Source: Xylographa opegraphella (lineage: Eukaryota). Taken from it: DNA of 64,000 nucleotides. Positions 1 through 64,000 of this stretch are shown here, piece by piece. Below the pieces are notes generated by a model. That model was not told the origin of the DNA. It did not search any database and saw only the letters and a program-made list of their open reading frames with translations. Numbering within the stretch: position 1 is the stretch's first letter; each line of letters starts with the position of its first letter. The position numbers and the translations under genes were made by a program. The stretch covers positions 1 through 64,000 of the forward strand of contig JALDZX010000063.1 of assembly GCA_022813865.1 (NCBI GenBank), written 5' to 3'.

Positions 1-239
1 GAGCTCGTCTTAGTTTCACCCCGAAGGGTTACTCGTCACCAGCACTGCGAAGAAGTGCGAGCTCGGCGCTGGTGGGTCCTGCTGTACAACTCGGTGCAGA
101 TAGGTGGATATCGACATTTAATGGTCGGCATATGTAATGGTCAAGGTGCGAATTTACTGAGAAGAGGACAAGACTTACATCGAGGTGTTGAAGGAAGCTA
201 GTTCTAGGTAAGGGATTGGATGGAAATGGTTCTAGAGAG

Positions 240-600
240 GATGTGTCTGGCTGTTAGATGATGGAGATAGGATGAAGATGATAGACCTAGCAAACAAGTA
301 TGGAATTGTAGTGAGGTTAAGTGGTAGATGAACGGTGAAAGACGTTGTTGAAGCGTGACATATAGCTGTTAGTTGAAGAAGATGAAATGAAGATGGATAG
401 ACATAGCAAAGAAGTAAGACATTGTAGAAAGGTTGCAGTGGTTGATGGAAGAAGGTGAGAGATGTTGGTGAAGAGTGACAGATAGCTGTTAGTTGCGGAA
501 GATGATTGGGAGATGATTAGACTTAGCTGGATAATGTTGAACGCTAGAGATGTTATGGGACGATACTGTGAGAGTGTTAGTTGAGGAAGATGTTAAGAGG
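240..600. repeat. Degenerate ~120-bp tandem repeat, purine-rich on + strand
   Basis: The motif gaca(t/g)atagctgttagttg occurs at 357 and 477, with weaker copies near 243 and 570. The motif gatagac.tagcaaa.aagta recurs at about 280 and 396. Confidence 0.7.
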
Positions 601-679
601 AGAGGGAGACTTAGGGAAATAAGCGAAATGAGCGAACTTATTGCTAGGTGTTGATCAGCAGATGGAGCATACATACAGG

Positions 680-920
680 AGATTACATGAGAGAGATGTT
701 AAAGAGCCAGAGCCAACGCTGTAGCTATATGAAGGAGTACATGAACAGGATCTGATAAGTGCAGAAGATTACATGCGAGACGAGAGTGCTCGGGGCCTAG
801 AGTCAAAGCTGTAGCTATATGAAGGAGTACATGAGCTGGATCTGGGAAGTGCAGAAGATTACATGAGAAGAGAGGACTCGGGTGCTAGAGACAACGCCGT
901 AGCTACATAACAGGATAGAT
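680..920. repeat. ~90-bp tandem repeat (about 2.5 copies)
   Basis: gctgtagctatatgaaggagtacatga at 718 and 808, a degenerate third copy at about 896, and agattacatg at about 682, 766 and 856. Confidence 0.8.
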
Positions 921-1030
921 GAACAGGACACATGAACAGGATACACAACCAGGACACATGAACAGGATACACAACCAGGACACATGAACAGTACACACGA
1001 ACAAGATACATGACCAAAACACACAACCAA
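911..1030. repeat. 13/26-bp minisatellite (caggacacatgaa-caggatacacaac)n
   Basis: caggacacatg at 924, 950 and 976. It decays into A/C-only low-complexity sequence up to about 1130. Confidence 0.85.
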
Positions 1031-1916
1031 GACCCCAAAAGCACAAAAAACCACACCCAAACCCCCAAAAAACCACAAGTCCCCCAACCACCACAACAAC
1101 CCACAACCAACCCCCAGACCGCCACCGAAAAGAAAAGAAAGAACGAAAGAATTCGAAAGAGAGGAAGCCGTCCTTTATATACCCTCCCCTCCCCTCCCCT
1201 CCCCTCCCCACAAGCGGGCCCCATACGTTCGCGATCCAGGCGCGTTGCCTTTCACTGACTGATCACCAACACGCGTTTCGGCAGATGAGAGGCGAGAGAG
1301 GGAGGTTGGGCACGGAAGGTTTTGGCACGCGAAGTCTATACTCGCCTGGGCGGGGCGCGCACGGATGCGCGAGGTGAGGTGAGGTGAGGTGAGATAACAC
1401 ACGCGCGAAGAAGGTGAGGGAGCATAGTAAGGTCGGTATTCACTATACGGTGCTCATCAAAGCGCGTGATCAAACCCCATCGCGCTCATTGCCGAGTGTT
1501 TGCGGTTCAGATCTAGCATGTGGGCGAGAGAGTGTTGGAGGATCGCTCTGCACGGAAAAATAACGTTTGAGATGGGGGACAGGACGTGAGAAGCTTCTCA
1601 TATGGGACAAAGTCAAAAGCGATTGTTGGATCCGATGGCTGCGAAGCCCACGAATGGACAGTGCTGGAATGGATGAGCCAAGAAATGCTTTTGTAACACA
1701 TTAAATTATTTTCTGATTGTTTTCTTCTTTTCTGCTGTTCTGCGACCCTTCACATAAAATGTAAAATTCAAGACGCATCCGAGCGCGAATGGATCATGCT
1801 GCGCGCTAAACAAAAAACCCGCAGACGCTACCTTACCTTAGGACTGACGGATACCGTATATTTCATCACAAACCTCCGATGTGCGCATCGTAGCCTTAGC
1901 CTTTCCCACATCCTGC

Positions 1917-3380
1917 TCAAACCTGCCACGCATACCTCTTCATCGGTCTTGGGCCCGTCTTCATACCCCCGGTCGCGCTCGTCCAGGTTGCCTCGGTACT
2001 CGTTGGGCTTCCGACGCCGGTGCCGGTGCTGGTTGGAATGCTGGTTGTATGGCTGGTGTGGCCACCGCCGGTCCCCACTGCAGAGGTCTGGCTGGAAGAA
2101 GGTGTCTGGTATGGGGCGCTCGAGGTAGCGGTAGCCGTGACGGTTGAGACTGGTACACTGGCAGTAGCGGTAGTCGTGCTAACCACGACTATGGAAGTGG
2201 GAGAGCCGTTAGGCAATGTGGACGTGTAGGTGAAAGACTCGGTAATGGTAGTCAATGGAGGCCCGCCGCCACCTACAGTGGTGGTGGGGCTTGATCCTCC
2301 GCCACAAGGCAAGGTCACGTAGATTGTTGAGTAGATGGTCGTGGGTGGTGGACAGGTGCCGGAAGGGCCGCCAGGGACAACCGGCGTTGTTGTCGGACCT
2401 GTAGGGCCGGACTCCGAAATGGTAGGAGCTGGACTACCAGGAGTCGATGTACCAGGAGCAGGAGATCCTGAGGGCGGTGCACCAGCTGTAGTGGTTGGGC
2501 AAACAACCACGACCCCGGTGGTAGTAGAGGTCACGGTGATCGTCGAATATGTCATGGACAAGGCAGTGGAGAAGTAGGTCACGGTCCCGGACGTGCCAAC
2601 GGGGGTCGATTGAGGCATAAAGCCCGTGAGGGTCGACGTCATGGTTGTAGTCCCGACGGTCGTCATAGTGATGGTCGACTTGACCGGGCCGGTGGTTGTA
2701 GTGGTGATCGGGCCGCTTGGGGTCGTTGTTGGCGAGGTGATGTGCGTAGTTCCAGTTCCCGGAGCACCCGGGGAAGTTGACTTCGACGACGTCAACGTTG
2801 GTGACACTGTAGGACTGGTAGTTTTGTGACATCCTCCTGGGCAACTTGTGACGGTTATGGTTGATGTCGTAAGGGTGGTGTAAATGGTGACCGAGGAGCC
2901 GGTAGTTTGAGTCACCGTCACCGGGCATGTTGTGACGGTGGTGTAAATTGTGTCTGTCTCAGTCGTGCCAGATGATACCGAAGTTAAGGAGCTGGTCGGT
3001 GGCGTCGGCTTAGACGTGACCGAAGTTGGCGACGCTGTAGCACTTGTGGTTTTGTGACATCCTCCCTTGCAACTGGTGACAGTAATAGTTGACGTCGTAA
3101 GGGTCGTGTAAATGGTGACCGAAGAGCCGGTGGTTTGGGTCACCGTCACGGGACATGTGGTGACCGTGGTGTAGATTGTATCCGTCTCGGTCGTGCCGGG
3201 CGGTGGAGGCCCTCCTGACGATACTGAGGTTAAAGAGGTGGTCGTTGGGGTCGGCGACGAAGAACCGCTCGACCATGTTGAGGATGTCGAGACGGTTGTC
3301 GTAGCGTTCGAAGAACTTGCGGGCCAAGCAGCGGCACCACTCAGGGCCACAGCCGCCATATAAAGTACACGAGCATACAT
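1917..3380 (-). CDS. Secreted Ser/Thr-rich mucin-like cell-wall protein with two Cys-containing flocculin-like repeats (487 aa)
   Basis: Signal peptide MYARVLYMAAVALSGAAA; very high Thr/Ser content; duplicated TTETDTIYTTVTTCPVTVTQTTGSSVTIYTTLTTSTITVTSC.GGCHKTT; intronless ORF; TATA-like tatataa upstream at about 3520-3526. Confidence 0.85.
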   Translation of the reverse strand: MYARVLYMAAVALSGAAAWPASSSNATTTVSTSSTWSSGSSSPTPTTTSLTSVSSGGPPPPGTTETDTIYTTVTTCPVTVTQTTGSSVTIYTTLTTSTITVTSCKGGCHKTTSATASPTSVTSKPTPPTSSLTSVSSGTTETDTIYTTVTTCPVTVTQTTGSSVTIYTTLTTSTITVTSCPGGCHKTTSPTVSPTLTSSKSTSPGAPGTGTTHITSPTTTPSGPITTTTTGPVKSTITMTTVGTTTMTSTLTGFMPQSTPVGTSGTVTYFSTALSMTYSTITVTSTTTGVVVVCPTTTAGAPPSGSPAPGTSTPGSPAPTISESGPTGPTTTPVVPGGPSGTCPPPTTIYSTIYVTLPCGGGSSPTTTVGGGGPPLTTITESFTYTSTLPNGSPTSIVVVSTTTATASVPVSTVTATATSSAPYQTPSSSQTSAVGTGGGHTSHTTSIPTSTGTGVGSPTSTEATWTSATGGMKTGPRPMKRYAWQV

Positions 3381-4638
3381 TGTGTGACCTCCAAATGTGA
3401 ACGACAGTGTGAAGAAAAGAGGAACGACAGGTGGTATTAAACGTCAGATAGCGAATGCAACTGTCCCCACAATGAGCTGATCAGATGTGGACGGTGCATG
3501 AAGGCTATCCGCCAGTACTTATATAACGGAGCGTGCGGAGATTCGTATTAAATGGATGGGATGACGCTTCCGGCTGGATAGCTCGACAGCTAGACAGCAT
3601 GCCCGAGCAGCTCGCGCGAGGATGACACGGGATTAGAAAACATGGCGAGCAGATCACGCTTGGCAAGCAAGTTAAGAACTGGTGTACCGTATAGCCATGC
3701 TACGAATAGCAGTCGGTGATCCCCACTTTCGTCGCCAAGCAGCAGTATTACACGCGGCATCAGGACGATAACCGCAGCAGGAAACATAAGCACGAAGGCT
3801 CAATTGCAGATTTGCTATCATTGCAAAGTAAAATACACATATTCAGAGGGGCTCAAGAATCACAATACCTGAGAAGCCCGTCGATACGCACGATGACGAA
3901 GGAAATCGTGGCTCAGCAGTGCTTTCTCGCGTGAAGCAATTGATGTGTATAAGGTAGGCAAGGTGAGGAAGTTAGGGTTTGGATGATGGCGGGGAACACG
4001 AGCCCTGAACTCGGAAAGCCGCTTAAGAGAGGAATACGACGGGGGCCTTCGCCTGCGGTGCTGCTGACTCAGGGCCGGTACGGAGCAGCGCACCGTGCAT
4101 ACGATGAGCGTCTTGAACACCGATTGACGTTGCGACCTTCAGGGGTGGAGGCGAGAGGAACACTCTACCGTTGAGCTTTAAGCTTCGCACCCACCAATCA
4201 CAGCGAGCCCAGCCACTCTAGCGGGCCTGCCAAGGCCGAGTGGATTATTTTTACACGCGGTCAGCGTCGAAGGAATACGAGCTGATCAGCCACGCTTCCC
4301 ATGGGTCGTGAGTGACGGTACCGAGGTAGCTTTCAGGTGCTTGCGTGTGGATGACAAACAGGATGACAAGGAGGCTTTGGCCTTCATCCTGATACTCCGT
4401 ATTAACGGCCATAAACTCATCGTAGTGTTGCGAGAGGTCCACTCCAACTTGGCAATAAGCAAACACTTGACTACAGTACACAAAACACGTAAAGGCGAGG
4501 TGCAAAAATGGATTATACTTCCGATCACGCTCATCCGGATCATGGCAGATGATGTCTGAACAATGACTAATATCTAGGCTACATACGAAGAATGAGACTT
4601 GTTGCGCTCGCCCAATTGCTCAGGCTTGCAGTCACATA

Positions 4639-5343
4639 TCAACCGTCAGAACACATAATTTCGAAGATGGAACCGTAGAACGTGTCGATTTCACCGGGAG
4701 GATACTCGACGACAAAATCATGAACGGGCAGTGGCTCAATGAAAACCGATCGACGAAGCAGACTGTGCATATCGTTCCCCAGCAGTGCAGGCAGCGGTCC
4801 GCCACCGGTTGAGCTGCGACAAGGTGGATCGCTAAAGAAAACGGTCCGCGGGCTTGCTGGGCTAGGGGTGATGGATGAAAGCTGCCGATATGTGATTCGA
4901 TAACTATCAAGCAAGTAATGGTGAGCTCGGAACTCTTCTTCGGTCATCTCTTGATAGTTGTCTGCAAGGACCACTCCGCCACGGAACACCGCCGGTTGTT
5001 CCGTGGCCCACGAACTCGCAGAGTCCAGCCGTGGCCCGTCGGCAATTTCGTGATCTTGATCTTGATCTGTTGCTGCCTCCGAGTGAACTTCCTTTTCGAG
5101 ATACTCGATCCGAGCTCTCAAGCTGGCGACCGCTTGCCGATATTGCTCTGAGAAACCGCTGGGGTGCCGATGTCCTTGACCTTGAAACAGCGGGAATGGA
5201 ACGAATTCCATGGCCGCGTTCGGAAGACTGTCCCAGTCCAGCGGATTCATCAGTTCCCCGGGGAGAAAGTACCGGTATCCAGTCGTCTCGAGGATCAACG
5301 ACACCAGGTAGTCGACCTGTGCAGGAGATATGTTGAATGACAT
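4639..5343 (-). CDS. Hypothetical protein (234 aa; may continue into the 4251-4620 frame)
   Basis: ATG-initiated ORF with protein-like composition and a short coiled-coil (YRQAVASLRARIEYLEKEV). No family recognised. Confidence 0.45.
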   Translation of the reverse strand: MSFNISPAQVDYLVSLILETTGYRYFLPGELMNPLDWDSLPNAAMEFVPFPLFQGQGHRHPSGFSEQYRQAVASLRARIEYLEKEVHSEAATDQDQDHEIADGPRLDSASSWATEQPAVFRGGVVLADNYQEMTEEEFRAHHYLLDSYRITYRQLSSITPSPASPRTVFFSDPPCRSSTGGGPLPALLGNDMHSLLRRSVFIEPLPVHDFVVEYPPGEIDTFYGSIFEIMCSDG

Positions 5344-6266
5344 GACTCACTGTGAAGCTAGGAACCTGTTTTAAATAGCACGACCGAAAGATCTGTGAGA
5401 CTTTGAAAGATGCTGGGAGCGGCGAGAGAACTTTTCGAATGGTCGTTGCGAAGATCGTGCGTCTTCAAGTCACTTATAAGTTATACCCATAGCTCGAGCC
5501 TACAGTTCATATGACAATGCCATTTGGTTTGCAACTCTTTGACCCTTTTCAACGGGACAATAGTCAACTCGTGGTGCTTGTCTTCTTGATCTGACTGTTG
5601 AATATATATGTCTTTGTCCATTGCTTGACTGTCCAGTTCGTTCCTCCCTGGAAACAAAGATCCTGCACAATACATTGTACTTCTGTTCACACCACATAAT
5701 GCTATTGCTGTCAAGGAAGCCTGGAAACTGACATCGTTGGGAAACCAGCTGACAAATCAATGCAGGGATGAAAAAAAACTTGCTATGGCAACTTGCTATC
5801 TATCTTACGATAGTTCGGACAATGCGAGAGTAATAAGATGCGTAAAGTGCTTTTGCTATGGCGCTTTACAATAAGAAAAACCAGACAAACAATCCACGTG
5901 CGAGCCACATATGCCCAAGCGTCGGAGTAACCGGTAGACCGAGCCATGCACCAGGTACCGCGGGCTCAGGACATACGTATCTAAGGTACCTCAAGGCATA
6001 TACCTATCTGCCGGTAGCTCTGAAGGCCGGCAACACCTTCGCGCTGAAGGTCAGATGTGGTTGCTACACAAGTGAATGATCGAGCTCTACTCGCAGCCTC
6101 TCTTCACACACTCGAATCGTAGGAATGGTTGGACACGATTTCACGCCTCCGTCTGCCAGCCGGCACTCTTCTCTTCACCTGACCTCAGTGAGAATTTGCT
6201 TCGCCTCTAATTTTATCCATTTAAGACATATACCTGCCCTGGATTCTAACTTGCTTGTTTCTTAAT

Positions 6267-6409
6267 CATCAATACCCACCAGAGCTTGACATTGATTGTT
6301 AAACATATCCTCGCTCTCTGTCATCGACCCCTCATCAAATCTTCACCCATCAAGCTTGACATTGATTGCTAGACGAGTCCTCGCTTTCTGTCATCGAGAT
6401 CGCATCAAG
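6267..6409 (+). repeat. 70-bp direct tandem duplication just upstream of the 6431 ATG
   Basis: agcttgacattgattg.ta.ac...tcctcgct.tctgtcatcga at 6283 and 6353. Confidence 0.85.
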
Positions 6410-6430
6410 CCTTGAGAGCTTTCACTCACC

Positions 6431-7156
6431 ATGGACTTAGACAACTCCTGTCCTTTTATGCGGCTTCCGGTTGAGCTCCGCCGTCAGATCCTTTCGTACA
6501 CGTGCCTGCTCCACCCTGGGCCCGTATCTGGCATCGATAACGGCATGACCTTTTCGGCGTTTCGTAAGTTGGTTCCTTTCACCACCGTCTCCAAGCAATT
6601 CAGGGAAGATGCTAGCTTTGTGTTCTTCTCCTATAACCACTTTGTCTGCTACTTCAATCTCGGAGCGCCAAATCCCACACTCTCTATTTTTCGATATCAA
6701 AGACTTCAGGATCTTCGTCTCATTCGCTACCTCGACTTCCGAGTGTCAGCGATGGAGGCGGAATACTGGATCGCTGATGCCTGGTCCCGTTGGGAGGAGC
6801 TGACAGCGCTCATCGCGGAGAAACTTCACCTTGAGAAAGTAGAACTCTCGATCTCTGTGTTAAATCCATACGGCAATATCAAAGATGCTTGTTGGCGCAG
6901 GTTGTGGCTTGGTCCAGAGAAGACTAGATGGCTGAGACCAGTGTACCAGAAGATCGTGCGGCCACTGGATGAAATTCCAGACTTCAAGAAGCTGAAAAGA
7001 CTGTACATTTTCTTGGCGTGTACACATCTCGTGGAGGATGAAGGCCCGGGTGACAGAGGGTTAGAATACGATAGGACAGTGCATGAAGTACTGCCTCTGG
7101 GAACAGAGGCGGGTTGGCCTCATTCGGATTGCCATCTCAGGGCGAAGCAGGACTAG
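6431..7156 (+). CDS. Fungal protein with N-terminal F-box-like motif (241 aa)
   Basis: CPFMRLPVELRRQILSY matches the F-box-like LP.ELR..I pattern, followed by VSKQFREDA..FFSYNHF as in this class of fungal proteins. Good start context caccATGG. Confidence 0.7.
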   Translation: MDLDNSCPFMRLPVELRRQILSYTCLLHPGPVSGIDNGMTFSAFRKLVPFTTVSKQFREDASFVFFSYNHFVCYFNLGAPNPTLSIFRYQRLQDLRLIRYLDFRVSAMEAEYWIADAWSRWEELTALIAEKLHLEKVELSISVLNPYGNIKDACWRRLWLGPEKTRWLRPVYQKIVRPLDEIPDFKKLKRLYIFLACTHLVEDEGPGDRGLEYDRTVHEVLPLGTEAGWPHSDCHLRAKQD

Positions 7157-8281
7157 CATCGCCAGCTAGACCAACCGAATAATATGGCATGGCCAATCAG
7201 ACACTAGCAGCCAGCCCGAAAGATGGACCACATGGTGGTTGTTCCAGGGTAGAATTGAATAATGACTATTATTTGCCGGCCATCAAAGGACGACCTCAAC
7301 CAGGGCTCCTCGGCTTTGTATGCTGCTTTATTATCCTAGTCTAATGTCGGATGCGGCAGTCTCCCGCAGATGTATTAGGCGCTCTAGATGTAGGATAGAA
7401 CACATGAATTTATCTTCAATACAAGACCTCCACGACCACTGCAGGCCTGAATTGGCACTTTATGAGATCACTCGTACGAGCGATTGTGTTGCGTGATGAT
7501 GATTGATGTTGCGTACCAATAGCATGAAAAATCGGAGAATTCAGTCGTGATTCAGCAAACGCCTGGCTGCATGTCCCTCACGACCAGGATGGTTACCGAC
7601 GGTCCAGGTCGCCACCCAATGAGACCTTATCTTTCAAATACCCGCCCTAGAATCGTCAACAGCAGCGATGAAAACCGCACTGAAGCCGGTGATATTAGGT
7701 CCTTTCTCAAGGACCGTCAATTTATGTAGTATTAAAAGGTGTTTACGGAGGTTCGACCCAAGAGGTGTCCGAATTCCATCGTGATATGATCGGCCGGCTA
7801 TTCTTGGAAGCATCGGCAAAATAGGGGGTGCTGGTGGCTGGGGATCGACCGGACACGGATGGTTTTTGCCAGGGGCCCACGCCTGTCCTATCACAGCTCG
7901 AGCTTCAATCAAACCCGCTCCGTTCAAGCAATTTAGTCTCTCATTGCGTGCGACCGCCAACGGGTGATTTCATAGATGAAGTGATTTTGGATCTTTACGG
8001 AGTACAGCTTTAACAACGCGACGAGATCCTTCGTGTGGCCTCTGCTCCTATCAAGAACGGTACTCAGTGCCGATTACGCTCGTTAGAGGCTTCCTTTATC
8101 GGTGTTGGTGAACCCTGACACGGCGACTACCTATCTCGACCAGGAGATCCTCCCACCACCATCCTCGACCTTCGTTTACTACTGTACTTCTACTTCTGCC
8201 CAGACCCCGTTGACATCGATGCTATACGCTGCACGTCCGTTACTTGTGAGAGTTCCGTGAATATCTCCCTCAAGCCGCGTC

Positions 8282-10661
8282 ATGCACGCGGATTTCCGAA
8301 TGGCCTTCCTGAGGCTTCTTGCCTTGGGCAGTGCGATAAGTTATTGCTCGGCCTTTTACGTTCCTGGTATGGACTACCGTTCACTTGGAATCTCTGTCGC
8401 AGTATCTGATCATAATCTGTGCAGGCTATTCGATTAAGACGTACGATGACGACGAAGCTATACCTCTACACGTCAACAAAGTTTACTCGGACAATACTCA
8501 GATTCAGTACGCCTATTATGATTTACCATTCGTGTGTCCACCTACCGGCAAGAAGCATGGGGGTATCGCCAGTGGACGAAGCATGTCCCTCAATCTGGGC
8601 GAGGTTCTACGCGGCGACCGAATCATGACCTCCGATTACGACCTGGTAATGGGCCAGGACCAGGAATGTCGGCATCTGTGCAGCCACGAAACGGACCGCG
8701 CTGGTATCAAGCGTGCAGAGAAACTCATCGAGGATGGGTATGTGGCTGAGTGGATTGTTGACAACCTTCCGGGTGCAACGAGCTTCGTGACCGTGGACAG
8801 AAGTCAACAGTATTACGCCGCAGGATTCAAGATGGGCTACAAAGACATCTCCTCGATTACTGGGAAGCCAAGATACTTTCTCAACAATCACCTTACGCTC
8901 GTAATCCGCTGGCGAAGGGCGCCCGGAAGAGCCGGTGACCGTGGCGCCAAAGTTATTGTTGGATTTGAGGTTTACACCAAGAGCGTGGCGGCCGAGGACA
9001 GAAGTAGCACAGGCTGTCCCAAGGATGTTCACAATGTCAATCAAGGAATGGAGCTCTTTATTTCTGCCAATAATACGAATTTCGCCAGTAAATACCCTCA
9101 CGCGTCATATTTGCCCGAGCAGGATGATGTCGACGATGGATCCACTCTGACAATCCCATACTCGTACTCGGTCTACTTTCGAGAGGATACACGAGTGGAG
9201 TGGGCGAATAGATGGGACATGTACTTCAACAACCAAGAAGAAAGCACCAGCATACACTGGCTTGCAATCGTCAACTCCCTTGTCATTGCCGGACTGTTGA
9301 CCACCGTCGTAGTCATGATCTGGAACAGAACTATACATGGTGATCAGAAGATTCCACGAGATGTCCCACTCGAGGAGGGAAAGAGCATGCTCAGGCGAAA
9401 GAAAATCAGAAGCGGTGCAAAGTCACCTCGACTCGCAGAGAAAAGCTCCAGTGGACTGCTCGAACAGACGGGTATCCTGGACAATGAAGATAATGACTCG
9501 TCAGATGATGAGGTTCTTGACGATATCACTGGGTGGAAGTTGTTGCATGCAGATGTTTTCCGAACTCCTGCGTATGCAGGCCTACTCGCTCCGTTGATCG
9601 GCTCTGGGATGCAGCTCGTCTTCATGACTACTGCCTTACTTATTCTGAGTTGTTTCGGTATTCTCAACCCCAGTTTCCGCGGTGGGTTCGTCAGCGTTGG
9701 GATGGGCTTGTTCGTGTTCGCGGGCATATTCTCGGGGTACTTTTCGGGAAGGGCGTATAAGACGTTTGGAGGTCTGAACTGGAGAAAGAACACGCTGATG
9801 GTCAGTCACATCCGGTGGGACTCTGCTTGGACGTGCTAACCGACAACAGACGGCTCTTCTTTTCCCAGGGCTTCTGTTCAGCACCATTTTCGTCCTCAAT
9901 CTCTTTGTCTGGGCGCAGGCATCCAGCACGGCTATACCATTCGGAACGCTTGTCGGTCTGCTAGCATTGTGGCTTCTCATCCAATTGCCGCTAGTCTATG
10001 TCGGGAGCTGGGTGGGTTACCACCGCAGTCAGCCATGGGAGCACCCGACCCGAACCAGTAGTATCCCACGACAGATCCCTGCGCAGTCGTGGTACACCAA
10101 GAGCATCTGGGCTGTTCTCCTCGCTGGCCTGGTGCCATTCGCAGTCATATTCATCGAGCTGCTTTTCGTGTTCCGCAGCTTGTGGCAGGACAAGAGTGAC
10201 TACTACTACGTTTTCGGCTTCCTCACCGTGGTGAGCATGGTGCTGATCGTCACGATTGTGGAGGTGACCATCGTCGCCACGTATGTGCAACTGTGCGCGG
10301 AGGTGAGGCCCTCTAGTCATCCTTTCAGGGTCGACCCACTGACGTGATAGAACTACCACTGGTGGTGGCAGTCCTTTTTCATCGGAGGCGGCAGCGCCAT
10401 CTGGGTCTTCCTCTACTGCGCGTGGTACTACTTCATGAAGCTCAACATATCGGGCTTCATCTCGGGCATGCTGTTTTTTAGCTACAGTCTTTTGGCGTGC
10501 GGCGTCTACGGCTTACTGACGGGCACGGTGGGCTTCCTGGCCGCGTATGCATTTGTGAGGCGTATCTACGGGTGAGTTTGGCGCCTCGAGATCATCATCT
10601 TCGCGCCGAGGACGTGAGCAAGCGGCTGACGTGGCTTTCTAGGTCTATCAAGGCAGATTAA
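8282..10661 (+). CDS. Transmembrane 9 superfamily (EMP70/nonaspanin) protein, 5 exons
   Basis: Exons 8282-8366, 8425-9800, 9850-10302, 10351-10571 and 10643-10661. Motifs AFYVPG, YYDLPFVCP, NLGEVLRGDRI, IHWLAIVNS, GWKLLHADVFR, ENYHWWWQSF and C-terminal IKAD (KxD/E). All introns are GT-AG with branch sites. Confidence 0.95.
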
Positions 10662-12871
10662 TTCCATAGCGGTCCCCCGGGCCGCAGTAGAGTAGAGAGT
10701 ATTCATGATTCTTGGCCTTGTCCTTTGCTAGATCGCGTGATGTCGAGGTACCTGATTCGTTGGAGCAGAGGTGATGTTGCATGGGTTCGGAGCACGGGTG
10801 GCATAACAGTCAGTAGATGGGGGTTCTCGGTTCTGCGTGAGATAACTTCTTCTGCGTGCCGTCTGCCTCTCTACCTCACCTCGCCTGTGCTTGTTGCTCC
10901 CTCTCCAACTTCGGACAGCTGTCCACCCCCGTTGCCTCTGGTCGTGCGTCGATACGTTCGTGCAACGTGGTGCTCGACTGCGTTTTCCAGCCTGCTCCTC
11001 TTACCTCAGCCCTGCAAGGTGCCTGTTTCCTTCTGTCCCTGTCTAGGTAGTACCTTATACGTTCAGCTGTCACTACAAGTCTCGTTCCACGAGCTTCATA
11101 CTTCTTGCGACGTAGAGCCAGGAAGGAAAGTCAGTGGGGCTGTAGACGTGGCCTTGAGATATAGTCATGCCCAAGAAAGGCTTCCATGCTTCCTACCTTT
11201 CCACACTAGATCCATCTGTCCCCCGCGGGGACCCATCTTCTGCGATTCGGGCAGGGGGTGATTGTAGATGACTGAGTGGTCTCGAATGCAAGAAAGAGGG
11301 AAAGTGTACACGTAAGACGGTGAAGCCTGGTTGCTCCTGGTCGGAATTGAAGCCCACTGCGCGCTCACGACTTTTGTTTCTCGGAAGCTGGAAACGCGGG
11401 TCGGTTGTGCGTCAGGATTCGTTCGTGCATCACATGCTTACGCGTTTGGTTTGGATGGGGACGGGACTAATGAATTAGGTAGACTACCTTCTTGGGTTGC
11501 GGCTCAAAAACCCCCGCTTTGCGCTGGGGGAGATACTTGCTCTGTCTGTCCGATCGTATGTAGGACCGGTTTTGGGTGCGCGTCATGGCCTGAGATTACC
11601 TATTATTTACAGCGACGGTGTTGAGGAGCATGAGGGGCGGAGATCGAGGGGCGCGGCGGGCGGAGTTGGGCGGTGGTGAAAATATGGTAAGGGCGCTAGA
11701 TGGATGTTTCTGGGGTCGGGGTGGAGGCTTGAGTTCCGCTGGGCTGCGGGTTGGCTTCCGCACTCATTGGCGGGGGGTTTGTAAGCAGCGGAAGGATTTT
11801 CTGGCCTTGTGGTTGTAGGGCTGGGTATGCACTTGGCTTTTTCAGGGGACGTGTTTCGCGTCACGCCATTGTTGTCGCGAGATGTCGGTCCTTTTCAATG
11901 CTTCACACCGCTCGGGTGAACTCTAGTCCCCACTTACCGTCGGAGTCATTATTGCTGGATGATACTTTTCAAATGTTGAGCCCAGTCACCTGAAGTGTGT
12001 GTCCCGCGAACGTCATTTGGAGGTCCAGTCGTCCTTCTTGACGAACGGTGCGGCTGCCCCTTTTTTCCTTCCTGCAACCGGTGTTTGTTCTTGATGCCGC
12101 TTGGGTTAGTGCAATTGATTGGTCATTTCCGTGTCTGTTGTCTGCTCTGCGGAAAGCAATGCGCAATGCGTAATGGTTTTACTGCGTCATGACCGCGCTG
12201 ACGAATATCCTGGGGAATCGAACATAGGGTGGATAGCGGTGTGTGAAATATACGTACATGGTACAGTATTCCTGTCACACTACAGTAATTCCCAAGTGCG
12301 AAGAGGTTTATTGTCTACCCCGATAAGGAATGGTTCCTTTGTCAAAAGCGGTGGATTATTCAGCATTCAGGGATTGGCAGCCAATGACAGACGCCGAAAG
12401 CCGGCACTCGCCATCGATCATCTCCAAAGGGCGTGGCGCTAAGCCTGCCCTGGCCGAAAAGTGCTCGGTCGACGTCAATCTTTCGTTTCTCGTGCAGCGT
12501 GAGTCAAACGTCGTGTGATGACTCTCCGTTTTCCGCTCTTGGACGCCCTTGAGGCCATCGAACAAATACATAAGGTAAGCTCAGGCACCGCCAGCTCCTC
12601 CAGCTGTCAATCCCGCTCAACAGGCGCAATCCCTCAGGCCAATTGAACCCATTTTCTTTCTTTGTGTCGTTTATCGATCTCTAGCGCACCTAGACCGATA
12701 CCGGCCTACCCTCGCCTTACCCTCGCCTTATCTCCGCCACATCCAAAACCGCGCCCTCCCCGCATTCGAAACGCGTGCCGTTGCGTGTGGGGCACTAGCC
12801 AGATCTTCGAGTCATCTGGAGCGTTGCCCGCCCATCGTTATCTGCTTCTATACGAACAGACCGTGGCCGTG

Positions 12872-14593
12872 ATGCCTAACGAACGGAGAAGGAGCAGCAT
12901 TTTGGGCTTGAGTCTCGACAAAAATTTCAAGCCGAAGATCGATATTACACTTGATGGACCGCAGGAGGAGAACATTGTGCCCTCATACACAACGCTCGAT
13001 AAGATCGAAGGCACCGTCTCGATTTCTGCACCCGTCGACCTCAGCCTAGACGATATCCACATCACCTTTCAAGGCTCCACGAGAACCTATGTCGAAAAGG
13101 TCTCCACCACACATGCCGTTTTTGATCGGAGCAGGGCCTACCACAGCTTTTTACGGCTTTCCCAACCAATCAAGGAAGACGACTATCCGGAGAACAACAT
13201 CCTCAAAGCTGGCGAAACCTACACATATCCCTTCACCTTCGTCGTGCCAGAGAAACTGCTGCCGCAGTCATGTACTCATGCGAGGGATAACGAGCGAGTG
13301 CTAGAAGCCCATCTCCAGGTGCCTCCAAGTCTTGGAGACTCCATGCTGGGGCCTGACAAAGCACTGTTGGAAGATTTGGCTCCTGACATGACCACTGTGT
13401 CGTATGCCATCCGGGTGCTTATTCTTCGGAAGGGCCAAGAAACAGAAGGCAAGCTGTCCGTTCTGGCTGATGCGGTGAAAAAGCTCCGCATCATGCCTGC
13501 AGTCGACGAGTTGCCTCCGCTGCCGCTCTCTGGCACCGACAGCGACGACTACACTATTCGAAAGGAAAAAAATCTTAAAAAGGGCATGTTCAAGGGCAAA
13601 CTCGGCCGTCTTACAGTGGAATCATCCCAGCCGAGTAGCCTTCGTCTTCCGTACTGCCGCGCAGATATCTCCGCCGCTCGCGTGACTACAATGGCGGTTG
13701 TCAACCTCCGATTTGACCCCTCGGACGAGTCCTCCAAACCTCCACGTCTCGGAAGTCTGGTCAACAAGCTGAAAGTAGTGACTTTCTTCGCAGCGATTCC
13801 GGCCCGCGATTTCCCTTGTCGAGCGAATTCCTACATCTACGATTCGCAGCGCGGTGTCTTTGTCGAGAGCATCAATTTATCGTCCCGCAACGTCGAGTCC
13901 GTGCAATGGGTCCAGCACAACACTCTCGAGCGGCACGATTCGGCAATCTCGATTTCGGACCATCTTCCCTCCGCCTCCACATCCCAAACATTCTACACAG
14001 CTCAAATCCTCGTCCCGGTCGACCTTCCCACAAGTTGCAAGACTTTCGTCCCCACCTTCCACTCCTGCCTCGTCTCCCGCGTCTACTCCCTCAGCCTCAC
14101 CCTCTCCGTCAACGTCCCCGGCGCTCGCGTCTCCGCAACGACCGTGCATCTCAAGATCCCACTCCAGGTATCGGCCGAAGGCAACCCGGACGCACGACCC
14201 ACCATCAGCGACGAAGAAATGCAAGCCATCGCCGCACGCAACGTCGACGCCGAGCTCGCGCCCCGCAGCCTGGCGCCTCCGAGCCCGGAGTACATCGAGC
14301 ACGCCCACCTCGACAGATCCGGCAGTGTGGCCAGCGCCATCCTGCCGCCGAGCCCGGAGTACTTCGAGCACGATGCGCTGCCGCTGCGGGCGGGAAGCGT
14401 CGGGCAGATCATGCCGCCGATACCGGAGTACTCGGAGCACGCGGAGCTGGCGCATGAGATGATGAGGCCGGCAAGGATGGGTGCTGCGGATGTGGGAGCG
14501 GTGTTGCCTGGCTATAGCGCTTTTGGGGGGAGGGGGCAGGGGGTGAGGATGAGTGGGGATCGGGCGATGAGGATGCAAGCGATGCGGATTTGA
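12872..14593 (+). CDS. Arrestin-fold (Bul1-like/alpha-arrestin) ubiquitin-ligase adaptor
   Basis: YTTLDKIEGTVSI, YPFTFVVP, HLQVPPSLG, VSYAIRV and FVPTFHSCLVSRVYSL motifs; C-terminal PxY/LPGY motifs. Probable 5'UTR intron 12575-12859. Confidence 0.85.
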   Translation: MPNERRRSSILGLSLDKNFKPKIDITLDGPQEENIVPSYTTLDKIEGTVSISAPVDLSLDDIHITFQGSTRTYVEKVSTTHAVFDRSRAYHSFLRLSQPIKEDDYPENNILKAGETYTYPFTFVVPEKLLPQSCTHARDNERVLEAHLQVPPSLGDSMLGPDKALLEDLAPDMTTVSYAIRVLILRKGQETEGKLSVLADAVKKLRIMPAVDELPPLPLSGTDSDDYTIRKEKNLKKGMFKGKLGRLTVESSQPSSLRLPYCRADISAARVTTMAVVNLRFDPSDESSKPPRLGSLVNKLKVVTFFAAIPARDFPCRANSYIYDSQRGVFVESINLSSRNVESVQWVQHNTLERHDSAISISDHLPSASTSQTFYTAQILVPVDLPTSCKTFVPTFHSCLVSRVYSLSLTLSVNVPGARVSATTVHLKIPLQVSAEGNPDARPTISDEEMQAIAARNVDAELAPRSLAPPSPEYIEHAHLDRSGSVASAILPPSPEYFEHDALPLRAGSVGQIMPPIPEYSEHAELAHEMMRPARMGAADVGAVLPGYSAFGGRGQGVRMSGDRAMRMQAMRI

Positions 14594-15094
14594 GGTGCTT
14601 CCGTGAATGATGGGGGTGTACGGTAGACAATGCCCGTTCGAAACGAAAAGCGGCACACGCCGGGGGTGGGGGGGTGGAAAACGAAATATACCATGGGGTT
14701 GGAGGGCGTTCGGGGACTGGTGGGGACTATAGAGCACGATTCCCTTGGCGGTCTTGGGTTCTGCGGGGGTTATGTTATAACGGGAAAAGGAGAGATGTGC
14801 GTTACACAGAGCCGGAGTTTGTTGTACATTCATTACCCGCTTGGCCCTGTATCTAAGCCGCGTCAGAGTATGGATTTGTGCTCGAGATTGTAGCGCTCTC
14901 ATTGCGGTGGGTGATGGATTTAACACTTTTACAGATGTTTTGCCAAACGTCATGTGGTGCGATGTCGTCGTGTGGCCATCTAGCTGCTGCGAGTAGAACC
15001 TATCCATCTCTTATCCAACCGTGAACAAAACCATCGCCACGACCACGAGCATAGCAGAACCCTAACCCCCCCTCGCAAGAAGCCTTCATCATAG

Positions 15095-16408
15095 CTAGCT
15101 ACCCAAAACCAAGCCCAACCCCCCCCCTTGCCTCCCCCTCCTCACCCCCTCCAAAACACCCACCACCCCCCTCGCACACTCCTCGCGCGCATTGCGCCGC
15201 CCATACACATTGCGCACCTCGCCCACGGGCCCGCGCAGCAAGGGCTCGTGCTCGAACAGCGCGGCGCCGCTGTAGACGTGCGCCTGCGCCGCCGTGGCGG
15301 CGAGGCGGTACGTGGGCGGGTTGAGGTTGAGGGTCGCGCAGAGGGCTGTTTCGCAGAGCCCCCGTGCGGGGGGGAGTTAGTCGGTGAGGGAGTCATGCTT
15401 GATAGAGAGAGGGGGAAGGGAAGGGAAGGGAAGGGAAGGAATCACGCACCCAAAACTTTCCCGACCCAGCTACGCTCGCCATCGCCATCGCCATCTTCCT
15501 CTTCCTCTTCCCCGTCCCCTACCCCTACCTCATTCCGCCCCACCCCCAACCCCCCCTTCCGCTTCTTCCCTTTCCCCGCCCCCCCCTCGCCATCCACACC
15601 CTCCCTCTCGACCAAGAAGCGCACCGCCTCCCGCGCCGCATACGCCCGCGCCGCCTTCTTGCTCGCAAACGGGCCCTCCCCGCCCGCCGCAGCCGCCACG
15701 CCGCCGAACGGCTCGCCCGGCCGCTGCGCGATGCGGCACTCGCACACGAAGCCGCCGCCCGCGACGGCGGACTCCGTGAACGTCGGCGCCGGCTGCGAGG
15801 GGTGCGCGGCGCTGTGTTCTGGGGGGGGGGAGGGTTGGTAAGCTCGGAGGGAAAAAGGGGGGGGGAAAGGGTAACGCACCAAGTAATTTGCCGACCCAGT
15901 TCTCGGCCGGGGCGGAGGAAGAAGAAGGAGGCGGCGGTGGGGCGCGCGCGATGGCGGCGGGGAGGGTGCGCGCCAGCGCGCAGCCCTGCTCGGCGAGGTG
16001 TTGGCGCGCTTCCTTCTTGGAGGGGTGGCTGCTGGGCAGGGAGAGGGTGATGGGGCCGAGGGTGAGGGTGCCGCGGAAGCGTTGGGGCGCGTCTTCGGTC
16101 ATGCTGAAGAGGGGCGTGAGGCCCTTTTCTTGGCAGAGCTCGTACAGGCGCGAGACGCTGGCGGGGGAGGGAGTGGCGGGGGCGGGGGGGGAGGAGGTGC
16201 TGCTGTTGGTGGTGGTGGTTGCTTGCGGGGCGGGGCCTGCTTGGCCGAGAAGGGAGGCCGTGCTGGCGGCGGAGAGGAAGCTGGCGACGTCGTGTAGCGG
16301 GAGGGCGGAGCCGGGGGCCGGCTGGGGCGGCGCCGGCTGGGAGGTGGCGGAGTGGAAGGACTCGTGCGAGGAGGCGCGCACGAGCAGGGAGGAGAGAAGG
16401 TCGCTCAT
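15095..16408 (-). CDS. Protein with three dsRNA-binding-domain-like modules, 3 exons
   Basis: Exons 16408-15880, 15818-15450 and 15345-15095. Each module shows a dsRBD-like helix-1 (SRLYELCQ / WVGKLL / WVGKVL) and a KKxAx-type helix-2 (SKKEARQ, SKKAARA, GRRNAREECA). The stop position is uncertain because of homopolymer runs. Confidence 0.75.
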
Positions 16409-17447
16409 CGCGTGGGCGTGGGCGTGTGTCGCGCGTCGCTTGTATGTCTGTGGAGAGCGGGAATGGGAAGCCGCGGGGCGCTAGGTGGCTGGCTAGCTTC
16501 TAGGAGAGTGAAATACCTGGGTACCTTAAGGCTTTGGATGAAAAAGCTGGTGGAGGAAAAAGGTCGGTTGCGATGAAGGGGGTGGTGGGAGCGAGGCTGC
16601 TTGATAAACAGGGCCATCAGGCTGCCGCGGGGGGGCATGGATGGATGGATCGGCGCTCGACAGGGATTGAGGATGTGGTGACACGAAAAGTGGGAGAATC
16701 AATGTGTCGGGTTGCGGGACGCGACAGATTTGGTTTTTTTTCCTTTCCGTGGTGATCGTTGCGGAAGCAGGGGCTTTTCCGAAGACTGGTGTTGTTTGGG
16801 ATACGTGTTGTGAAACCTGACATGATTTTGCTGGGGGAAGGCTGTTTGGCGTGTCACTTGCTCGAGCAAGCATTGGATTCACTGCGTTCATTACTTCCGT
16901 TCCGCTGTTTTGACCACACCACACTCCGCCACAACATTTCGGGGTCTGAAATTCGTCCGGTCCTTATCAAACGTTCGCCATCAAGTGAGTGGAGGAATCT
17001 ACGGCTTTTAATAGATAGATATGAATACTAGTCTACGACAACTTTCTTTGTGAAACGCCTCCGTTGAATCGACAAGACCGTAATGGATACAGGGGAATCT
17101 GATAGGAACGATAAAACCCTCGAAGCTGATTGATACCCCAATTGCGCCATCCCAAACCGTCCACGGGGTTAGATCCGCGGAGGATCGATCGCCATATGTC
17201 ATCCGTCACAATTACTGCAATCATGAAAAGCCGATCCGTTGACGAGAATGTAGTGCCTAGGAAGTTCATGTGTCGGGGTATATAAAGGGGCGCGTGTTCA
17301 AATGCGCCGTTTTCGAAAGAGCGGAGGGAAAATCGTTAGTCTTCCGGGTAGAAAATGTGGAAGAAACCTCGAATCCGATGCAGCAGATCGGACGAAGTTG
17401 TGGTGAAAAGCCACTGGCGGGCGCAGAATCGTCCCAGGTTCCACACC

Positions 17448-20014
17448 TCAGCTCTCCACATTTCCGAATTCCATTGGGACATTGTCAAACGTCATACTGG
17501 CGTCAAGGTCGAACCCGGGGTGTTCCGAATCGAGGAAAGAGTCAAAGTCAAATTGTTCAAGAACTTCTCCGTTGTCTATGTTGCCGAACGTCATGTCCAT
17601 TGAGGGCTATAATAAAGAATTAGCTGTCCGTCAAGAGTTTTGGGCTCCGTCCAGAACGTACATCAATATCCATGGTACCGAACGGAGGCATGAAATTCGG
17701 CTCAGGTTGAGGCTGTGGAACCGTGGCTGGGGCTGGTACCGATGTAGGCGCTTGGGCGTTCGAGCCCCCGGTCTGACTGTTTCCATTCTTCTGGCTGCTA
17801 AAGGACTTTTCATGCATTGGTGTAATTGGTGTGGAAGGCGTAGGGGTTGGTGGAGGAATCTCAGCTTCCGATGACGGAGTTGCAGCAGCGGTCGACCCTT
17901 TCTTGGTAGGTCGCTGTCATAGTAAGTATAACGCCCCCATTTGCGAAGAGGTTTATTTACCTTGCGTGGCTCTTTGGCACCATCCTTTCCTTTCTTCGGT
18001 GCTGCTTTGTTGGTTTGAGAAGGTGTGGGAGGAGCTGCGGGTTGGGCAGGTGACGAGGGGCGTCCATTCGTAGCTGCACCAGCTGGAGGGCCCTGAGGGG
18101 GGAGCATTGTTCTTTGCTGAGGCGTGCCTATTGGTGGCTGGGGTTGCGAGCCCTGCGGCATCATCGGCGCTTGACCTTGCGATCCCTGCGGCCAGTTGAC
18201 ACCATTGGGCATCCGTCCACCATTCGCCGCTTGAGCACGCATAGCATCCATTTGTTGAGGGTTCATACCGTTCGCGAATTGTGGATGCGAGCTTGGTGGT
18301 CGCATCATACTTCCGTTCGGCATCCCTCCCGTGCCATCACCCATTTTGAAGGTAGCTTGCAGCATGTCTGGTGGCATCGGTGCAAAGTTCATAGCACCCG
18401 GAGACCCTCTATTTGGTGGCATATATCCATCTGGCATCGGCGACCCGGGTAATCCGACTTGGCCCATTTTCGGAGTGCCTCTCTTCATCTGTTCACTCGG
18501 ATTCGGAGATGGTCCCGATCGACTCCCTTGGGGCGACATGCCAGGAGGAACACCGGATGGACCTGGCAGTGCTTGTTGGCCATTAGGGTTTAGATTATCT
18601 TGCTCCTGCCTAGCCATCAATAACCGCTTCTTGTTCTGCTGTTCCAGTAGCATCAATTGCATCTGATAATCCTGCAAGGCATGATTACCAGCGCCGCTCT
18701 GTCCGCCAGGACCGGTGATTCTCATGGCGGTATTCCCATTATAATAATCCGGCATGCCACCATCCATTCCATTCGTCATCATGGGGGATCCCTGGTTTGG
18801 CACACCAGACTGCGGCATACTTTGGCGCTGTTGTTGCATCATCATATTCTGAGCATACACCTTGATTGATTTCTCCTGTACCTGTGGATTCGAAGAGTGG
18901 AAAGATTCGAGCTGGTGCGGAGTAAGATAGCTTGGATGGATGCCGTTTTGAACAAGGAGTTGGTTAGATTGATTGGCCATATTCATATTCATGCGCTGTG
19001 TTGGATGCATTCCTTGCGGTGCAACTCTTCCATTCTGCATCATTTGCTGACCATTGAATGGCGGACCGTCAAGTCGCGGTCGCTTGGAAGGAGACGGTGC
19101 ATTGTCACCCGACGAGGGCGTTCGAGGTCTCTGCCCATTTATGTCGACATCGGAACCGACCCTTTCCATTTGTTGTTGCTGCATCAATTGATGCTGGTTC
19201 CTGGCAATCATCTGTTGGGGAGTTCTAGTTACACCAGATCAGTTAATTTTTTTTCACGTCTCGCCTTCAGAAGTGAATAATAATCCTAGGCAGAATCTGT
19301 AGGTGTTGCTTGGAATACATACAAATTACGGAGGTTTTGATGGGCCCTTCGTTGCATTTCGTTAGAATTCATCGGCATCCCGTTTACTTGCTGCATCCTG
19401 AACATATTTTGATAATTCATATTCTGACCGATCATGCCCGGATTTCGCAAGAATTGCTGCTGCTGTTCTTGACGCATGCGATTCTGCTGCTAGAATTCAT
19501 CGTCAGTGTTGTCATGGTTTCTCTTAAAATTTCTCCAGCTCACCTGTGTATGCTGCACGTATTGGTATGCTTGGTGACTGGTCTTCTTACTATCCTTTCT
19601 TGCAGCAAAGAATATATCCCAGAACACCGAAAACCATTCAAGTAAAAAGGAGTTATCTGTTCCATGAGCAATCTCGGGCAGTGGTAGGTCATGTGGTCTC
19701 TGCGATTCAATGTCATCTTTTGAATCGGCATCAATCGAACCCTCATCAGTCCCATTCGGCCGCCGGCCAGGACTAGGTTTGTTGATTATTTGAACAGCGA
19801 GTCCACTCTTGAGCAATGCTCGCGCGCAGTCGTAAGATTCCTGCTTCAGAAGGTAGTCGTATATATAAGTATTCAGTCGGGTCTTGTACTCGAGCTCGCG
19901 ATCTTGATCGTTCCCCGTTCTGGATGTCACTCCGTTCGTGCCATTGCTCATCATCGGCATTCCTACAGTCGCCCCATTTCCCACGTTGAGCCCGTTCATG
20001 TTCATATGGTTCAT
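17448..20014 (-). CDS. som1: LisH-domain transcriptional regulator SOM1/SomA (Flo8/Mss11-like), 5 exons
   Basis: Exons 20014-19544, 19489-19323, 19224-17961, 17913-17662 and 17606-17448. Motifs RLNTYIYDYLLK, SFLLEWFSVFWDIF, APSPSKRPRL, NHALQDYQMQLMLLEQQNKKRLLMARQEQ and C-terminal VLEQFDFDSFL. Confidence 0.92.
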
Positions 20015-21362
20015 CTTTGCGGCGCAATAGTCGGAGAGGCTAACCACAGGGTTGCTTTCAAGAAGATGGAGATATACTTTGTGTTCCCGTTGATGCTGAA
20101 AAGGTCGCCGGGCGCTTAGGACATAAGTACGGCAGTGGAGGCACGACCGAGATCGAACTCTGTCGAAAGATCCGTAATGCCTACGCGGCGAGAATCCTTG
20201 CGACAGATGACGGTTGAAGCCGCAATTGTGGACAATGCTCAAGTGCGATAGCGACTGTAGGTGGTGGGTTGTCCAAAAGGGGATGCGTGATGCGACCGCT
20301 GCTCAGGTTCCGACAAGAGGTAACACGGACCACAAGAGGCCGACTTGAGGGCTTGGATCGCGGGCGACGAAGCCAGTCGTGATGACGAGAAGTAGCCACA
20401 GAGGTCAGAGGTCCTCGCCGAGATTTGACAACGAGCAGTGAGCTGTCGGGGAGAGCACGTTGATATAATCTGACGGGTTTTGCGGACGATTAATGCGGGC
20501 GAGGATCATGGAGCGTAGCGTCGAAATTGGGGATTGGGGCCTATATTTTGCGGTATTTCTGAGCACAGCTCACCTCGTCATTTTGGGCGACTGTGCAAAG
20601 TGAGGAGCGGGGGCAGCGACTTGGGCTTTTCATCTATTAAAATATGGCTGTAGGCAACTGCACTATTTACCACCAAATCGTGAAGACTGGAGCTGTTACG
20701 ATCTTATCAAGTGATCAGCCATCCGCAGGAACGCAATGCCGCGTGGCAACAAAGATTTGGAAGAACAATTACTGAGCACTCCGGCCGAAAGGCCATCCTT
20801 GGTACGCCGCGGCGGGCGACCGTGAGACTATTTGCAAAACCGTTTGATCTCAATGTTTCTAATATGAGGGTGGGTGTTCATAGCAGACGATGATCGTACA
20901 GAGTCCAGGCGCCTCGTTCTGTCGTGTCCAAACACAAACACATCCGAATTCTGGACGTTGTACTTCATACCGAGGTCTGATATTCCAATCTAGGTGCAAT
21001 GATGGAGAAGAATCGATCATCGCGTGCTCTCGACTTTCGAGCCCCAAAATGAGCCTACCCGCCCTTTCAATGGCTTCTTCAATGAGTGGACTGATGATCT
21101 GCCCCCCCAGTCCTCGAGATACAACCATTTTGCCCCTGTACATTATGGTGTTGCAGAGAACATCGTCAACATGGATGACCTCAAATGTGAACGCTCATCA
21201 GTCTGCGATTCGTCTTCGGAAATGACCAAATTCTGCCTTGACTTGGTCTTCCCAGTTGGTTGGAGACGGAGCACTCGATATTTTGTGCCAACGTGTTACT
21301 CAAGCTCTGTCAATCAGTAGTCTGTTAGTGATTTTATAACTGGCTATGATTCCGAGTCGTAC

Positions 21363-22344
21363 TTATTCATCGTCGGGTGGGAGTTCGTCTTCGATATAGC
21401 GGATAAGTGCGACTCTCATCTCAGTTGTCTCGTCACCGCGGAGGATGTCGCTGATGAAGTGTGCTTCGACTTGCATTTGTACCTTGCCCAAACATCAGTA
21501 AACGTGTGCGATTGAGTTGCTCGCCATTCCAGGTGATACGGAAGGTATAGGCGGCTCCTTGAATAAGGATACGATCTCATTTAGTGTGCTACCACGTCTT
21601 GTGAGAGCTCAAAGGCACGTACCATTTCGAGAGCTCCTCTCAATATCCCACACAACATGTTGGAGTACCATAATTCATCCTGAGCTTTCCCATCATCTGG
21701 CAACTCAACAAAATCTGCAAGTGGATTCTCTTCGAAAAGTAACGAAAATTGTTTACTGTCAGTTGTCCAATTCGTAACGACAGGGGTGATATTCAAAAAT
21801 ATCTTGAATCCTATCTGAACTTTGCGTCAGTTGTGGCTGTCACTTTGAGGAACGCCAAGTTATTGATGACGGAATTCCTATACTGACAGCCCATTCCTTT
21901 GTTGAAAGGAGGTTGTACCTTTGATATAGTCTCCGCAGTTTCGCGAAAATTGGCACATCTCTGAGTTCCTGATTTGGCAAAGAAGTCCTCTACCAGTCGC
22001 ATACCGATGTTATAGCCCATCCTATCCAGCTGCTTGTTGACTTCACCATAGTTGCTATCGTAGTCGCTGCAGAGCTGAGCAACAATTGTGCCATATGTTA
22101 GAGTGACGAGCTCAGCGTTGACTTTGTCTATTCGATTTCTGAGAAGACGTCAGGCAGTGTATTGCTGTAGCTATTACTGGGTAGGTTTTATGGAATTGAC
22201 TTTAAAATAGCATCATTCGGAGGTATGCTGGAATTGGGTAGGTGCTCACTTCCATACTCTGTGCTTCAATCAGCTGTGTTATATTACTATCGAAAGCTTG
22301 CGACCTTACTCCTCGCCAACTCTAGCTGTCTTACTGGACGCCAT
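21363..22344 (-). CDS. BET3: TRAPP complex core subunit Bet3, 5 exons
   Basis: Exons 22344-22310, 22258-22250 (9 nt), 22138-21919, 21814-21623 and 21482-21363. Motifs [37 protein letters not shown] and [20 protein letters not shown]. Confidence 0.95.
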
Positions 22345-22778
22345 GGGCGGTACAGTGGCCTTTTTGCACAAAACTCCAAGCCTCAAGGTTTTTCACTTTG
22401 GCGGAACATATCGAATAGCGATTGTTGATGTGGAAGCACTTTGGCGTGACTGAGGTATCCACTTACACGCCTCAAGCGCCGTTTCAAAAGGCTGTAATTG
22501 TAATTCAACTTCAGTTAAGGCTGAAGGTTATTCGCCTAGCTAGATAGGAACGGTGGCATGCTTGGCTGAATGAGCTACCGTATGTACTTTGTACCCTCCG
22601 AGCCCTCGTACCGTAGGCGCGACGTACCTAGTCTGGGCAACGGGATACTATCGGAGAAATTATCTTCAATTGAACTTTAGTTGCAGAACATATTACAACG
22701 ACGGTACACTCCAGGCAAATATATCTGGTCCAATAGGCTAGATATTCTCACTTCTTCTTGCAGTTTATTCCCACAATC

Positions 22779-24105
22779 ATGTCCGCTGAGAAGCGTCCCG
22801 CATCAAATGCCTTCGGGTCATCCCAAATGGTAGTGAAGCGGCAGAAGTCAGACGCAAACCTGAGGAATGGCACCGCGATTGCTGTTGCAGGTGGACAGTA
22901 TGGCAATGGTGCCCTGATACAGAGCGTAAGTTGTTTCCTCGTATAAGAATTCCAACAGAATGATGGGCTGAAAGATGTTGTGAGAAGGTCGGCTGATGAA
23001 GAGGGGGACAGGTCTCAAGGACAAGCGGATTGCAAGCACCTATCATAGAGCTCACTGGTACTTACCCTTACACTGCTATTTGGTCCATTCTGACTAACGG
23101 TTTCAAGGACACACAGGTGAAGTTTTCGCTGCTAGGTTTGATCCATCCGGGAATCTGATCGCGAGCGGCTCGATGGACCGGTCAATCAGTAGGCTTTGCC
23201 TGAAATGAAATGCCTATTTGTCTTGTATGCTGATTGTCCTGCTTGGCAGTGCTGTGGCGTACATACGGACAGTGTGAAAACTACGGGGTCCTAACCGGGC
23301 ACAAGGGCGCAATTCTCGACTTACATTGGTCCCGAGACTCCAGAGTAATATTTTCAGCATCTGCAGACATGACGATTGCAAGCTGGGATCTGGAGACTGG
23401 GCTACGTATACGGCGTCACATTGGTCACGAAGAGGTCATAAATTGTTTGGATGTGAGTAGGAGAGGGGAGGAGATGCTTGTAAGTGGAAGTGACGATGGC
23501 TATATCGGCATCTGGGATCCTCGGCAGAAGCAAGCTGTGGACTTCATTGAGACCGAATTTCCAATCACATCTGTTGCTTTGGCCGAAGTGGGTAATGAAA
23601 TATACTCTGCGGGAATCGACAATGATATAAAGGTGTGGGACATACGGAAAAAGGCTGTGGCATATGGTATGGTCGGCCATACAGATACGGTCACTTCGCT
23701 GCAGATTTCTCCAGACACACAATCTTTACTGTCAAACTCGCATGATGGAACGGTAAGAACATGGGATATACGGCCCTTCGCTCCGACGGATCGACATATG
23801 AGGACATATGATGGAGCACCTGCCGGTATTGAACGAAATCTGATACGGGCTTCTTGGGATTCGAAAGGCGAAAGAATAGCAGCAGGAAGCGGGGACAGGA
23901 GCGTTGTGGTCTGGGATGTGCGAACCGGCAAAATGCTGTACAAGCTTCCAGGTCATAAAGGAACGGTAAATGATGTACGATTTTCGCCTGGCGATGAGCC
24001 TATCAGTAAGTAAAACACGCTCGCTTCACAAGTTCTCCGCTAATCTCCATAGTTCTCTCCGGATCGACAGACAGGAGTTTGATGTTAGGGGAACTTGGAA
24101 AGTGA
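22779..24105 (+). CDS. WD40 protein, U5 snRNP 40 kDa (SNRNP40/Spf38/Cwf17-like), 5 exons
   Basis: Exons about 22779-22925, 23012-23057, 23108-23188, 23250-24005 and 24053-24105. Motifs RTSGLQAPIIELTGH, SGSMDRSI, WDIRPFAP, YKLPGHKGTVNDVRF and C-terminal LMLGELGK. Confidence 0.9.
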
Positions 24106-24921
24106 AGTGTGAAAACTGGAACGAGAACTTGAATAACCTGGCGGAACGTAGATCTAGGAGTAGTGCTGTTGCACACATGAGCTTTGCAGCAGTATGGAAA
24201 TTCTAAAATGTTGTTGGGGAAGAGAGTACCAGTGCTTCTTCACATCCGTCATTGAAATCAGAAAGTAGAGATACACTGGCTATCATTGAATGGCTCATCG
24301 GCAGTGCCGTGTTTTAAGATCGAGCCCCAAGAGGCATTTCGTATATAAGATCCCTTGGTCCAAAACATACGCGTCGTCATGAAGCAGTCCGGGTGAAAAT
24401 GTATACTATTTGCTTCGCCTGTTGTTCCTCGAAGCAGTTACCACAGTGTAGGAAATTGAGGTTCTGAATATTGATGCAATTCAGGGCGGGCGCAGATTAT
24501 TGGCGCACAGAACCTGAATCAATCGTGAAACTGAGCTTGGCGCATGAAGACGCCCACGCAACCACCACCTCCAATTACAATCTGCAACAGTAGCCTTGAA
24601 GCGAGCTTCGCAGCACTGCTGTCCGAGGTGAAATGATAGGCTGCCGCTGCCGCTCATAGAATGAAATTCGCACGATGACCCTTAAGTTTTCCTTCTGTGT
24701 TCAGTTATCGATACGCTCTTTGTCGTGTTCAGTTATGGTACTGATTTCTGTACACCGTTCATTCTCTCACATAGAGTAATGTCATTCATTTGATTTCTGT
24801 TAGCGGTTGACAGCTCTAGGTTATTATCGAAGAGTTCTTGCCACCCAATCAAGGCATTCATTTGTCTTGTTTTGACCTCTTGGCCTCGGATAGTCCTGTT
24901 GTGTGCCTTATCAGAGGCTTC

Positions 24922-24968
24922 CCAGGACTGTTGCCAGGACTGTTGCCAGGACTGTTGCCAGGACTGTT
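24922..24968. repeat. 12-bp minisatellite (ccaggactgttg) x4
   Basis: Units start at 24922, 24934, 24946 and 24958. Confidence 0.95.
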
Positions 24969-25338
24969 ACCTTACTGGACGATTTGCGTATCTGTTGGGT
25001 CGTCGATTGGACAGGACCTTCTTCTGGCCAGCACGGCATGGTTTGACAGTCACAGGTGGCTAGTGTTCTTCCTCGTAGCATACCAGGATTCATTTCAAGG
25101 TTGGTGGGGTTGCAGTAAGTGGGCCTGATAAAGGAGCCTCTTTGTCACGTCAACAAATCGCGTCCCATCCGGAAGTGTTCCGTGAACTGGTGAAAGAGAA
25201 AGAGAAATATTCTGTCCTCGCCGTGACCTTGATACCTTCAGCACATACCCAAAAACCCCTGACACAGAGGAATTCTGCTGAATGACTCGTTGTTGATAGG
25301 GGAGAATTGGGCAGCTTGTCTTTCTAGGACTTCACAGT

Positions 25339-26430
25339 ATGCAACTACCGTGGTCTTCACCCGGGTCTCAAGCACGGCATATTGGAGAGACGCAATCGTC
25401 AAGCAGTCCTATGTTCGCTCTCTTCCAGAGACAATATGCATGGACGTGTCGCCCAAACTATCCTCTACGGAACCAGCGGAAAAACTCTCGGAATGAGTCC
25501 CGAACACCTCCGCGCCTCAATATCGTTCATGGAAACAGCAGTGCTCCAGCTTCAAGGTCTCCTACTTCAACTCGATCCTTGATAGATCCAAGCTCATCTC
25601 CTGCAACTACTGCCAGGCCTCTATCAACCATAACATTCGACCACTTGCTTGGAGCACCATGTGTTCCGGCGCAGGCATATACTCGGGAGAATCGGTCTGG
25701 TGATATAGCGGACCTCTCAGGTCGACGAATGACCTCCTCAAGATTTCAATCGCAACCTCGATGGCGGCCCCGGCACTCACGTGGCCGGGCTTTTCTTCCG
25801 TTCATGAAGAAGAAAGGCATGAGGAGGCGCATATTCAGTTGTATAGTGACAGGCTTTATTCTTATGATAACATTAATCATCTGTCAGTAATAGTGACCCA
25901 ACACACTATCGTCGCAACTGCGCTAACTATATGCCAGTTCTCACGCTCGCTATGTCGAACACCGCCGCAGGGGAGAACTTTCACATCGTTTTGATACTCT
26001 TCCTTCTCATTTTCACCGTTATATTCTGTCACTCGCTCATACGCCTCTGTATGCTGGCTCTAAAGAAGAAAGATGCACGTCGAATAACAAGACTGTCAAA
26101 TAATGAGGGCTATGCACATCCTGAGGAGCCGATTCAGGTCGTGCTTGCAAGGGATGAGGAAACAGGTCAAGAGAACGATGGAGACGATGACCAGAAGGAT
26201 CTGCCGCCTCCACCGCCTGCGTATGGACTTTGGCGGGGCAGTGTTGTAAGTGACCTGAGTGCCTTGTCTGACGATAGTGCTTTGCTCATGGTCCCTCGCA
26301 GCGAATTGATCCGAACTTACTGCGATGGCAACGCGCTGAGGTTGTCCCTAGCCTGCCAACAACCATTCATGAGCAGCCACTGAATCGACCACCAAGTTAT
26401 GTTTTTGATAACGGCGTCGAAAGATTTTGA
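25339..26430 (+). CDS. Fungal two-TM membrane protein with cytosolic PPAY and PPSY motifs, 3 exons
   Basis: Exons about 25339-25882, 25938-26245 and 26322-26430. Two hydrophobic helices, then PPPPPAYGLWRGSV|RIDPNLLRWQR...RPPSY. Confidence 0.75.
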
Positions 26431-27323
26431 AGGGATGGTCCACAAACAAAGAAACACAACGCAGCGTAGCCAGAGACACACCGAGTATTCAGGTCCCCAC
26501 TACGAACCATTCATGGAACACATCTATTTTCACCCAAGGACAGTAAAACAATACGGCAAGCATACCTAGGGGTTCTAAACAGAGCGATGAACGGAGAGAA
26601 AATATTCCGTGAAATTGGGTATGTAAGGCGATCAAAGTAGTAATGCAGTTGACGAACAATATGCGGATATAAATACTACCTTTGCAACTTCCGAATATCA
26701 AACATGTCAATCGGCAACCCGCAATAGGATGACCTGAACTTCGAAATGCAATAATTGCTATTCTTTCCCTTCTACTTTGTTCAATATTTGATGGTTTGAT
26801 ATATGAACCCCATTTATACATAGTATCACCCGAACATAAAAACGTAATTCAGGTTGATATCTGCATCGAGTTCTGGTGACTACCGCCCCTAAATGCCGCG
26901 ACCTGGGCCATCGTCCATTAGGAATCATGCAACCTGAGTTATCACGCCCTTGGACAATCTCGACCGGAACATGATATATTCATCGGTTAGGGGTAGACTA
27001 GTGCTTTGGATCTTGCCAGGGACACGAAGCATTTAACAGACTAGTCATTTCCAGTCTGGGACCGCGTAACTTCCTGAAAGTTGATTTTGTCATGGACCAC
27101 TACGTTGTTGCTACTGTAAGTGTGGAGTCCTTCGGATTCTCTTGCTAGCAGCATGCGTATATCAAACCTCTGCCGTACAAGTCAGCGGTATGTGACACCG
27201 CTATCAAGTTTTCGAAGGCACCAGTATACGGTATATGTGATGAATGGATGTACCGGCAGACTTTCGGACTGGACGTAGCTCTAAGTGCTCTTAGAAGCAG
27301 TGGAAAGTTCGCCTAGTTGTCTT

Positions 27324-29336
27324 TCACACAATGAAGACGTCGTGAAAGTTTTGCAAGGGCAGGTCAAGATCAAGCGATTGACGACTCGGGAGCTCCTCGC
27401 ACTCTTCATCTCCTATGTTCTTCCGGCTTCTACTCTGATCTGATACTGCCTCTCCATCCATGATACCGTGGACATAGCAATCGCCCACCAGCTCAAAAGT
27501 GTCAGGTTGTGGGCCCAATGATGGTCGCAAAGCAAAAGGATGCTTTCCACCAGCAAGAATATAGATCTCGTCCCCTTCCTCAAGCTCGGCCGGTCCAATT
27601 CCGAAGTAGCCCTTCTTGGTGATGAAGAATCGACGACCACTACAGGCTTCAGAATAGGATATGTGAAATGAGTTGGCAAGATCGCTGTCCCAGTAAGCTG
27701 TCGTCGAATTTTCGAGCTCGTCTATCCATTCTAGGTATGCTTTGTGGTCACCGATTTGACATCTTCTTCGTGACTCACCTATCCCTTTATAGATGTCATT
27801 AATCAAGGTTCGCCAGTAAGCCTCGCTGGCATTGCCACCCGCAACATAACGTAAATCGTGATCAGCCTCGAGGTTCCATAGCAGTTGCCATGCCTGATGA
27901 ATTTCTAGAACTTCTGCTGAGGTCGGATCACAGGGCGCCAAGTCACTGCCTGTACTTCTCACACGATCAAATTGGGCGCCGAAAAGCTTTGATATAATTT
28001 TATTAACAACTTCAAACTTGAGATTGTGCTCTGCACAGGACGAAAAGTGGTCATGCTGTATCAAGCGTCGGGATCTATTGCTCCACTCTTCTAAGACTTC
28101 GGGCCCGCTCAAAGCATTCCAGCTGGGTATCCAGGTTGGAGTCGACCGAGATTCCTTTGCTATATACTGTGTAAGGCTGAAAAGTATCAAAGACTGCGAA
28201 CATCGAGTGAGTTGAGTAGCGGCATCTTGGAAAACATTGCCAACAGACATGTTGTAGTCGGGCTTAATTCTGCTTGCAATATTGTCATTCATTAGACCTA
28301 AGAAACCGTAGACTGAGTCGCGTTCATCAGCATTCTGGCACAATCGACCATGAGCCATGATGAGGACAAAGTCCTCATCTTCTGTGCCTTGTCCATGAAT
28401 CTCCGTCATGTTTTGAATGCGCATGTAAGCATCAAAGCTGTCTATAAAATCGTCCAAGATATATTCATCGAATCGAAGTGACTTCATTGCTGAGCCCACC
28501 ACTGAATTGAAACGATTAGCAGATGGCATGTTGCTCCACTCGAAAGAACTGAAGCCACAAGAGAGCACTGCTCTTTTCGCCAGTAGCAACTCTTGTTGAA
28601 CCCAAGTCCTATCCCACCAAGCTCTTGTCATGAGTTCAATCGTAGAGCGAAGATCGTTATCATCCACAGGACGATCGTGAAGCCTTGCTTCTTGAAGAAG
28701 CACTCCCTGGCCCACTTCATTAAGGAGTGCAATGGCATCATCGCTTCCTGTGGTAGGACTACCAAGCCAGACACGAACCACCTCTGCATTGCTGTAGATG
28801 GCTTTCATCAACGGTACTTGATGATTTCGTTCTTCGATATTTGATTGGTCTATACAGACAGCATCGATCCACAACACGCGCTCCGTAAATTCGTGACGTA
28901 AATATCTCATGGCAGCTTCAAGATTCGTCGTTACGGGCCAATCAAGGGCGTGTACCTCGCTCGCATCGTTAGATTTCGACCCCTGAGCTTGATGAACATC
29001 GGAGTTTATGGTATATCTGGCAAGCTCCGTAACAAATGATTGGGAGTCTTCGGGATTGAGTGCTTGAGCAACACTTAAGCAGGAGGAGTGGTTAGATGAT
29101 GGAATTGTCGCATTGGTGGTTGTACTCTTTCCTTGCACGCTTCGTATCTGAATTGGTGCTGTGACTTTGGGATCTCCCCAAACATAGGAAAGAGCCTCAT
29201 AATGAGGGTTTTCATCCAAAGACACGATGTGAAGGGACAATGAGGGCTGATCGTCGAGTATTTTACTGGGCGCCAAATGTGCCAGGCGAATCTGCCGTCT
29301 CCCACGATCCAACGGTATCCATACTCCAGAAGCCAT
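27324..29336 (-). CDS. HET-domain (HET-6-like) heterokaryon-incompatibility protein
   Basis: QIRL, YEALSYVWG, VTTNL..AMRYLR, LWIDAVCIDQ...ERNHQV..M..IYSNA and WW.RTWVQQE motifs; C-terminal GRRFFITKKGYFGIGP...ELVGDCYVHGIMDGE. The start could instead be 29348. Confidence 0.92.
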   Translation of the reverse strand: MASGVWIPLDRGRRQIRLAHLAPSKILDDQPSLSLHIVSLDENPHYEALSYVWGDPKVTAPIQIRSVQGKSTTTNATIPSSNHSSCLSVAQALNPEDSQSFVTELARYTINSDVHQAQGSKSNDASEVHALDWPVTTNLEAAMRYLRHEFTERVLWIDAVCIDQSNIEERNHQVPLMKAIYSNAEVVRVWLGSPTTGSDDAIALLNEVGQGVLLQEARLHDRPVDDNDLRSTIELMTRAWWDRTWVQQELLLAKRAVLSCGFSSFEWSNMPSANRFNSVVGSAMKSLRFDEYILDDFIDSFDAYMRIQNMTEIHGQGTEDEDFVLIMAHGRLCQNADERDSVYGFLGLMNDNIASRIKPDYNMSVGNVFQDAATQLTRCSQSLILFSLTQYIAKESRSTPTWIPSWNALSGPEVLEEWSNRSRRLIQHDHFSSCAEHNLKFEVVNKIISKLFGAQFDRVRSTGSDLAPCDPTSAEVLEIHQAWQLLWNLEADHDLRYVAGGNASEAYWRTLINDIYKGIGESRRRCQIGDHKAYLEWIDELENSTTAYWDSDLANSFHISYSEACSGRRFFITKKGYFGIGPAELEEGDEIYILAGGKHPFALRPSLGPQPDTFELVGDCYVHGIMDGEAVSDQSRSRKNIGDEECEELPSRQSLDLDLPLQNFHDVFIV

Positions 29337-29874
29337 TTCGGGATTCATTCTAGAGCAGTAAATCCAGGACTTCTCTATACTGGCAACCCAGAGCAATTTA
29401 CCGTAAAGCAATGTATTGGTAGCTGCATCTCAATCAAGGTGTTGTATTCAACTAGACTCACAAGGTTTCCCCGATTGTCAATTCTGATCGCAATCCGTTT
29501 GAAGGTAGAAGTAATATTTTGTGTTTTCTGGTATTATCACAATCAAAAACCTGGATATCATTTTACTACATTATCTCTATAATCTGTGTGACTGAAACTC
29601 AAAGTAGCAAGCGCTTCATGCTAATATGTAAAGGACTCGATATGGAGAATATACTTGAACAGATGAGCTAGACTAGGAACGCGTAGCAATGTAAACAAGC
29701 TACTGAAAATCAAGAAGTGGACAATAGCATGAGTGGAAAGTCCGGTGCTTGAATGAATAGATGATTAGTGTCCTACTAGCGCTGCTGCTAAGGTCACATC
29801 TTATTGGTTCATCAAACCTCGACAATAACAAGTACTAAATTCTTCCCCATAATAGCATCTTTTGAGGGTCGACA

Positions 29875-30931
29875 ATGGCTTTACCTATAACCACCCCGTT
29901 AAAGCTTGCAGACTACATTATACTGCCTCTCTTGCTGCCTAAATTACCTTCTTTCGGAACCCAAGCGGTGCATTATCTATACCTTCACCCCCACGAACCG
30001 AAAATTCCAACTCCTTCAACCTCCCGCTCGCTTTTCCTCGTTAATGTCCCCTGTGATGCTACCGAAATCCACGTTAAATATCTTTGCTCAGAGAAATTAG
30101 GAATACCAAGCGGTAGAATAGAAGAAGTACAGTTTGAAGGCACAATGAGACGCAACCGCCAGGGCCGTGATGACGTACAAGCATCAACCGGGCAATTGCA
30201 AACTGGAAAGAAGAGTATGAAACGTAAAAGAGGGGTAGATGAAACACGAATAGATCACACGGATGAGATGCGGTTACCAGAGACATGGGATAGGCCGATA
30301 TGGCATAGTGGAAGCAACGCGGTTGTGGTGTTTGTGGACCGTACAAGTATGGAAACAGTGATCAAGGCTGTGAGGAGGGTGCAAAAGGGAGGTGAAAAGA
30401 TCATCTGGGGAGATCGCATAGAGGGGAAAGTGCCCGCTCTAGGATTACAACGTGAGCCAACCTTTTTTACCGTGTAGGGTGAATTGTATTGCTGACCTAC
30501 TATGAAGGATACCTTAATTATCAAAAGATGCGTTACCCAGAAAAAGGCTTTCTACTGGAAATGGCCAACAGCTATATGACGGTCTATGCAAATCAGGAGA
30601 AGGCGCGCGCGCACAAGCTTGCTAGACAACGACAGCAACCCGACGAGGACGGTTTTGTGACTGTCACGAGAGGAGGCAGGATAGGTCCGGCAAGGCAAGA
30701 AGAGGCTAAAGAGCGGTTAGAAAAGCAGAAGGAAAAGCAAAAAGGGTTGGAGGATTTCTACCGATTCCAGTCCAGGGAGAAGCGTAAGGAGAGAGCTGGG
30801 GAGTTGATCAGGAAGTTCGAGCAGGACAGAGAGAAGGTCAGGAAGATGAGAGAGAGGAGAGGACGATTTAGGGCAAGTCAAGTCCTATAGTATTCGCAGA
30901 TTTTGCGCTAATGCAGGATCAGCCTGAGTGA
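29875..30931 (+). CDS. RRP7: Ribosomal RNA-processing protein 7, 3 exons
   Basis: Exons 29875-30451, 30508-30872 and 30923-30931. Motifs RSLFLVNVP, PDEDGFVTVTRGGR, LEDFYRFQ.RE and C-terminal RFRPE (via a GC-AG intron). Confidence 0.9.
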
Positions 30932-32550
30932 GAATCTCCAATGTTTTCCACTGCTCAATCTATAAGGGCCAAGCACTCGTCTTTCTTCACTTATATCGTT
31001 TCAGTCTATAACAGAATTCGGCTGTAGTCTGTCATCAGACTGGCTTTGGTAACCTCAGGTCATCAATATCAACGACCGCCTCCCGATACTCTTAATGCCA
31101 AGGGCTCACAATCAAGTCTTCTCCTATCCCGATATAACAGTTGCTCAACAAGATATATAACATTGTAAGACTGGTAAGTACAAGTTTATGTGAATGAAAC
31201 ACCTAACAAACGTTGACAAGTTTTGACTTGTGTCGATATAGACACGTGACCGCACTATTGCAGGCCGGCGCAGCGCTTAGGGTTGCGTCCTCTCTCGAAT
31301 TCACTATTACCAGCTGCCAAAATATTGCAGCATCAAAAACACAAGTCCAGACCCAGATTCGAACCTATGGCCAGCAAAAAAGTTCGGCGAGAGAAGCCTA
31401 CGTCTTTAGCGGTGCCTAGTCGTGCAAATGCCACTATATACAAGAAGGGAAGAAAGCCAAAGCAAAGCAAAGCGAAACGTAGAAATCATAAGCTAAGAAT
31501 ATGAGGCGCGTGCTACGACTAGGCTAGAGTTCTTGTCTGGACCAGCCGTTACTTTCCGCCAGCAGAACGAGCGCTTATCTGGCGTTATAACGCATTCATA
31601 CAACAAAATCGGTCTCCGTTACTGTCCGTTACTGTACAGTACTTTGCTACGATATAGCTACAATCTTCTCACCCGAGCATAACAACGCACATGGGCAGGT
31701 CAACATGAAAGCATAATACACGGCATTGAAGACGAACTCAAACCAACCTTCCCAATTCTGTTACATCGAGCACAATATAAGCAATAATATTCACAATCTG
31801 GAAATTTGTATTCGTAAGTAAGAGATTTTAGCATGCGATATATCTTTTTCAATTCACCTTCCGCTATATGATGAGTCCGCTGGGGCCATATGAACTTATA
31901 CCTTCATGGATTGTATTTTGCAATGCTTTCACAACCAGCTTCAAACAATCTTCTCAACCTCTGATATTTCTCTATACTTTCTGCAACCTCCTATGTTATT
32001 ACATGACCACGAGCCTCTACTGATGTAATTCTAGCATAATCAAAAATTACTGCCAGTCGTGTCGTTCATAATACTCAAGGATATCCATAGTGAGACAGAT
32101 AGGGGTCATCTATATTTAAAATTGCTGCAGAACAGACGGCTGGTGGATACTGCTTAACCCAGAGACCTCCACAATTGTAGCATATTGCAATTAACTCTCC
32201 TATCAAACATTTTATAAGTTTCTATTGACATAACTACTCAATATCTGCATAGCAGGACTCACTCATACAGATATATGCGTGTAAAGCTATCAACGCATAA
32301 AGACTTCTATGCATTCACTTACAAATTTCCCATTCAATTCATCTAAGAGAAATGTGCTGTAGAACTTGGATATTCGTAGGGATCGAAATCATACTGGAGC
32401 CGTCACGTGTTGGCGCGACAAATGATGTCACCCGAGACCACTGAAAATACTATGGTCGAGGCGTTGGACATTCATATCGACGACACTGAGGATTGTGACC
32501 GAATGGTCATCTATCGTCTCTGATAGAAGACGTGTAAGTAGGAGCGTCTA

Positions 32551-33702
32551 ATGGAGAACCCTACGCCAATGACATACAAAAGCCAATCTCCTGTTGTTGA
32601 CCCCAACTCCGGATTCGACTTGGATGCTGGAGTGCAATCCCGCTCAGGGACAAAGTCAATTGAGCATAAGGATGACCTTCCGTCTCTATTGACCGACTCA
32701 TCCATCCCATCCACGTTTAACGGCGCCCTCGAGCACTTCACCTTCAAATCTTCGGCCTTGACTGCTTCAAATGAACAGAAGAACCTCTCATCCTTGCTGC
32801 CGCAACCATTACCAAGATGTGTGACGAGGAAAGCACTGGAGCAGATGATCTCCCCAACTCTCAAACGAAATATTCGCGATTCCGTCTCGGCAAGCCCCTC
32901 TCCTCAGACTCTTACTACGAGAGATCTATCCGCCCACAAAAGACAAATATCTTCTACAGTCTCCATTACGCAGCCTTCACCTACCAAAAAACCCAAGCGC
33001 GCTTCCTCGGCCTACGCTCCGCCCAGCACCTACGCCCACCTCCCCAACCTCCTGACCGACTCGCTGGCTCCATCCCTGCTTGTAGTGTTCATCGGTGTGA
33101 ACCCCGGTCTCCGCACAGCTTCCTTAGGGCACGCCTACGCCCACCCTTCCAACCTCTTCTGGAAGCTGCTCCACTCCTCCGGCTGCACTCCCCGCCGCTG
33201 TCTCCCGTCAGAGGACCACGAACTGCCGCACCTCTACTCCCTCGGCCACACCAACATCGTCACGCGCGCAACGAAAGACGCCGGGCAGTTGAGCAAGGCG
33301 GAGATGGACGCAGGGGTCGCGGTGCTGGAAGAGAAAATGCGGAGGTGGAAGCCCGAGGCGGTGTGTTTGGTTGGAAAGGGCATCTGGGAGAGTGTGTGGC
33401 GGGTGTGGAAGGGGCGAGGGATCAAGAGGGAGGAGTTCAGGTGGGGGTGGCAGGACGAGAGGTTCGCTGCGGAAGAGGGGTGGAGCGGGGCGAGAATCTT
33501 CGTGGCGACTAGTACGAGTGGGTTGGCGGCGAGTATGCGCCCGGCGGAGAAGGAGGCCGTGTGGAGGGAGCTGGGGGAGTGGGTGGTGGTGAGGAGGGCG
33601 GAGAGGGCGAAGGCGGCATTCGAGGGGAAAGGTTCAGATGCGGAGGGACAAGTTGAGAGGGAGGTCGAGAGCAAAGCACTAGCAGATGGCTCACCCGACT
33701 GA
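32551..33702 (+). CDS. G/U(T) mismatch-specific DNA glycosylase (TDG/MUG family, Thp1-like)
   Basis: FIGVNPG catalytic motif, GHAYAHPSNLFWKLL, GHTNIVTR, P..VCLVGKGIW and TSTSG. Confidence 0.92.
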   Translation: MENPTPMTYKSQSPVVDPNSGFDLDAGVQSRSGTKSIEHKDDLPSLLTDSSIPSTFNGALEHFTFKSSALTASNEQKNLSSLLPQPLPRCVTRKALEQMISPTLKRNIRDSVSASPSPQTLTTRDLSAHKRQISSTVSITQPSPTKKPKRASSAYAPPSTYAHLPNLLTDSLAPSLLVVFIGVNPGLRTASLGHAYAHPSNLFWKLLHSSGCTPRRCLPSEDHELPHLYSLGHTNIVTRATKDAGQLSKAEMDAGVAVLEEKMRRWKPEAVCLVGKGIWESVWRVWKGRGIKREEFRWGWQDERFAAEEGWSGARIFVATSTSGLAASMRPAEKEAVWRELGEWVVVRRAERAKAAFEGKGSDAEGQVEREVESKALADGSPD

Positions 33703-34734
33703 AAGCAGATCCGCGAAAGCATCGAAAACGGCCGAATCAGTGCGGTGGTTTACGCCCACTCCTGCCCATAACCTTACACCGCAATCCAGCGCTTGACAGC
33801 CGGTGCCAGCATCTCCATTCAGCGCTTCCAAAACTCGCTGCCATGCTTTCTCCCGAATTGCAGTCTGTCGTGGTAAAGCCACCGAGCTCGCGACCACCGC
33901 TATACAACGCAACGTCCTGCACACCTCATATTCTTGCCCCATGCGCGGGACCAGCTCTTTGCTCTAACGTCCTATCGAATCGAGGACCCAAGCTCGCCTG
34001 GATTCGTTCTCGTACGCTAGCGTATCCTGCTCGTCCTGGTGTGGGGAATGGGGGTTTGGGGACGGGATGTGAACTGCGTTGGACGGTAAGGAGAGGGATT
34101 GTGAGAGGGTTTTGATGGCTGCTGTGGGATCTTTTGAGGGAACTTGTGAGGAGGTTTCAGTGGATGGAGACTGGAAGGGGCGTGAGGACAGAATGAAAAT
34201 GGATAGGGGGAGGTGAGGTAGGATCAAGCTCAGATATGATGAGGACATGACTGCGGCAACGGTCATCTTCGGATGTGGCAATACTGCCGAACAACAGTTC
34301 AGCACGAGTTCATGATCACCAACTGTGCGCATTCGGGTGGTTGTGAATTATTTCGTTTGCTCAATGCTATGGCTATATACATCATGAACATCGTGACTCC
34401 CACTCTACAACGCGGGGTCTCTCAGAGTCCCTTCACAAAATAAAGACGTCCATGGACGGGTGATGCGGATGTGGCGTGCAGTGCTTCGCGCAGCTAGCCG
34501 ATGTTGGTAGCTGGGATGCAGTGGAATTCTGGGGGGATGCCGTGAAATGGTATGGAGGAAATGACGCCGTTGATGCTATGCTGATGCCGATGCCGATATT
34601 CCCTATCGGACCTAATGCCGATGCCGAATGAATGCCCATGATGATGCCCAAAAAGGGTGCCGATGCTAACGGCGGTCCCTGTGCCGAAGACTCCGTGGCG
34701 CGCATGCTGGAAAATTAAAGGTCCACTTCGGGGG

Positions 34735-35289
34735 CTAGACTTTGCTGACCATGTACCGTCGTGGGAGCGTCCATGGTACAGGACAGACAACCTGAGCGAG
34801 GGGTTAGTCTTCCATCTTGAATATGACGGACGGTCAGGGGATTGGAAAGCTCACCTCTCCTTCCGAAAAAGCCCAAAAGTATACGCCCACTCCGATTAGA
34901 TAGTACAGGCCGGCGTTCGTTCCTTGGTAGAGTAATAGTGCTACGAGCGCGCTCAGAGGGTAGACCGCCAAACGGAGTTCGATGCTCCTGTGCAGGACCG
35001 AGTGGGTCACGATGCCCAAGGGCCATTCCCAGGCGAGGATGAGGATGCCGAAGAGGAGGTTGAGGATTTGGAGGATGGGTACGGGCTTGACGGCGCCGTC
35101 GAAGTTCTTGGTCGCGAAGTCCCAGAAGATCTTGGGCCAGAAGAAACCCTGGATGGCAGCGAGGATTTGGTCTGGGACAGAAGAGTTTAGCATGCGGTCA
35201 GAAATGGTCTGTTCGGATGGTGGCGACGTACAGGCTGCTGCCGTCAGGACTATCAACCGCGCCCAGTGATTCTTGATCAGCTTCCCCAT
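34735..35289 (-). CDS. noxD: NoxD/Pro41, fungal p22phox homologue (NADPH oxidase membrane subunit), 3 exons
   Basis: Exons 35289-35232, 35171-34855 and 34791-34735. They give MGKLIKNHWARLIVLTAAAYQ...GFFWPKIFWDF...AWEWPL...YQGTNA..YYLIG..VYFWAFSEGEVVCPVPWTLP, which I recognise as the Pro41/NoxD sequence. Confidence 0.9.
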
Positions 35290-37806
35290 GGAGGAGTGTC
35301 TGCGCAGCAGAGAAATGGAGCTCTAGGCTGTTGAGAAGAGCGGGCGTGCAGTAGTTGCTATGACATGGAGCCGTCGCTCATAGTCGTGGAAAGCTCGAAG
35401 ATGCTATAGCTCGGGCGTGGTGGCGAGGATGCTTCGAGCGCGATGAAGAACGAAATGAACAGCACAGCAGCGAGGCGCAAAGGTGGAGCCGGGGAGACGT
35501 GCGGATCTCATCGCTATGTATGGCATGTCGGAGGAGGGGAAACGACTGGCTCGATTGGTTCGCACCCCAGAGATTGATAGATCCATTTGGGCAGCGAGTG
35601 GCAGCGCGAGGCAGCGAACGATTGGAGGACAGCCAAGGCACGCACCAGTGATGCATGCCCGCATACGTGCAGCTGCTAAGCAACGATAGCGGCATTCGTT
35701 TCCATCCGCGGCAGGGGTTCGGTGCTATCAATAGCCGCCGGAGCTGCTTTCGTGTGCCGAGGACCGGGGTCGGACGTCCAACCTCCCGCCCGTCGGCTTC
35801 ATTCATAGGCGGGCATGATGGAGGGACAATGCCTCTGTAACAGTTACACAAACGAACGATAGGAGAACCGTCGCTGTTTATATCATTGCAGCCATCATGA
35901 ACGCCCTCGCCACACCCGTTCTGTGACACTGCACAGTCCATAGCCACGAACCCCGTAACAGTCTTTGCTCCTTTCGCCACACCTGTCTCGCGAGCCGCCT
36001 GGGTTCGTTCGCCGCCAGTCCATAGCTCTGCACGCCACAGCACAACACCAGCACACCGAGTCCTGCACCTGGTCCAGGCCTGTGAAGATATGTACTATAC
36101 AATGGACTTGTCCCTAGTGCCGTGAAAGTGATGTGATAATGGCTTGCGACTTGATAAGATCCCAAGATCCACGACTGTCGACCATCGGGATCTTGCGAAT
36201 CAAGCGTGCATTCCTTCACGGGCAGAAGGGCTCGGCTGGTGCTGATATGTCCGGCGGAGTGCCTTAGTGTGATGAATAGTGGGTGGGCGGCTGGAGACAG
36301 CCAACGATTGGCATCGCTTAAGCGTCCCCGCCCCCCCCAAGCTCCAGGGGTACTCTGGGTGCGTGCGTTCTGCTCCAGTGACTGCCAAATCCTTCCGCTC
36401 ACTACAGCCATTGTACATGCCACCAAGCCTCATCAAGACCATGTCCTCACTTGGCGCCAGGTTGCAGAGACTCGAGCCTGTCGCCATGCCTGCTCTGCGG
36501 TGGAAGCTGGAAGCTGCAACACGCGCAATCGAGGCGTTGCGCTGGCCTCTCTTCCCAGCGCCTGTTATGTGTGACTCTGGGGTTTCAGACGCAATTACAC
36601 ATCAGAACGAACCTCGTATTCTAGCATCTCGTTCTCCGTTCCTGCGAGTGCTCTGGAATTATCCCTGTCTATCTGCGCCTCGTGCTTGTTCCGGTGCCTC
36701 GATTCTGTACCTACAGGTTTATTGGAGCACTAGATCGGTAGCATTTCTGCCCGCACCGCCGTTGGCAGGGCTAATTCTCCAGCCATTGATTCCGTGGCCT
36801 TGATTCGATCCATCCTGACGGTAGCTTGGGGACTTTCTGGGAGCCAGGTATGCACATGGCTGTGCTCGATACCGAGCAGAGTGATTCTGCTGAACTATCC
36901 CATTGATCTTCGCTAGAACTCTCTTTCGCCGCTTCAGAACATCTTCTTTTCCTTCTGACACGTCCAGCCGAGTCCTGGACCGAGGACTGTGCCTTGCGAC
37001 GACCTGCTGATCGCATCTGGCGTCTATCGTTCGAGCTTGTTGAAACATATTTCACGCCGCATCCTCCATCATTAGGATTGAACGGCGACCAGTCCATTCG
37101 GATTTGCCGCTGCACCAGAAACAAAGACATTCACGTTCCTTCTCGATATCTGGGATACCGGGCAGGTCACCGAGCAAGAGGAGAGTGTCGCATACACACC
37201 TGTGAATCTCGAGCCGCTGCAAAGGGTAGGAGAGACCGATAGCCGCGCTTACAGCATATATCATACCGTTTCGCAAATTCAGACCTGGTTACCACGGTGC
37301 GAGCTTTCTATAGCGATACCACAAGTGCAAAATAGTGTGGAGCTCTCGGCACAGCACACAATATTCCTACAGGATTTTTTACGGCGCCAATAGTCTTCGA
37401 AGTTGCCTGAGTGCTGGAAGAGGGTCGCAAGACTAGAGCAACGGTCATTGCTGCCAGATCGAGGAGCAAGAAACAGACTTCGTCGTGGCGGATATATTCA
37501 GCAATATTCTGACACGGGCTTTTGACGTTTGAGTGAAAACAACAAGCGTCGGTTTTCTGAATACAACACAGGTTTAAAGGAGCAAAGGCCGGGAACAACA
37601 GCAAGGTCTATATTGGTTAGACATCGGCTTCGAGGCCGCACAAGCCTGCCAGCTCCAAAAGTTCCTTCCCCGACAAGAGACCTGCCATTTTATATCCTGG
37701 GTATCAACTTTTGGTTGGAATTGGCATAAACGGGGCTAGGGCACGGCCTTTCTCCTCTGGCTGAGCCAAACTCTTTCTTACCCTGCAGCATACTAGTTTT
37801 GTAATT

Positions 37807-39567
37807 ATGAAGAGACCATCCATCTGGAGAAGGGAGCTTACGGGGCGACGACTACTATTCAATTTCCTCTTCCATGGTGCTCATATTGCTGCTTTTGCAG
37901 CAGGATGGTATGCATCAAACGTTGTTTATCAAAATTCCAAGCCAAGGCTAACTTAAGTACAGGTACTTCCAGGAGTCTAATCCGAGGCTTGCGGCTCTAA
38001 ATTCGCTCACCTTCTCTGTCTGGTTTTCGCGTGGAGCTGGATTGAACTTGAGTTTCGATGCAACGCTGATATTGCTGCCGATGTGCAGAAATCTTCTACG
38101 TTGGATACGGCCGAAACTGAAGTTTCTACCACTAGATGAATCACGATGGTTTCATCGACAAGTTGCCTACTCGTTGCTTTTCTGGACTTGTATCCATGTT
38201 TCTGCACATTACGTAAAGTATGCGATCCAGATCTCCTTTAAGATAAGATATCGCTGACCAGGAGTAGCTTCTTCAATGTCGAAAGGAATCAGCTTCGGCC
38301 GTTGACCGCAGTAGAGATACAATATACCGAGGCTGGTGGTATAACCGGCCACGTCATGCTACTGTGTATGCTGTTGATGTACACCACTGCACACGCCCGG
38401 ATACGCCAACAGTCCTACGAGACGTTCTGGTACACTCATCACCTGTTCATACCATTCTTCCTCGCTCTTTACACCCATGCCACAGGGTGCTTCGTCCGCG
38501 ACTCTGTTGAGCCTGTGTCACCGTTCGCAGGGTCTGAGTTCTGGAATCACTGCATAGGATACGAAGGTTGGCGTTGGGAACTGGTCGCAGGCGGCCTGTA
38601 CCTCTTTGAGCGCCTGTACCGCGAAATCCGCGCCCGACGCCCCACCGAGATTGTCAAAGTCATCCGCCACCCCTACGACGCCCTCGAACTGCAATTCGCC
38701 AAGCCCAGCATGAAATACAAAGCCGGGCAGTGGCTCTTCATCAACATCCCCTCCGTCTCCCGCCAACAGTGGCACCCCTTCACCATCACCTCCTGCCCCT
38801 TCGACCCCTACATCAGCATCCACGTCCGCCAAGTCGGCGACTGGACGCGCGAGATGGCCGACGCCCTCGGCGCGGGGCCGGCCCAAGCGGAAGAATACAA
38901 CGCCCTCGACCCCATGCAAGTGTACGAAGTCGCTCTCGAGCATGGCCAGATGATGCCGGCGATCCGCATCGACGGCCCGTACGGGGCGCCGGCGGAAGAT
39001 GTCTTCGACAACGAAGTCTCCGTCCTCGTCGGCACCGGCATCGGCGTCACGCCGTGGGCGTCGATCCTCAAGAACATCTGGCACCTGCGGGCGTCGCCCA
39101 ACCCGCCGCAGCGGCTGCGACGCGTGGAGTTCATCTGGGTGTGCAAGGACACCTCCTCCTTCGAGTGGTTCCAGACCCTGCTCGCGTCGCTGGAGGCGCA
39201 GTCGCAGGCCGCCGCCCACCTCTCGCACGGGGCCGAGTTCCTGCGCATCCACACCTACCTCACCCAGCGCATGGACGTCGACACTCAGGCCAACATCTAC
39301 CTCAACAGCGTCGGCGCCCTCGTCGACCCCCTCACCGAGCTCAAGAGCCGCACCAACTTCGGTCGGCCGGATTTCACGAAGCTGTTCGCCGGCATGCGCG
39401 ACGGTCTGCGCGATGGCTCTTATATCCGTGGCCTGACTGCCGGCAAGGGTGTCGATGTCGGGGTCTATTTCTGCGGACCGAACCTCGCGGCTAGGGATAT
39501 CAGAAAGGCGTGCAAGGAGGCGGGGGATACGGACGTGCGGTTTCGTTTCTGGAAGGAACATCTCTGA
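37807..39567 (+). CDS. noxA: NADPH oxidase NoxA/Nox1 (gp91phox family), 3 exons
   Basis: Exons 37807-37907, 37963-38217 and 38268-39567. Short N-terminus (no NoxB extension or EF hands), SRGAG, haem His motifs (WFHRQVA, HVSAHY, FWYTHHLF), HPFTITS (FAD), IDGPYGAP, GTGIGVTPWAS, VYFCGP and FWKEH. Confidence 0.95.
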
Positions 39568-39591
39568 AGTATTCGGGGGGATGGCGGGGGG

Positions 39592-39650
39592 NNNNNNNNN
39601 NNNNNNNNNNNNNNNNNNNNNNNNNNNNNNNNNNNNNNNNNNNNNNNNNN
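39592..39650. other. Assembly gap (N run) flanked by G-runs
   Basis: Run of n characters in the sequence. Confidence 1.
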
Positions 39651-40590
39651 GCGGGAAACCGGGGCCAGGGATTTTCGCGGCGAATTGGGCCAAAGGCGGG
39701 GGGAGGGGGATCTGTACGAAGTTTCATAGATACATGTAGATACGATGTCAGTGGTATGGGGGTCTCGCGTTCAGAGCCGCATCGGGAATGAATGGAATGA
39801 ATAGGTAATCTGCATCTTTTTGGCACGATTGCGGAGTTTGGGGCAACTCCGGTGGTGTGGATGATTCGCTGTGGATCCCCTTTTTCTATTTTGGGGGAGA
39901 GAGGGGGGGGTTTTCCCGTGCTGGCGTTTTTTGAGATCGGTGTATTTGTCGTAAGATGGATGGGAGAGGAGCGGAGTGGAGTGGAGTATCGGTGCTCGAT
40001 AACGTGTCTTTCTTGGTACGCCGTGCGTCGTGCGCGTGTATTACTCCTCTAGCAGGTAGGAAGAGCACGTGGAGCCGATCTCGAGGAGGAGGTCTGGTCT
40101 GTGGATGGCAGAGATGAACGGGATGAAACGGGCTACAAGTCCTCCTCCCACACAGTCCAACTCACCACGTACGTAGTGAAAAACCTCCAAGCCGAGGAAC
40201 GCACGCATCCACCCCCCCCGGGGCCCATCCGGCCAGCCTCAAAGGGCCGGGAAACGAAACACAGGACAGGTTTTCCATACGACAGAGCACGTAGCACGTA
40301 GCAGGCATGGCACAGTCACGCCGCGAAGAAAGGCATGTGCATCGCATATCATTCATCAGCCCCGCCCCGACCATCACCACCCACGACCCACCACGACGAG
40401 CGCTCGCCAGCGGCCCGCGCACACCTCAGGCAGGGAGGGAAATAGGTAGGTAGGTAGGGAGGAAGGAAAGAAACCAAATCACGACTAAAAACCCCTCCCG
40501 CAGCTGCTCGCTATCCACTTCATCTCCACCCACTCACCCTGCCCTTGCCATCGATATCCCCACCTCCGTTCCCCCTCCCCAGCCCTCTCG

Positions 40591-42040
40591 CTAGTGCGTG
40601 AGCAAATACTCCACCGCGCCCTGCACGCTCCCGCCCGTCCGCCGCAGCGCCTCGACGTTGCGGTCGAACTCGTAGAAGCCCATGTCGTTCAGCTGCCGTA
40701 GCTGCTCGGCGTAGCGCTCCTCCGGCGGCCGGGAATCCACAGGCGCAGCGGCAGCGGAGAAGCCTTGGCCGCCCAGCATGCCGCCTGGGGCGAAGAGCGC
40801 GGCGAACGGGTTAGTGGCTGGGTCAGAGGAGGCCGGGGCGGAGGAATTGGGGATTGCACCGCTGCCGCCGCCGCCCATGGCTTGGAGCATCTGCTGCATC
40901 ATCTGCGGGTTGGTGAGGAAGGGGTTGGCCATGTTGGCGAAGGGGTTGAAGCCGGCTTGGCCGGGCTGCGCCGGTAGCGATGATCCCTGTCCGTCCGCGG
41001 GTGCGGGAGTACCGGGCCCAGCAGGGGTTCTCTGGCCTGCAGAAGCAGGAGGGGGAGGGGTGGCGGCCGGTGTTTGGCCAAAGCCAGCGGGGTTGAAGAG
41101 GGCGGCGAAGGGGTTCGCGCCGGGAGCGCCACCGGCGGCAGCTGGGTTGGCGAACATGGCCATCGGGTTGAAGGGAAGTTGTGGAGTCGGTTGGGTGGCC
41201 CTGTTGCTTTCTTGTCCGGGTGTAGTGTCCGTCGCGCCAGGTGCAGGAAATGCGGATGCACCTCCGCCGCCCATACCAGGCATACCACCACCAAACATAC
41301 GTTGCAGTTGAGTCATGTTTCGCAGCTGCTCCGGGTCGGTCATCATGCGCCGGAACTCTGGTGTCTGCATCATCTGGCGGACTTCGGGGCCCATGCCGCG
41401 AAGTTGTGGGTTTTGCTGTATCATCATGTCAATGAGCTGAGGGTTCTGGAGGGCTTCATTGAGGGTTGAGGCGAATTGCGGGTTCTGGAGCATAGAGATC
41501 ATATGTTCTGGGTCGGGAGGCGGGCCCATCTGCACCGGTCAGCATTCAATTCTATAGGCTGGAAGTCTCGAGTAAGAACGACGGTGAAGAACCAAGACTT
41601 ACACCACCGTCTGGCCCGAACATTTCCTGGCCTGGCAGTTGCGCAAAGCCAGCATATCTCGCTCCAGTTAACCCCGCCAGCGGGTTGTTCCCTGTCCCAG
41701 CGGCGATGTTGGTAGGTACACCAGACGGGACCGGACTTGCGCTGGTACCCTGGTTCGCCGGATTCTGTCGTTGATTACTTGCGGCACCTTTCACCAGATG
41801 TATTGTGTGTCCTTCCTTGATCTTGTAACTTCCCAGTGTATCAGGGTCTTTTAGAACTCGTCCGGAGTAGATAAGACGTTGTCGCTCAGGCGGAATGTCA
41901 GCATACTCTGAAGATGATAATTTGCTTTTGAGATCGGAGACGGTGGTGGTAAGGGGGACTGTAAGTGTGTATTTGGCGTCATTGGATGACTTGACGCTGA
42001 AGGTGACAGGTACTTCGTCTGCAGGCGTTTCATCCGCCAT
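40591..42040 (-). CDS. DSK2: Ubiquilin-type UBL-STI1-UBA shuttle factor Dsk2/Dph1, 2 exons
   Basis: Exons 42040-41603 and 41529-40591. UBL domain (RQRLIYSGRVLKD...HTIHLVK), NPLAGLTGARYAG, and UBA domain (PPEERYAEQLRQLNDMGF.EFDRNVEALRRTGGSVQGA). Confidence 0.95.
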
Positions 42041-42804
42041 GATGGCAAAGATCTGTCGAGGTCAACGGGTGCGTATCGGATTATTGCAGTGGTCTTGGAA
42101 GCTTCCTGGTACAGACTAGACGATTATAACTGGACCGGAAGTTGTGTCAGGCAAGTTGTGTTGTTGGTGAGGTTGTCTCATCAAGCTTTAGGATAGGATG
42201 TCGGATGACGTCGAATGGGTCCACGAGCCTCGGGCGAAGAATCATTCACGATTTCACGAGCACAGCGTACACGACGCAAAGCTGGACCACAACGGTTTGA
42301 AAATTGCTCAGTCTCTCAGCTTGAGAAGGATCTGGTTGGACAGAGGCTATGGATCAACCGAAGGATACATCGCATGAGCTTGTGCCGATGCGATGCTAGA
42401 CTTTCCTTCGACTCGTTCTTCTAGCGGAGTCTTCTCCCTTCCGCACTGGAGACTGGGGACAACAAACCACCACACCAACACATAGTTACTAATGCGTACC
42501 TCATACTCCGTACTTGAAACGATGCTCTGGTTACCTGAATTCCCTTGATGCTACGAATCACGTGTAAAAGGGATAGGAACAACGCTTCAAGATTCATGAG
42601 TTACAAATAGCTATTGAGTTATGTAACTTCCTTCCAGCGACGCTCAAGTACAAGGATAGCAATGATCTTTCTGCTAGAATTGCTAAAGGCATTAATCCTC
42701 CGCACAAGCTATAACACCGGATGATCGCCGAAAGCATGTAAATAAAAGCGTGATTCCCAACTATGACTAGAAACTGCCCGACACCTCACCTTTCCGTCCC
42801 CTTG

Positions 42805-44818
42805 CTATAGCAAATTGTCGAGTGATCCTAGAGGTGACCTCTCAACGGGCATGTCGTCGAATGGCTCCCTCGCACCTGTGGGATTGATTTGGCCCTTACT
42901 GCTTTGTTTCTTCGGCGCCTTCCTTGTCGGTGATGACCCAAGAGCTTCTTCGTCCTTGCTCGTGATCTGAGGGGTTGTGCTCGCCCGTTTTCTCTTTCCA
43001 TCGCTCAAGATCACGGTAGTGACAACCCTCGTTGTAGCGTTTTCCTTATTGCCTGTACCACTATTGATCGAACTGTTTGAGGACTTCTTCTGTACATAGG
43101 TGGGAACATCAAGCTCGCTAGCTCTACCCTCTTTTCTGCCTTTCACATCGTTTGCTGGTTTGATGTGCACCCTCACATCAGCAATATCTTTGGTGCTCTC
43201 CTGGTCTTCCGAAAACCCGGAATGCATGCTGATATCGGAGCTCTCACGGGGTCTGGGTGGCGCATCTTTGGTTGTGATAGATACCGCTCGAGAACGTTCC
43301 TTGCTGTAGGAAGACACGCGAGCCTCGGCTGCAGCAGACGGCCTGGAGGGAATGGGCGGAGTGTTCGCAGCACTGCTTACCCTAGTGTTTGCTGGAGCAA
43401 CCACTCCGCTGGTATCATTTTCGCAACTATTGAAGAGCGGTAATATTTCACTGAACAATGCTTCCTGATTTTGCATTGTATTATAAGGTCTGACATGCGT
43501 CGGGATTTCGGTAGTCAGATTTCGACTGCTCGCTGGAGTTATAGAACGAGAATAATCGGGCATTGATATATCGGATTTGTTGTTCGAACGTGAAATGTAG
43601 TGGTTCTGCATGAATGTCCGACTACCTTCTATAAAGGGGTCTGGCATTTGTGTCAGCGAGTTCCAAGCGGCAGCCCGACTCTCGAAATTCATATCTTGCA
43701 TAGCAGCTGGCTGCATTCCCGCTGGGGGCTGCATAGCTTTGAATATACTTGGTGGTAGTGGTATCTTGCTTGCCACCTTCCCCTGCAGACTGGCCATGGA
43801 TTCCTGACGGCGACGTGGGGAATGTGCATGCAGATCTGTGGTCTCGGACGAAGGCTCCTTCTTGACTGGTGATGTGACATTGTACATTGGATGTGGCGAT
43901 TGATACCACATACCTGCATTGGGCCAAGCGATACCACAGTTCTCCAGTACTTCTGCGATTCTGCTTAGTATGGTCCGAATGCACAAATACGGTTTAGACA
44001 TACGTTGGGGGGCGTGTTGAAAGGAGAACGTTACTAGGTTCTTCGTTCGTGTGAAAGGAAGATTTCCTGGCGCAAGTAGATAACCTTCAGTGATGGTAAC
44101 TTTAATGCGACCTTTATTTTCTCCAGCATTCCAGTAGCTTTGGGTCAGCATTTCCGGATGAAATTGTGGCCAGCGAAGAAAGTCCCTGTTGCCTTCTTTG
44201 TCCACTTCTATTGCTGGCGTGTAAGTAGGCATGTATCTTATATAATTTTTGGTTGTTGCTCACTGGAAGACATTTCTATTGGCTTATGAGCTCAAGTCAG
44301 AAATGTTCAGAGTTTGCTTCACTTACCGATAACCTGTGGCCATGGTCCTTGGTCAAGGAAGAGCATGCCTCTGTGTCAGGAATTAGAGAACTTGAAAGCG
44401 GAGCTTTGGTGACTCTTCGACTTACGCAACGCACAGTCCGTCGATGAAGACCCTTGCTTCGTAGCAAATGGTTTTTCCATGTTGTGTGACCACTTGAAGC
44501 GCTTGGCTTGGGTTGGGATGTTCCCAGCTGTGTAGGGACACTCGAAAGGGATTTCCATCGGTCTGATTGGCAAGGAAGCATGCTACAATGGGCACTTGGG
44601 GAGAAGAAACATGCTCGTAGACATGACTTGGACCTAGATAGCGGTTCAGTTGAGCTTGAATGCGATCCAATAAACCAATGCCAACCAGAGATTGCAGCTA
44701 GAGTATCGTTTGAAAGGAATTCGGAGTCTTGCACGACATAGCAGCCGGTCTTGAACTCTTGCATTGGCACTTTAGAGCCGGCGGGGAAAAGCAGAACATC
44801 CCAGTTGAGATACCTCAT
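42805..44818 (-). CDS. Conserved fungal hypothetical protein (MRYLNWDVLLFP N-terminus), multi-exon
   Basis: Folded-looking N-terminal domain (WDVLLFP..KVPMQEFKT, PFRVSLHSW, FIDG, WPQVI, LRWPQFH, GRIKVTITEG, FSFQHAP) joined by canonical introns, including a 12-nt exon at 44275-44264. Long disordered tail. Confidence 0.8.
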
Positions 44819-45732
44819 CGTTTGGTCGAGGCTTAGATCGGTGGTTACAGTGGTGGTGCGTCAAGCTTAGCGAGATGCTGAAGTGTTTGCAGTCAAAGGT
44901 GATGATGTAGAACGTAGGGAATCAAGAAAGCTCTCAGACCATCGCAAACACAGGCCAATTGATGGAGTACCTCGATCGAGGAGAGGAAGGAAAGGCAGTC
45001 CGAGATGAAGTCAGTGTGATTCGCAAGAGCTGATGGGAGAGAAATCCAGAAGGGAAGGGTCATTGTTCATCGTCCGCACAGTCCCTTTCTACAAACCCTA
45101 ACAATGTGTCTGCGTCCACTCCCGCCTTCTTCATTCGCTTCTCCGGTGCGGCTGCTGGCCGCTCATTGGCTGGCGGTCTACAGACATGATGCTGTCCCAT
45201 GGGAGTGATGTCACACATTGAAACACTGATGTGCCTGAAGCTATGGCACTTCAGACAGCACCAACACTACTAGGAACGTCAGCTTCGGTCAATGCGGGCA
45301 GTCTCATTTAACGCGGATATGGAATGGATATTGAATTCTCCCCCGTTCAGATGTGGCATTTGCTTGCTATACACGTAGCGCGAGATCAGCATAGACGACA
45401 AGAATTTTAAAGCTTCCTCTAGAGGATTCAGTGCTGCTCGTCTATCCCAACCAACCTCTACTAATGTACACTGTGCTTCCGATGCCACGCAGAACTGCCA
45501 TAGTGTTCTTGGGTTGATCAGCTGAGCTCACCACAGCTCGAATGCATGTCTTCCATCGCCTTCTATGATTCCCGATTTGTAGGTCCCAGTCTTACATTTC
45601 GAAATGGCCGCGAAATGTTCTCGGGCACATCCCTGTCCTTCACATACATCTTCTTCCCAATGGTGATACGTTAACTGCTCAATATGGCGACGGTATACTG
45701 GACTTGCGGTCTGACAAGCAAAGAAGGTTAAG

Positions 45733-47884
45733 CTATTGAGAGAAGACGCTATCGAAGCCTCTCCCATCGGTCTCGAGGCGGGCGCCGACACTCTGCTGCT
45801 GTTGCATGTAAAGCTCGTTCAAACGACTGACAGGTATCGGATCGGTGGCAGAAGGCATATCTGGGCTAAGTGCTCCTGGTGGTCCCATCGGCAGACCTGG
45901 GCCAGGCATGGGTGGGTGTAGGTGTGCGGCATGTGGACTAAAGTACCATACAAGCTTGTCAGCATAGATCTGCCTCTCAGTGAATACTGTGGTACAGCCA
46001 GCCACAAGTGGAATTGAACTTCGCAATACACATTGCCACGAAGGAAACCTTTACAAATGAAAACTCATGTTGAAGCATGTCTAATCGAGGCCTAGGAACA
46101 TCTCAAGCTATGGCGGCAACTTTTGGGTGGGTGTGCTAGATAACATGCCAGTAAATTGGAGCTCAATGCCTTCGGCCCATGAACACCACATTCTTTCGAG
46201 GATGCAGAAGTAGCTACATAGAATCTGAATCTCGTGACACTCGTCATCTCGTCCGACAATAGTCGTACACTCGCTCGACATTGCATAGACTTTTGCAAAG
46301 TGCCACCTCATATCCTCTAAGTGCATCTGATAAAGTAGCAATCAAGTGGGACAAGCTTATGGGTATGGTGAAGGAGATCATCGCTAGCTGAAACACAGGC
46401 CGCTAGGTACAGCAGGAGAAGAAGAAGGAAGCTCTTACTGGATGAACGTCAGCGTACAGTGAACCTGCATACGATCCGGGAAGAACATACCTTCATTGGT
46501 GCAAAATTCCCATATTGGTGCGTGGGGGGCATACCCATTGAAGGATACACTGGAGGAGGCGGCGCTGGACGATACGGCGTTCCTGCTGGCCCGGAATTGT
46601 TCTGGCTGCGGCCCCAGCTGAGACGTACACGCGAGTTTCCGATCGGGTAACCTTGCATCTGGTTGATAGCCATCTCCGCGGCATGGCGTTGCACAAACTG
46701 CACGAAGCCGCATCCCTTTCCTGGTGGTATCTTGACATAAGTAATTTCACCAAAGCCTTGAAAGAAAGAACGAAGCTCATCCTCGGTGACATATCCAGAT
46801 AGACCACCGACGAAAACAGTGGTATTGTTCGGATCCGTGAACTGATTCATTGGCTGAGGTGCTCCGTAGTAGCCCATCGGAGGAGCACCCATAGAATACA
46901 TCCCGACCGGTCCCTGGCCACCACCCGGCATGCCCATTCCACCCTGGCCGGGAGTACCGGACTTGTTCTTTGGTGTGGCGGTTGATATACGCATAGGTCG
47001 GTTTCCGCAGTAGACACCCTGCATCTCCGTGAGAGCTCTCTGCTGGTCGCTCTCATCGGCGAAGCGAACGAATCCATAGCCACGAGACATTCCACTGATA
47101 GGGTCGGTCATAATCTTGGCGGATTTGCAAGATGGAAAGCGACTTTGAAAGAGCGATACCAGGACAAATTCGTTGACTTCAGGCCCGAGATCGCCAACAA
47201 AGATCGAGTACTCGGGACCACGCTCATCACGGCTACTATAGATAAGCAAAGGCTACTAGAGGCCAGGGAAAGACTTGCCTCCTATCCGCAAGACCCCCAC
47301 CCGAAGCCCAGTTGAGCTTGAATGGTCGATTGGAGTTGGGAATCAAAGTACCGTTGAGAGTCAACGCTTTTGCAGCAGCAGCCGGACTCGCGAAATCGAT
47401 GAAACAATAGCCAGCATTACTGATTCCGTTAGTAAATCACCCAAACGGCAAATGGCTACGATGCCATACCCAGAAAATTTATCACGAATCATCTTCACAT
47501 TGACTTGCTCTCCCATATTGAACCATACACTACGCACAAAATTCTCGTCGATCCACGGCTCCAACTCACCCATCCTGCAAGATCGGGTTAGTGATTACTA
47601 CTTTAGTTTCCCACGGAATCTGTGCTTCAGCAAGTTGACAGCAATTGCTGAAGGGGTATAGAGGCAGAGAGCGCTCACCAAAGAGTCGTCTTCGCGTCAC
47701 CACCCTGCTGCCCACCAGCAGATCCAGGCTCGCCAACATTGCCACCCTGAAAAGGCACAGGTGAGTTGTCCATTTGCTGATTCCCCATTGGGTTTTCTTG
47801 CTGTTGTGGCACACCTGGGCCATTGTTGCCAGGATCTTGTTGCCCTGGCTGGCCTTGAAAGGTTTCATAGCTTTGGAAGCTCAT
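45733..47884 (-). CDS. Three-RRM RNA-binding protein of the Nam8/Ngr1/Csx1 (TIA-1-related) family; short isoform stops at 46435, long isoform at 45733
   Basis: Exons 47884-47679, 47574-47470, 47419-47279 and 47232/47235-46491. RRMs: TLWMGELEPW, YSIFVGDLGPEV...SRGYGFVRF and DPNNTTVFVGGL...GKGCGFVQF. Distal exon 45937-45733. Confidence 0.92.
45938..46491 (-). other. Putative [D1,2] spliceosomal twin intron (stwintron)
   Basis: Minus strand reads ATG AA G[GTATGT...GCTGAC...CAG]TAAGA...GCTGAC...TTTAG|T CCA. Internal intron 46490-46438; external intron is G46491 plus 46437-45938. Confidence 0.75.
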
Positions 47885-49292
47885 CGTAACGGACTGGTAA
47901 TTATTGACACTAAGAGATCTTGAACTGGAATTGACTTCGGAGACTACAACTCTCAGCGTAAGACGAGGTGACCAAAGGATGTCGAGTGAGTACTGAGAAG
48001 TGAACGGAGATCAAGGTGAAGGTGAATACTGCTGTGCGAAAAGTGAATCAGCTCTATTTTGTTTAAAGCCGGCGTATGACGACGCTGCTGCGAAGTTTTC
48101 TCTTCGCGACAGTGGGGCGAACAGTATGCTGCGCGACTTACGATACAATCGGTCCTACGAATGTGACTTGTCGCTGAAATCAATCCTGCACAATATGGAA
48201 TATCTGAGGATTACCGATTCAAAAGTCTCTTTCAGTAACAATACTCTGCGCCGAGAATAGTAGGCAGTAATGCGTGGGCGACACTCGGACGGTCGTGTAT
48301 CGATAGAATGGAACCCGCTGAACAGAGATGAACCAAAGCAGACTTTTGAGTGAGAATGGGATGCGAGTTATGTCTGTGTGCGAGTAGGTTGCAAGAGATC
48401 GATTGAGATTTGTACCCTTTAGATAGGATAATCGGTGCAGAAGATGCAAAGGATTCACTTGAATATCTAGGTAGTCACAATCCACGGCATTAGCCTTAAT
48501 TCACCACGATGGTAATGCGCTCGTGTCATTCACTGATATACCATTCGGGGCCGATGTGAAGACAGTGCGATATTGTGCGGTGATGGAACAGAGTGGGCTT
48601 ATTGCGCCGCGTGCCGACGAGAGTCCGAAGCGGCAGTGACCCAGCTGTCACCCGCAGCAGCTTGGCTCATCCCTCAGTGACAGGAGTTGTGGGGCATTTT
48701 GGATGCAGGCAAGGAGTTGAACTGGTGACGTCTCGGCACGACCGGGCATATGGGGGAAAGGGAAAAAAAATCGGTATGGGGCAGAGACTCACCACGGTTC
48801 AGAACGCTGCGCTGGATGCAGATAAAGCAGAGGCCGATCGATATCAAGAAATCAAGAACACCCGCGACACGCAAGGACACGACGAGACGAGATGATAATC
48901 GATAAAGACAATGCTTTTGGGTCGAGACGATCAGAGGAGGAGAGAGGGAGTGGGCGAGGGGAGGGGAGTGGACGTTATTATTATGGGCCACACACAAACT
49001 CAAATCCGGATAACTTTAGTTTCTCTTGCTACCTATCCTCTAAAAGCTTGTGACCAGCAGCTACGACGACCGCACGGCTGTACCACCGACGTGCACTTGG
49101 GGAGCAGCGGTGTTTCGCTGCTCGCCATGGCTGCGGCCACGGCCACGGCCACGACCACTCGGCTACGATGCTTCGGGTGCTGTCGTTCTCACCGCGTACG
49201 GAGGACTCCCGCTCTTGCTGCTACATTGCGCCATCTGTTTGGCGGCCAACAACTACACCATTGCTACTTTAGGCGATCCGCACCTGACGGGG

Positions 49293-49324
49293 GGAGGAGG
49301 AGGAGGAGGAGGAGGAGGAGGAGG
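49293..49324. repeat. (GGA)n microsatellite
   Basis: About 10 perfect GGA units. Confidence 0.95.
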
Positions 49325-50472
49325 CACTTAAGGTAAGGTAGGTAAGGATTTCTGATACTTGGGCCAGAAGCAGATTGGGGTAAGGTGGAAAGCTTTGCCT
49401 GCGCCCGCTGAGTGGCCAATGGCTTGTGGGCACTGGCAAGTCTATTATGCATGGTCATATCCGGCACGCTGCCTTTTCGCCGCCGAATGGGTTTGCCCCA
49501 ACCGCGGCTGGCCGCATGCGAGGCCGCGAAGGCAAGCACAGGCATCGATGAGCACGCACCCAGAGCTGAGAAGGCCTCGGTGTCGCGGAAAGATGAATGG
49601 CAGCGAAGGAGAGGCATAAGGTACGGTATGTATAATAATAATACTGAAGAGCTAATAAAGATTGTGTGGGTTTCGAATGACGGATCTCACTGTGTACAGG
49701 GCTGATGATGGACCTAGCCGAAATCCGAATTCTCTTAGGACCAAAGGGAGCTTAGCCTGTGAAAGACTTCGAAATCACTCGCATCTCTAGCACGCTGCAC
49801 AAGTCTGGGCGCGAAACATCTCGACTTGTGTCCCTCTCTCTCTCTCTCTCGCCCTCCTCCCTCCCTTCTCTCCCTTGCGTATCAAGCTGGTCCTGTGACG
49901 GGCCTTGCTTTGCGACTAGCATTCCCGACCCGCCAAGGGACCCTTTTTTCACTACTCGCTACAGAGAATTTCTGTCGGCCTCTTTGGGTTTAGGCTTTGG
50001 GGGGATTGTGGAGGGGGGCTTTCTAGAAGAATCGGCACTTGCCAGCTGTCTGCGCTCCCGTCACGGAGAAATCGCACATGCATCGTAATGCGGTCACGGG
50101 ACATGCGAACGCCTGAGTCTAAACTGTATGGACAAGCAGTCCACATGATGTCAATATCGACGCTCGAAGATGTCGTCCCACTATACACTATACACTGACA
50201 GACCCTCTTGGGACCTGCGATCTTGTCATCCGAATCAGTCCACCCCACCCTGGTGGTATATGGCCATGTATCCAATCCACAACTCCCCCATTTACGCTGT
50301 ACTACCCGCCCAGCTTGCTGACCCACCCCGATCCTGCTCGTGTCAAGTTGCAGCGGAAACCAAAATATACAGAACGGTGCCGTCAAGCGCCCATTCATCT
50401 GCATTCTGCACGTCGTCCACGCTTCGCCAGCTGAGATCGTGACATCGCACCGCAGTCCTTTGACATGTGGCG

Positions 50473-53400
50473 TCAGTGCCCTTCCGCCACTGGAGCATCC
50501 CCAGTCTCGCTGCCCGCGGGCCCCGGGATGCTGTCGTCGACGCTGCTGCCGGCTGTCGTTGGTGGGGTTGTGGTGTGGTCTCCGTTGTCTCCGTCGGCTG
50601 CCCCTTGTTGTGGTTCCGGCCCACTGCCGACCGATCGCTGCGTCCCACCACTACTGGGGGCTCGCTCGAGATCGTGCGGGCTACCGACCTTCTCCGTCTC
50701 ATGCGGTGCCTCGTCCGCCAAAGGGGCGCTGAAGGGCGGGCTGGACCCCGGCATCCCACCTTCAGCGGTGTTTTTCTCTACCTCGGGTGGGATGTACTCG
50801 TAGCTCAAGTCGAGGCCTTGTATGTTGAGGCCCGTCTCATCACTCGGCGTCGTTGACGCGTCGGCCTGAGTCCGATCTTTGGTGGCGAGACTCTCGTCTC
50901 CGCCCATCAGTCCGGGTGGCCGTTGTCGCATGGCCTTGGCTTTTGCGAGACTGATCGTCTTCTGGTTATAGGTCGTCTTGATCGGGTTGACGTCGTCTCG
51001 TTCGATCGTGGCTTTCATCAGGGCAGCCATCCACAGACGACCTTGCTGTACGTTGTCGACCGCGAAATAGTGGATCGTCGGCTTGGTGAAATTCACCGCG
51101 CGGGAAAGGCCGGCTCGAGGCGGAACTAGCTTGAAGATGAAAATCCCATCGGTCGCGGGCTTCTGTGAACCGGTATCTGTCTGGGCCGCAACTTCGGCAT
51201 CGTTTAAAGTCGGCGTATGGGAATTGGCAGGAGATGTTGGGGAGCTTTTCGCACCAGTGACAGTTGCATGGAGACCCGTGAGGCGATCATTGTTCGCAGA
51301 GAGTACGCGATGCGAAGATATATCGATCAGTCCTTTTTCTTCCGTGTCGTTTTCCGAATAGTAATACGATAAGCGCCTGCCGCGCAGCACAAAGAGCCGC
51401 GGTTTCCATGTTGTCATAAGGCTTGGGGACTTCTTCTTCATCCACCCGCTGTAGTCGCAGTCCAACATCTGTTCTTGAGGTGACCGTTTCTCGAGACCGC
51501 GCGTATAAGCACTCGTCTTCTTCTTATCCCTTCCCCGCTTGGTACCGCCAACTGGTACGATCACAATCGGGGTACTACTCGTGTCCTTGGAGGAAGCGTC
51601 GGTACTTTCGAGCTCAAAACTTTTGGATGCACCTGAAGTCGTTGTCGAGCCAGTCCGCGTTGGTGATTGGATCGGTGATTCTTTGATTGCGGAATTGATC
51701 GAGGATGGAGAGGCAACCAAAGTTTTTTCGCTTTTAGTTACCGCATCTGAAGTGGTCCGAACACCAACTTGGGGCTTGTCCGAGGCATGATTGAGATTGC
51801 CCATGCGGGTGAAGGGGCCCTGCTTGATGGATGGCGATTCTGTATCAGGCCTTGGAGAAGGTACGTTGACGCTAGATTCTGGAGAATCTCCGTAGTCGAG
51901 CTTTGTGACTACCGGCGAGACCACTCCCTTGGCGGAACCAGTGTCCAAAGCTTTGGCTGAGACATTTTCTTTGACACTAGAGGACCGAAATCGGCCTTTT
52001 ATACTGTTTGCGTGATATATCTTCGATGCGGGAGATGTGACGGACGCAAGGGTGTCTCTGATGGAGTCTGCGCTGGCAAATCGTGAATGTCGTTTAGGAA
52101 CGCTAAGTTTGCTGCTGCTCTCTTCTCTATAACTGCTTTGACGTGAATGGCTCGCACTTACGACGTCTCTCTTTCTCAATACGTTACGAGATTTCTTACC
52201 ATCGATCTCGCTGCTAGATAAATAGCCGTGGTCGACGTCTCCAGGAATAGGCCGCTCTAATCCGAGATCCTGAATGTTAGGATGGAAGCTATTCCGGTCC
52301 GTACTCAGTGGGAGGCCATGGCTGCTCATACCCAAAGCGGTTATGGCCAGAGCAGATGTTGTCTGAGAAGTGCTGTCGCCAATAGCGCCACCCATTGTCC
52401 AATTACGATCAAAAGACGGATGCTTTTTGTGCGGCGATGGAGTGCGATTCGGTGATCTGGGCTGTTCCACGTCAAGAAACTTTGAGGATGCAGACTTCGG
52501 ACTGAAGTCTGCTGAGGAATGCCGGCGAGAGTGGTTGAAATCTCGAATAGAAGCGGCAGAAGGGCGCGGGCTGTGGCGCGGGCTATCGAAAGGTCGAAAT
52601 GATGAAGCAGTAGGTGGTGTGCCATGAACATCATTGGATAATCGTGGAGATGACGATATCGGTGGATTCTCTTGGCGTGGCTGTCGTGTATCTACTCTTG
52701 AATTGTTGTGGTCGTTTAAGCTGAGCATTCGCGGAAGCATAGAGCCGCTGGTGCTCGATTGACTGAGTGTCCTATCGAAATCGTCCGACGAAGTACCGGA
52801 ACCACCAAATAGATTCACAGCTCGTGATCGTGGTTGTTTGTAAGCCTTGACCTCTTCTTGAAACGCTTTGATTTTGTGCCAAGTCCTTAACCTTCTGCCA
52901 ACCAATCCCAAGTCAAATTCCTTCATGAAAACCGAGGCTTGATCCATACTCATCAGCACTTCGCCTGTGATTTCTTGTTCCTTGAATACCTCACAATGCC
53001 GGCTCTCTACGCCAAGCTCTCTAAGACATTGGGCCACTTGCAAGGGAGTCCACTCAAGCACCTCAGCTTCGTTATGAGCAGCTCGTTCTTCCTCGTCAGT
53101 CTCATTCCCGTTTATATAAGATAATCGGTGATCGATATGACTGCTGTATTCGCTACCGGAGTCATTGGTAGCTCTGAGATCTGGGGCTAAAAGACTTGAT
53201 CGCGGAGTGTTTAGATCTGTTATATGCTCGTCAATTACACTGAGTGTTTCGTTCATAACAGGGCTATCCTCTCCATGATTGCGGTTCCCACCCATCATCA
53301 TACTGATACTGCGTTGAGCTGCAATAGGTACTGTTGATATTTGAGTCGAAAAGGCGGCTGCTGGGAGTGACGCGGTTCGTGGACTTCCCGACGAAGAGTA

Positions 53401-54037
53401 CAACGGAGGGGGTGTTGCACGGGTGGAGTTTTTATATTGGTCTGATATCTCATGGTAAGAGGGCTGCCGGTTAAGTGTTTCTTGACTAACGGTGGATGCG
53501 ATGCTGTGTCGATCGCCATTTGAGAATTTGGGCGACGCACTAGAGATAATAGGGAATTCCTGAGTGTGAGAATCGGTATTCTGGATAGACTTTGCAAGGT
53601 GTGAATAAGTTTGTCGCAGAGCGGTCATGGTGTATACTATAGCAAGAAACGTATTAAACCTTTATTCACATGATAGAGCTCTGTAGTAATTGCGATAGCC
53701 GAACCTACCTTCAGGAAACAGGCCCGTCCGGCCATTCTGTAAGTGCTTTCCCAGATACCATCCATCCCCGAAGTCGTCATCTCGTTCGATAAGTTCTATT
53801 TTATCGCCTTTGGCAAGACTCAGTTCATCTGCGCTACGAGCCTCAAAGTCGTCTGTAGACATAAGATAATTAGCATACACTCGCCATGTAAGACTTACCA
53901 GTAGAAATTCTCGTAGCTGGCCATTTGAGGAGATTGTTCGAGTCAATGGATTGTATGGTGTTACACTTACGGACAACTAGGAGTAATTGCCCAGGACTCG
54001 CCTCCTTTGGCGATTCTCCTAGATTTCTGAAAGCCAT
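50473..54037 (-). CDS. SH3-SAM-PH polarity protein Boi1/Boi2/Pob1 family
   Basis: Exons 54037-53971, optional 53916-53899, 53852-53709 and 53636-50473. SH3 (DFEARSADELSL..GD.IELIERDDDFGDGWYLG...GLFPEVYT), SAM (WTPLQVA...FKEQEITGEVL...GRRL) and PH (SGWMKKK...WKPRLFVLRGRRLSYY...LWMAALMKATI). Confidence 0.92.
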
Positions 54038-54772
54038 AGCTGTCAAAATTTCTTCGAGTTCCACATGAAGAAACAATACAGCAGCTGTTCCGACACTCCC
54101 CAGTTCGGCTGAGGACAGACGCAAATCGTCCAAACGCGTTGCTATCCCTCAATCTAATCCGATATACATCAGCAGAACTTGTTCACAGAAGTTATTCGGA
54201 TAGAGACGGGCGGAGACATCAAAGTCGCACATCGTTGTTGAGAGATGCGCAAGTTCCAGCCTGACGACAAGCTCCTCCGGGCGCTTGCCTCGACAAGGAT
54301 TATTTAACCGTGAGGCGGGCCGATCTTCATCTACCGCAGCCAATCATTGACACGCTGAAGAGTGACCCTAGTAAAGTCTTAGCGTGGGCAACATGTTTCG
54401 TGATGGGACTTCTTTTTGCAAGTCTGACGAAGCACAGCAAGAGACGTTGGTTGAATTGAGATCAGCCACACTCTCGTAGCCACCAAACCAGGATACATGA
54501 CTCAACGTGAAACTCCCTGGTGGAATCACCAAAGCCTAGGCTACGCCTGTATCGTTCAACATCTCTCCGACGACTAGGACGACAGACAAAAAGTGAAATA
54601 AAGCAGTGAATGTGGCCAAAATTCGGCGGCGAGAATTCACACAGCAGACCAAGCCACTGAATGGGCTCTATAGATACACATAGTCAATACAAGTGCTTGA
54701 TGTACCTTTTACAGCACAGAGAAATTGGATTCAGTGCAGCAGCACAGCGGTGCGGAGACACAACATTCTACA

Positions 54773-57700
54773 ATGTCAGGAAGTGCAACAAACCCTCACA
54801 AGCGTCCACGTGTTCGTGATTCCGGGGTCAGATCGGGTCCGGCGCAAGAGATGGACTTCGTGAATTCAACAATGACACAATTTCTGGGAGGGAAGAGGAA
54901 GTCTTGGATGACTGGGCAGCATTGCGAAGTTCGCCATACCTGCCAGCGTGAGGCTATTCAGCAAAGCTCAAAGGATACACACGCACGGCCGACAGCGTTT
55001 CAGCCACCCCGGAAAGATTTGACGACTCGACCGCCTCCTGAAGCAGTAAATTCTCCACGTGCACAAGTCTTGTCGGCAAATTCGGAGCCTCGATCAGTGC
55101 AAGCGACAGAGCAAGAGCAAACTGCCGTATCAACAAAGCAACGGATGACTGCCCCAGATCCTTCACTACCGTCACCTGCCCCAAGCGACGACGCCCAGCA
55201 CATCACGGATGTCAATGTGGACAATTCTCATGGGACATTCTCCGAAGGTGGACAACGGGTCACGAATCCGATTCTCATTCAGGAGTACCTTGAGCAGCCA
55301 ACAAGGCAGAGCGCGGTATCCCAAATACCTCAGACTGCTGAAAAATTGCTAAGCTTGGCAGAGAAATATGGAGGTGTTGACGAGCTACAAAGACGATTAG
55401 AAGCGACCGAGAGCGCAGCACAGAGTAGACCTATTTCAGCTGGAATTTCACGGAACACGCCCCGTTCTGGAAATAGTGCACTACATACGTTGACAGGTAC
55501 TGGTAGCACATCTTCACACCGCCCTTGGCCCACGGCAGCCAATGTCATATTGGAGGGTCTGAATTCAGGCCCCACTAATGGTAATGCAAGCGGGTATGGG
55601 CCTAACATAGATATGTTGGCTTCTGGTCTACAATTTCTTCTCCCTACTATCTCTTCACGCATAGAATCAGTGCGAAGAATTCAGATGCTAGGACAGATGG
55701 GACCTTTGGAAGAAAGCCGCTTGCGGCTACTCCATACAGCTTGCCAATCTGGAGATGTTTTCTACCTTGTGCTTCATCAGTTGTACTGCCTTTACGATAC
55801 GCCTGGGTTTCTCAGAGGACATTTGAATCTGAATGAAGTTCAGACTAATGGCCTGAAGGTGGTGGAGGAGCTAATACTACCGAACAAGGGGCTCATGCAC
55901 GAGCCGATTGTTTGGCTGTCCGCGTTTCCGCAGTCGCTTGAATCGCTTCTCCGGCTCTCCTCTATTTACCAAAGCGCCTACTCAGATGTAAGGCGTTGTC
56001 TAGAACTGCTCGGTCATGGCTGGTTCCAGTTCAAGGGTGTCTGTATCACACGAAAAAGTCCACCTCTAGTCGATTACATGAATTCAGATCTTGGAGTTAA
56101 ATCCACGGTGTTGCAGCAAGTGATATACACAGCTCTCCATCGGCTTCTATGGAGTGGCAATCATGATGCTTGTTCACTCAAAAGTGCTAATTTATTTAAA
56201 GATAACCAACGAGTGTCGCAACAATGGCACTTGCGCTGCATCAATGGTAACCCTCCATCCAAAGATGAGATGAGCTTTTACTATCAGAAACTGGTCACCG
56301 AGTACCAGTATTTGCAGAACTACCATGTGCAGCATCTACATGGGATTGTGACACCTGGGTATGAGGCTCGTCAGCCTCCATCCACTATGAGGCCACCACC
56401 GGCACATAATGTGGCGTCTCCAACCTATCAGTCTCGTCCGATACCCACACCTATATTGCTTTCTTCTAGATGGAGCTCCTCCGGTCTTGCAACCCCGGTC
56501 CAGAGTCCTGTCGCAGCTTCACCCACAAGCAACGCGTCAGTGTTTACAGAAAGACAGCATCAGCATCACACTATGAACGCTACTCAACAAAGCACTATTC
56601 CTGCTCCAACCACTTACAACCAGGCAAGAATCTTCCCTTTGCCGCCTTCGCGCGCGGCCAGTCCACAGACACAGCCCGGCCCTGATTACTATGATCCACC
56701 ACCGCTTGTGAGTCTACTACCAACGATTGGTTTCTCCTTGCAATACAATGGGCAGCCACTGGATAATACTGCTTTGCATCAAGCTCACCTTAGAGAACCC
56801 GACTTCTGCATCAAGAGGGCGGATCATGAACCCAAAGACAGTTCATATTTTCAGTATTTCAAGGGGCTCGCATTCCGGCCTGCTTTGATCCGTCCACGGG
56901 ATCGTAATCTGTACTTAAATTTCTCGATATCGACAGAAATGTTTGCTACACTAGTAAAAGACGAGCTGCGACCGCAGGGAGCTCTTAACATTCGAACCGT
57001 GCAAGATAAATCTCATTCTTTCCGACTTCGTTGCATAAGGGTAGGACATCTCAACAAGCAATCCAAATTGCCATGGCTAAGTGAGGAAACCTCGTGGCCA
57101 AACAATGCCGTCTTTGTTTGCAACAATACTCATCTCGAGCTTCGCAAGAAAGCTCATTATGGGAAAGACCTGCCAGTTGACATTACGGGTCTTGTTCAGC
57201 AGGGAGACAACAGTTTGCATGTCGCTCTCATACGCGTTGGCCCCTTGGCTATTGAAACTGATCCCACCTTTGCAGTAGCTGTTGAGGTTATTGAGATTGG
57301 GAATTTGAGCACCGTCAAGGGATATGTCCGCCAGGTTGAAACAACGATGATAGAGAGGATCCAAACGAGGCTCAAACCTACAGACAGCGAGGTTGAAGTA
57401 TTGAATGGCGATATCATCATCGATGTGATCGATCCCTACAGCTCCTCCCTGATTAAGACACCCGCGCAAGGCGCTAATTGTCGCCACTACGAGTGCTTTG
57501 ATCTGGATAACTTTCTCGAAACTCGTCTGGGATCGCCGAAAGGGTCGCCTTGTCAGCCGGAGCAGTTTAGATGCCCTATCTGTAATGGCGATGCCCGCCC
57601 GCAGTCTCTAGTTATCGATCAGTGGTTTTGTCAGGTGCTAGCACAAATAAAGCAGAAAAACCGGCTCGATGCACGTTCAATCGTCATAGACGCTTCTGGA

Positions 57701-57838
57701 GCATGGCATATCAAAGAAGAGGAAGCCGAAGGAGAGAGTGGAGATGGGACAGGACAACGAAAACGATCCTTGATTGCACCTGCGGACTCACGGAGAGCTT
57801 CCAGACCAATCGAGTTCGAAGTCATTGAGATAGACTAG
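54773..57838 (+). CDS. MIZ/SP-RING zinc-finger protein (SUMO-ligase-like)
   Basis: Intronless ORF of about 1020 aa. C-terminal DPYS...TPAQGANCRHYECFDL...FRCPIC.GDARPQSL.ID.WF, preceded by RKKAHYGKDLPVDIT. Ends in SIM-like EVIEID. Confidence 0.88.
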   Translation: MSGSATNPHKRPRVRDSGVRSGPAQEMDFVNSTMTQFLGGKRKSWMTGQHCEVRHTCQREAIQQSSKDTHARPTAFQPPRKDLTTRPPPEAVNSPRAQVLSANSEPRSVQATEQEQTAVSTKQRMTAPDPSLPSPAPSDDAQHITDVNVDNSHGTFSEGGQRVTNPILIQEYLEQPTRQSAVSQIPQTAEKLLSLAEKYGGVDELQRRLEATESAAQSRPISAGISRNTPRSGNSALHTLTGTGSTSSHRPWPTAANVILEGLNSGPTNGNASGYGPNIDMLASGLQFLLPTISSRIESVRRIQMLGQMGPLEESRLRLLHTACQSGDVFYLVLHQLYCLYDTPGFLRGHLNLNEVQTNGLKVVEELILPNKGLMHEPIVWLSAFPQSLESLLRLSSIYQSAYSDVRRCLELLGHGWFQFKGVCITRKSPPLVDYMNSDLGVKSTVLQQVIYTALHRLLWSGNHDACSLKSANLFKDNQRVSQQWHLRCINGNPPSKDEMSFYYQKLVTEYQYLQNYHVQHLHGIVTPGYEARQPPSTMRPPPAHNVASPTYQSRPIPTPILLSSRWSSSGLATPVQSPVAASPTSNASVFTERQHQHHTMNATQQSTIPAPTTYNQARIFPLPPSRAASPQTQPGPDYYDPPPLVSLLPTIGFSLQYNGQPLDNTALHQAHLREPDFCIKRADHEPKDSSYFQYFKGLAFRPALIRPRDRNLYLNFSISTEMFATLVKDELRPQGALNIRTVQDKSHSFRLRCIRVGHLNKQSKLPWLSEETSWPNNAVFVCNNTHLELRKKAHYGKDLPVDITGLVQQGDNSLHVALIRVGPLAIETDPTFAVAVEVIEIGNLSTVKGYVRQVETTMIERIQTRLKPTDSEVEVLNGDIIIDVIDPYSSSLIKTPAQGANCRHYECFDLDNFLETRLGSPKGSPCQPEQFRCPICNGDARPQSLVIDQWFCQVLAQIKQKNRLDARSIVIDASGAWHIKEEEAEGESGDGTGQRKRSLIAPADSRRASRPIEFEVIEID

Positions 57839-59395
57839 GCGCCTGTTTGTTATTCTTTATTGATTTGCTACTATACCCTGGGAGCGTTGGTACTGCTTTT
57901 GGCCTGTGGCCCTCGGCTGTTTTCGCTGCAGCTTGGCTTCTACAGCAACACTAATAGCTAGACAGGTTACTCCTTATGCTGTATCAAGAAATTCTGTTCA
58001 TGCGAGTGAGAAATTCTAATGCCATGTAACATTACGTGTAGCGGATGCGCTTCGACAGACTCGCATTATCCAGCTATGGAATCGGCGCCTCGTAAGCTGC
58101 ACCTGACGCATGATATTCACCGCTCACGCAGAAAGTGGAGAGGCGGCCAGACTGCTCCAGAGACGATGTGTGTACCGTTTCTCCTGTTCATTTGCCAGGC
58201 ACCTTTGGAACAGCCATTCCTCTCGTGACCAATACCATAAGCAAGTACGGTACAGAGAATGGGTTGGTTTGTAGAAAATACACGAGGATATCGAGCCGAA
58301 GGTATGGCTCCAATTTGGCGAATACTCATCTGTTTGCATGGCGGTTAATCATGCTGTGTTATTCCAAAATATCAGCATCACTACTTATCCATAGCCCGTT
58401 GAATACGCACAGGTCGGTCAGTATGAACAACTGAACCGTCTAATATACTGTGAAACGCTAACGCAACGAGACATAGGCAGATTGTCAGAAAGGGCTGCCA
58501 TTACTTCACTCTCTATATCCTAGCACAGGTATCAAGGAAATCTAATAATACCAAATCCGACCCAATACCAAAATGAAGGTAAAACTTCAGCATGGATGAT
58601 GGGTCGTCGCATCCACCAGAATATATCGGGAGATAGCGCCGTGAAGCTTGAGACGCGCTTTTCTGAAAGAAAGACAACCAACGATGATACGTGTGCCTTT
58701 AAAGGCGTATGAGTCTTCCTAAGCGCGTTTCTGTGTTCGAGGAAACCCACTACAATTTCCAACCCGAATAGTCACTAGTTTCCTGATCACACTCAGGTAT
58801 TATAGATACTGGCCACCATATGCTAGTCCTTGTTATGAAAAATGTATAGCTCGGCGCATGTACCAGTACTGATCGATTTCCTTTGCTAGTGGTCAAAAAT
58901 CTACGCAAGATCATGATTTCAAATCAGATGTTTCCCCGTCTCGAGTCCTCATTTGATAGGCATTGTGAGGTGCAGGAGGTAGCTTCGAGCTGAAAGAGCT
59001 GCCGTAGGCTTTCTGGCGGATGTATCAAGACAAGTTTGTTGAGGAATTCTGTACATACAAGATGATCTGTGAGTATTCGTTGTACGATACGCTGCGTTTT
59101 TGACATATCTTGTTAATGATCATCACCAAACCTAAGTTTTTACTTCGTAACCCGAGCATTTGACTACAGTGGAATTCGTGGTATGCTGAAACCAACCATC
59201 GTACGACCAAGTGACTTGAGGAATGCACGTCCAACCGCTCTTCATATTGTGAGTGAATGATTCATGCTTTCCCCAAGCATCCCCAAACTCGAGCTCATAT
59301 GTTTGTTGCCCATGGTCTTTGTTCTTCTAATTAAACATACCAATACGATATATCCTTCCCACAATAAAAACTTCCAAATACACTGAACTAATAAC

Positions 59396-60710
59396 ATGGA
59401 AACCGAAGGCAGCACACCAATCGTGGCGGAACCCAGTCCTCGGAACAAGAAAGCTCATAACTCACCACAAGATGCTGGCAATCTGCGCCATCCCCCGAGG
59501 AAGACTGTTCATCCGAAGGTGGCTCTACTTTTCGCAGACGAAGCTGGCCAAGATCTGGCTCTTCCATCTGCAAAACGAGACCCGTACAAGATCGAGGTCG
59601 TTCCAGGTACACACCCCTCACAGCATCGCAATCTACAGCTTCTGATACACAGCAGTCTGTGGGTACAAGCACGGCTATCCCCAGCTCGCGGCCTTCGTCG
59701 GCTGCGACCCCAACTTCGCCATCTACCGCCAGTTCAAGACGGTCCGGCATCGCTGCCTCCTGTACATGCAAGACGAGCTGCGAGCTCTCGAGCATGAGCT
59801 CGAGCAGATGGATCTCCAAGATAGCCTGTCGAACCCGAGGTTGCTCTCCAAGAGATCCAGTGATGCAAGGGAAGATCCGCCGAGGCGGATGCAGCTAATT
59901 GCGAAGATCCGGGACAAAATGCACGAATATGGTGGGTGAGCTTGACGCAAAATGTTTCGTGTCATGGTGTTGAATGGCAGACTGCTGTATATCCAGATGA
60001 ATTGCTCTGCAGCACCAAAAAAATGATGCAATTGCAGCCGCCGACGGAGCGTAACCGGCGCAGCTATGTCAATTATATTAACAACGAGCAGCCCACCGTG
60101 GAACGCGAGCGCACCTTCATCCAACGCAGCGATGACTTGATCACCCTGGCCGGGAACCGGCAGAATAGCTGGCTGTATGGCACGGTTGAGCGGCTTGTCA
60201 GCATCACCTCTCCCAGGCTCGCAACCGTAAGCATCACAGTACGATCCCATGCTTGTGCCATATATGCGCCGCCATAGCTACCAGACTTTCACTGATTAAT
60301 CCAGGCCGTGTTCCAGGACAAAGTCCAGACACTACTCCTCACGGGCAACGAGGAGCTCCGCTTATTTGACAAGACGCGCTTCGATGCCTTGGTCCGCTTT
60401 GTCGTGACTTGCAGCATCACAGTCCTAATTTTAACTTCCACATCCGCTCTACCGCTAGCGCAGCAAGCTGCCTATGGCAGTGAGGTGATCCTGCTTCTCA
60501 CTGGCAGCTTTGCAAGTCTGGTCGCTTTGTTCACCGATACTACGAGAGGCGAGCTCTTCGCCGCCACGGTCGGGTATGTACAATTGAATTGCCTTCGACG
60601 AAGGTCGATCGGCCATTCATATAAGGAGTGCTAAATCGGTGCTTAGGTACTACGCCGTCCTCGTCGTAACCCTCCATAGCTCTGCCCTCGGCAAAGGTGG
60701 CAAAGCTTGA
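59396..60710 (+). CDS. DUF6594-like fungal membrane protein, 5 exons
   Basis: Exons about 59396-59606, 59653-59931, 59997-60226, 60305-60573 and 60647-60710. GYPQLAAFVGCDPNFAIYRQF...LLYMQDELRALE signature; C-terminal TM helices ending ELFAATVGYYAVLVV. Confidence 0.8.
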
Positions 60711-61624
60711 GCATAGAACGGCACCCTATTCACGCGCTGCAAATTAACCTGAGCAAAGGTTTGGTATGCGGAGACGGAGGGCGTGATCTAGCCTTCAAAC
60801 AAGTACTTTCCAGTGTCTAGAACCCGTACAGGATAGTGTAGGTCTCCGTCAGCGTGTACTTTCTCAGGGATGGCATCGATGAAAACCCTACCAGCGCGTG
60901 CTAGGTTGGCGGTGTTGAAGTATTAGCATTACTGTATAGATATCTCTAGCAACCTGCCAAGCTTATTTACCAAGACTACTCCTATTATGTACTGCAGTGA
61001 AGACACAGAGCACTTATGATGTGCGCAGAGATGCCGTGCGGGAAAAGCCTGGTCTGTCAGGGAGTAGCTTCCTCCCATTCCCATGCATTGTGCGTGAAAT
61101 CCGTTATCGGTGGGCCCTTCCGTGATACCTTACGCTCTAAATCCAGAATAGGTGACTCGAGCGTGTCGAGGCTCGCCCACCAGACGGCTATCAATCCATA
61201 CGCATGAGAAATGCTTGTAGCAGCGATCAACAGCGCGTGGGTCGAGAACCGAGCTCAACTGTTGGGCTGAGGAACAAGCCCTATTTGCTGTAGGTGCACT
61301 CTGACCGGTAGTGAGATGTTTGACTCTAAATCCAACCTATAATCGACTACTTACCTCAAATCACATTGCAGCATACATGAAGGCAAGCGAGAGGCAGGAT
61401 GCTGCATACTGAACATCCCATTGTCTAAACTGCCAGCAGGGAAAATTCACATTACTAGATATGCAGGACGACCAAAAACCAACACCGGATCCACACGGGA
61501 GATGCAACGCTAAAAAACAACAGTACCCTATGCATTCATGCTTGCGAACAGGACCAAGGGTTCCAGTTCATTATGTACAGTGTAATAATAAGCCCGTTGT
61601 AGTCTCCCCTGTACGCATGTTTCT

Positions 61625-64000
61625 CTATTTGACCTTCCGCACCTTATGCTCGCTTCCCTTCTTCGACTTGCTCTTGACCTTGTCCACCGGAGGTGCGACG
61701 GGTACGTCCTTGAGCTCGTTCTCTAGGAAGCCGACTATATAATGATCAACGCCTATGCCCTCTTTCTCGTTGAAAATCTCAGCCGCCATTGAGGTTGAGG
61801 GTTCGACAACACCCGCGTGAAGAGTCTCGTCGTCGACGAATACGGTCTCTATTGGCGGCATGTCATCGCCTGTAGGAGTTGAAAGGGAACCCGTGGCGCT
61901 TTCAGGGCGGCGTGTGGAAAGTGCACGAGAACCAGGTATTCTTGGTGTGCCGCGCCCACCGCTGGCAGTCTTCTCGTCAAAATCGACATCGTCCGATTGA
62001 GCCATCTCTTTCTCTGCGACCTTTGCGGCATCGGTGTCTTCTTTGTCCTCCACTTGGTCGAAGATCCTTGTAGACAACTTTCCATGACCTGGCCCCGCGC
62101 CCAGAACTCGATCCATGGCAGCACTTGCTTCAGCATCGCCTTCACCCAGGGACTCATCCTCGAGGACGTCTTTCATATTTGGCTTATTGAAGTAGTCTGT
62201 CGTGAAATCCCCCTCCTGGATAACCACATCGTCTAACATACGCTTCTGATTGGCTTTACGCAGGATGTTGGCTTCGATAGTGTGTTCACTGACAAAACGG
62301 TAGATGTGAACGTCTCGAGTTTGGCCAATTCGGTGGCAACGGTCTTGACATTGTTTGTCCATAGCAGGATTCCAATCCAAGTCGTAGAAGATGACTGTGT
62401 CGGCGCCTGTCAGATTGATACCGAGGCCACCAGATCTGGAGGACAAGATGAACACCAAAATACGGTCATCGTTGTTGAAGCGGTCCGTAAGGATCTGCCG
62501 TTGCTCTATTTTAGTTGCACCATCTAGACGAAGATATCGATGTCCGTGGATGTTGAGAAATTGCTCCAAGATGTCAAGAACCTTTGTCATCTGAGTGAAA
62601 ATCAGCGCCCGATGACCACCAGCTTGAAGAGTTCGTAGAAGTTTATCCAAGCGCTGCAGTTTGCCACAATCGTATTGAAGAAGACGCTTGTCGGGAAATG
62701 CGATCGAAAGCCGCATGCGTGCTTCGTGGAAAGCATCTTCGGGGCACATTTGCTTCGCTTCTTGGATAACCTCGATGCCGCGATGCGATAGAGCCAGTGA
62801 GTTGATTCCCGGGGCGACAACAGCAGGCGTAATGCATGCGAACTTCTGAACAATGTTTATCATCATTTCCGAACGTTGTGGCAGGGTGAGAACGATGTCT
62901 TCCATGACAGGTGAGATATCGGAATACCAGTCCAGGGGCTGCGCCTTGCGTTGTGGTGTTGGAGATGTCGGCAACTGCTTTACACCAATACGCAATCGTT
63001 CCATCAGACTATGGCTGTATAGTGGTCGCCGCTGGCTCTTTAGACTAGTTAGATATGCGCAATGTCGAAGGTCTTCGAGCGCAGAACTGCGCGCATTGTT
63101 TTCCATGAAAGCCAGAGTAGAGTCAACGGTCGTGCCATCCAGCTTCATATTAGGAAGTATCCGCCCGAATTGTTGGTTGACCAGCTGCCGTAACCGTCCA
63201 AGTGCCCCAAGTCTCGAATTTTGAATAGTATCAAGCGCGGAGACAGGTACATTAGCTCCAGGCAATAAATTAATAACATCTAGGTTGACTTCTTGCATAA
63301 TATCCCGTCGCAAGAGCCTTCGCCGGACAAGTAGTTCCTTAATCTCGAAGTCGGCCACAGCAGACTTTGGCATAGCAAATGAAGTCACGATCTGCCTTGT
63401 TTCGAAGAGATCAGGATGGTTGCAGACTTTCCGAAGCTGCATGAGGCAGTTGATTATTGACAAATAGTTGCCATGAGCGAGTGTCTCTCTTGTTTGCGTG
63501 CGAGACATGAAACCATCATACAGATATCGTTGGCGCTTTGATAGTTTACAATAAACGACATGCTCATACTTCCCTGGCATTTGTTTCTCCACATCGGCTT
63601 TGAGTCGACGAAGCAGAAATGGACGTAAGACCCCGTGCAAGCGATGGACAAGTTCTTTTGCTTCGTCATCCATAGTTTCTCTGCCTTGTTCAAGGATCTG
63701 GTCAACAGGCTTCTTAAACCAACTTGTGAAATCTTGCAACCCTGCAAAGCCGGCGATGCCCGTGTCAGTACTATCTGAGGGCATAAGAAAGAACAACAAG
63801 GACCATAGTTCGGTCAGATTGTTCTGTAACGGTGTGCCTGTCAAGAGCAGGCGACCTTGTGTACGGAAAGTAAGCAAAGTCTGCCAGCGCTGAGAACGAA
63901 AGTTCTTGATATTGTGTGCCTCGTCGAGTACTAGATAATGCCAAGCTCTTCTCTTGAAAGTCTGCTGGTCTTGTAGTACGAGCTGATAAGATGTGATGCA
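61625..64000 (-). CDS. SWR1: SWR1 chromatin-remodelling ATPase (H2A.Z deposition), 5' part outside window
   Basis: LDEAHNIKNFRSQRWQ, LLLTGTPLQNNLTELWSLL, split ATPase insertion, FPDKRLLQYDCGKLQ, ILSSRSGGLGINLTGADTVIFYD and QCQDRCHRIGQTRDV. Confidence 0.95.
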   Translation of the reverse strand, partial: CITSYQLVLQDQQTFKRRAWHYLVLDEAHNIKNFRSQRWQTLLTFRTQGRLLLTGTPLQNNLTELWSLLFFLMPSDSTDTGIAGFAGLQDFTSWFKKPVDQILEQGRETMDDEAKELVHRLHGVLRPFLLRRLKADVEKQMPGKYEHVVYCKLSKRQRYLYDGFMSRTQTRETLAHGNYLSIINCLMQLRKVCNHPDLFETRQIVTSFAMPKSAVADFEIKELLVRRRLLRRDIMQEVNLDVINLLPGANVPVSALDTIQNSRLGALGRLRQLVNQQFGRILPNMKLDGTTVDSTLAFMENNARSSALEDLRHCAYLTSLKSQRRPLYSHSLMERLRIGVKQLPTSPTPQRKAQPLDWYSDISPVMEDIVLTLPQRSEMMINIVQKFACITPAVVAPGINSLALSHRGIEVIQEAKQMCPEDAFHEARMRLSIAFPDKRLLQYDCGKLQRLDKLLRTLQAGGHRALIFTQMTKVLDILEQFLNIHGHRYLRLDGATKIEQRQILTDRFNNDDRILVFILSSRSGGLGINLTGADTVIFYDLDWNPAMDKQCQDRCHRIGQTRDVHIYRFVSEHTIEANILRKANQKRMLDDVVIQEGDFTTDYFNKPNMKDVLEDESLGEGDAEASAAMDRVLGAGPGHGKLSTRIFDQVEDKEDTDAAKVAEKEMAQSDDVDFDEKTASGGRGTPRIPGSRALSTRRPESATGSLSTPTGDDMPPIETVFVDDETLHAGVVEPSTSMAAEIFNEKEGIGVDHYIVGFLENELKDVPVAPPVDKVKSKSKKGSEHKVRKVK

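Follow-up and report, generated by a model that had tools for sequence, protein, structure and literature searches.

How many proteins does a gene encode when its last intron has to be removed in two pieces, and removal of the first piece alone leaves a complete reading frame closed by a stop codon? The question is raised by a locus on the minus strand of the window, the 64,000-nucleotide stretch of Xylographa opegraphella DNA (contig JALDZX010000063.1) analysed here, whose parts, in the direction of transcription, are these:

47679..47884 (-): exon 1, with its ATG at 47884-47882 and an N-terminal low-complexity leader; donor TG|GTGAGC
47575..47678 (-): intron 1, 104 nt, GT..AG
47470..47574 (-): exon 2, the start of RRM1 (gene model; GT..AG introns on both sides)
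47420..47469 (-): intron 2, 50 nt, GT..AG
47279..47419 (-): exon 3 (gene model)
47233..47278 (-): intron 3, 46 nt, GC-AG (GCAAGT...TAG), in the sole placement that preserves the frame
46492..47232 (-): exon 4, with RRM2, RRM3 and a Pro-rich linker, common to both products (gene model and orthologues)
46491..46491 (-): common-exon G, nucleotide 1 of the outer donor; AAG is kept in 20 of 20 distinct stwintron-type loci
46438..46490 (-): internal intron, 53 nt, GTATGT / GCTGAC / CAG; spliced out in RNA of a ~92% relative
46435..46437 (-): TAA stop of the 398-aa form, also positions 2-4 of the re-formed donor G|TAAGA
45938..46437 (-): remainder of the outer intron, 500 nt, with branch GCTGAC at 45963-45958 and acceptor TTTAG ending at 45938
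45733..45937 (-): distal exon, T (completing AAT, Asn) plus 66 codons plus TAG; a conserved tail with a coding pattern

Across the exon 1 junction intron-free orthologue contigs read ..KTTLWMGELEPW.., and at intron 3 an RNA contig of the ~92% relative skips 46 nt, with 4 nt of ambiguity in placement. Exon 4 is 92-94% identical to its lichen-fungus orthologues. The best solved relative over RRM1-3 is S. cerevisiae Nam8 (E 1e-71 with one orthologue as query, 7e-100 with a profile), TIA-1 being second best in the single-orthologue search, and Pfam RRM_1 matches three stretches of orthologue P0036, the three RRMs of the family. On these matches the gene is the filamentous-ascomycete orthologue of yeast NAM8. 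NAM8 is a three-RRM component of the U1 snRNP and belongs to the same family as TIA-1; by analogy with that family role, the product would help the U1 snRNP to choose 5' splice sites.

On inspection of the minus strand, exon 4 ends GCA CCA ATG AAG, its last base being 46491; the internal intron that follows has its branch sequence GCTGAC at 46453-46448, and after its CAG comes TAAGAG, from 46437. The routes through this region end differently: 1) One splice joins AAG to TAA and yields a protein of 398 aa with the C-terminus APMK* (the form given by most genome annotations), leaving 45938..46437 as 3' untranslated sequence; the same junction re-forms the outer donor as AA|GTAAGA (G46491 plus 46437-46433). 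2) A further splice, 46492^45937, gives AAT (Asn), 66 more codons in frame and TAG at 45735-45733, a protein of 465 aa; G46491, which ends the Lys codon of the one-splice mRNA, is absent from the two-splice mRNA. 3) One-step joining (46491^45937) leaves one extra G, a +1 shift, and runs through 23 foreign residues to a stop. 4) Retaining the internal intron gives 13 residues, then TGA. The first-pass annotation had claimed that the distal exon can be read only if splicing proceeds in two ordered steps, which these outcomes bear out (465 aa as against early stops on the other routes), and everything that it said of the bases of the nested intron holds on the minus strand. Its outer intron of 500 nt, correct for 46437-45938, takes one small amendment: G46491 also belongs to it, and the whole stwintron comes to 554 nt. 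The other introns of the NAM8-type gene are of about 50-70 nt, against the 500 nt of this one.

This is the arrangement of a [D1,2] spliceosomal twin intron (stwintron): an entire U2 intron interrupts the outer donor after its first nucleotide, excising that intron generates G|URWGY, the outer intron is equipped with a separate branch point and acceptor, and only two steps restore the frame. Is it an accident of one genome? The pattern AAG|GT..(51-80 nt)..AG|TA(A/G) is found in 27 of 80 metagenome loci, amounting to 20 distinct sequences, so that the layout proposed for comparison with orthologues, AAG|GT..AG|TAAG, proves to be conserved. The internal introns of these orthologues vary in donor as well as in length (51-80 nt); immediately after the internal acceptor, 19 distinct orthologous sequences and the window have TAAG (L043 has TAGAG); the outer introns carry CTAAC or CTGAC and then AG|T, and the distal acceptor reads AG|T CC in all 12 distinct loci with a recognisable tail. 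Because the same nested arrangement recurs in orthologous loci of many species, it lies, as judged from sequence, far beyond chance. The junction made by two-step splicing is, moreover, the ancestral one, ..AP(L/M/I)N|P(H/Q)AAH.., which is uninterrupted in intron-less orthologues. Conservation of the nested signals and identity with the ancestral junction together lend strong support to the [D1,2] class first suggested for the locus: on this comparative evidence the last intervening sequence of the NAM8 orthologue is a genuine and ancient [D1,2] stwintron.

The stwintron probably gives rise to two C-terminal isoforms. In the account that we favour, and hold likely as a whole, removal of the 53-nt internal intron from this ancient structure would produce AAG TAA and the 398-aa protein, while re-forming at the junction a 5' splice site, AA|GTAAGA, that encloses the stop codon; in a second step, on some fraction of the molecules only, G and the following 500 nt would be removed, leaving the codon AAT (Asn) and attaching a 67-residue tail made of a Pro-rich stretch and one helix. 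It is part of this account that the second step should take place in Xylographa opegraphella itself, that the one-splice RNA is presumably exported and translated, beyond being a mere intermediate, and that the ratio of the two forms would be controlled.

The transcript evidence bears chiefly on the first step, and comes from relatives. A single soil metatranscriptome run supplied four aligned contigs of the ~92% relative (none over 45600-45994, which takes in the distal exon, or over 47417-47950, gaps that carry no weight as evidence); one of them, the most deeply covered of the four, carries the junction of 46491 with TAAGAG and can be followed as far as 46064, 370 nt or more inside the outer intron. 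Two further orthologue contigs, L016 and L003, also present the splicing intermediate: L016 has a 443-codon ORF from which all introns are gone, is open 5' of its start codon, ends APMK* and extends 542 nt beyond the stop. Among the 42 transcript-like orthologues (JGI or Logan sequences only, on contigs below 5 kb, tallied by hand), 33 proteins end at that same K/Q, 5 have the long form, and in 4 the internal intron is kept. The proposed status of the intermediate as a complete mRNA in its own right is upheld to this extent, that is, in relatives only: the ~92% relative's contig, L016 and the 33 of 42. In assembled contigs nuclear pre-mRNA and exported mRNA are indistinguishable and 3' ends are not shown; no poly(A) tails were seen at contig ends.

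For the second step the evidence is of a different kind. P0082, an intron-free ORF on a 2176-nt contig, and the Alternaria sp. genome model P0081 are identical at 484 of 485 positions, and their sole difference falls at the junction: MMN|NFPV in the former, MMK plus 7 residues plus NFPV in the latter. P0079 and P0078 repeat the pattern. The DNA behind the long-form transcripts P0036 and P0041 is absent from the 80 loci, and the stwintron of the long-form species (these two and the Alternaria set) is inferred, since it is read from protein models only. No read or contig with a junction of the 46492^45937 type was found, whether for the window or for another locus examined at the DNA level, nor were both splice forms ever seen in one species among the sequences examined; the 80 loci contain no genomic and transcript contigs from the same species, nearest neighbours differing by at least 13% in DNA.

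Might the 465-aa protein nevertheless be the sole functional product of a constitutive stwintron, with the one-splice RNA a slow intermediate and the TAA merely what the best donor, GTAAG, happens to spell? Such a reading, which we think improbable, accommodates the purifying selection on the tail (see below), and contigs that cannot separate nuclear from cytoplasmic RNA do not oppose it; the accessible text of a recent stwintron study (PMC12403724), moreover, treats the intermediate ("splinter") as transient and yet detectable by RNA-seq. It fares less well with the abundance of the intermediate: the one-splice form is the assembled form in 33 of the 42 transcript-like contigs, and hence dominant. 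It fares no better with the stop. At the same loci, outer donors are of the stop type in 20 of 20 distinct sequences and internal donors in 6 of 20 (Fisher p=3e-6, shared descent ignored), and an in-frame stop lies in the outer donor wherever an intron was seen, lineages with an ordinary intron at the site among them. Five distinct lineages of the latter kind (Tuber-like and related loci) all keep the non-consensus AA|GTAGTT, stop included; "best donor" does not explain a weak GTAGTT. A Cladosporium-like lineage, again at odds with a merely constitutive intron, lacks the internal intron and has the stop already in its genomic sequence; at that position its 10 mRNA-like contigs show no splicing. 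The donor counts and the retained GTAGTT suggest that the stop in the outer donor is under selection, although the conserved TAAG could reflect selection for a strong donor alone. Finally, divergence between the window and the ~92% relative is about 2.5 times lower in the outer intron than at third codon positions (8.3% against 20.6%), which also speaks against a purely constitutive intron; the outer intron contains blocks conserved across genera, and the long conserved intron has no known snoRNA explanation, since Rfam gave no match over 45500-46600 at E<=1.

What, then, is the tail? Against its counterpart in orthologue L004 the distal exon differs at 15, 8 and 37 first, second and third codon positions, respectively (67 codons), the coding-type pattern of substitution that was looked for, with 75% identity at the protein level. 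A library search with the tail returned 31 matches at E<=1e-3. Thirty were retrieved, of which 23 have a stop that gives the same C-terminus as in the window; 20 reach upstream of the tail, and 18 of these read S-P-(Y/H), equivalent to AG|Y CC. The tail is the C-terminus of 37 of the 120 orthologues listed at 432 aa or more, and 26 of the 37 have the junction ..P(L/M/I/V)N|P.. that matches the two-step product; 10 genome-annotated lichen-fungus models instead place ..K and 2-50 foreign residues ahead of it. In 17 of the 80 metagenome loci, intron-less ones, the tail is contiguous with RRM3. By these criteria the distal exon does code for protein, purifying selection acts on the tail, and the tail is the ancestral C-terminus of the Nam8-type protein across Ascomycota. 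Its layout is a Pro-rich stretch followed by a predicted helix: structure prediction gives a single helix at residues 36-59, with moderate confidence (pLDDT about 85 there, mean 68). Searched against Pfam and PDB the tail has no match, and in the comparison of the orthologue profile with yeast Nam8 it has no detectable similarity to the C-terminal part of the latter.

These properties leave little room for the idea that Xylographa opegraphella makes the short protein only and keeps the distal exon as a relic that is no longer spliced in. Loss of a recognisable tail from some related loci lends that idea a measure of plausibility, but in the window all 67 codons of the frame can be read without interruption up to the conserved stop, its changes relative to L004 (75% identical as protein) are in excess at third positions, and branch point, acceptor and phase are all preserved; we regard a relic as very unlikely. 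That the distal exon instead opens the downstream gene, as the NCBI models P0001, P0014 and P0085 have it (P0001, from Xylographa, starts at a Met inside the tail and runs into the neighbour, that part matching window positions 44634-42808 at 73% identity), is scarcely credible in view of the tail's conserved stop (in 23 of the 30 library matches and the window), its continuity with RRM3 in intron-less species, and the neighbour's own start elsewhere (e.g., MRYQDWDV.. in L035 and L019).

The stwintron-type loci that lack a recognisable tail (L012, L019, L021, L043 and L073 have none within 1.3-3 kb) point to a possible loss of step 2 from some lineages. An Alternaria-type tail was sought in the tail-less loci and not found; a weaker HMM pass, which provides hints only, picked out a diverged tail ending ..AF(A/S)QQLP* in L014 and L022, and in L010 an ORF starting S-PYAAS.

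Returning to the favoured account of two isoforms, one can ask how old the device is. We offer, tentatively and with less than even confidence, the joint proposition that it is older than the stwintron: that a stop has sat in the donor since early Pezizomycotina (as GTAGTT, later as G|TAAG), and that in Leotiomyceta the second step can be gated. Unspliced or half-spliced RNA would then encode a tail-less RNA-binding protein, to which full splicing would add the helix-bearing tail, and insertion of the internal intron in Leotiomyceta would have turned the splice into a recursive one with a gateable second step. The gate might be, for instance, the complex that step 1 deposits at the junction, or the Nam8 protein might control the splicing of its own transcript. 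A structure-gated mechanism was also considered and finds no support: the predicted fold of the entire stwintron is less stable than that of shuffled sequence (z +2.06).

The literature, in the portion available for PMC12403724, treats stwintron intermediates as transient by-products. Here the one-splice intermediate seems, in many fungi, to predominate among the assembled mRNAs; if so, this is a natural case of recursive splicing choosing between two protein C-termini, in a simple and tractable eukaryote, and, since the gene product by analogy helps the U1 snRNP to choose 5' splice sites, self-regulation is conceivable. There is also a consequence for annotation. Most of the genome-annotated Leotiomyceta models listed stop at ..APMK, add junk residues or fuse with the neighbour, because gene finders cannot model a GG..AG junction; a conserved C-terminal helix has therefore been overlooked in those groups, and, should the device be the older one, the long isoform is missed in most of these models.

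How does the locus compare with what is known? [D1,2] stwintrons have been described in Pezizomycotina, in lipS and bioDA among others, and 117 of them in Hypoxylon sp. CO27-5 (PMC5639578; PMC9024468; PMC12403724). As far as the available text of these reports goes, the shared features are an internal U2 intron between G1 and U2 of the outer donor, removal by two consecutive standard reactions, and a +1 frameshift upon one-step removal; as with lipS, early-diverging classes have an ordinary intron at the site (in this gene, the Tuber-like and related loci). The NAM8 orthologue departs from the cases there described in that its re-formed donor has an in-frame stop right after the last common codon, so that the intermediate is a clean ORF; that this ORF is the usually annotated protein; that the intermediate is a commonly assembled RNA; and that the outer intron, at 500 nt, is long and carries conserved blocks. 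The first-pass annotation knew of no earlier description in a Nam8-type gene, and the stwintron literature searchable here indeed names none.

In metazoan recursive splicing, according to the accessible parts of PMC6224609 and PMC8184009, an earlier splice likewise creates a 5' splice site at an exon junction, its use decides the isoform, and the exon junction complex represses such re-formed sites; those cases remove very long introns or RS-exons in animals, and a role for the complex in the NAM8 orthologue is hypothetical. The S. cerevisiae introns that depend on Nam8 (MER2, MER3, AMA1, SPO22 and PCH2) involve regulated use of weak 5' splice sites, as set out in the available text of PMC3082912: GUAGUA, the MER3 donor, is similar to GUAGUU, which the ordinary-intron lineages keep without variation, and downstream of the donor lie pyrimidine-rich tracts. 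Unlike those yeast targets, the putative target in this case would be the transcript of the NAM8 orthologue itself, and unlike the weak yeast donors the outer donor of the stwintron lineages, GTAAG, is not weak. The nearest precedent for a donor-disrupted stwintron that takes part in alternative mRNA forms is the reticulon-like gene of Aspergillus niger and A. nidulans (PMC6616335, in the part available): there the exon downstream of the stwintron is skipped, whereas in the NAM8 orthologue an optional second step would remove a stop codon and change the C-terminus.

By sequence comparison the protein is the Nam8 orthologue: its top match among solved structures is S. cerevisiae Nam8, across RRM1-3, with E 1e-71 in a search with one orthologue (TIA-1 comes next) and 7e-100 in a profile search, whose sole other match at the cut-off among solved structures is a poly(A)-binding protein. 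The gene model built here has these parts (^ marks a splice boundary):

Parts of the gene model and its last intron
47884-47679, minus strand: exon 1
47574-47470, minus strand: exon 2
47419-47279, minus strand: exon 3
47278-47233, minus strand: intron 3, 46 nt, GC-AG (GCAAGT..TAG); a GT donor at any placement would break the frame
47232-46491/2, minus strand: exon 4, 3' end ..GCA CCA ATG AAG
46490-46438, minus strand: internal intron, 53 nt, GTATGT, branch GCTGAC, CAG; then TAAGAG
45963-45958, minus strand: outer branch point GCTGAC; acceptor TTTAG^T

The end of exon 4, the signals of the internal intron, the TAAGAG and the second branch point and acceptor lie in the window where the first-pass annotation had placed them; its layout of the outer intron also stands, with the extent corrected to G46491 plus 500 nt. 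Translation reproduces all four reading outcomes that had been proposed: a single splice gives 398 aa ending in APMK at a TAA; joining 46492 to 45937 gives AAT and 66 further codons, for a 465-aa protein whose last residues are ..DSVFSQ before a TAG (45735-45733); one-step splicing (46491^45937) gives 23 foreign residues and then a stop; and if the internal intron is kept, translation meets TGA after 13 residues. Since the four translations and the signal positions agree with the window, the original observation is confirmed.

Could the distal exon belong to the next gene instead? The model that joins them, Xylographa protein P0001, is an artefact: its residues 49-586 match, at 73% identity, a conserved fungal gene that is the downstream neighbour (44634-42808, minus strand). 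P0014 and P0085, in which the tail is likewise joined to the downstream gene, are similar artefacts, and several NCBI models of 991-1232 aa (P0055, P0069, P0071, P0074, P0075) join the whole Nam8-like gene to the neighbour, whose first exon could not be placed within the window. Upstream of the gene, the ORF listing points to one triplet repeated about a dozen times (~49290-49330), with poly-G and poly-R in two of the plus-strand frames and, on the minus strand, poly-L and poly-S.

Is the distal exon protein-coding, and where does its 67-residue tail come from? A full HMMER pass of the peptide against 1.84 billion representatives gave 31 matches at E<=1e-3, nine of which reach E<=1e-10; 30 were examined, leaving out P0026 (762 aa), which matches the proline-rich part only, five times over. 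Most are orphan ORFs of 55-157 aa; 23 of the 30 end at a common C-terminus, and 20 extend upstream past the tail, 18 of these with S-P-(Y/H), which is the reading given by AG^Y CC. when the acceptor is read through. Longer proteins were searched with exon 4 as query: among the 120 listed of 1227 orthologues at E<=1e-40, 37 have the tail at the C-terminus. The junction in 26 of these is ..P(L/M/I/V)N^P(H/Q/N).., an exact match to the window's two-step product; they include Pneumocystis, Saitoella, Lipomyces, Sugiyamaella ("Nam8p"), Tuber, Morchella and Orbilia, together with the transcript-like P0036 and P0041. Ten others are genome-annotated lichen-fungus models in which K is followed by 2 to ~50 foreign residues and then the tail, which is what a gene finder puts out where the junction cannot be modelled. 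Over the 67 codons, differences from the closest metagenome loci fall at the three codon positions as 15/8/37 (L004) and 15/10/37 (L009), a third-position excess and hence the coding-type substitution pattern anticipated for this exon. The orthologues that carry the tail, taken with this excess, show it to be the ancestral C-terminus of the protein. It is predicted to consist of a disordered proline-rich stretch and one helix (residues 36-59, pLDDT ~85 there, mean 68); neither Pfam nor the PDB contains a match to it, and no similarity to the C-terminal portion of yeast Nam8 could be detected. Some Dothideomycete-like loci have a diverged distal exon with the usual S^PY start (L014:2321-2530, L022:3953-4126, L010:4067-4234); these tails end ..AF(A/S)QQLP, resemble Alternaria tails ending ..GGAFSQQFPPQ, and have seemingly lost the helix motif RLNE..Y..DRLEAD.

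With the last 140 residues of exon 4 as query, a scan of metagenome contigs gave 518 matching stretches; 349 of them encode relatives, and 80 loci were kept.

What follows exon 4 in the 80 loci
Class A, 27 loci (20 distinct sequences): AAG^GT..(51-80 nt, CTAAC/CTGAC)..AG^TA(A/G)
Class B, 10 loci (5 distinct): ordinary phase-2 intron AA^GTAGTT.., tail 218-275 nt downstream
Class C, 21 loci: stop straight after the last codon, no internal intron
Class D, 17 loci: AAY CCN contiguous, no intron
4 loci: contig ends ahead of the junction
1 odd locus (L008): AAG + 54 nt + T CCC CAT

The conserved AAG^GT..AG^TAAG that the first-pass annotation foresaw in orthologous loci is thus found as class A, in 27 of the 80 (20 distinct), with the TAG type only in L043. 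In 12 distinct class A sequences a tail ~520-920 nt downstream is recognisable, each time with the acceptor AG^T CC. Class B consists of Tuber-like and related loci on large genomic contigs, and class C of 18 loci of one Cladosporium-like kind (CAG TAA) plus L016, L003 and L017. The Cladosporium-like lineage (L023-L041, 18 loci; L035-L038 on contigs of 10.6-215 kb) reads ..APRQ and then TAA in the genome, with no tail detectable within 3 kb; its mRNA-like contigs are unspliced up to ~900 nt beyond the stop. In L008 (635-700), exon 4 is followed by 54 nt resembling an internal intron (GTACGT..GCTCAC..CTCTA) that lacks the final G, and then directly by the tail. This fits removal of the outer intron first, via a contiguous A^GTAAG donor, so that the internal intron loses its last G; it also fits a genomic locus where an ordinary intron of 88 nt lies in frame. 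A bacterial look to the first ~165 nt makes it probable that this contig is a chimera.

G^TAAG serves as outer donor in the window and 18 further distinct sequences, and G^TAGAG does so in L043. The internal donors of class A loci vary freely (GTAC 6, GTAA 4, GTTC 3, GTAT 2, GTCA 2, GTTT 1, GTAG 1, GTGA 1, the near-identical L004 and L047 entering separately). Stop-type donors number 20/20 outer against 6/20 internal (p=3e-6, uncorrected for shared ancestry). GTAGTT, a non-consensus donor that still reads AAG TAG, is kept in 5/5 distinct ordinary-intron lineages, and in every intron-bearing lineage seen the unspliced or half-spliced reading ends just past the last common codon. In L005, L066-L069, L072 and L077-L080 this donor is invariant, and a very U-rich tract comes after it; the donor is similar to GUAGUA, the Nam8-dependent one of MER3 (PMC3082912).

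Is the intermediate, then, an mRNA in its own right? A search for RNA runs of this fungus itself found none; one soil metatranscriptome contains RNA of a relative ~92% identical to the window. The deepest of its four contigs (795 nt) joins 46491 to TAAGAGTTC (gene strand) and continues through 46424-46064: the internal intron has been removed and the outer intron kept, and the expected junction 46491^46437 is present in this relative. Another of the contigs skips exactly 46 nt at intron 3 (47233-47278, minus strand). Over 46491-46914 the relative has 29 coding differences from the window, the 18 printed ones all at third positions (~20.6% third-position difference if all 29 lie there); 30 of 361 outer-intron positions differ (8.3%). 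Seven outer introns from different genera have common blocks when aligned. Those at ~46150-46330 (minus strand) include GGTGGCA..TGCAAAAGT, TGTAC(A/G)AC and TGTAGCTAC; several contain UGUA, and in the one-splice mRNA they may act as 3'-end or regulatory elements. L016 has a 443-codon ORF running 5' of the start codon, all introns removed, that stops after APMK with 542 further bases; L077, from an ordinary-intron lineage, is a contig of the same kind (APLK, AAG TAG). By hand tally, 42 among the 120 matches listed are transcript-like (JGI- or Logan-only, contig <5 kb): 33 end at K/Q, 5 are long and 4 retain the internal intron. In relatives, the one-splice RNA, L016 and these 33 of 42 proteins support the proposal that the intermediate is a complete mRNA.

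For the two-step product, Alternaria offers the clearest case. P0082, whose ORF has no introns and sits on a contig of 2176 nt, agrees with the genome model P0081 at 484/485 positions, the sole difference lying at the junction (MMN^NFPV versus MMK + 7 residues + NFPV); P0079 differs from P0078 in the same way. N in the transcript for K plus intron in the genome is the signature of G removal.

The first step looks constitutive and would produce the mRNA for the 398-aa protein; in the second, the 5' splice site re-created where the exons meet would be used, removing the stop and adding the tail. Re-created 5' splice sites of this kind are repressed in animals by the exon junction complex (PMC6224609, PMC8184009), which suggests as one lead that this complex may set the ratio of the two forms here. 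Another is self-regulation, the gene's Nam8 protein acting on its own transcript, an idea invited by yeast Nam8, which promotes the use of donors that deviate from the norm, GUAGUA of MER3 among them (PMC3082912). Folding of the stwintron gave no stable structure (z +2.06), and no known RNA families were found in it.

Stwintrons of the [D1,2] type are an established class. The Nam8-type gene goes unnamed in the stwintron literature searched, and no paper there brings "twin intron" and Nam8 together. A stwintron with a role in exon skipping is already known (PMC6616335). The closest parallel in history is lipS, ordinary-introned in Pezizomycetes and Orbiliomycetes and stwintron-bearing in Leotiomyceta (PMC5639578), the same passage from ordinary intron to stwintron across classes as in this gene. 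With the class and the lipS history established and the gene unnamed in the literature searched, what we rate as new is a form within the known class: a conserved stwintron in which the intermediate is itself a complete mRNA and commonly the dominant one.
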